Source: a virus
Taxonomy: Duplodnaviria > Heunggongvirae > Uroviricota > Caudoviricetes
IMG/VR virus record: IMGVR_UViG_3300045988_115574
Location: 1-21,111 of that record
Direction: 5' to 3' (one strand)
DNA: 21,111 nt
This document shows, piece after piece, positions 1-21,111 of this stretch. How positions within the stretch are numbered: the first letter of the stretch is position 1; the number at the start of each line of letters is the position of its first letter. Both the position numbers and the translations under genes were made by a program. The notes under the pieces are model-generated. The model made no database searches. It was not told the origin of the DNA and saw only the letters and a list, made by a program, of their open reading frames with translations.

Positions 1-435
1 AGCAGAGTAACCGCGATTATCTCCGCTCTGGTTATCTGCATCATCGTCTGCCTGTCATGGGCGGTCAATCATTACCGTGATAACGCCATCGCCTACAAAG
101 AACAGCGCGATAAAGCCACATCCATCATCGCTGATATGCAGAAGCGTCAACGTGATGTAGCAGAACTCGACGCCAGATACACAAAGGAGCTTGCTGATGC
201 TAACGCGACTATCGAAAGTCTCCGTGCTGATGTTTCTGCTGGGCGTAAGCGCCTGCAAGTCGCCGCCACCTGTGCAAAGTCAACGACCGGAGCCAGCAGC
301 ATGGGCGATGGAGAAAGCCCAAGACTTACAGCAGATGCTGAACTCAATTATTACCGTCTCCGAAGTGGAATCGACAAGATAACCGCGCAGGTTAACTACC
401 TGCAGGAGTACATCAGGACGCAATGCCTTCGATGA
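1..435 (+). CDS. Rz: Rz i-spanin (P22 gene 15 / lambda Rz homolog), 5' partial; start codon lies just upstream of the window
   Basis: Frame 1 is open from base 1 to the stop at 433-435. Translation [30 protein letters not shown]... has the N-terminal TM helix and periplasmic coiled-coil region of lambda/P22 Rz and ends ...QCLR. Confidence 0.85.
191..382 (+). CDS. Rz1: Rz1 o-spanin lipoprotein, embedded in the +1 frame of Rz
   Basis: 63-aa ORF wholly inside Rz in a different frame. Signal peptide ending in a lipobox-like ...LLGVSAC followed by proline-rich [13 protein letters not shown], the classic Rz1 architecture. Exact start (191 or a nearby Met) is uncertain. Confidence 0.75.
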
Positions 436-620
436 TAGCGATAATTTTACTCATCATCCTTCACATCTGGCTCTGTAGACAGGGTGGTGATCACTTCTGG
501 ATTGAATCCAGATTAAACATCTCATTGCTGATGCTTGAAGTTGAGCATCTGGCGCGCGGTAAGGGGCTGCGCTTAGATAAGAGCCAGTTCATTACAAAGC
601 CTATCTACGGGTGGGCTTGA
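423..620 (+). CDS. hypothetical small protein with hydrophobic N-terminus (possible small membrane protein)
   Basis: 65-aa ATG ORF starting 12 nt before the Rz stop. N-terminal [18 protein letters not shown] is TM-like. Weak SD (aggacg). No recognisable family. Confidence 0.3.
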
Positions 621-813
621 TAATGAAACCAAAATTTATTCTGGGTAACCAGTTACGGCAGTACAGCGAAACAACCCAAGCCAGTAAGTGGGGAAATAAC
701 ACTGGCAGCCACTGAAAGATGAACCTCCTGCCTTATGGCAAAAAAGATTCTTTGTGGTGGCGGACTGATGGAAAGACATCCTAATCAAGCAACCACTCTA
801 CAGGGTCATAATT

Positions 814-1194
814 ATGAACGACCAGCAAATCGAAAAAGAAATCGTTGAGAAAGGCAAAACCGCCCCGAGAATCACTCCGCAGCACATCGAAGACGTGATT
901 AAAAGCGAGCATTACTTTACTGCTTATGATGGACGAAATGGTGCCATTTCCAGCAACGAATATTGTGGCAGGGAAAAACCAGAAGAAGGCGATCGTGATT
1001 TATCACCATTGAAGTTGCTCACTTTCTGCGTACTGGTGCTGAAGAATGGCTTCACCGTCACCGGAGAGAGTGCCTGTGCAAGCCCGGAAAACTTTGATGC
1101 AGAAATTGGTCGGAAGATTGCCCGGCAAAATGCTGTAAACAAAATCTGGATGCTCGAAGGTTACTTGCTGAAGCAGAAGCTAAGCGAACAGTAG
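814..1194 (+). CDS. hypothetical protein; possibly the N4 gp49 / Sf6 gene 66-like family found after the lysis genes in P22-like phages (recall only)
   Basis: 126-aa ORF with ATG at 814 and SD aggg 7 nt upstream. Position between lysis genes and terminase. Confidence 0.55.
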   Translation: MNDQQIEKEIVEKGKTAPRITPQHIEDVIKSEHYFTAYDGRNGAISSNEYCGREKPEEGDRDLSPLKLLTFCVLVLKNGFTVTGESACASPENFDAEIGRKIARQNAVNKIWMLEGYLLKQKLSEQ

Positions 1195-1297
1195 TTATTA
1201 CAAAAGCCATTCCCTACAGAGTGGCTTTGATAATGGCTTATACCCTACACGGGATAACTTAACTGATATCCCTTTTAACGGATAAACGGAGCCAACA

Positions 1298-1540
1298 ATG
1301 GCAGAGATTATTCCCATGACTGAAGAACAGAAATTCCAGTTAGAGATTTACAAGCTGGTCATGAACCAGAACGCAGCTGCGGAGGAAGCATTTCAGTTCA
1401 TTGGCACTGACGAGCTGAAGCTTGAGCTATTCAAAATTCACTTCCAATCAGGCGGCGCTAATTCGGATATCACGATCCGCACATTGGAAGCGGTGCGTAA
1501 ATCGAAGGAAGCGTTAGACCTGTTCACTACCGGAGCATGA
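1298..1540 (+). CDS. hypothetical 80-aa protein
   Basis: ATG at 1298 preceded by GGAG (1288-1291, spacing 6). Predicted helical acidic protein. Same strand and operon context as terminase genes. Confidence 0.5.
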   Translation: MAEIIPMTEEQKFQLEIYKLVMNQNAAAEEAFQFIGTDELKLELFKIHFQSGGANSDITIRTLEAVRKSKEALDLFTTGA

Positions 1541-1541
1541 T

Positions 1542-1721
1542 GTGAGCCGCGTAATCAATTTGGGTAAGGAGAAGAAATTCCCAATTACTCAAGAGCTATA
1601 CGAGCGGCTGGAAAGCGTCATTCATGATTACGATGGTGAAATCAGTTTATGCGAGGCGATTGGCACACTTGAATTGCTGAAGCAGTCACTGATTGAAAGC
1701 GCGAAAGAGTCCTTAACCTGA
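1542..1721 (+). CDS. hypothetical 59-aa protein, GTG start overlapping the stop of the upstream ORF
   Basis: GTG at 1542 lies in the sequence ATGATGTGA, where the upstream ORF stop TGA is 1538-1540. Open to TGA at 1719-1721. Absent from the ORF track only because it is under 60 aa. Translation VSRVINLGKEKKFPITQELYERLESVIHDYDGEISLCEAIGTLELLKQSLIESAKESLT. Confidence 0.35.
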   Translation: MSRVINLGKEKKFPITQELYERLESVIHDYDGEISLCEAIGTLELLKQSLIESAKESLT

Positions 1722-1744
1722 AATAACAACTAAGTGAGATGAAT

Positions 1745-2233
1745 ATGGCAGCACCAAAGGGCAACCGATTTTGGGAGGCCCGCAGTAGTCATGGGCGAAA
1801 CCCTAAATTCGAATCGCCTGAGGAGCTGTGGGCTGCTTGTTGTGAATACTTCGAGTGGGTGGAAGCTAACCCGCTATGGGAGATGAAGGCGTTCTCGTAT
1901 CAGGGTGAAGTGATACAAGAGCCTATCGCCAAGATGCGAGCGATGACCATTACCGGCCTCACTCTGTTCATTGATGTGACGCTTGAAACATGGCGCACAT
2001 ATCGCCTGCGAGAAGATTTATCTGAAGTCGTTACGCGAGCAGAGCAGGTCATCTACGATCAGAAATTCTCTGGCGCAGCCGCTGACCTTCTCAACGCTAA
2101 CATCATCGCCCGTGATTTGGGCCTCAAAGAGCAGTCGCAAGTTGAAGACGTGACACCTGATAAGGGAGATCGCGATAAGCGACGCTCTCGTATCAAGGAG
2201 CTATTCAACCGTGGAACTGGACGCGATTCTTGA
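1745..2233 (+). CDS. 3: terminase small subunit (P22 gp3 homolog)
   Basis: Translation [50 protein letters not shown]... matches P22 gp3 as I recall it (162 aa). ATG at 1745 with SD-like gtgag upstream; an in-frame ATG at 1739 is an alternative start. Contains the pac sequence. Confidence 0.85.
2012..2033 (+). other. pac: pac site (packaging initiation site) inside the small terminase gene
   Basis: Sequence GAAGATTTATCTGAAGTCGTTA matches the 22-bp P22 pac site as I recall it from the literature, at the expected position within gene 3 (encodes ...REDLSEVVT...). Confidence 0.5.
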
Positions 2234-3710
2234 TAACCTGAGCGACGAAGAGCAAATCGAATTGCTCGAGCTACTCGAAGAAGAAGAGAACTACCGGAAC
2301 ACACACCTGCTATATGAATTTACGCCATACAGCAAACAGCGTGAGTTCATCGACGCCGGGCATGACTATCCAGAGCGCTGTTTTATGGCTGGTAACCAGC
2401 TTGGTAAGTCATTTACTGGTGCTGCCGAAGTCGCGTTTCACCTTACAGGGCGTTATCCGGGCACAAAAGGCTATCCTGCTGATGGTAAATATGGCGGTGA
2501 GTGGAAAGGTAAGCGTTTCTATGAGCCTGTTGTCTTCTGGATTGGTGGCGAGACAAACGAGACTGTAACCAAAACGACTCAACGCATCCTGTGCGGTCGT
2601 ATCGAAGAGAATGATGAGCCTGGCTACGGTTCCATACCGAAAGAAGACATCATTAGCTGGAAGAAGTCTCCTTTCTTTCCGAACCTTGTTGATCATCTTC
2701 TGGTTAAGCATCACACGGCTGATGGCGTTGAAGATGGCATTTCAATCTGCTACTTCAAGCCATACTCGCAAGGCCGTGCTCGCTGGCAGGGTGACACAAT
2801 CCACGGCGTGTGGTTTGACGAAGAGCCACCATACAGCATTTATGGCGAAGGGCTTACCCGTACCAACAAATACGGGCAATTCTCAATTCTGACGTTTACC
2901 CCGCTGATGGGGATGTCTGACGTTGTTACCAAGTTCCTGAAGAATCCCAGCAAGTCTCAGAAAGTGGTCAACATGACCATCTATGACGCTGAGCACTACA
3001 CCGACGAGCAGAAAGAGCAAATCATCGCATCCTATCCCGAGCATGAGAGAGAGGCGCGTGCTCGCGGTATTCCTACGATGGGTAGTGGTCGAATCTTCCA
3101 GATACCGGAAGAGACGATTAAGTGTCAGCCGTTCGAGTGTCCTGATCACTTCTACGTAATTGGCGGGATGGATTTCGGATGGGATCACCCACAGGCGCAG
3201 GTTCAGCTTTGGTGGGATAAGGACGCAGACACAATCTACGTTTCACGCGTGTGGAAGGCGAAAGAAAAAACAGCCGTTCAGGCGTGGGGAGCCGTTAAAT
3301 CATGGGCGCATAAAGTGCCAACCGCATGGCCTCATGACGGAAACCAGCATGAGAAGGGCGGCGGTGAGCAGCTCAAAGGGCAGTATGCCGACGCTGGTTT
3401 TATGATGTTGCAGGAGCATGCGACATGGCCTGATGGCGGTAATGCTGTGGAGCCTGGCATCACTGAATTGCGCGACATGATGCTCGATGGTCGCTTCAAA
3501 GTATTCAACACCTGTGAGCCATTCTTTGAGGAGTTCCGCCTCTATCACCGTGATGAAAACGGGAAGATCGTCAAGCTTAACGACGATGTTCTCTCAGCCG
3601 TTCGCTATGCATACATGATGCGCCGCTTCGCCAAAATGATGCGCGACATCAAAAAACCAAAAGAGAAAAAGATACCAGCCCCAATCAGGCCCATCGCACG
3701 GAGAACTTAA
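2211..3710 (+). CDS. 2: terminase large subunit (P22 gp2 homolog)
   Basis: 499-aa ORF. Translation [37 protein letters not shown]... matches P22 gp2 in length and sequence as recalled. Start is GTG at 2211 (an in-frame stop at 2151-2153 precludes an upstream ATG). Overlaps gene 3 by 23 nt in another frame. Confidence 0.93.
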
Positions 3711-5876
3711 ATGGCCGACGAAAACAGACTCAATTCCATTCTGTGTAAGTTTGACGCGGACTGGATGGCGAGCGATGAAGCCAGAACCGAGGCGACAAAT
3801 GACCTGTATTTTAGCCGAGTGTCGCAATGGGATGACTGGCTATCAAACTACACTACCCTGCAATATCGCGGACAATTCGATGTTGTTCGCCCGGTGGTCA
3901 GGAAACTGGTCGCAGAGATGCGCCGGAACCCTATCGACGTTCTCTTCCGACCCAAAGACGGCGCTAATCCTGATGCAGCCGATTTGTTGATGGGGATGTA
4001 TCGTACTGATATGCGCCATAACACGGCAAAGATTGCCGTTAACGTTGGCGTTCGTGAGCAGATAGAGTCCGGCGTTGGTGCATGGCGTCTGGTCACACAG
4101 TACGAAGACAACGACCCAACAAGCAACAATCAGGTAATCAGACGCCTGCCAATCCATGAAGCCTGCTCACACGTCATATGGGACGCCAACAGCAAGCAGA
4201 TGGATAAGAGCGACGCTAAGCACTGCACGGTGATTAACGCTTTGTCACGCAATGGCTGGAAAGAGTTCGCAGAGGATTACGGTATTGATCCTGACACCCT
4301 GCCATCTTTCCAGAATCCGAACGACACATGGCTGTTTCCGTGGGTATCGAATGATGTCGTCTACGTCGCTGAGTATTACGAGGTAGAAGAGAAGAAAGAG
4401 AAAGTCTTCATCTACCGCGACCCGCTGACAGGTGAGCCGGTCAGCTATTACCAGCAGGATATCAAAGACGTCATCGACGATCTGGCTAATCGTGGATTCA
4501 TTAAGGTAGCAGAGCGCAAGGTGAAGCGTCGGCGTGTGTATAAGTCGATCATCACCTGCACGCAGATACTGAAAGACCGCGAGAAGATAGCCGGAGAGCA
4601 TATCCCAATAGTTCCTGTGTACGGCGAATGGTCATTCGCTGGTGACAAGGAGTGCTACGAAGGAGTGGTAAGGCTGACGAAAGACGGTCAGCGCCTTCGT
4701 AACATGATCATGTCGTTCAACGCCGATATTGTTGCTCGTTCACCGAAGAAGAAACCTACCTTCTTCCCTGAGCAAATCGAAGGCTACGAATACATGTACG
4801 GTGGAAATGATGACTATCCGTACTATCTCCAGAACAGGACTGATGAAAACGGTAACGACCTGCCGATTGGTCCAATCTCCTACATGGAAAACCCTGAAGT
4901 GCCGCAAGCCAACGCTTACATGCTTGAGGCTGCCACCAACGCAGTGAAAGAGGTGGCTAGTCTTGGTGTGGATGCGCAGGCAGCAAACTCTCAGGTCGCT
5001 TTCGATACCGTCAATCAACTGAACATGCGGGCAGACCTTGAGACATACGTGTTTCAGGATAACCTGGCTACCGCAATGCGACGTGATGGCGAGATTTATG
5101 CCTCAATGGTCAACGATATTTATGACGTTCCTCGCCATGTAACGCTGACTCTTGAAGACGGAAGCGAGAAAGACGTTCAACTCTATGCGCAAGTTGTCGA
5201 TTACCATTCCGGCAATGTGGTCACACTCAACGACATTCGCGGTCGCTATGAGTGCTATACAGACGTAGGACCATCCTTCCAGAGTATGAAGGAACAGAAC
5301 CGCGCAGAGATTCAGGAGTTGCTCACCAAGGTTCCGCAAGGTACTCCAGAGTTCCAGATGCTGATGCTGCAATACTTCACGCTGCTTGACGGTAAAGGCG
5401 TCGAGATGATGCGAGAGTACGCGAACAAGCAACTGGTGATGATGGGGCTGAAGAAGCCAGAAACACCTGAAGAGATGGAGATGGTACAGCAGGCTCAACA
5501 GCAGCCGCAGCAGCCATCAGCAGAGCAAATTCAGGCGCAGGGTATCCTTCTGCAAGGTCAGGCTGAATTGCTCAAGGCAGAGAACCAACAGGCGCAGATT
5601 CAGGTTGAAGCCGCCAAGGTTGAAGCCCAAAACCAACTCAACGCCGCGAAGATTGCGGAAATCTTCAACAATATGGACCTCGACAAGCAGGCAGAACTGC
5701 GTGAGTACCTCAAGCTAGTAGGTCAATTCCAGCAACAGCGCAGCAAAGATGCTCGTGCTAACGCTGAGCTGCTTCTTAAAGATGCAGACCAGACTCATTC
5801 ACAACGCATGGATTTCGCGAATCTTATGCGTCAAGTTCAAATCCCCTCCGGCGGAGTAGCCGAGACACCTCAATAA
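3711..5876 (+). CDS. 1: portal protein (P22 gp1 homolog)
   Basis: 721-aa ORF starting at the ATG immediately after the gp2 stop, with GGAG 7 nt upstream. Q-rich C-terminal helical region typical of the P22 portal barrel. Confidence 0.93.
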
Positions 5877-5889
5877 GAGAGAGTTAACC

Positions 5890-6801
5890 ATGGAACAAAC
5901 CACCGACATTCAGGCTTCTGAAGAATTAACCCTGCCCGGCAATCATGCAGCGGCATCTGCTGATGGCTTAGTTGTCGATAATGCCAACGACAACGCAGGT
6001 CAGGAAGAAGGCTTTGAGATTGTCCTGAAAGACGATGAGAAACCAAAACAAGACCCGGCAACTAATGCTGAATTTGCCCGTCGCCGCATCGAACGCAAAC
6101 GCCAGCGTGAGCTTGAGCAGCAGATGGAAGCGGTTAAGCGTGGAGAGTTGCCGGAGCACCTGCGGGTGAACCCTGAGTTACCAAAACAACCAGACCCTAA
6201 CGATTATCTTTCCGAAGATGCACTGGCTAAGTACGACTATGACCAGAGCCGCGCACTGGCTGCCTTCCAGCAGGCAAACAGTGAATGGCAGATCAAGGCT
6301 ATGGACGCACGAAGCCAGGCTGTCGCCGAGCAGGGTCGCAAAACTCAGGAGTTCACCCAGCAATCAGCGCAATACGTCGAGGCAGCCCGTAAGCACTACG
6401 ACGCAGCGGAAAAGCTCAATATCCCTGACTATCAGGAGAAAGAGGATGCATTCATGCAACTGGTGCCGCCAGCAGTCGGTGCCGACATCATGCGCCTCTT
6501 CCCGGAGAAATCCGCCGCTCTCATGTATCACCTTGGTGCTAATCCTGAGAAAACACGCCAGTTGCTGGCGATGGACGGGCAATCCGCGCTGATTGAACTC
6601 ACTCGACTGTCAGAACGTTTAACTCTCAAGCCTCGAGCCAAGCCTGTTTCAGAAGCCCCGCTACCTGATGAACCCATTCAGGGACACGCTGTTGCTGCAA
6701 ATATATCTGCGATTGAAAAGCAGATGGAAGCGGCAGCAAACAAAGGGGATGTAGAGACATACCGCAAGCTCAAGGCGCAACTGAATAAAGGAATTCGATA
6801 A
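5890..6801 (+). CDS. 8: scaffolding protein (P22 gp8 homolog)
   Basis: 303-aa [53 protein letters not shown]..., same length and closely similar sequence to P22 gp8 as recalled. Stop overlaps the coat start (TAATG). Confidence 0.9.
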
Positions 6802-8096
6802 TGGCATTAAATGAAGGTCAACTGGTCACGTATGCTCTGGATGAAATCATCGAAACCGTCCAGAACTTGACGCCAATGGCGTCCAAAGTGACAAAATACA
6901 CCCCTCCGGCAGAATCCATGCAACGTTCAAGCAACACCGTGTGGATGCCTGTTGAGCAGGAAGCGCCAACTCAGACTGGCTGGGATTTAACTGGCAACGC
7001 TACCGGGATTCTGGAACTCTCCGTGAAATGCAACATGGGTGATCCGGATAACGATTTCTTCGAGCTTCGTGCAGATGACCTGCGTGATGAGCGTTCTTAC
7101 CGTCGCCGCATCCAGGCATCCGCCAAAAAACTGGCGAATAACATTGAGTCAGCGATTGCCAAACAGGCAACTGAAATGGGCTCGCTTGTTGTTCACGATA
7201 CCCGCGCAATTGGTCCATCTACTGGCCTGTCTGGCTGGGATTTTGTGTCTGATGCAGAGCGCCTGATGTTCTCCCGTGAGCTAAACCGCGATATGGGCAT
7301 CAGTTACTTCCTGAACCCTGACGATTACCGCAAAGCAGGCCGCAACCTGGTAGATGGTGACATCTTTGGGCGCGTTCCTGAAGAAGCGTATCGCAACGGT
7401 ACTATTCAGCGTCAGATTGCTGGCTTTGATGAAATTCTTCGCTCACCGAAACTTCCGGCAGTTACCAAGTCAACCGCTACTGGTGTAACTGTTTCTGGTG
7501 CGCAGAAGTTTAAGCCGCAGGCATACACCCTTGATACCGATGGTAACAAAGAGAACGTCGACAACCGTGTTGCAACGGTGACCGTATCCTCCACCACCGG
7601 ATTTAAGCGCGGCGACAAAATCAGTTTCACTGGTGTGAAATTCCTGTCTCAGATGGCGAAGAACGTGCTAACTGATGATGCGACTTTCTCAATCACCCGT
7701 GTGATCGATGGTACTCATATCGAAATCACGCCGAAACCGATTGCACTGGATGACGCGTCACTGACAAAAGAAGAGAAGGCTTACGCTAACGTAAACACCT
7801 CTCTTGCTGATACCACTCCGGTAAACGTTCTGAACGTGGCAACAACCACCGCTAACGTGTTCTGGGCTGATGACTCAATCCGCCTGCTGTCTCAGCCGAT
7901 CCCGGTAACCCATGAACTGTTTGCTGGTATGAAAACGTCTTCCTTCAGCATTCCTGGCATTGGTGTTAACGGCATCTTCGCAACGCAGGGTGATATCAAC
8001 ACTCTGTCTGGTAAGTGCCGTATTGCTGTGTGGTATTCAGCATGTGCTGTACGACCAGAGGCAATTGGTGTTGGTCTGCCTAACCAGACTGCGTGA
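6801..8096 (+). CDS. 5: major capsid (coat) protein (P22 gp5 homolog)
   Basis: 431-codon [39 protein letters not shown]...; matches P22 coat protein (430 aa) as recalled, including the C-terminal ...[14 protein letters not shown]. Confidence 0.93.
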
Positions 8097-8103
8097 TAAC
8101 CAG

Positions 8104-8127
8104 AGGGAGCTTCTGCTCCCTTTTTTA
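8104..8127 (+). terminator. rho-independent terminator/attenuator downstream of the coat gene
   Basis: GC stem agggagc / gctccc with a 4-nt loop (ttct) followed by TTTTTT, 8 nt after the coat stop. Confidence 0.7.
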
Positions 8128-8140
8128 TCTGGAGACAAGC

Positions 8141-8383
8141 ATGACACACATGATCTTTCGTCATGGCGACATGAAGAAGTGGAAAGGCGTTGGCTACGAC
8201 TTTGAAATCGTGAAAGCCGAAGAGATTCAGGAATATCTGGATGCTGGTTGGTTTGCACATCCCGATGACCTTCTGAAGGACGTTGCAGAGCCAGAGCCAG
8301 AGCCAGAGCCAGAAGAAAAACAGCGTAAAAAGCCTGGTCGAAAACCTAAGGCGGCAGCAGATGAACCTGACAACGAAGGGTGA
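8141..8383 (+). CDS. hypothetical small protein with (EP)n repeat and a basic C-terminal tail, between coat and gp4
   Basis: ATG at 8141 with GGAGA 5 nt upstream. 80 aa, [80 protein letters not shown]. Overlaps the gp4 start by 23 nt. Confidence 0.5.
8288..8311 (+). repeat. perfect tandem hexanucleotide repeat (GAGCCA)x4 encoding EPEPEPEP
   Basis: Read directly: gagccagagccagagccagagcca inside the 8141-8383 ORF. Confidence 0.9.
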
Positions 8384-8861
8384 TTTAGTCCTTGCGGCAT
8401 TACGTAAGCTCGGTGTGGCATCAAATGCCACGTTAACAGATGTCGAACCGCAGTCTATGGAAGACGGCGTCAACGACCTTGAAATGATGATGGCTGAATG
8501 GCTTGGCGGTGATGCGTCACCTGGTATCAACGTTGGCTACATTTTTGCTGATGCAGATGTTGCTCCGGATCCGGGCGATGAGCACGGTTTATCAAATAAC
8601 GCTATCAATGCCGTCATTTTCAACCTTGCCTGCCGCATTGCTCCAGATTATGCGCTGGAAGCGTCTGCAAAACTTATAACCACTGCCAGATACGGGAAAG
8701 AGCGACTCGTCAAACTGTCTGCAATGGACAGAGCAAAAGCCGCTAAATGTAAGTCCGGTTATCCAAACCGTATGCCTGTTGGTAGCGGTAATCAGTTGGC
8801 GAAGTGGAACGGTTGGAATTACTTCCACCGGAAGGAACCTTGCGATAACGGGAGCGAATAA
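8361..8861 (+). CDS. 4: head completion / tail accessory protein gp4 homolog
   Basis: 166-aa ORF from ATG 8361: [47 protein letters not shown]..., matching P22 gp4 length and N-terminus as recalled. The longer TTG-initiated ORF from 8283 is rejected. Confidence 0.88.
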
Positions 8862-10280
8862 ATGCCGATTCAGCAACTTCCGCTTATGAAAGGTGTCGGC
8901 AAAGACTTTCGAAACGCCGACTATATCGACTATCTGCCAGTGAATATGCTGGCTACACCCAAAGAAATCCTCAACAGCAGCGGATATCTTCGCTCATTCC
9001 CGGGCATTGCCAAACGTTCTGATGTGAACGGTATATCGCGCGGCGTCGAGTACAACATGGCGCAGAGTGCTGTTTATCGCGTGTGTGGCGGCAAGCTGTA
9101 CAAAGGAGAAAGCGAAGTCGGTGACGTCGCCGGAAGTGGTCGCGTATCAATGGCGCATGGTCGAACATCACAGGCTGTAGGCGTTAATGGTCAACTGGTC
9201 GAGTATCGTTATGATGGCACGGTTAAAACCGTCTCAAACTGGCCTACAGACAGTGGATTCACGCAGTATGAGTTAGGTTCAGTTCGTGACATTACTCGCT
9301 TACGTGGGCGTTATGCGTGGTCAAAATACGGAACTGATTCATGGTTCATCACTGACCTTGAAGACGAATCACATCCTGACCGATACAGCGCACAATATCG
9401 TGCCGAGTCTCAGCCTGACGGTATCATCGGCATCGGAACATGGCGAGACTTCATTGTCTGCTTTGGTTCATCAACGATTGAATATTTCTCCCTGACGGGG
9501 GCAACCACCGTTGGTGCTGCTTTGTATGTCGCACAGCCATCACTGATGGTGCAAAAAGGCATCGCCGGAACTTACTGCAAAACGCCGTTTGCTGATTCCT
9601 ATGCGTTTATCAGCAATCCGGCAACAGGTGCGCCGTCTGTGTACATCATCGGTTCCGGTCAGGTATCACCAATCGCCAGCGCGAGCGTTGAGAAAATACT
9701 ACGCTCCTACACTGCTGATGAACTGGCTGATGGTGTGATGGAATCGCTGCGATTTGATGCTCATGAGTTGCTGATTATCCACCTTCCGCGTCACGTCCTC
9801 GTATACGACGCATCTTCAAGCGCCAATGGTCCGCAATGGTGTGTACTGAAAACTGGCTTGTATGACGATGTGTACCGCGCTATCGACTTCATTTACGAAG
9901 GCAATCAGATAACGTGCGGCGATAAGCTGGAGTCCGTGACCGGGAAATTGCAATTCGACATCAGCAGCCAGTACGACAAGCAACAGGAACACCTGCTGTT
10001 TACTCCGTTGTTCAAAGCGGATAACGCCAGAGTGTTCGACCTTGAGGTTGAGTCGTCAACTGGCGTTGCGCAGTATGCTGACCGCCTTTTTCTCTCTGCA
10101 ACCACTGACGGCATCAATTACGGGCGTGAGCAGATGATTGAGCAGAATGAACCGTTCGTTTACGACAAACGCGTTTTGTGGAAGCGTGTCGGGCGCATCA
10201 GGAAAAATGTCGGTTTCAAATTGCGCGTTATCACGAAGTCACCTGTCACTCTGTCTGGCTGCCAGATAAGGATTGAGTAA
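8862..10280 (+). CDS. 10: tail accessory protein gp10 homolog
   Basis: 472-aa ORF starting at the ATG immediately after the gp4 stop; same length and position as P22 gp10. Confidence 0.88.
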
Positions 10281-11233
10281 TGGCTGATTCGAATCTCAAT
10301 GAGCCGGTAATCATCCAGGCTACGCGGCTCGACACATCAGTCCTTCCGCGTAATATCTTCTCGCAGTCATATCTGCTGTACGTTATTGCACAGGGTGCTG
10401 ATGTTGGTAACGTGGCTAACAAGGCCAACGAAGCAGGGAAGGGGGCTTATGATGCACAGGTGAAGAATGATGAGCAGGATGTCACCCTTGCAGACCATGA
10501 ATCCAGAATTGAAGCTGCTGAATCAACTCTCATCAATCATGAACATAGAATTGCAGCAGCGGAAAGCACTCTTGCAGATCATGAAACAAGGATTACGGCT
10601 GCTGAAACAGAGCTGGCTGATCACGATACGCGAATTGCTGCCAATGAATCTGAGTTAGCAACCCATGATGCGCGCATAACTCAGAATACAACCGATATCG
10701 ACGCACTTGATACCAGGCTCACAGCGGCAGAAGGAAGTATTTCGACGCTACAAAGCACAGTTGGTGATCACTCAACAAGAATATCTGCGCTTGAGTATGC
10801 CACCACGCGCAAGAAATCAGAGGTTGTTTACTCAGGAGTATCTGTAACCATCCCGACAGCGCCGACCAACCTTGTTAGCCTGCTGAAAACGCTCACGCCG
10901 TCATCCGGCACATTGGCACCATTCTTCGACACCGTTAACAACAAGATGGTTGTGTTCAACGAGAACAAAACCCTGTTCTTCAAGCTGTCGATCGTCGGGA
11001 CGTGGCCCAGCGGAACCGCCAACAGGTCAATGCAGCTAACCTTTTCCGGCTCTGTTCCTGACACGTTGGTCAGCAGTCGTAATGCGGCGACAACAACCGA
11101 CAACATCCTGTTAGCTACGTTCTTCAGCGTGGATAAAGATGGCTTTCTTGCCTCAAATGGCAGTACGTTAACCATCCAGTCAAATGGTGCGGCGTTTACT
11201 GCCACAACCATCAAGATAATCGCGGAGCAGTGA
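10280..11233 (+). CDS. 26: tail needle protein (gp26 homolog) with extended repeat region and a distinct C-terminal domain
   Basis: N-terminal ~70 aa [68 protein letters not shown] match P22 gp26 as recalled. Then 14-residue tandem repeats and a ~140-aa C-terminal region absent from the 233-aa P22 protein; total 317 aa. Confidence 0.85.
10487..10696 (+). repeat. five tandem 42-bp (14-codon) repeats within the tail needle gene
   Basis: Protein repeats [14 protein letters not shown] / [14 protein letters not shown] / [14 protein letters not shown] / [14 protein letters not shown] / [14 protein letters not shown], with more degenerate copies continuing to about 10795. Confidence 0.8.
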
Positions 11234-11688
11234 TGATTCAGTTCAAACCAACGCGAAACATCGACCTGATCGAAGCAGTAGGAAATCACCCTGACATTAT
11301 CGCCGGGAGCAACAACGGCGATGGATACGACTACAAGTCTGAATGCCGTTACTTTGAGGTTAACGTGCACGGGCAGTTCGGCGGCATTGTTTACTATCAG
11401 GAGATTCAGCCGCTGACATTCGATTGCCACGCCATGTACCTGCCAGAGATTCGAGGCTTCAGCAAGGAAATCGGACTGTCGTTCTGGAGATACATTCTGA
11501 CTAACACCACCGTTCAGTGCGTCACATCGTTCGCTGCACGCAAATTCCGCCACGGTCAGATGTATTGCGCGATGATTGGCCTTAAGCGTGTAGGAACCAT
11601 CAAGAAATACTTCAAAGGCGTGGATGACGTGACTTTTTACAGCGCCACACGCGAAGAACTAATCGAATTCCTGAATCACGGGAGATAG
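11233..11688 (+). CDS. 14: gp14-position protein (virion assembly/ejection-associated in P22), assigned by synteny
   Basis: ORF between gp26 and gp7 as in P22. ATG at 11233 overlaps the gp26 stop (TGATG); an in-frame GTG at 11230 is an alternative start. I cannot recall the P22 gp14 sequence to confirm homology. Confidence 0.5.
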   Translation: MIQFKPTRNIDLIEAVGNHPDIIAGSNNGDGYDYKSECRYFEVNVHGQFGGIVYYQEIQPLTFDCHAMYLPEIRGFSKEIGLSFWRYILTNTTVQCVTSFAARKFRHGQMYCAMIGLKRVGTIKKYFKGVDDVTFYSATREELIEFLNHGR

Positions 11689-11690
11689 CC

Positions 11691-12383
11691 ATGTTATATG
11701 CATTTAAGCTGGGCAGAAAACTGCGCGGCGAGGAACCTTATTGCCCTGAAAAAGGCGGGAAAGGTGGCAGTTCTGATAAAAGCGCAAAGTATGCCGCAGA
11801 AGCCCAGAAGTATGCCGCAGACCTGCAAAATCAGCAGTTCAACACCATCATGAACAACCTGAAGCCGTTTACTCCTCTGGCTGATAAGTATGTCGGCAGC
11901 CTCGAGAACTTATCGTCTCTGGAAGGGCAAGGTCAGGCACTTAACCAGTATTACAACTCTCAGCAGTACAAAGATCTTGCTGGTCAGGCTCGCTATCAGA
12001 GTCTGGCGGCAGCGGAAGCAACAGGTGGATTGGGTTCCACTGCAACCGGTAATCAGTTAGCAACAATCGCACCAACGCTTGGTCAGCAATGGCTATCTGG
12101 TCAGATGAACAACTACCAGAATCTGGCAAATATTGGTCTTGGCGCACTGCAAGGTCAGGCAAACGCCGGGCAAACATATGCCAACAATATGAGTCAGATT
12201 TCGCAGCAAAGTGCGGCTCTTGCAGCGGCAAATGCCAACAGACCATCAGCAATGCAATCTGCTATTGGCGGAGGTGCGTCTGGTGCTATTGCTGGGGCCG
12301 GACTTGCGAAATTAATTGGTTCATCAACTCCGTGGGGGGCTGCGATCGGCGGCGGTCTTGGTCTGCTTGGCTCGTTGTTTTAA
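11691..12383 (+). CDS. 7: ejection (E) protein gp7 homolog
   Basis: 230-codon ORF (P22 gp7 is 229 aa) with GGAGA SD. Q/N/G/A-rich low-complexity sequence with glycine-rich hydrophobic C-terminus. Position after gp14. Confidence 0.85.
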   Translation: MLYAFKLGRKLRGEEPYCPEKGGKGGSSDKSAKYAAEAQKYAADLQNQQFNTIMNNLKPFTPLADKYVGSLENLSSLEGQGQALNQYYNSQQYKDLAGQARYQSLAAAEATGGLGSTATGNQLATIAPTLGQQWLSGQMNNYQNLANIGLGALQGQANAGQTYANNMSQISQQSAALAAANANRPSAMQSAIGGGASGAIAGAGLAKLIGSSTPWGAAIGGGLGLLGSLF

Positions 12384-12393
12384 GGGGTAATCA

Positions 12394-13809
12394 ATGGCTA
12401 CGTGGCAACAGGGTATTAATTCTGGTGGTTTTCTGGCTGGCATCGGTACGCAAAATGAGAATGCGCCAAAGGCAAGCGACATTAACGCAACGCTTGGTCT
12501 GATCCGCGAAAACAATGAACTGGCTCGCTCAGGTGCAAATAACATTGGTCTGACCGCGTTACGTGGTCTGGCTGGAGTTGCTGATATTTACAATCAGGAA
12601 CAGCAACAGAAAGCTATTAGTGCGTTCAATAAGGTTCACGCTGATGCATGGGCTTCTGGTGATCCATCTGGACTATTTAAGTTTGCCCAGGAAAATCCAG
12701 CGTTTGTTGCACAGGCACAACAGGCGTTTTCCGGTCTTAATGAGCAGCAACGCAACGATATGGGCGATTTAGCCATGAGGGCTAACGTCGCTCTTTCCCA
12801 GGGACCGGAAGCCTACAGTAAATTCATTACTGACAACAAGGACAGGTTAAATCGCGTGGGGGCGAATGCTGACTGGATGATTCAGACAGGTATCCAGAAT
12901 CCAGAGCAGCTATCACACATGCTGACTACTATGTCTCTCGGTGCGCTTGGACCAGAAAAGGCGTTTGCTGTTCAGGACAAGATGGCTGGTCGTGAAATTG
13001 ACCGAGGCAAACTGGCAGAGACAATCCGCAGCAATCAGGCTGGAGAAGCACTTCAGGCGAGAGGGCAAAACCTTTCCTATCAGTCAGCAATGACTGGGCA
13101 CAATATCGCAGCACAACGCTTGGCTCTGGATCAGCAAGAGTTCGGGTTTAAGATGCAGCAAGCACAGGAAAAGGCTCAGCAGTTGATTAGCGAAGCACCT
13201 AAGCTGTCAGTAAACATGGAAAAAGGCATCGAGACGGCTGTAAACAATGCTACAGCATCATCAAACTCAGCCAATTCTATGAGTGCGCTTGCTCAACAGT
13301 TCAGAGCAGAAAAACCAACGACAGGTTTGTTCGGTAACGCACAGAACATGTTCGCAAAACTTACCGGAAGCGATACAACATTGCGTGATTTGCGCATCCG
13401 CCAAAATGCCCTTGTTAACAGTCAGGTTCTTAAATTCCTACCTCCCGGCCCCGCAACGGATAAAGACGTTGAGATCGTTCGACAGGGTGCTCCAACTGAC
13501 ATGGATAACCCTGAGACGGTAGCAAGATGGCTTGATGCAATGGCAAACCTTGAGCGACGAAACGCGCAGTTTAATGAGTTTAAAGCCGAGTGGATGAGCG
13601 CGAATGGCAACCCTGGACAATCGCGTAATGGCGGTCAGATATTGGGGTTGGATGTTAAAAAAGGTGAATCATTGGGGAGTGCCGTTAAGCGGTATATGTC
13701 AATGAATACTGACGCAGCGCCAGCACAAGATTCGACACCTTCAGGAGAACCACGGAATCAGGTTGGATCATATACCTCAAAATCAGGCATTCAATTTACG
13801 GTGGAATGA
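12394..13809 (+). CDS. 20: ejection (E) protein gp20 homolog
   Basis: 471-aa ORF (P22 gp20 is 471 aa), SD aagggg 7 nt upstream. Position between gp7 and gp16. Confidence 0.85.
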
Positions 13810-15647
13810 TGAAAGTAACTGCAAACGGTAAGACATTTACCTTCCCTGATGGTACGAGCACGGAAGATATTGGCACCGCCATTGATGAGTATTTTGCTGG
13901 TCAGGCTGTTCAGCAACAAACAGTTAATCAGGCCAATAATGAACCAGCACGTGAAGAACCATCATTGATGCAACAAGCTGGCGATTGGCTCACAGGTGGT
14001 CAAAGTGCAGGGCAAATTGCAGAGCAGGCTGGTCGTGGTCTGGTAAACATACCATTTGACGTATTGCAGGGCGGCGCAAGTCTGATTAATGCAATCAGTC
14101 AGGGGCTTGGTGGACCCAAGGTTTTGGATGATGTTTATCGTCCAGTAGACAGACCGACAGACCCATACGCACAAGCCGGTGAAACAATTGGTGGGTATTT
14201 AGTTCCAGGAGTTGGAACGGCAGGAAGCATGGCTATTGGATCACTGGCAGAGGCCGCAAATCAGAAAGGCGATTTCGCACAAAATGCAGCTAAAAATGCC
14301 GGAGTTAACCTTGCCGCTCAGGGGGTTCTTTCCGCAGCAGCAAAGGGAATAGGGCGTGGAATAACGGCTATAAAAGGTGATATTGCGCCAGAAGTGGCGA
14401 AGAAAATTGCCACATCAGAATCGATGGGCGTGACACCAATGACATCTGATGTTATCCCGCCGAAAAATGCTTTCACTCGCGGCCTTACTCAGGATGCCGA
14501 GGGGGCTTTGCTCGGGACAGGCTCAAAGCGAGCGGAGCAATATGCAACGCGTAGTAAGTTGGTAAGTAATTATTTTGACCGTTTTGGTGAGTACAACCCG
14601 GATGATGTGGTGAAATCTCTGACCACCACGTTAAGGGGACGGAAGGATGCCGCTGGCGCTGTTATCAATGACGTCACCAATAAAATGGGGGATGCCGCAG
14701 TTGATACCACAAACACTATGAATGCTCTGAATACAGCGATCGCAAGACAGGAACGGCTTGGGACGTCTGCCAATCAAAGCCTGCTTACATCCTTGCGTAA
14801 CCTACGCGAAGAATTAGCAAACCCTGCAACTGATTTGGATGTTACGTTTGATCTCTTGCGTCAGCACAGAACTGCATTTAGATCTAATGTTCAGGGAGAT
14901 GCTATGGTCTTCCCCAACCAGGCAAAAGCAGCTACCAATATGGTAGAGAATGCAATGTCAAAAGACCTTCGTAACGCAGTTGCTAAAAACCTCGGTGCAT
15001 CAGACGCAGCAAAATACCTTAAAGCAAATTCCGATTATGCAAACGTTTATAATAAGGTGCTTAATAAAAACATTGCCAACAAGCTCAACAAGGCAAGCAG
15101 TGAAGCCAGTCCTGAACTTATAAATACCGTTGTATTAAGCAGAAAACCATCTGACGTGAAACGAATCTGGAGCGCATTGGATGATAAAGGGAAAGATGCT
15201 ATGCGTGCAGCTTACGTCAGCAAAATAGCGGAAAAGGCCGGTGACTCTCCAGCCAAGTTCATCACTGAAGTTAATAAGCTTAAATCTCAGTCAGGCGGTG
15301 AAATTTACAACACTATTTTTTCTGGAAAGCACATGAAAGAGCTCGATGCTCTTCATGAAGTTCTACAGCAAACAGCAAGGTCAGACACCGCAAATGTAGT
15401 AACTCAGACGGGACAATCACAAGCCAACAGGATAAGGACGATTGGCGCAACTGCGACTCTTGGAGTATCAATGGGGATTGAGGCTGGTTTTGGTGCAATG
15501 ATGCGTTTGTATGAGTCCAAAGCAGCAAGGAATGCGCTCTTACGTCTGGCAAACACTAAAGCTGGAACGCCAGCTTATGAAAGAGCGCTAAATCAGGCTG
15601 CTACTGCCGTGCGCCCGCTCTTAGCTAACGAAGCGACCCGGCAGTAG
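13806..15647 (+). CDS. 16: ejection (E) protein gp16 homolog
   Basis: 613-aa ORF overlapping the gp20 stop (ATGA). P22 gp16 is about 609 aa. Last gene of the rightward structural block before the immI region. Confidence 0.85.
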
Positions 15648-15669
15648 CACTGTAAGCCAAGGACGGCAT

Positions 15670-16236
15670 TTATTTTATAGTTTTTATGAATTCTTTATTA
15701 AATCCCTTAGCTTCTCCGGGGTATCTTCCAAAGACAATTTTTATAAAAACAGAAAAAATAAAGATAGCAACGCTTAACAACAGTTGCAGTATCATTGGAA
15801 CCCAAAGAACTACAGGCTCTATATTCATGAAACCAAATATTCTTCCGGCGATCATGGCGAAGTACCACACTGTTATCAGCAAACTTAGTGGCATATGAAT
15901 TACTGATATTACCAATCCAAGAGCATCAGTAATTCTATTTTCAAATTTTTCAGGGGAAAACTTTTCTTTAAGGTAATTCAGTGCGCAGGTCTCATTCTCT
16001 GGATTTTCAGCATTTTTCCCTATAGCAATAGAAATCTCAGATATCCTTGATTCAATTCTTTTGCGTTTAATAAAACTAGAAAAAAAGAACCACGCAATCT
16101 GCAACCCTATCCCCATAAATAGAGTTGCGGCAACTAGCACAGCGTAACTCATAGAATCAGACACACCAACCTCTTTAGTTTTTCTAGTTACTTTGTCACG
16201 ATAGGATATGCGAATTGATAAAACTAAATTGCGCAC
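15670..16236 (-). CDS. AT-rich gene for a 3-TM inner-membrane protein in the position of P22 sieA (superinfection exclusion); start uncertain (GTG 16236, or internal GTG/ATG near 16170-16152)
   Basis: Minus-strand ORF convergent with gp16 (22-nt gap). Three hydrophobic helices ([74 protein letters not shown]) separated by a ~50-aa charged loop. Local GC is far below the structural genes. Confidence 0.6.
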
Positions 16237-16381
16237 ATGATAACTCAGTAATAATTGTTAATGAAAACATGATCACCTATATTGCACAAGGCGAAACAGG
16301 AAGCATAATCTGGTTTCATGAGTGTGATCACGTTTGGGTAAATCAAAGTCAAGAGGAAATACTTGAAATTATCAAAAATAA

Positions 16382-16963
16382 CTATCTAAACGTTGCACAC
16401 GACTCATCTATCCATTTTTCATAAAATTGTATACCGAGATAGGCAAGAACAGATGGATGTATATCAACAAGCTTTTCGCCAAGATGTTCTGTTGGAGGTG
16501 GATAATCTTTGCCTTGGTTTCTTACGGTTATAGGCATAGTTGTTGCTGGATGAAACTCAACTATCATAGGGTCGCCTTCGTATTTTGCTATTTTCCCTGT
16601 TGAATCAATGATTAACTCTTTAATATAATGGCTTCTTGCTCCCGGAAATGCCCCAAGAGTAGTATAAGGAGGTTCAAGTTTTGAGATTTCCATAGTGGAA
16701 TGATGATCAGCATTTCTTGCTTGGTGAAGGTAAGCAAGTGTTTTGTCTGTTTTTCTAAGCATGAACTTTTGGTTGAAGTGGCTGCTAAATTTTCCACTAA
16801 CCGGCTTTGTTGCACAGAGCAACTTACTGAAAGACTTTTCTATATGCCCAAGACATTCTCGCCAGTGCATTTCAAAATCATCATGGTTTGTAGATGATTT
16901 CATCTGCTCTAGGCACTTTTTAGCTGCGATGATTTCTTTTTTTGCTGGGTTGTAATCGATCAT
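16382..16963 (-). CDS. hypothetical 193-aa soluble protein, translationally coupled to mnt (hkcC-like position in P22 immI)
   Basis: ATG at 16963-16961 overlaps the mnt stop (ATGA on the minus strand). SD aagga 9 nt upstream. AT-rich. No motif I can assign. Confidence 0.65.
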   Translation of the reverse strand: MIDYNPAKKEIIAAKKCLEQMKSSTNHDDFEMHWRECLGHIEKSFSKLLCATKPVSGKFSSHFNQKFMLRKTDKTLAYLHQARNADHHSTMEISKLEPPYTTLGAFPGARSHYIKELIIDSTGKIAKYEGDPMIVEFHPATTMPITVRNQGKDYPPPTEHLGEKLVDIHPSVLAYLGIQFYEKWIDESCATFR

Positions 16964-17214
16964 TTTGCATCCTTGCCATACATGTTTTTAAGTGTCTCAA
17001 ATACCACAGACTTGAACTGTTCAGCCTGCATCTCGGCTAATCGTTCAGCTTCATTGCGATAACCTTTTACAGGAGATGGTCTCGATAGAGCATCTTGGAC
17101 GATTTGCAACAATTCTGAGTTCATTGATCTACCATTTGACTCTGCTCTGTATTTTAATTTTTCTCTTACTTCCAAAGGCATGCGGAAGTTAAAGTGCGGA
17201 TCATCTCTAGCCAT
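16960..17214 (-). CDS. mnt: Mnt repressor (ribbon-helix-helix, Arc/MetJ family)
   Basis: Translation MARDDPHFNFRMPLEVREKLKYRAESNGRSMNSELLQIVQDALSRPSPVKGYRNEAERLAEMQ... is near-identical to P22 Mnt as recalled. Confidence 0.95.
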   Translation of the reverse strand: MARDDPHFNFRMPLEVREKLKYRAESNGRSMNSELLQIVQDALSRPSPVKGYRNEAERLAEMQAEQFKSVVFETLKNMYGKDAK

Positions 17215-17236
17215 GCCATCACTCCAAGTTAGTGTA

Positions 17237-17265
17237 TTGACATGATAGAAGCACTCTACTATATT
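17237..17265 (+). promoter_or_regulatory. Pant promoter (-35 TTGACA 17237-17242, 17-nt spacer, -10 TATATT 17260-17265)
   Basis: Consensus-like sigma70 hexamers read directly, driving arc-ant rightward. The Arc operator sits between the hexamers and the Mnt operator at the start site, as described for P22 immI. Confidence 0.7.
17242..17262. promoter_or_regulatory. Arc operator
   Basis: ATGATAGAAGCACTCTACTAT matches the 21-bp P22 arc operator as recalled; lies between the -35 and -10 of Pant. Confidence 0.75.
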
Positions 17266-17270
17266 CTCAA
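17242..17270 (-). promoter_or_regulatory. Pmnt promoter (leftward; -35 TTGAGA = plus 17265-17270, -10 TATCAT = plus 17242-17247, 17-nt spacer)
   Basis: Hexamers read on the minus strand upstream of mnt; overlaps Pant face to face. Confidence 0.6.
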
Positions 17271-17290
17271 TAGGTCCACCGTGGACCTAT
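17270..17290. promoter_or_regulatory. Mnt operator (perfect 21-bp palindrome, core AGGTCCACCGTGGACCT)
   Basis: ATAGGTCCACCGTGGACCTAT is exactly self-complementary around 17280; its reverse complement reads the known P22 Mnt operator core AGGTCCACGGTGGACCT. Confidence 0.8.
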
Positions 17291-17304
17291 ATTGTGAGGT
17301 GAAC

Positions 17305-17466
17305 ATGAAAGGAATGAGCAAAATGCCGCAGTTCAATTTGCGGTGGCCTAAAGAAGTATTGGATTTGGTACGCAAGGTGGCGGAAGAGAATGGTCGGTCT
17401 GTTAACTCTGAGATTTATCAGAGAGTAATGGACAGCTTTAAGAAGGAAGGGCGTATTGGCGCGTAA
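17305..17466 (+). CDS. arc: Arc repressor
   Basis: [53 protein letters not shown] (53 aa) is near-identical to P22 Arc. ATG at 17305 with SD gaggtg. The longer ORF from 17242 is rejected. Confidence 0.95.
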
Positions 17467-17534
17467 AGTTGAAGCCCCAACTGCGGGAACAGTCAGGGCT
17501 TCTGTTGTCAGTAAATTCGTGGAGAAAAACCAAC
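17467..17534 (-). ncRNA. sar: probable sar antisense RNA, complementary to the arc-ant intercistronic region and ant ribosome-binding site
   Basis: By analogy with P22. Candidate leftward -10 TATACT (plus 17541-17546) just inside ant. Imperfect hairpin gaagccc(17471-17477)/gggcttc(17496-17502) near the arc stop. Ends are approximate. Confidence 0.4.
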
Positions 17535-18437
17535 ATGAATAGTATAGCAATTTTAGAAGCAGTGAACACCTCTTACGTACCTTTCAATGGTCAGCAGATT
17601 ATCACCGCCATGACTGCCGGAGTTGCATATGTTGCGATGAAGCCAATCGTTGAAAACCTTGGAATGAGCTGGTCAACGCAGCAAACAAAACTCATGAAGC
17701 AGATTAGCAAATTCAACTGTGTTCATATGAACATGGTTGCCGCTGATGGTAAGCTTCGTAAGCTACTCTGCCTTCCTTTGAAGAAGTTAAATGGATGGCT
17801 GTTCAGCATCAACCCTGAGAAAGTTCGTGCTGACATCCGCGATAAACTGATTCAGTACCAGGAAGAATGCTTTACTGTGCTGCATGACTACTGGACGAAG
17901 GGAAAGGCAGAAAATGCACGTAAGAAAACATCTGTTGATGACAGGACTCCGCTTCGTGATGCTGTAAATATGCTAGTCAGCAAAAAGCATCTAATGTACC
18001 CAGAAGCTTATGCAATGATTCATCAGCGTTTCAACGTGGAAAGTATTGAAGAGCTTGATTCATCTCAGATACCGCAAGCAGTAGAGTACATCCACAGGGT
18101 AGTGCTTGAAGGCGAGTTCATCGGCAAACAAGAGAAGAAAACCAACGAGCTTTCTGCAAAAGAAGCAAACAGCCTTGTATGGTTATGGGATTATGCCAAC
18201 CGCTCACAGGCATTATTCCGCGAACTGTATCCGGCGCTAAAACAAATTCAATCGAACTATTCCGGCAGATGCTACGACTACGGTCATGAGTTCTCGTATG
18301 TTATCGGAATGGCGAGAGACGTTTTAATAAACCACACACGAGATGTTGATATTAATGAGCCAGACGGACCAACGAATCTTTCCGCATGGATGAGACTTAA
18401 GAATAAAGAATTACCTCCTTCAGTACATAACTACTGA
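17535..18437 (+). CDS. ant: antirepressor Ant (AntA-type N-terminal domain)
   Basis: 300-aa ORF from ATG 17535 with GGAGA 9 nt upstream. N-terminus [44 protein letters not shown]... matches P22 Ant as recalled. The TTG-initiated extension from 17469 is rejected. Confidence 0.9.
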
Positions 18438-18455
18438 CAGATAACCAACGCAACG

Positions 18456-18480
18456 ACCCAGCTTCGGCTGGGTTTTTTTA
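18456..18480 (+). terminator. rho-independent terminator after ant
   Basis: Stem acccagc / gctgggt with loop ttcg followed by TTTTTTT. Confidence 0.75.
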
Positions 18481-18537
18481 TGCCCAAAATTCACCGTAGC
18501 CATGCTGCGGCGATTCCTTGTATCTGGAGCAAATTAA

Positions 18538-20511
18538 ATGACAGACATTACAGCCAATGTGATCGTATCGATGCCTTCGCAACTCTTCACTATGGCTCGT
18601 TCTTTTAAAGCCGTAGCTAATGGCAAAATTTATATCGGTAAAATTGACACTGACCCGGTAAATCCTGAAAACCAGATTCAGGTTTATGTGGAGAACGAAG
18701 ACGGCTCTCACGTTCCTGTTTCACAACCAATCATCATTAACGCCGCTGGTTACCCTGTATATAACGGACAGATTACCAAGTTCGTTACTGTGCAAGGCCA
18801 TTCTATGGCTGTATATGACCAATATGGTTCCCAGCAATTTTATTTTCCGAATATTCTAAAATACGACCCTGATCAGCTACAACTACGACTGTCATCTCCT
18901 GATGGCTTTAAATTAATAGGCCAGTGCGATAGTTTTGACGAACTGCGTTCTATTGTTCCGGAGCTTGAAGGCCAGAGGATTTTGTTAAAAGGCTGGCATT
19001 CTGGATCCCTGTTGGGCGGTGGTGAGTTTATCGCAAAGGCGACCTCTGATTTAGATGATGGAGGTGTTGTCGCTGGTAGTGGTGCTCTGAAGTGGGTTCG
19101 CTCTGCATTCGATATAACACCAGAGGATTTTGGTGTTACGCCATCTGATACGGATACTTTGTATGGACTTCAGGGGGCGGTTAATGCAGCATCAAAATTT
19201 GGTGTTCGCGTTATCATAACTGAAGAAATGGTATATCCAATTTCTGATAACATAGTTGTTCCTAGTAATGTGACTATGGAATGGCTGAAACCATCATTTA
19301 TTACGCTAACTGCCAAATCAACTCTTGGTGGAGTGATTGCTGTGCTTGGGACTTATAGCAACCCTGTTGACAATGTGCGTTTCATTAATCCACATATAGA
19401 TGGTGGGAATATTGGTTATCCTACGTATGATGTGCAAGGTGAAAATGGTATCAGCGGTAGTAAATGCAGAAACGTTTTGTCGATTGGTGGCGTGATACGT
19501 AACTGCCGCAGAGGTTCGTCATCGCAATACTCATCAGGCGGGAAGGCGTTTAATTGGGAATACGGCGTTGATAATATAAGAATTGAAGGTGCAAAAGTTG
19601 AAAGTTGCTCATCAGCATTTGAATTTGTTGGTCGTGAAAATGGTGTTGGCGAATGGACTACTGCAACAGACGTTCACTACTATAATTGTTCCGCTGAGAA
19701 CTGTGATCGAGTGATAAGAAACGTCAGAGAAATGGTGACACCAAGCTATGCTACAGATATTTCGTTCGGTAGTTTCAAAGATATCTACGCGCTAAACTGC
19801 GGGTTGGGATCAGTGCCGGGTAAGGAGTTAGACGAGGGGTTGGTATTGCTGGATCGCTCAGCGGATATTGATGTTGAGCTCACCGCAATGAATTCTGCCA
19901 ACTACGGCACGATTGACAGCCCACTGAGAGTAAGAAGAGGGTACAACAACAAAATCAACATAATGTTTAATGGCGTATGCCGTGTCGATGTTAACCTTAA
20001 AGGACCCAATAACGCTCAACCAAGTGGTGAGTTACGTGGCAACCATATCAATATCCAGCATATCGGGGCGTGCACCAATATCGTTGATATAACACATGGT
20101 GATAACAAGATTATAGGTAACCACATTTCAATTACAGCAGGTACTCTTATTGGCAATTTATTAACAGATTCTTGTGATGCACAACCGCAAATTGTAACTG
20201 TGACGAACGGTGTTTCTGGAGTTTCAGTATCAGGATCTCTGAATGATATTTTTGATAATTTTAATGGAGGATTTCCAAGTGGTACGTCTGCAACAACAAT
20301 TGGTAATGTAAGGATAAATAGTACCTCTTTTTCGTTTTCAAATGATAGCACAAGATTGTTAAGCTCGAACAGACTGCGGCTTGGGTCTTATGACACCGAC
20401 AAGATTGAGTTGACTAACCTCTCAATGAAACTCACTCTTCCTACTTCAGCTACCGGTCTGGCGAGTGGTGAATGTTACTGGAATAATAACGTACTAACGC
20501 GAGTTCCGTAA
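18538..20511 (+). CDS. 9: tailspike protein: P22 gp9-type N-terminal head-binding domain fused to a different receptor-binding domain
   Basis: 657-aa ORF with GGAG 9 nt upstream. First ~110 aa [60 protein letters not shown]...LKYDPDQ match the P22 tailspike N-terminal domain as recalled; the rest does not resemble the P22 endorhamnosidase domain. Confidence 0.9.
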
Positions 20512-20519
20512 TTCATTTA

Positions 20520-20538
20520 GAAGCCCCAAAAGGGGCTT
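20520..20538. terminator. GC-rich hairpin shared by the convergent tailspike and integrase genes (possible bidirectional terminator or sib-like element)
   Basis: aagcccc aaaa ggggctt, 9 nt from each stop codon. Flanking U-tracts are weak on both strands, so terminator function is uncertain. Confidence 0.4.
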
Positions 20539-20546
20539 AAGGCGGA

Positions 20547-21111
20547 TCACTCCACCTTTTCATCAAGCCAATCCGCCCACCACTGCATCATCTCCCTGCG
20601 TTTATCGAGATACTGAGCATGGTTGTAAATCCCACGCACAGATCCGCCGTTGGCATGTGCCAGTTGCACTTCAATAGCGTCAGCAGGCCATTCGTGCTCG
20701 TTCATAATTGTGCTGAATTCATGCCTGAACCCGTGACCGCTTTCCAGACCCTCATAGCCGATTCGTTTGATCACAAGTAATACCGCGTTCTCGCAGATTG
20801 GCTTCTTCTTATCGTTACGCCCGGCAAAAACAAACTCTGATACTGGTTTGGTGATGGAGCTTAACGTAGTGAGAAGTTCAACCACCTGGTCCGACATCGG
20901 GACCACATGAATCTTGCGTCCCTTCATCACACTGGCGTCGATAGTGATAATCCTGTTTTCAAAATCGACGTTATTCCATAGCATAGAACGAAGCTCTTTC
21001 GTTCTTAGGGCTGTGTAGCGTAAAACTTTGGTCGCAATGAGAGATACAATACTTCCTGAAAATGTTGCCAGTGCTTTGTTGAATGCCGGGATCTGGTCTG
21101 CAGGAAGAAAC
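20547..21111 (-). CDS. int: tyrosine recombinase / phage integrase, C-terminal catalytic part (N-terminus beyond the window)
   Basis: Minus-strand frame is open from the window edge to the stop at 20549-20547. Translation ...LRYTALRTKELRSMLWNNVDFEN...HGFRHEFSTIMNEHEWPADAIEVQLAHANGGSVRGIYNHAQYLDKRREMMQWWADWLDEKVE carries the conserved Arg, His-x-x-Arg and Tyr of tyrosine integrases. Confidence 0.9.
   Translation of the reverse strand, partial: FLPADQIPAFNKALATFSGSIVSLIATKVLRYTALRTKELRSMLWNNVDFENRIITIDASVMKGRKIHVVPMSDQVVELLTTLSSITKPVSEFVFAGRNDKKKPICENAVLLVIKRIGYEGLESGHGFRHEFSTIMNEHEWPADAIEVQLAHANGGSVRGIYNHAQYLDKRREMMQWWADWLDEKVE

Follow-up and report, generated by a model that had tools for sequence, protein, structure and literature searches.

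An HS1-type tail needle of a P22-like Escherichia coli prophage, with histidine-containing two-heptad units in its 16-heptad shaft

The stretch of viral DNA analysed here (Caudoviricetes, 21,111 nucleotides, hereafter the window) encodes a protein that the original prediction, made from the sequence alone, described as a tail needle with a P22-like N-terminus, five tandem histidine-containing repeats and a C-terminal domain different from that of P22. The questions raised by this locus are which needle it encodes, whether the repeat is real and able to change the length of the needle, and what the regularly spaced histidines may do. With great confidence, the gene can be said to encode a trimeric tail needle of the kind published for HS1, carried here by a P22-like E. 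coli prophage, and nothing was found against the identification as a tail needle. The architecture, not recognised in the original prediction as a published one, is already known, as the combination of 317 residues, 16 heptads and a knob is that of the published HS1 needle, and the gene is an allele of it, with glutamate-binding residues that also agree with Leavitt 2013. The positions of the features are collected in Table 1.

Table 1. Features of the tail needle locus in the window.
Feature	Position (nt)	Strand	Details and source
gp10-type tail hub (channel plugged by the needle)	8862..10280	+	PF11134, E 2e-299
Tail needle gene	10280..11233	+	317 codons and TGA stop; ORF list
N-terminal virion-binding (plug) domain, aa 1-62, gp26 family	10280..10465	+	5BU5, 2POH, phrog_1219
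Shaft heptad 1, NDEQDVT, aa 63-69, NxxQD motif	10466..10486	+	sequence; PMC13580157
Five 42-bp / 14-residue two-heptad units, aa 70-139	10487..10696	+	translation, repeat analysis
Unit 1	10487-10528	+	
Unit 2	10529-10570	+	
Unit 3	10571-10612	+	
Unit 4	10613-10654	+	
Unit 5	10655-10696	+	
Final five shaft heptads, aa 140-174	10697..10801	+	includes the sixth d-position His, H164 (codon 10769-10771)
Sf6/HS1-type knob, aa 175-317, TNF-like jellyroll	10802..11230	+	PF16532, 4K6B, Foldseek
DUF2824 gene, downstream neighbour	11233..11688	+	Pfam / phrog scan

The ATG of the needle gene overlaps the stop codon of the gp10 tail-hub gene (472 aa) upstream; at the other end, its own stop runs into the start codon (ATG, 11233) of the DUF2824 gene. 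The latter is followed by the gp7 gene (Pfam P22_gp7), by a 471-aa ORF assigned to the gp20 position from its place in the gene order, and by the gene of a gp16-like DNA transfer protein; farther along are found a SieA-like gene, an antirepressor, a tailspike with a P22 head-binding domain and an integrase fragment. The order gp10, needle and ejection-protein genes is the one expected for a gp26-family needle, and the neighbourhood is a typical P22-like late operon. Two minus-strand genes (15670-16236 and 16382-16963) lie between the gp16-like gene and the antirepressor; one of them encodes a SieA-like superinfection exclusion protein (phrog_7745, E 2e-108), and the other a 193-aa protein belonging to phrog_23516, with no Pfam match. 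Also observed in the window were a perfect hexanucleotide tandem repeat, CAGAGC in 4.7 copies (8286-8313, 100% matches), located roughly where the gp4-like ORF begins (8283..8861), and a 21-bp unit present twice (11780-11821, 90% matches) within the P22_gp7 ejection-protein gene, where the duplicated peptide reads ...SAKYAAEAQKYAAD.... In a 145-aa ORF on the minus strand (20547-20984), similarity to the phage integrase catalytic-domain profile is limited to profile positions 44-170, and the ORF may represent a truncated integrase located where the prophage ends.

A copy of the gene in the E. coli CM2 prophage, 99.4% identical and flanked by genes in the same order, carries the annotation 'tail needle knob protein', the name that the NCBI annotation pipeline gives to close copies in the listed complete E. 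coli genomes. The gene was matched in 923 of the 5426 complete E. coli genomes, 164 of which with at least 80% coverage of the gene, and among protein clusters built at 90% identity the nearest one, which shares 97% identity with the full-length protein, has 1430 member sequences, which may or may not include the HS1 needle itself. As for the 21,111 bp as a whole, the share covered by any complete E. coli genome stays within 81%, at 96-97% identity, and the best placements are joins of 6-9 aligned pieces, so that the prophage late region is a mosaic.

The protein matches phrog_1219, 'tail needle protein', and begins with the conserved plug domain of about 60 residues of the gp26 family. In fact, residues 1-79 align without gaps to the HK620 needle 5BU5 (E 7e-40 for this stretch), and the match to P22 gp26 2POH (E 5e-42) is located at residues 1-150, which bears out the P22-like N-terminus read from the sequence. 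At the other end, the prediction of about 143 residues distinct from the P22 tip, possibly a knob, was also correct. The match to PF16532 (Sf6-type phage tail needle knob) covers the full profile, 1-175, and scores 355.2 bits where the cutoff is 27; residues 165-317 are identical to the crystallised HS1 knob 4K6B at 150 of 153 positions (E 1e-89), and the Sf6 knob 3RWN is matched with E 8e-89. A Foldseek search with the predicted knob returned 4K6B and 3RWN at the top (target-normalised TM 0.86-0.87), then C1q, TNF, EDA and PRD1 P5, and the predicted structure has the TNF-like jellyroll of Sf6-type knobs. In the alignment, every residue published as an L-glutamate contact of HS1 (E181, K235, S283, D285, L290 and K312) is found here under the same number, as is the distal S266-R267-N268 triad; both features of the HS1 knob are described in Leavitt 2013 (PMC3741392). 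A P22-type tip, that is, the triple beta-helix and inverted coiled coil of P22 gp26 aa 141-233, was not found: no P22 or HK620 chain shown reaches the knob, aa 175-317, the alignment being limited to the N-terminal tip and shaft, and the C-terminus of P22 has no match in this region. HK620, mentioned originally as a bearer of such a knob, has instead a P22-type tip and no knob.

Between plug and knob, codon 70 begins at nt 10487, and from there five consecutive 42-bp units were found, up to nt 10696, as had been predicted. Their consensus in this gene is L-A-[D/N]-H-E-x-R-I-x-A-[A/N]-E-x-x, with a mean pairwise amino-acid identity of 0.56. The best-offset unit identity was 0.57, compared to 0.12 in residue shuffles of the shaft and 0.30 in shuffles keeping the composition of the heptad positions, and in either control none of 2000 shuffles reached the observed value. 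Unit 5 is degenerate, with 29-50% identity to the others. At DNA level the units have a mean identity of 55% and their longest shared exact run is 9 nt; Tandem Repeats Finder, run on the window, did not report the 42-bp repeat since the units are too diverged as DNA, and for the same reason the repeat is shown at protein level. A repeat search of the DNA, on the other hand, found four copies spaced by 42 bp and, in addition, the sixth His heptad. Thus, the claim that the repeats are tandem in the DNA holds for ancient and diverged units, but not for a DNA tandem repeat of the usual kind: the 42-bp units are a protein-level repeat, tandem as DNA only as an ancient, diverged duplication. The same consensus emerges from 124 distinct units of homologues, where position g is R in 100%, position a is I in 95% and position e is E in 87%.

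The silence of Tandem Repeats Finder, together with the presence in the ORF list of a 241-aa antisense ORF, could be taken to mean that the repeat is due to chance or low complexity, or that the true gene is on the opposite strand (10828..11553). This is next to impossible, and we consider it refuted by the matches of the plus-strand product to solved structures (E 1e-89) and to Pfam (355 bits) and by a repeat that stands above all 2000 shuffles in both controls; moreover, the units are conserved across hundreds of homologues. The antisense ORF (10828-11553, minus strand), which overlaps the knob-coding region and the DUF2824 gene, is most likely spurious.

The shaft, aa 63-174, consists of 16 uninterrupted heptads running from N63 to A174, a long shaft such as gp26-family needles have. 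In order, position a is occupied by N, L, I, L, I, L, I, L, I, L, I, I, L, I, V and I, with L, I or V at all a positions from 70 to 168, and position d by Q, H, A, H, A, H, A, H, N, H, N, L, A, L, H and L. The hydrophobicity of the shaft has a dominant period of 7, and AF2 models a single continuous helix at aa 42-175 (pLDDT 93-98 over aa 61-160); this model is a monomer, silent on the residues facing the trimer axis. These data agree with the reading of each 14-residue unit as two heptads of a long coiled-coil shaft. Weak PDB matches to the reovirus sigma-1 coiled coil (E about 3e-4) and matches below threshold to Pfam coiled-coil families were rejected as generic coiled-coil similarity.

The register could be anchored on P22 gp26, in which the NxxQD motif, with N63 at a, Q66 at d and D67 at e, coordinates Ca2+ (PMC13580157), and I133 occupies position a in a structure-based table (PMC4786415). 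Exactly 10 heptads separate the anchors N63/Q66 and I133, and the alignments of the window protein with HK620 up to residue 79 and with the P22-derived chain 4LIN up to residue 122 have no gaps, so that this register is not an arbitrary choice. Both the register and the identity of the three domains are shown by the analysis. It follows from the register that the histidines at unit residue 4 (aa 73, 87, 101, 115 and 129), as well as H164 in the sixth His heptad (VGDHSTR, aa 161-167), which stands apart from the five-unit array, occupy the core position d, whereas the alternate d positions of the units are A80, A94, A108, N122 and N136. The single register supposed for the histidines is therefore real, and, judging from their position in the heptads, they probably face the trimer axis.

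Other details of the histidine pattern had to be revised. A His or an HxH had been expected in each unit: a His is found in all five, but HxH occurs only in unit 2 (H87, H89), where H89 is at the exposed position f and varies in relatives, which have H, E, Q, N or A at this site, so that it is not a conserved feature. Also the stacked His rings did not hold, since from one His layer to the next there are 14 residues, or about 21 Å, and layers of I(a), A(d) and L(a) come in between; the His layers recur periodically but each is isolated.

It might still be supposed that these d-position histidines bind metal or other ions, or sense pH; in the second case protonation would loosen the coiled coil and help to trigger needle release or membrane penetration. 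Their place at d in the structure-anchored register would suit this role, as would the flanking D/N (c) and E (e), and in an alignment down to 72% identity, with relatives from Klebsiella and Serratia, conservation is at least 90% for each of H73, H87, H101 and H129. Trimeric coiled coils designed with His in the core are able to bind Cu(II) or Ni(II), but in the same study a single His layer, at a or d, did not prevent the designed peptides from folding and Co, Cu, Ni and Zn were without effect, and metal-dependent folding was obtained only with an adjacent a+d His pair, in a peptide that was unfolded until Cu or Ni was added (PMC6713864); here, instead, the layers are single and distant. Moreover, the number of His layers varies, with one in HK620 and two in P22 in the shaft stretches shown and 3-8 in other natural needles, and thus no fixed set of His is required. 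The documented core ion sites of the gp26 family are different ones, namely NxxQD with Ca2+ (PMC13580157) and layers of N at d, especially N(d)T, which hold a central anion in such cores. Both are present in the window shaft, which carries N63/Q66/D67, N122 and N136-T137, and these would be, on sequence grounds, its better-documented sites for Ca2+ (N63/Q66/D67) and for the anion (the N-at-d layers). Against a sensor count also the melting of gp26-family needles at 85-95 °C and the pH-dependent change reported for P22 gp26, which affects its N-terminal tip and leaves the helical core aside. Literature searches on histidine in gp26 returned nothing on His layers. All considered, we regard ion binding or pH sensing by these histidines as very improbable. 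Slightly more doubtful still is the idea that the conserved and evenly spaced d-layer His, of which a needle has 3-8, act as a graded element responding to pH or metal, which would modulate how stiff or stable the coiled coil is after the released needle has reached the periplasm and would be tuned, together with the reach of the needle, by gain and loss of repeats under selection from host envelope or defences.

Needles of this family differ markedly in length. The best 120 homologues measured 254, 268, 282, 289, 296, 303, 310, 317, 331, 338 and 345 aa, with shafts of 7-20 heptads carrying 3-8 His at d. The steps in the shaft are nearly always of 14 or 28 residues (two or four heptads), and apart from a few exceptions (285, 298, 309 and 316 aa) nearly all lengths are in heptad phase. 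Needles of P22-like phages have been reported to be 220-320 Å long, with 11-16 heptads (PMC3741392), and the natural shaft range observed here, 7-20 heptads, exceeds this. Some unusual variants were also noted: in P0055 (309 aa) a 27-residue insertion breaks the heptad phase, in P0078 (298 aa) 16 residues are duplicated inside the conserved plug domain, and P0061 (394 aa, Shigella sonnei) has a gp4-like N-terminus (PF11650) fused to the needle at about residue 56.

Two homologues are directly related to the window allele: P0001 (345 aa) corresponds to it with an 84-bp tandem duplication of units 1-2, and P0042 (289 aa) to the same allele without those 84 bp. Both junctions, +84 and -84, fall within CTTGCAGA(C/T)CATGAA, which is common to units 1 and 3, the most similar pair of units. 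Tandem Repeats Finder reported 84-bp arrays in two longer alleles, with 2.5 copies (93% matches) and 3.3 copies (98%). In shafts of the Sf6 type a different 28-residue module, present 0, 1, 2 or 3 times, gives needles of 254, 282, 310 and 338 aa, and it is this module that, as DNA, forms the array of 3.3 copies. The length alleles and the repeat are observed in nature, and the reciprocal +84/-84-bp alleles, compared as sequences, point to in-register recombination between units as the source of length alleles, that is, as a process altering needle length. The original prediction had anticipated this effect of recombination and suggested the comparison of copy number among relatives, which indeed revealed in-register gain and loss of units. 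The 9 nt shared in this gene are short for RecA-type recombination, and for this reason the mechanism that produced the two alleles can only be inferred; a phage recombinase, slippage or microhomology may be involved.

Since many length alleles coexist and reciprocal ones exist, needle length could be adaptively tuned to tailspike size or O-antigen thickness, or diversified against defences such as Tai. To evaluate the coupling with the tailspike, a census of 189 loci was considered, in which the window was joined by 184 IMG/VR contigs and by four reference loci. The needle was of 282 aa in 103 loci and of 317 aa in 82, and alleles of 254, 289, 338 and 345 aa were found once each; a locus scan seeded with a 254-aa needle gave almost only 282-aa alleles, so that the short classes are unsampled. 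In 116 of the 189 loci the tailspike was also complete, and these tailspikes form 83 clusters. The 317-aa needle pairs with 31 tailspike clusters (478-825 aa) and the 282-aa needle with 56 (446-901 aa), while 6 of the 22 multi-member tailspike clusters hold more than one needle length. At cluster level the median tailspike was of 690 aa with the 317-aa needle and of 652 aa with the 282-aa needle, a weak trend towards longer tailspikes with the longer needle that is not significant (Mann-Whitney p = 0.055, uncorrected for relatedness). No firm coupling of needle length to tailspike type is therefore observed. The tailspike of the window itself (18538-20511, plus strand) is recognised by Pfam only in its N-terminal head-binding domain, aa 1-113, and its receptor-binding part is a singleton among the 83 clusters.

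Further support for selection on the needle comes from mutations of P22 and HK620 escaping TaiEcC, which map to gp26 (PMC11364771), and from a difference in K+ release between hybrids that Leavitt 2013 (PMC3741392) ascribed to shaft residues. However, the Tai escape mutations spare the shaft repeats and lie towards the C-terminus, in the C-terminal region, of needles that are P22-type (PMC11364771), each main needle length pairs with dozens of tailspike types, and two lengths alone dominate the census. An adaptive tuning or diversification of needle length is, for these reasons, rather unlikely, although clearly less so than a sensor made of histidines.

Returning to the HS1-type needle with two-heptad units, its architecture may be described as follows. 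Each 14-residue unit would be a building block of the shaft, with heptad A, L(a)-x-[D/N]-H(d)-E-x-R(g), and heptad B, I(a)-x-A-[A/N](d)-E(e)-x-x, such that at d a bulky, polar His would alternate with a small Ala (or Asn). The stretch R(g)-I-x-x-A-E(e) would fit the R-h-x-x-h-E trimerisation motif, which, as Kammerer reportedly described in 2005, includes a g-to-e' salt bridge. We infer these salt bridges and the trimeric state, like the direction of the His towards the axis, and the functions given below would be those of related needles. As the units are homologous, in-register recombination or slippage could add or remove blocks of two or four heptads, and this would change the length of the needle leaving the heptad phase intact.

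By analogy with P22, Sf6 and HS1, residues 1-62 would plug the channel of the gp10 tail hub after DNA packaging and retain the genome, which is the role documented for the needle base (PMC3741392). Residues 63-174 may form a three-stranded coiled coil of about 166 Å reaching past the tailspikes, and residues 175-317 the TNF-like knob, which by the same analogy would bind three L-glutamates. The tip would be expected to affect the rate of DNA delivery and not the host range: when the HS1 or the Sf6 knob was swapped into P22 the host range was unchanged, mutations in the glutamate site did not visibly affect virion function, and changes of the tip slowed K+ release, suggesting that the needle controls the kinetics of DNA delivery (PMC3741392).

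The value of this analysis is mainly the correct annotation of the gene, which is a near-copy of a needle with a crystallised knob and an already described 16-heptad shaft. What is added is the range of 7-20 heptads in natural shafts, the reciprocal +84/-84-bp alleles and the assignment of the conserved His to position d. The finding of one needle length with dozens of tailspike types implies that length is not simply matched to the tailspike, and the conserved core histidines are a testable detail of coiled-coil design.

The comparison with known systems places the window needle closest to HS1. It has been reported that the HS1 needle has a virion-binding N-terminus, a coiled-coil core of 16 heptads, compared to 11 in Sf6 and P22, and a knob that shares 99% identity with the Sf6 knob and ends at residue 317 (PMC3741392). 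The needle of the E. coli HS prophage (EcHS_A0316, 4K6B) is likewise of 317 aa, with a 16-heptad shaft and an Sf6-type knob, and it is by the 317 residues and the 16-heptad core that the window needle is recognised as a long needle of this type. The numbering of the residues in the glutamate and phosphate sites is identical in the two proteins, and over the crystallised aa 165-317 the only differences are T166/S, A269/S and S292/T. Sf6 gp9 (282 aa, 3RWN) also shares the N-terminal plug and the knob (E 8e-89), and its shaft (P0080-type) has His-containing heptads of the same kind, but of its own it carries the 28-residue module IAQNESD IASLDTR VQSLESQ VSDHETR, and it has 11 heptads instead of 16; the shafts of Sf6 and HS1 are only 67% identical (PMC3741392). 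P22 gp26 (2POH, 3C9I) and the HK620 needle (5BU5) are similar to the window needle in the plug, the NxxQD Ca2+ motif, the LADHExRI heptads and the His at d; however, in the shaft stretches shown HK620 has one His heptad and P22 two, compared to six here, and their C-terminus is a triple beta-helix followed by an inverted coiled coil instead of a knob. Designed coiled coils with His in the core (HisA, HisD and HisAD; TRI, IZ) share with the window needle the placing of His at a or d, but they are short and need adjacent His at a and d to bind metal (PMC6713864), whereas the window needle, as read from its heptads, would carry single d layers of His, one every 14 residues within the five-unit array, in a natural fibre of 16 heptads.

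Follow-up and report, generated by a model that had tools for sequence, protein, structure and literature searches.

A HEPN-like candidate defence gene coupled to mnt, and a type A sieA, in the immI region of an E. coli P22-like prophage

The most AT-rich 1.3 kb of a 21,111-nucleotide stretch of viral DNA (the window) lies at positions 15648-16980, between gene 16 and mnt. The best explanation is that this part of the gene 16-gene 9 cargo region is a mosaic in which two accessory cassettes, independent of each other, lie side by side. One cassette is the exclusion gene sieA, as judged by homology to phage P22. The other, ORF193, encodes an uncharacterised protein with a predicted HEPN-like fold. 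We offer the explanation as a whole, including the role given to ORF193, tentatively.

The prophage is P22-like and resides in E. coli, and the locus is its immI / gene 16-gene 9 accessory region. The sequence-only reading of this DNA had reported a sharp drop in base composition between the structural genes and mnt, and this was borne out. The GC content of 15648-16980 is 0.366, compared to a mean of 0.477 (sd 0.039) for equal-length segments of the window. Just 0.2% of these segments reach so low a value, and the lowest anywhere in the window starts at 15671. The block is compositionally foreign. By feature, GC rises from 0.327 in the spacer and 0.349 in sieA to 0.387 in ORF193, 0.404 in mnt and 0.474 in gp16. 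The flanking genes are also as that reading described, with gp20 and gp16 on one side and mnt followed by the immI genes on the other; the order is gp20, gp16, then sieA, ORF193 and mnt, then arc, sar, ant and the tailspike gene. Two minus-strand genes downstream of mnt thus fall within the block (Table 1). Since the sar antisense RNA is present at full length, the immI region is canonical. DNA homology to P22 covers 14088-16182 and resumes at 17033, and in the non-P22 segment between these points ORF193 sits where P22 has orf59a, the mnt terminator and PsieA.

Table 1. Features of the gene 16-immI interval, in window positions
Feature	Position	Strand	Basis or remark
sieA, type A superinfection-exclusion inner-membrane protein	15670..16164	-	P22 SieA identity, phrog_7745, motif, hydropathy
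Spacer, 217 bp, AT-rich	16165..16381	-	carries at its end the RBS AAAGAGG and the GTG that serve the cargo gene downstream
ORF193, uncharacterised soluble protein, 193 aa	16382..16963	-	RefSeq WP_000568382.1, 'hypothetical protein'
P156-P-T-E-H-L-G162, second family motif	16478..16498	-	codons; between beta insert and last helix
Rx4H motif, R83-N-A-D-H-H88, putative HEPN catalytic site	16700..16717	-	codons; family-invariant
mnt, Arc/MetJ-type ribbon-helix-helix (RHH) repressor of Pant	16960..17214	-	Pfam Arc 2.8e-27, Repressor_Mnt 3.4e-11
Pant, promoter-like	17237-17265	+	consensus scan; overlaps divergent Pmnt; region 17237..17270
Pmnt, promoter-like	17270-17242	-	consensus scan; likely source of the mnt-ORF193 transcript
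sar antisense RNA of immI	17467..17534	-	Rfam RF00262, 91 bits, E = 3.2e-19, full length

The most likely start of sieA is the GTG at 16164, which is preceded by AAAGAGG and gives 164 aa as in P22; RefSeq and the list of open reading frames put the start at 16236 (15670-16236, 188 aa). The product is identical to P22 SieA at 149 of 164 residues (91%) over its full length (E = 8e-113), and matches phrog_7745, 'SieA-like', over residues 25-188 of the 188-aa form (2.1e-108). Near its C-terminus is FxRYPxEAxxFNK, the conserved cytoplasmic motif of SieA, and type A SieA is recognised by its location between homologues of genes 16 and 9 in a P22-like prophage (PMC10883804, Leavitt et al. 2024). The gene order confirms that the membrane protein occupies the P22 sieA position, and hydrophobic stretches at residues 5-32 and 78-150 are compatible with the approximately three transmembrane (TM) helices that had been read from the sequence. 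Collectively, these results leave very little doubt that the membrane protein is an ordinary type A SieA, a known exclusion gene. It resembles P22 SieA in its 164-residue length at this identity, its place, its orientation, the motif and the hydrophobic profile. It differs in that the host is E. coli, whereas that of P22 is Salmonella, and in that the PsieA promoter region and the upstream mnt terminator have been replaced. By homology, the product would sit in the inner membrane and stop superinfecting P22-like phages from delivering their DNA via the gp20/gp16 conduit. The sequence-only reading had wavered between a known cassette and a replacement. The sieA half is a known cassette, whereas the ORF193 half is unlike P22 orf59a; replacement of P22 sieA by the block as a whole is ruled out, as sieA is retained. 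High identity to P22 SieA was what that reading itself took to mark a known cassette, so the sieA half is not novel and adds nothing new.

The two genes had also been proposed to form one module co-transcribed with mnt. Co-transcription remains plausible for ORF193, which alone is physically coupled to mnt, but it is not evident from the sequence for sieA, because the 217-bp spacer parts it from ORF193. The single module did not survive comparison with other prophages. ORF193 stays with mnt while the gene downstream of the mnt-ORF193-spacer unit is swapped: depending on the E. coli prophage, it is sieA or encodes a 1-TM or a secreted protein. In Citrobacter, ORF193 lies in the ant-arc-mnt module of an otherwise different (lambda-J-type) prophage that has no sieA. 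The spacer is near-identical in three E. coli prophages with differing downstream ORFs; P22 homology begins just 19 nt before the sieA GTG, and PsieA is not conserved in the spacer. A scan of the spacer found no intrinsic terminator or promoter-like site on the minus strand between ORF193 and sieA. The spacer folds no better than shuffled versions (z = -0.10) and forms no terminator-like hairpin. We also considered a plus-strand 69-aa ORF (16215-16424, containing the string HECDH) as a third gene or antitoxin; it matched no family, its resemblance to a plus-strand HExxH ORF of P22 was not significant, and it is probably spurious. The ORF193 gene is present in only 21 of 5,426 complete E. coli genomes, whereas in 581 parts of the flanks are present and the interval between them holds other cargo.

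The function of Mnt as the Pant repressor is well established. The Mnt encoded here is 79% identical to that of P22 (84 aa vs 83). The last ~24 codons of mnt (below 17033) belong to the non-P22 segment, and the C-terminal tail of the protein, ...MYGKDAK, is joined to a different N-terminal domain in another prophage (L050). ORF193 would thus have been imported together with the 3' end of mnt and the 217-bp downstream spacer. The overlap of the ORF193 ATG with the mnt stop (ATGA; ...GCA AAA TGA / ATG ATC GAT...), noted by the sequence-only reading, was confirmed, and an AAGGA Shine-Dalgarno sequence precedes it. This overlap is retained with three different mnt alleles, including a Citrobacter allele only 27% identical. 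In E. coli and Citrobacter the ORF193 gene is always ATGA-coupled to an mnt-type gene, and it is the downstream gene that varies. The Pant and Pmnt sites gave 11/12 and 10/12 matches in the consensus scan and correspond to the annotated P22 Pant/Pmnt and operators, within an 87%-identical segment. Since ORF193 is translationally coupled to mnt, it should be made from Pmnt in the lysogen. In P22, orf59a is likewise the first same-strand gene downstream of mnt. However, orf59a encodes 59-64 aa, starts ~100 bp past mnt and is followed by a terminator, whereas ORF193 encodes 193 aa, overlaps the mnt stop and has no terminator after it. The two share no sequence similarity.

The ORF193 product is soluble, as had been read from the sequence, with a highest 19-residue Kyte-Doolittle mean of 0.66. 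A profile search collected 177 clusters of relatives, and 1,777 representatives at 50% identity were found at E<=1e-3. Nearly all relatives are stand-alone proteins of 170-210 aa (roughly 195 aa), and the identical protein occurs on at least 1,000 contigs, named 'hypothetical' every time. ORF193 and 92 relatives gave no match to Pfam, NCBIfam, PADLOC or PDB sequences, and none to Pfam even at E<=10. The homology and defence-model comparison proposed by the sequence-only reading thus identified the membrane protein as P22 SieA but left ORF193 without any PADLOC defence match. Its one PHROGs match is phrog_23516, 'unknown function', and Foldseek searches of the PDB and BFVD returned nothing significant. 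With tblastn, no match to ORF193 was found in 50,697 deposited phage genomes; all known copies come from prophages and genomes. Longer relatives were searched for informative domain fusions and yielded only one weak DUF6941 match, in a single protein. A literature search found nothing on the protein or its accession.

The predicted architecture of ORF193 is a HEPN-like four-helix bundle (helices 5-23, 27-58, 61-88 and 170-191), in which residues 94-154, after helix 3 and before helix 4, form a beta-rich insert. The HEPN superfamily is built on a four-helix up-down bundle of ~100-120 residues in which inserts are allowed; its RNases carry a strongly conserved Rx4-6H at the end of helix 3, ahead of the connection to helix 4, with a polar N, D or H directly after the R, and they cleave RNA without metal at a composite active site formed by a dimer (Anantharaman et al. 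2013, PMC3710099). Besides the predicted bundle, ORF193 has the Rx4-6H, the polar residue after the R and the expected motif position: the Rx4H (83-88) ends helix 3, after which come a loop, the beta insert and then the final helix. All 93 of 93 aligned relatives have R83 and H88, and D86 is kept in 92. Position 84 is N in 82 of the 93 sequences, H in 8 and D in 2 (N/H/D in 92/93). The second motif is also well conserved, with P157 in 93/93, H160 in 88/93, G162 in 87/93 and P156 in 80/93. Many but not all HEPN families have a second acidic residue in helix 2, typically within Ex3[KR] (PMC3710099). The acidic positions of helix 2 in ORF193 are moderately conserved (D36 in 51/93, E31 in 48/93), and E31-x3-R35 is Ex3[KR]-like, but R35 is not conserved among the 93 relatives. 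Together, the predicted fold and the invariant motif suggest that ORF193 probably has a HEPN fold and active site. By this model it would be a stand-alone HEPN-superfamily RNase whose four-helix bundle carries R83-x4-H88 as catalytic motif, and it may be activated by formation of dimers or oligomers.

No similarity to a recognised HEPN family was found for the 93 members in Pfam, nor in NCBIfam, PADLOC or a PDB profile search. In hhalign, the ORF193 family and a Ymh/TIGR02391 HEPN alignment, built from the neighbour gene of one ORF193 relative, gave a probability of 0.1. Since sequence comparison often fails to link one HEPN family to another, the absence of profile similarity weakens membership but does not exclude it. 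HepT-type HEPN toxins (5yep, 7ae2, 8xdj) and minimal HEPN proteins (4nqf, 2hsb, 1ufb) are only 6-13% identical to ORF193 and show no profile similarity to it, and the extra beta domain belongs to ORF193 and not to them.

Because of the predicted HEPN RNase fold and the catalytic motif, the label of candidate single-protein defence gene is still reasonable, for ORF193 only. A role in defence or abortive infection, argued by analogy, is possible but falls somewhat short of probable. The closest analogue is HepS of the Salmonella prophage Gifsy-1, a constitutively expressed solo HEPN abortive-infection protein with no partner gene (PMC13043305; PDB 9OIJ/9OIK). Like HepS, ORF193 is a prophage-encoded single protein of <250 aa with an Rx4H. 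Both families lack a conserved partner, and each of the two proteins lies in a temperate phage's accessory slot and is probably expressed by the lysogen. No 9OIJ/9OIK chain was among the PDB sequence or fold matches of ORF193, the presence of these entries in the libraries being unconfirmed, and no obvious copy of HepS (STM14_3211) was seen in LT2 Gifsy-1 (L014). Our best reading, still tentative, is that ORF193 is a lysogen-expressed solo HEPN RNase that acts in abortive infection as HepS does. It would be inactive in the lysogen until another phage infects, whereupon RNA would be cleaved and the infection aborted; the beta-rich insert, with the conserved PPTEHLG following it at 156-162, may be the regulatory or sensing part.

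The neighbourhoods of ORF193 relatives bear on this role in both directions. Homologues at 27-41% identity are lone, opposite-strand genes beside lysis, terminase or glycosyltransferase genes in other prophages. Other relatives lie near IS elements, integrases and defence-type genes (Ymh/TIGR02391, PIN-Phd, DpdA). Some distant relatives are found in ordinary chromosomal neighbourhoods, which argues against a defence role. Neighbours differ and no partner gene is conserved, with the exception of mnt in E. coli and Citrobacter; the other relatives examined have no upstream RHH gene. No nucleotidyltransferase was seen in the neighbourhoods examined. HEPN/MNT modules have an MntA nucleotidyltransferase partner, whereas the neighbouring mnt here encodes an unrelated RHH repressor (Arc/Repressor_Mnt), a DNA-binding protein. 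We rejected ORF193-mnt as such a toxin-antitoxin module.

A type II-like addiction pair would suit the layout. Here the toxic RNase ORF193 would be neutralised by Mnt or by its C-terminal tail, and Mnt would control its own operon, so that the prophage or its immI region is stabilised. As in classic type II systems, a small RHH gene comes first and overlaps, by the 4 bp ATGA, the gene for a HEPN-like protein; the pairing is kept across the three mnt alleles despite their divergence, and the last codons of mnt travel with ORF193. However, the pairing is not family-wide, most relatives being lone genes. Mnt is of normal length with normal Arc and Repressor_Mnt domains, has no extra toxin-binding extension and already has its established role, and HepS shows that a solo HEPN protein can be non-toxic without an antitoxin (PMC13043305). 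We consider an addiction pair improbable. Less probable again, and in our view very unlikely, is a role in the phage's own regulation, in which ORF193, as an RNase or an RNA-binding HEPN protein, would target RNAs of the phage, be they immI transcripts (ant mRNA, the sar duplex) or others, and so reinforce the maintenance of lysogeny instead of defending against other phages. In favour of this, ORF193 is encoded alongside mnt, which serves to keep ant off, a canonical sar and ant adjoin the locus, and the Citrobacter gene is again within an ant-arc-mnt module although the prophage is different. Yet P22 and most P22-like phages keep lysogeny without ORF193, and the relatives of 27-41% identity are in phages or mobile regions with no immI genes nearby.

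A broader alternative is that ORF193 does not belong to the HEPN nucleases but is a helical-bundle and beta-domain protein with another role, such as a binding or inhibitor, anti-defence or other lysogenic-conversion function, and the R...H pair would be structural or serve a different chemistry. We regard this as unlikely.

The reading of ORF193 as a solo HEPN RNase can be extended, though the extension is doubtful. ORF193 might found an unrecognised HEPN clade in which a beta-rich module between helices 3 and 4, followed by PP-x2-H-x-G, serves as built-in phage sensor. The ~195-aa protein might then be a complete one-gene sensor-effector immune system, wired to immI via mnt coupling in enterobacterial P22-like/lambdoid prophages and produced exactly while Mnt holds the prophage in lysogeny. 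If the proposed role of ORF193 is confirmed, HEPN nucleases would gain a family that is widespread, with about 1,800 clusters at 50% identity, and to which current defence-finding tools are blind, because Pfam, NCBIfam and PADLOC lack it. HepS would be joined by another small single HEPN protein that both senses and kills, in which the distinct inserted domain could be the sensor. The P22 immI operon, a classic of gene regulation, would also prove able to harbour a defence gene whose translation is coupled to that of its maintenance repressor. Across E. coli prophages, the same mnt-ORF193-spacer unit is followed by three cargo genes that differ from one another and encode membrane or secreted products, which amounts to a natural experiment.

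Features of the window, the late region of an E. coli P22-like (Lederbergvirus-type) prophage, are listed in the table. The immI regulatory circuit is canonical because a full-length sar RNA is present between arc and ant. The integrase part directly follows the tailspike gene and, unlike in P22, no gtrABC-type O-antigen conversion operon lies in between.

Features of the prophage late region and the mnt alleles joined to ORF193 (window positions unless a locus is named)
Feature	Position	Strand	Remarks
Terminase, portal, scaffold and coat genes	upstream of gp20		
gp20	12394-13809		
gp16	13806-15647		
Membrane-protein ORF (sieA)	15670-16236, likely true start 16164	-	
ORF193	16382-16963	-	
mnt (allele 1)	16960-17214	-	the window's own
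Pant and Pmnt sites	17237-17270		divergent
arc	17305-17466	+	
sar, antisense RNA of immI	17467-17534	-	Rfam RF00262, 91 bits
ant	17535-18437	+	
Tailspike gene	18538-20511	+	
Phage integrase, C-terminal part	20547-20984	-	Pfam Phage_integrase, 2.2e-29
mnt allele 2 (E. coli SCAID URN1-2021)	L050 3278-3514		78 aa; DNA-binding half differs, ...TLKTMYGKDAK tail same
mnt allele 3 (Citrobacter koseri)			only 27% identical

The sequence-only reading had described 15648-16980 as a sharply AT-rich, two-gene exclusion or defence candidate co-transcribed with mnt. The observation on base composition was confirmed: the GC content is 0.366 compared to 0.477 for the whole window, a value this low occurs in only 0.2% of segments of that length, and the window minimum begins at 15671. 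In the sequence, the mnt stop does overlap the start of ORF193, the gene of a 193-aa protein (ATGA, with an AAGGA ribosome-binding site). Hydropathy agrees with a soluble ORF193 product and revealed hydrophobic stretches in the second protein, the claimed membrane protein, at residues 5-32 and 78-150. The interpretation of the block was partly supported.

The membrane-protein gene is sieA, a known cassette. Its product is 91% identical to P22 SieA over all 164 residues, matches the PHROG 'SieA-like' family (2e-108) and contains FxRYPxEAxxFNK, the signature of SieA proteins according to Leavitt et al. (PMC10883804). In P22-like prophages of Salmonella and E. coli alike, sieA is always located between genes 16 and 9 (PMC10883804). 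By homology, SieA would block DNA delivery via the gp20/gp16 conduit. The start is most likely the GTG at 16164, which gives 164 aa as in P22 and has AAAGAGG upstream, rather than 16236. RefSeq SieA is a 188-aa protein from the GTG at 16236, in places named 'hypothetical protein', and its 24 extra codons fall within a conserved 217-bp spacer between ORF193 and sieA.

DNA homology to P22 extends from gp16 through sieA up to 16182 and picks up again at 17033, inside mnt. In P22, this interval contains a putative PsieA promoter, a 121-aa plus-strand ORF without annotation, the mnt terminator and orf59a, whereas in the window it is occupied by the spacer and ORF193, and the last ~24 mnt codons differ in sequence. 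The window's Mnt still shares 79% identity with that of P22, and its two Pfam domains, Arc and Repressor_Mnt, are retained. ORF193 and orf59a were unrelated on comparison. From P22 biology and the translational coupling, ORF193 would be made from Pmnt in the lysogen, with transcription possibly reading through into sieA. Between ORF193 and sieA, a site scan detected neither a terminator-like hairpin nor a good sigma-70 match, and this stretch folded no better than shuffled sequence. Since the spacer parts the two genes, physical coupling to mnt is confined to ORF193.

The unannotated P22 ORF (121-125 aa; L001 2084/2096-2461, BK000583 13849/13861-14226) lies between sieA and orf59a, overlaps the annotated PsieA and terminates at the mnt terminator. 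Its sequence includes HECAH, an HExxH string, and it matches at 1.4e-39 the family phrog_1365 (unknown function). A 69-aa TTG-start ORF with HECDH was also observed in the spacer (16215-16424, plus strand), antisense to the ORF193 3' end. It had no significant match to any family or to the P22 ORF and is probably spurious.

Parts of 15300-17500 were found in 581 E. coli genomes, the majority with other genes in this place; the gp16-mnt interval is a cargo hotspot in E. coli P22-like prophages. Elsewhere this interval (equivalent to 15648-16960) holds, for example, genes for a Rap1a/Tai family immunity protein, a P63C-domain protein, a transthyretin-like peptidase-associated protein or sets of as many as four hypothetical proteins. 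The stretch 16183-17032 is present at 99-100% identity in 21 of 5,426 complete E. coli genomes, chromosomal every time. ORF193 is joined by the identical ATGA overlap to three different mnt alleles, and the Citrobacter koseri pair lies inside an ant-arc-mnt module of a lambda-J-type prophage without sieA. The 78-aa allele probably has a different operator specificity, judging from its sequence. The window's mnt is itself mosaic (16960-17033), its P22-like part stopping at 17033, which implies recombination inside the gene. Three E. coli prophages (window 16165-16381; L049 2242-2479; L050 2480-2699) share a nearly identical spacer, ribosome-binding site and GTG included, but the genes after it are unrelated, encoding SieA, a ~106-aa protein with one TM segment and a ~122-aa secreted protein. 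The mnt 3' end, ORF193 and the spacer thus form one mobile unit and sieA another, rather than the single two-gene module first envisaged. The spacer end looks like a recombination joint for cassette swapping; a similar ...AAAACTAA(A/G)GAGGTTGGTGTG joint lies upstream of sieA in P22.

ORF193 represents a real, conserved, unannotated protein family. The exact sequence is found on at least 1,000 contigs and is named 'hypothetical protein' by RefSeq and all other sources. Searches of Pfam, NCBIfam and the defence models of PADLOC gave no match, PHROGs gave a single family of unknown function, and tblastn over 50,697 deposited phage genomes returned nothing. A single-sequence search recovered 7 clusters, and a profile built from these recovered 177. 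When 1.84 billion representatives were searched exhaustively with an HMM, 1,777 matched at E<=1e-3 and 144 at E<=1e-30; almost all of the matches are stand-alone proteins 170-210 aa long. None of 93 members had a Pfam domain, and the longer members showed no informative fusion.

AlphaFold2, run with the 93-sequence family alignment, returned a confident model (pLDDT 94.7, pTM 0.86) in which residues 5-23, 27-58, 61-88 and 170-191 form helices, the third of them kinked at 73, and residues 94-154 are rich in beta structure. R83, H88 and P157 are invariant, and the local motif around R83/H88 is [QH]-A-R-[N/H/D]-A-D-x-H. Within the HEPN superfamily, Rx4-6H is conserved more than any other feature, with N, D or H typically directly after the R (PMC3710099); ORF193 has the Rx4-6H spacing, the N/D/H residue and the motif placement drawn from that work. 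Together, the model and motif suggest that ORF193 is probably a HEPN protein. In helix 2, the family has the optional acidic motif in weak form. Profile methods tied the family to no recognised HEPN family, hhalign against a Ymh/TIGR02391 alignment made for this analysis found no link, and Foldseek with ORF193 gave no significant match in the PDB or BFVD. To our knowledge, the beta insert between helices 3 and 4 and the PPTEHLG motif after it have no known HEPN counterpart. That ORF193 is not a HEPN nuclease at all is unlikely, yet carries appreciable weight.

The nearest functional precedent, likened by description and not by sequence, is HepS of Gifsy-1, a solo, constitutively expressed HEPN protein without a partner, which is activated by siphovirus tail-tip proteins and cuts tRNA anticodon loops (PMC13043305). 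No chain of the HepS structure 9OIJ, whose presence in the libraries is unconfirmed, was among the structure or sequence matches of ORF193. By this analogy, ORF193 would act on its own as a HEPN-type RNase made in the lysogen, staying latent until infection by another phage, when it would cleave RNA and abort that infection; the beta insert would likely be the regulatory or sensing part. Such a defence role is tentative, falling a little short of an even call. Alternatively, Mnt could be the antitoxin of a type II toxin-antitoxin-like pair, which the mnt-ORF193 layout fits, but most relatives of ORF193 lack this pairing and Mnt has no extra domain, making the pair quite improbable. An RNase serving immI regulation is less probable still, as P22 manages without ORF193 and immI is absent around the relatives. 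For ORF193, the analysis showed how the gene is laid out, its conservation, the predicted fold, the motif and the accessory-gene settings; expression, catalysis, activation and phenotype are inferred. The exclusion/defence claim lost its novelty for sieA, already known, and kept a candidate in ORF193, for whose unannotated family a solo HEPN-like prophage accessory protein is the best description.

Relatives at 27-53% identity are lone genes, often opposite in strand to their neighbours, and no conserved partner gene was found across the family neighbourhoods. In other prophages they lie beside lysis, small-terminase/HNH, glycosyltransferase or tailspike genes; some are near IS elements and integrases, and a few occur in ordinary chromosomal settings. 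At L052 5013-6609, the gene for a Ymh/TIGR02391 (HEPN-family) protein is immediately followed by the distant relative P0015, and a DEAD/ResIII helicase, a Phd-PIN pair, an IS1 transposase and DpdA are encoded nearby. This setting is defence-island-like, with two HEPN-type genes adjacent.

Follow-up and report, generated by a model that had tools for sequence, protein, structure and literature searches.

A conserved stop/start overlap may plug exchangeable cargo, probably of a new HEPN-like family, into the lysogenic Pmnt operon of P22-like prophages

In lambda and similar temperate phages, the transcript that the prophage expresses carries the gene for the lysogeny repressor first and then an exclusion or abortive-infection gene, as in the cI-rexA-rexB arrangement. 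For P22, it is established that the repressor Mnt acts at the divergent Pant/Pmnt region. In the P22 record (BK000583), a small gene, orf59a, is found downstream of mnt with the annotated mnt terminator after it, and sieA has an annotated promoter of its own, PsieA; elsewhere, a putative PsieA within 85 bp of sieA has been used (PMC10883804). [quoted passage not shown] A further point of reference is HepS from the Salmonella prophage Gifsy-1, a constitutively expressed, single-protein HEPN abortive-infection system (PMC13043305). Here we analyze an E. coli P22-like prophage in which mnt is joined to orf193, an un-annotated gene of 193 codons.

The whole stretch of DNA that was analyzed (21,111 nt, hereafter the window) holds a complete P22-type immI region. 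Strain YA-1 and two other genomes match it in every base between positions 16200 and 17300 (100% identity), and 21 of the 5,426 complete E. coli genomes carry orf193. Gene 16 (13806-15647, plus strand) is followed by a sieA-like superinfection exclusion gene on the minus strand (15670-16164; phrog_7745, 2.1e-108), with the P22-equivalent GTG start at 16164-16162, and then by a small convergent ORF, orf69 (16215-16424, plus strand; TTG start with AGGA 8 nt upstream). The two genes at issue both lie on the minus strand: mnt (16960-17214), gene 1 of the proposed operon, encodes an 84-aa Mnt repressor (Pfam Arc, 2.8e-27; Repressor_Mnt, 3.4e-11) that aligns with P22 Mnt over its full length except for the last few residues, and orf193 (16382-16963), gene 2, encodes a predicted HEPN-like protein of 193 residues. 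Upstream of mnt, the Pmnt promoter (17242-17270, minus strand) and the divergent Pant promoter that overlaps it (17237-17265, plus strand) each match the P22 record in 29 of 29 bases and were also recovered by a consensus scan. The Arc operator, which Pmnt overlaps (17242-17262), and the Mnt operator (17266-17288) match the corresponding BK000583 features in 21/21 and 22/23 bases, respectively. Beyond these lie arc (17305-17466, from the RefSeq annotation of YA-1 and an Arc match in Pfam) and the sar RNA (17467-17534; Rfam sar, 91 bits), the latter being the one RNA family found by the Rfam scan. The immI region also contains ant (Pfam P22_AR_N/C) and the tailspike gene.

On the minus strand, mnt ends with ...GGC AAG GAT GCA AAA TGA and orf193 begins with ATG ATC GAT TAC. 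The mnt stop TGA and the orf193 start ATG overlap as ATGA at 16960-16963, exactly as an earlier note on this DNA had described. That note had also placed a Shine-Dalgarno (SD) sequence inside the end of mnt, and an SD-like AAGGA is indeed present within the last mnt codons (Lys-Asp) at 16970-16974 on the minus strand, 6 nt before the orf193 ATG. From the base composition of the window, about 0.02 SD-type 5-mers would be expected in a stretch of six positions. The ATGA itself is partly built in, in that the N-terminus of the family is Met-Ile (ATG-AT.), solitary homologues included. Because this family start already contains a TGA, a single ATGA is weak evidence when taken alone; any upstream gene in the right frame ends there, and the first fusion of mnt to orf193 would have needed merely the correct mnt reading frame. 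In support of the orf193 start codon, residues 1-20 are conserved in homologues without a gene upstream.

The RNA of the junction does not appear to hide this start. The minimum free energy of the 111-nt junction RNA is no better than that of shuffles (z = +0.92), no masking of the orf193 start by RNA structure is predicted, and both the SD and the ATG are unpaired in the centroid structure. Since the start site is predicted to be open, coupling need not be obligatory, and coupling through unmasking of the orf193 start is not supported by the folding model. Termination-reinitiation or simple co-translation at the mnt/orf193 junction is possible.

Comparison with relatives gives the overlap its weight. 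Each mnt-linked relative that we examined preserves the stop/start overlap. Together, these relatives represent about nine Mnt alleles, four sub-clades of orf193 (47-100% identity) and three prophage types, and they come from E. coli, from Citrobacter koseri and from a prophage group of the siphovirus type. In E. coli, one and the same orf193 is found behind the genes for three different Mnt proteins, of 84, 78 and 83 aa, each time with a 4-nt overlap, and 14 IMG/VR prophages have the same mnt-orf193 arrangement. In a lambdoid prophage of Citrobacter koseri and in contig L016 (60-62% protein identity), the Mnt-type genes end ...AAAATGAT, and the siphovirus-type prophage group (47% identity) reads AAGGATAACAAATGA, i.e., AAGGA-N6-ATGA as in the window. 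Two members of the latter group, L061 and L062, have lost the original ATG and read AAGTGATGATA, which restores a TGATG overlap one codon downstream. The overlap is therefore above chance, being kept in all mnt-linked relatives examined, the re-created TGATG variant included. The SD varies more than the overlap does: L003 and L025 have AAGAA, Citrobacter and L016 have AGAAAG, and it is weakened in L007 too. Away from mnt, all 26 of 26 IMG/VR relatives at ≤48% identity are solitary, with their own ribosome-binding site and no upstream ribbon-helix-helix (RHH) gene, and the same is true of the metagenomic loci L004-6, L009-15 and L017-18.

On the strength of these sequence comparisons, we consider it quite probable that a stop/start coupling of mnt and orf193 has been selected. 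The proposal in the earlier note that the dose of orf193 is tied to Mnt agrees with the conserved overlap; a strict dependence of orf193 translation on that of mnt is less certain, given the open start site and the weak or altered SD in some relatives.

The unit that is exchanged in E. coli is larger than the gene. It consists of the last 13-22 mnt codons, orf193 and orf69, and ends at the sieA start codon (16161-17027). This module (16161 to 17000 or 17027) is 98-99% identical among prophages that differ in the 5' part of mnt and in the downstream genes. Relative to P22, the window carries a substitution from 16183 to 17032, by which PsieA, the mnt terminator, orf59a and the last mnt codons are gone and orf193 is in. 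Other E. coli P22-like prophages have a ClpP-like gene after mnt, with a 1-nt overlap, or a Rap1a/Tai-like gene, with a 4-nt overlap; another has a 239-aa protein and a PIN-domain protein after a gap of 49 nt from mnt, and some have no same-strand gene at this place. We found no description of this recurrent stop/start joining of cargo to mnt in the literature examined. The best explanation of these comparisons is that orf193 is exchangeable cargo, lying outside the immunity circuit.

Several observations bear on how this cargo would be expressed. There is zero intergenic space between mnt and orf193, and in the consensus scan of the minus strand we find no promoter-like site inside mnt at the scan threshold and no terminator-like site from Pmnt to sieA. 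Because the P22 terminator follows the downstream gene and no internal promoter-like or terminator-like site was seen, co-transcription of orf193 with mnt is strongly suggested, and we regard it as very probable from the sequence. The earlier note had claimed that orf193 is made from the Pmnt transcript and under Arc/Mnt control. The first claim agrees with the zero gap, the scans and the position of the P22 terminator. The second is consistent with the identity of Pmnt, Pant and the Arc operator to those of P22, the near-identity of the Mnt operator and the presence of arc, sar and ant.

Downstream of orf193, the stretch between 16382 and 16164 folds no better than shuffles and a terminator after orf193 was not found; the minus strand from orf193 to sieA likewise has no promoter-like or terminator-like site. 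The homology of sieA to P22 stops 18 nt upstream of its start, and the annotated P22 PsieA is absent from the window. Judging from this sequence, the Pmnt transcript may reach sieA by read-through. Published RNA-seq covers the mnt region of prophage Gally in E. coli LF82 (PMC9928086); LF82 is not among the 21 orf193-carrying E. coli genomes, and these data have no direct bearing on orf193.

We propose that mnt and orf193 would constitute a two-gene operon, possibly a three-gene operon with sieA, read leftward from the P22-type Pmnt. In such an operon, orf193 would be made in the lysogen and would be turned off once Arc represses Pmnt. Ribosomes would finish mnt at the TGA and restart at the overlapping ATG, or they would load at the AAGGA inside mnt; by either route, the output of orf193 would track that of Mnt.

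Sequence searches say little about the orf193 protein. Its sole family match is phrog_23516 (unknown function), and Pfam, NCBIfam and PADLOC gave no match. A Pfam scan of 93 orf193 homologues yielded only scattered weak matches to unrelated families, a PDB sequence-profile search with orf193 gave five weak matches to proteins of other kinds, and tblastn against 50,697 phage records gave none; orf193 has so far turned up only in prophages and metagenomes. Profile searches delineate a family whose members have about 195 residues and which comprises 1,772 clusters (E≤1e-3); its longer members, scanned for domain fusions, show just a weak DUF6941 match. A precomputed PF26900 tag on one homologue was not reproduced. 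AbiV, an HEPN protein of similar size, was rejected as the identity of orf193 for want of a PADLOC match. Literature on the protein accession of orf193 and on orf59a was searched, and nothing relevant was found.

The predicted structure is more informative. The AlphaFold2 model of orf193, obtained with the 93 homologues, has a pLDDT of 94.8 and contains helices 5-23, 27-58, 61-72, 74-88 and 170-191 together with a beta-rich segment at 94-154. Four of these helices (5-23, 27-58, 74-88 and 170-191) form the modeled core, with 61-72 as an extra helix, and the core is predicted to be a four-helix up-down bundle, as in the HEPN superfamily. At the C-terminal end of helix 74-88, closing the third core helix, lies R83-N-A-D-H-H88 (16700-16717, minus strand), a candidate Rx4H catalytic motif in which Asn follows Arg. 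H88 is invariant across the 93 diverse homologues, at least 90% of which retain A82, R83, A85 and D86. In the model, a beta-rich insert of about 80 residues separates this motif from the last helix, just before which is found a second conserved motif, P156-P-T-E-H-L-G162 (16478-16498, minus strand), with P157 invariant and H160 and G162 conserved in at least 90% of the 93 homologues. We note that D86 and H160, conserved in the orf193 family, are not classic HEPN features.

A survey of HEPN proteins located their Rx4-6H motif at the end of helix-3, running into the connection between helix-3 and helix-4, and described inserts between helices 2 and 3 as well as a beta-hairpin after the motif in Csx1 (PMC3710099). 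The position of the Rx4H motif in orf193 is the one described in that survey. Since both the predicted fold and the position of the motif agree with it, membership of orf193 in the HEPN superfamily is probable on the basis of the model. A Foldseek search of orf193 against PDB and BFVD gave nothing significant, the best HEPN match being 8xeh with E = 1.9.

Genomic context suggests what such a protein may do. Homologues of orf193 occupy prophage accessory positions by spanin, endolysin or tail genes, others adjoin transposases, a PIN/Phd toxin pair or a helicase, and for most of them a conserved partner is absent. In our proposal, orf193 would act as a 'solo' HEPN RNase, expressed by the prophage so as to abort or exclude infection by other phages; its dose would be low, tied to Mnt and shut off by Arc, and its beta insert would be a candidate sensor. 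An anti-phage or exclusion function, for which HepS of Gifsy-1 is a recent precedent, is plausible but tentative. Since only a minority of the homologues reside in an immI region, exclusion or defence is favored over a role in lysogen maintenance. The earlier note had seen in the overlap a hint of a lysogen-maintenance or exclusion role rather than a late structural one. The HEPN-like bundle and the solitary, accessory nature of the family agree with exclusion or defence, not with a structural role, whereas the lysogen-maintenance part of that suggestion is now the less favored one. We lean modestly towards a picture that combines these elements, with orf193 as a HEPN-like accessory gene that is driven by Pmnt and coupled to mnt.

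The convergent neighbor orf69 may belong to the same story. This ORF of 69 codons, un-annotated in RefSeq strain YA-1, lies on the strand of the late operon and shares 43 nt with orf193 where the 3' ends of the two overlap. The orf69 family that we found comprises eight clusters. Homologues of 61-65 aa are in the same convergent, overlapping place beside orf193 homologues in L014/15, L019 and L061-65, spanning three sub-clades, with or without mnt; at every orf69 locus examined (those just named and the E. coli module), an orf193 homologue is adjacent. They are always on the late/tail-gene strand, directly after tail genes in L019 and L061-65 and, in L014/15, after an 88-aa gene that lies beyond a 778-aa protein. 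AlphaFold2 predicts five strands and a helix for orf69 (pLDDT 81.7), and one family member has a weak Pfam match to FlbD (E = 0.018). In P22-like phages, late transcripts that reach the tailspike gene by read-through would pass over orf69.

We consider it possible that orf69 is a partner gene of orf193. A more elaborate version, which strikes us as rather improbable, is that the two would form a timed self-immunity pair. The effector made from Pmnt would abort foreign phages, and orf69, made only during the phage's own lytic growth, would neutralize the effector or silence it by convergent, 3'-overlapping transcription, which would spare the prophage its own defence. More broadly, the slot behind mnt would serve as a dedicated docking site that plugs defence cargo into the reading frame of the repressor.

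The link between mnt and orf193 can also be read as that of a type II toxin-antitoxin-like pair, in which Mnt, an RHH protein, would autoregulate and neutralize an HEPN-like toxin, with the overlap fixing their ratio. The layout would suit such a pair (the promoter is regulated, the first gene is small and encodes an RHH protein, and the overlap measures 4 nt or 1 nt), as would the linkage of the two genes in four sub-clades down to 47% identity, the constant co-inheritance of at least the last 13 mnt codons with orf193 in E. coli, and the fact that HEPN toxins are well known (hits 7ae2 and 5yep). However, nearly identical orf193 proteins (the module shows 98-100% nucleotide identity) occur with three Mnt proteins that diverge over the greater part of their sequence, which gives little sign of a co-evolving Mnt-orf193 interface. 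The C-terminal region of Mnt, moreover, is homologous to that of P22 Mnt, which is functional without orf193. Because most of the orf193 family is solitary, with no upstream RHH gene, because Mnt alleles are freely exchanged, and because unrelated cargo (ClpP-like, Rap1a/Tai-like) overlaps mnt likewise, a true toxin-antitoxin link with Mnt is less likely, and we judge it quite improbable. The overlap could also have arisen as an accident of insertion. In this case orf193 would be an independent moron that has a ribosome-binding site and, within the last part of mnt, a promoter of its own, and its level would be unlinked to Mnt. ATGAT is also how solitary homologues begin, with an SD and an upstream region of their own, the SD and ATG of orf193 are predicted to be accessible, and morons are by definition usually expressed independently (PMC2629481). 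Yet no promoter-like site was found on the minus strand within mnt at the scan threshold, and the P22 mnt transcript is annotated through the downstream gene. An accident also fits poorly with an overlap that persists with about nine Mnt alleles, that has formed anew in the L061/62 variant and that is paralleled by two other cargo genes overlapping mnt in the same way; we regard it as unlikely.

These arguments concern the junction. For the protein, it could be that orf193 is neither a nuclease nor a defence gene and instead belongs to the immI circuit or to lysogeny control, where it might, e.g., modulate Ant, Arc, Mnt or the host; the Rx4H motif would in that case be fortuitous within a generic helical bundle. 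In the four mnt-linked sub-clades the gene is always within an immI-type region, no HEPN sequence model matches it, the Foldseek result is non-significant, and the PPxxHLG motif together with D86 might form a different site, e.g., a metal-binding one. We retain this as a minor but real possibility. The reading that we prefer remains that of exchangeable, HEPN-like cargo transcribed from Pmnt and coupled to mnt.

In sum, the overlap between mnt and orf193 is itself of an ordinary kind; on comparative grounds, it appears to mark a conserved means by which the lysogenic Pmnt operon takes in exchangeable cargo, in this instance from a probable new HEPN-like family. For an un-annotated gene, this supplies a putative expression logic that is lysogen-specific, Arc-repressible and tied to Mnt in dose. 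The gene is a member of an un-annotated family of about 1,770 clusters with a predicted HEPN-like fold and motif, a candidate new single-gene anti-phage system missed by current defence-finder libraries. The slot downstream of mnt in P22-like prophages emerges as a cargo site at which unrelated genes have repeatedly been joined to the repressor gene by stop/start overlap, and it could guide the discovery of further accessory functions expressed by prophages.

Compared with described HEPN systems, orf193 differs in several ways. A sequence relationship to HepS of Gifsy-1 did not emerge from the PDB profile search, which returned only its five weak matches to other kinds of protein, and orf193, unlike HepS, has the 80-residue beta insert between motif and last helix, is tied to a repressor gene and is known from sequence alone. 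In the HEPN/MNT pairs (HepT/MntA), 'MNT' stands for a nucleotidyltransferase antitoxin that is unrelated to phage Mnt. HepT/DUF86 sequence models do not match orf193, the Foldseek match to 8xeh is that at E = 1.9, and gene order and type of partner differ; the HEPN domain protein 4nqf was grouped with the HepT toxins in this comparison.

In its genetic arrangement, the locus resembles the leftward operon of P22 immI (Pmnt - mnt - orf59a - terminator). The bases of the promoter and Arc operator are identical and those of the Mnt operator agree at 22 of 23 positions, Mnt, arc, sar, ant and the tailspike gene are shared neighbors, and P22, too, has a second gene of unknown function behind mnt, which its annotation assigns to the same transcript. 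The cargo, in contrast, is unrelated (193 aa here, 59 aa for orf59a) and overlaps mnt, whereas orf59a is 99 nt downstream of mnt; the window is also without the P22 mnt terminator and PsieA and has the convergent small ORF. Similarly to lambda cI-rexA-rexB, a repressor gene is here followed by a putative exclusion gene on what would be a prophage-expressed transcript. In contrast to lambda, the repressor is the secondary (immI) repressor Mnt, the start of the cargo gene overlaps the stop of the repressor gene, and prophages exchange the cargo as a cassette into which the final codons of the repressor gene are incorporated.

In the siphovirus-type prophages that carry relatives of orf193, the 193-aa gene downstream of the repressor gene mnt, the mnt–orf193 unit is joined to differing regulatory neighbours. 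Arc–ant is not always the divergent partner of the pair: in L063 and L064, the opposite flank of the Mnt-type gene holds a Peptidase_S24 (LexA/CI-like) gene at one locus and a gene for a TPR protein at the other, and the unit therefore has varied regulatory neighbours. The junction itself varies in two relatives, L061 and L062 (around 3757-3761 in those records), in which GTGATG stands where the ancestral junction had ATGA; the start of the orf193 homologue has shifted by one codon in the 3' direction and still overlaps the Mnt stop, now as TGATG.

In E. coli P22-like prophages L066, L071, L067 and L072, the slot 3' of mnt is occupied by other cargo: a 178-aa ClpP-like protein (1-nt overlap with mnt), a Rap1a/Tai immunity-like protein (4-nt overlap) or a 239-aa protein together with a PIN-domain protein. 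The slot has the look of a hotspot for accessory or defence genes. A Panacea-domain gene lies close by in L066.

Convergent with orf193, and overlapping its 3' end by 43 nt, is a 69-codon ORF with a TTG start (16215-16424, plus strand). Homologues occupy the same placement beside the orf193 relatives in L014/15, L019 and L061-65, and in every case the late-operon strand carries the ORF. Its product is predicted to fold (pLDDT 81.7). The ORF is unannotated in RefSeq strain YA-1, and one homologue cluster corresponds to an NCBI "hypothetical protein" entry.

On the other side of mnt, the mechanical ORF list makes both arc (17242-17466, plus strand; 74 aa from ATG 17242) and ant (17469-18437, plus strand; 322 aa from TTG 17469) too long. 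RefSeq annotation of the identical prophage gives coordinates of 17305-17466 for arc and 17535-18437 for ant, both on the plus strand, and between them Rfam identifies the sar RNA (17467-17534, minus strand; 91 bits).

The segment replaced relative to P22 takes in the annotated P22 sieA promoter and mnt terminator. Since the minus strand of the orf193–sieA interval (16164-16381) yielded neither promoter-like nor terminator-like sites, sieA (15670-16164, minus strand) may depend on read-through from Pmnt, the mnt promoter. The start equivalent to that of P22 is GTG 16164-16162, giving 164 aa; PGAP calls a longer SieA of 188 aa from GTG 16236. Pmnt, the divergent ant promoter Pant and the Arc operator show no difference from P22, and the Mnt operator (17266-17288) is one base off, near the centre of the annotated site, where the window has CACCGTG and P22 has CACGGTG.

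Follow-up and report, generated by a model that had tools for sequence, protein, structure and literature searches.

Spikes of the P22 type are built from three chains whose N-terminal domains dock the spike to the tail, while their beta-helices bind a repeating polysaccharide along a groove, cleave it and in this way bring the virion to the membrane. Across the P22-like phages the anchor of ~115 residues is conserved, and the C-terminal parts that follow it show no recognizable sequence similarity (PMC2629481), the tailspikes of Sf6, HK620 and CUS-3 being the textbook case of one anchor carrying unrelated receptor domains (PMC2629481). How Lederbergvirus and Uetakevirus anchors trade receptor domains was systematised for E. 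coli in 2023 (PMC10408124), with anchor limits placed at 124 aa in HK620 and 205 aa in phiV10 (Pas et al. 2023, PMC10408124). In the cassette described there, a gene for O-antigen modification is an optional component, and conserved flanking DNA motifs were found only in lytic genera (PMC10408124). It has also been reported that phiV10 is blocked by O-acetylation of O157 LPS (PMC11854483). The mosaic tailspike is thus textbook architecture (Villafane 2008; Pas 2023) and its principle has been known since at least 2008; what we describe here is a well-resolved further instance with an uncharacterised receptor subtype.

The stretch of DNA analysed, referred to below as the window, comprises the 21,111 nucleotides of IMG/VR record IMGVR_UViG_3300045988_115574 and, taken whole, makes up the late region of a P22-like prophage of the Lederbergvirus type. 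It contains Rz, terminase, portal, scaffold, coat, tail and ejection genes, followed in order by a SieA-like gene, mnt, arc, ant, the tailspike gene and, on the opposite strand, the 3′ end of an integrase gene. Like gp9 in P22, the tailspike gene closes the virion gene block and follows the immI region (mnt, arc, ant), and the Pfam matches directly upstream of it (Arc/Mnt, Arc and P22_AR_N/C) are syntenic with P22 and IME10. E. coli phage IME10 is the nearest phage record (94.6% over 58% of the window); P22 is 83% identical and aligns only up to nt 18506, just 5′ of the tailspike gene.

The P22-type immI region is complete at 16960-18437, with mnt on the minus strand and arc and ant on the plus strand. 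In the ORFs called for arc (74 aa) and ant (322 aa, starting at TTG) the start is probably placed too far 5′, the Arc domain starting at residue 25 of the one and P22_AR_N at residue 36 of the other. Between the gene-16 homologue and mnt lie two minus-strand ORFs without a Pfam match: that at 15670-16236 belongs to SieA-like superinfection exclusion (phrog_7745, E 2e-108), and that at 16382-16963 matches only phrog_23516, a PHROG of unknown function. A terminator-like hairpin sits between ant and the tailspike gene, and no sigma-70-like promoter was found on the plus strand 5′ of the tailspike gene, so that tailspike expression presumably depends on read-through of the late operon, as in P22. 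The features of the gene and its immediate surroundings are collected in Table 1.

Table 1. Tailspike gene of the window, its parts and its flanking features (positions in the window).
Feature	Position	Strand	Basis
Terminator-like hairpin GACCCAGC-TTCG-GCTGGGTT with T-run	18455-18474	+	Pattern scan, consensus match only
GGAG ribosome-binding site, 8 nt 5′ of the ATG	18526-18529	+	Read from sequence
Tailspike CDS (gene 9-type receptor-binding protein)	18538-20511	+	ATG, 657 aa and stop, uninterrupted
Head-binding domain (virion anchor), residues 1-113, closed by LKYDPDQ	18538-18876	+	Pfam PF09008
Linker LQLRLSS, residues 114-120, recombination junction between anchor and receptor module	18877-18897	+	DNA homology limits
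Neck module, ~residues 121-195, within the swapped unit	18898-19122	+	PF27114 precomputed on P0001
Right-handed parallel beta-helix body, ~residues 196-540 (approximate limits)	19123-20157	+	Predicted structure
Stretch with family-invariant polar residues, candidate substrate-binding or catalytic site	19399-19857	+	Family alignment
C-terminal beta-rich region, ~residues 541-657	20158-20508	+	Model secondary structure, pLDDT 73-91
Hairpin AAGCCCC-AAAA-GGGGCTT, 10 nt past the stop	20521-20538		Sequence comparison of window, L002 and L005
Prophage integrase gene, 3′ part, running off the window end	20547-21111	-	Pfam Phage_integrase, E 1.2e-39

An earlier sequence-only reading of this gene had proposed that its N-terminus is a P22 gp9-type head-binding domain closed by the conserved LKYDPDQ linker, and both proposals are borne out. 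PF09008 (Head_binding) matches at full length (model positions 1-113 of 113; E 6.6e-66, 220 bits against a cut-off of 24), the domain aligns to the Sf6 gp14 structure 7sg7 over residues 1-114 with ~9 differences in the printed alignment and to the P22 structures 2vky, 1lkt and 8tvr, and BLASTP against P22 gp9 (AF217253) gives 73% identity over residues 1-117, a span that includes the hinge at residues 107-113 (nt 18856-18876). With a PF09008 anchor of ~110 residues that ends in the YDPDQ hinge, the protein belongs among the P22-like tailspikes, and it has the overall design of P22 gp9, namely anchor, linker and beta-helix. The anchors of Sf6 gp14, HK620 gp9 and the CUS-3 endosialidase are likewise ~73-95% identical to it (HK620 72.8%), and the CUS-3 record annotates a "boundary sequence" at the junction of anchor and receptor domain.

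Beyond residue 117 the resemblance to P22 gp9 ends. The same reading had the C-terminal part departing from the P22 endorhamnosidase, and this is what was found: no sequence or profile similarity remains (the next best BLASTP match has E 0.68, and hhalign of the family profile returns a probability of 0.5%), such that sequence homology to the gp9 receptor domain (residues ~120-666) is absent from the window protein. The glycan recognised would also be a different one. Nor does P22 gp9 match the neck of the window protein (~118-217), in contrast to CBA120 TSP2, Klebsiella depolymerases and WceF, which do.

Two other prophage loci bear on the history of this C-terminal part. One of these, L005, is a prophage fragment from an isolate genome that was found by scanning IMG/VR with the family profile. 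Its tailspike ORF of 756 aa opens with an N-terminal domain of ~214 residues alignable to the N-terminal part of P0002, which among the relatives from the protein searches is the nearest that is not identical; this part of P0002 shares 81-86% identity with the epsilon15, phiV10 and TL-2011b tailspikes. Residues 215-756 of L005 are 97% identical in amino acids to residues 116-657 of the window protein. At the DNA level identity between the two stays under 43% ahead of nt 18898 and reaches 97.4% over 18898-20547, the homology beginning at codon 121 with PDGFK. Since the DNA shared with other genes for head-binding domains in E. coli genomes stops at gene nt 338-375, and that shared with L005 starts at nt 18898, the crossover lies within nt 18877-18897, immediately 5′ of the conserved PDGFK. 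These breakpoints (residue 120 in the window, residue 214 in L005) agree with the anchor limits of Pas et al. 2023, and, compared with PMC10408124, a junction between two temperate genera is here placed to ~20 nt. One receptor domain is therefore carried by anchors that are not homologous and belong to different genera, and the breakpoint falls where the anchor ends, as expected of an exchangeable cassette; domain swapping is directly demonstrated, its cross-genus sharing and breakpoints included, and the proposal that the receptor domain had been acquired by a swap at the linker is supported.

Like the window phage, L005 and P0002 are of single-spike temperate podoviruses of E. coli, with L005 sharing the module at 97% and P0002 offering a receptor domain that is a 45-51% relative; the difference from this epsilon15/phiV10/TL-2011b (Uetakevirus) type lies in the anchor, which in that type is a non-homologous domain of ~214 residues, and in an acyltransferase gene that the window does not have. 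Differences between the window and L005 cluster at 18906-19020 and are nearly gone distally (99.6-99.8% identity over 19601-20511). The second locus, L002, is of the P22 type: the anchor (18538-18821) differs from that of the window by 5-10% in DNA, whereas the receptor module (within 18822-20511) differs at just 6 positions in ~1,600 nt. This disparity implies, besides the cross-genus swap, a further recent recombination near the end of the head-binding domain. Taken together, the two comparisons mean that the receptor module has moved recently, both between genera and among P22-like backbones. The flank of L002 and the backbone of L005 are both E. coli (99.5% and 95-98% identity), and a protein 99% identical to the window tailspike, P0001, is located in a P22-like E. 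coli prophage.

T7-type, Tail_spike_N and other N-termini occur in the more distant members of the family, and Phapecoctavirus DIJ07P2, a myovirus, has a 40% relative. The homologue in that phage (OZ035771.1; L004 5545-7781) is split into two overlapping ORFs of 379 and 371 aa, pointing to either a frameshift or a fault of assembly in this record, which is unannotated.

At its 3′ end the shared module is marked by the hairpin past the stop codon, and the homology to L005 stops at nt 20547. In both L002 and L005 a gene that encodes a membrane acyltransferase (Acyl_transf_3) and runs convergently comes after the hairpin, the two copies being 98% identical, and these loci have 2,681 nt in common at 98.3%, spanning the receptor module and the acyltransferase gene. 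When the corresponding segments were compared (window 20512-20547, L002 12014-13344, L005 7301-8356), the window proved to be without a 1,331-bp segment of L002, such that the hairpin adjoins the integrase gene, whose nucleotide sequence is 95% identical to that of the L002 integrase. No trace of the acyltransferase was found by tblastn elsewhere in the window, and the L005 acyltransferase has no PHROG match and no tblastn match in 50,697 phage records. A putative O-antigen-modification gene directly behind the receptor-binding protein is thus present in L002 and L005 and absent from the window.

The gene has more than the two parts of anchor and receptor domain, since anchor, linker, neck, beta-helix and a C-terminal beta-rich region can be told apart. 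The neck is homologous to the pre-helix region of CBA120 TSP2 (5w6p/6w4q), Klebsiella depolymerases (7lzj/7vyv) and Pantoea WceF (6tgf), and is conserved across many tailspike types. PF27114 "Phage_tail_beta" is precomputed on P0001, P0002 and P0014, with no PF27114 match for the window protein in the Pfam copy used, and the pLDDT of the neck in the monomer model is only 57-76. The beta-helix anticipated for the C-terminal domain is recovered in the predicted structure, which has a right-handed parallel, pectate-lyase-like fold, and the two Gly/Asn/Val/Ile-rich stretches that had been singled out as typical of it are both present, at residues 279-293 and, as NHINIQHIG...NHISI, at residues 502-532. 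By sequence the window protein has no match to PF12708 (Pect-lyase_RHGA_epim) or PF13229 (Beta_helix) at E<=1, and PF12708 is reached by only 6 of the 37 family members. The C-terminal region may serve in trimerisation.

Identity to P0002 is uneven along the protein: it is 88% over residues 115-218, falls to 33-50% within the body of the helix and is back at 70% over residues 601-637, which points to conserved flanks around a divergent body that would bind the glycan. In DNA, the neck (18898-19190) is 82% identical to L001 8658-8950, the epsilon15-type spike gene of P0002, and 88% identical in protein; conserved flanks round a divergent core could represent internal recombination sites or could reflect structural constraint. 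In base composition the receptor domain is not poorer in GC, as had been thought: the head-binding part has a total GC of 41.5% and the remainder of the gene 42.8%; only third-codon-position GC is lower in the receptor part (35.5%, against 40.4% in the anchor), and the gene as a whole (42.6%) lies below the window mean (47.7%). As a sign of foreign origin GC was rejected, the totals of anchor and receptor being equal within noise. Domain architecture, breakpoints and modular history come directly from the comparisons made here, and the fold from the structure model.

The expected Asp/Glu-rich active-site region exists only in a loose sense: what stands is a family-invariant polar set that includes D288, E302, K336, E341, D439 and R440. 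Within the stretch listed in Table 1 this set also contains N303, and N452, Y456 and R467 are invariant just downstream of it, each residue being kept in 34-37 of the 37 members of the family (alignment A1). Such residues make up a candidate active or binding site.

By every search made, the receptor domain is rare and without a characterised relative. Residues 216-657 belong to no Pfam or PHROG family, and against the PDB (phmmer and family profile) gave only helix-cap matches, the profile touching just that region of 3zpp, 4mxn, 2pyg and 3jur. In 5,426 complete E. coli genomes megablast did not find the domain, ~1,100 of them matching in the anchor part only; in a collection of 50,697 phage records no relative exceeded ~40% identity, the best being that of Phapecoctavirus DIJ07P2; and a single-protein scan of GTDB species-representative genomes found none. 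A word-indexed search of 5.8 billion proteins with residues 216-657 returned 3 matches, or 5 with the profile, all unnamed, and an exhaustive HMMER search of 1.84 billion proteins returned only 68 cluster representatives, likewise unnamed. The protein cluster of P0001 comprises 48 sequences, every one of them from an assembly of raw reads. The receptor subtype probably lies outside those that have been characterised, as judged from the search of phage records rather than from direct comparison with the subtypes of PMC10408124.

The explanation that accounts best for these findings, and one in which we have considerable confidence, is that of a P22-like E. coli tailspike in which an anchor is joined to a recombined beta-helix unit that binds and cleaves a surface polysaccharide. 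Residues 1-113 are the conserved anchor, which would plug a trimeric spike into the tail, and residues 121-657 an exchangeable receptor-binding unit made up of neck, right-handed parallel beta-helix and C-terminal beta-rich region. This unit was gained by recombination in the linker at nt 18877-18897, ends at the hairpin past the stop, and also circulates on epsilon15-type (Uetakevirus) anchors. It would most likely bind one particular surface polysaccharide of E. coli, with O-antigen as the most probable one, and cleave it, allowing the virion to work its way down to the outer membrane. Trimer formation, enzymatic activity, the O-antigen substrate and hydrolase over lyase chemistry are what we infer from these comparisons. 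A hydrolase is favoured because of the four invariant carboxylates, a lyase being possible, and O-antigen is favoured over capsule mainly, and indirectly, because of the acyltransferase linked to the module in its relatives.

It is with respect to substrate and chemistry that the strongest competing explanation arises, in which the same architecture has capsule (K antigen), colanic acid or some other exopolysaccharide as its receptor and the domain is perhaps a lyase. P22-type anchors do occur on capsule-specific spikes, with the CUS-3 endosialidase among the anchor matches, and the structural neighbours of the helix include the capsule lyases K5 2x3h and Klebsiella K1 7w1c as well as Klebsiella and Acinetobacter capsule depolymerases. 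The conserved K336, R440 and Y456 would also fit a lyase, although four invariant carboxylates are more typical of the glycoside-hydrolase tailspikes of P22, Sf6 and HK620, which counts against this explanation. Anchor and neck together find their best match in phrog_8280, "colanic acid degradation", but the match covers residues 1-239 only and stops short of the helix. It also counts against a capsule receptor that the Acyl_transf_3 gene behind the spike in L002 and L005 corresponds to the published O-antigen-modifying arrangement of Lederberg- and Uetakeviruses (PMC10408124), in whose prophages the receptor-binding protein generally tracks the host O-serogroup (PMC10408124). On balance we regard a capsule or exopolysaccharide receptor as unlikely. 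Of the described spikes that share the neck, CBA120 TSP2 (5w6p/6w4q) and Klebsiella Depo32/DpK2 (7vyv/7lzj) have other anchors and a helix identity of only 12-17%, and their substrates are the O157 O-antigen and the K2 capsule.

Two further explanations concern the function of the helix and its history. That the beta-helix is a non-catalytic glycan-binding adhesin, or modifies the glycan (as an epimerase or deacetylase, for example) rather than cleaving it, seems to us quite improbable. That there is no mosaic at all, and that ordinary descent from a P22-like endorhamnosidase, with divergence in place, gave rise to the C-terminal part, is close to untenable. Both domains are beta-helices, with HK620 and Sf6 among the structural matches, and the fold could go back to a very distant common ancestor; yet an anchor 73% identical to that of P22 is followed by an abrupt drop to nothing, and T7-type, Tail_spike_N and Phapecoctavirus N-termini also carry relatives of the domain. 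Descent by vertical divergence from P22 gp9 is effectively refuted by the 97% identical module on the non-homologous epsilon15-type anchor of L005 and by the sharp breakpoint in the DNA.

More tentatively, and with the odds rather against it, the recombined tailspike may be part of something larger. The receptor domain could found a small family of beta-helix glycan depolymerases, with the active-site signature D288, E302-N303, K336, E341, D439-R440, N452 and Y456 and a glycan specificity that no phage has yet been assigned, and together with the acyltransferase it could form a two-gene "recognise then mask receptor" cassette, transferred between Lederberg- and Uetakeviruses as a single unit whose limits are the PDGFK junction and, in the window, the terminator-like hairpin. 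If this were true, the window would be a derivative in which recognition was kept and masking lost.

The rare receptor subtype could extend the catalogue that relates tailspike subtypes to E. coli serogroups, with uses in typing, reporter phages and engineered tailocins, and three loci in two phage genera with breakpoints fixed to ~20 nt are useful for the design of chimeric spikes. The two naturally occurring kinds of prophage, one with the linked acyltransferase and one lacking it, could show whether that enzyme masks the receptor.
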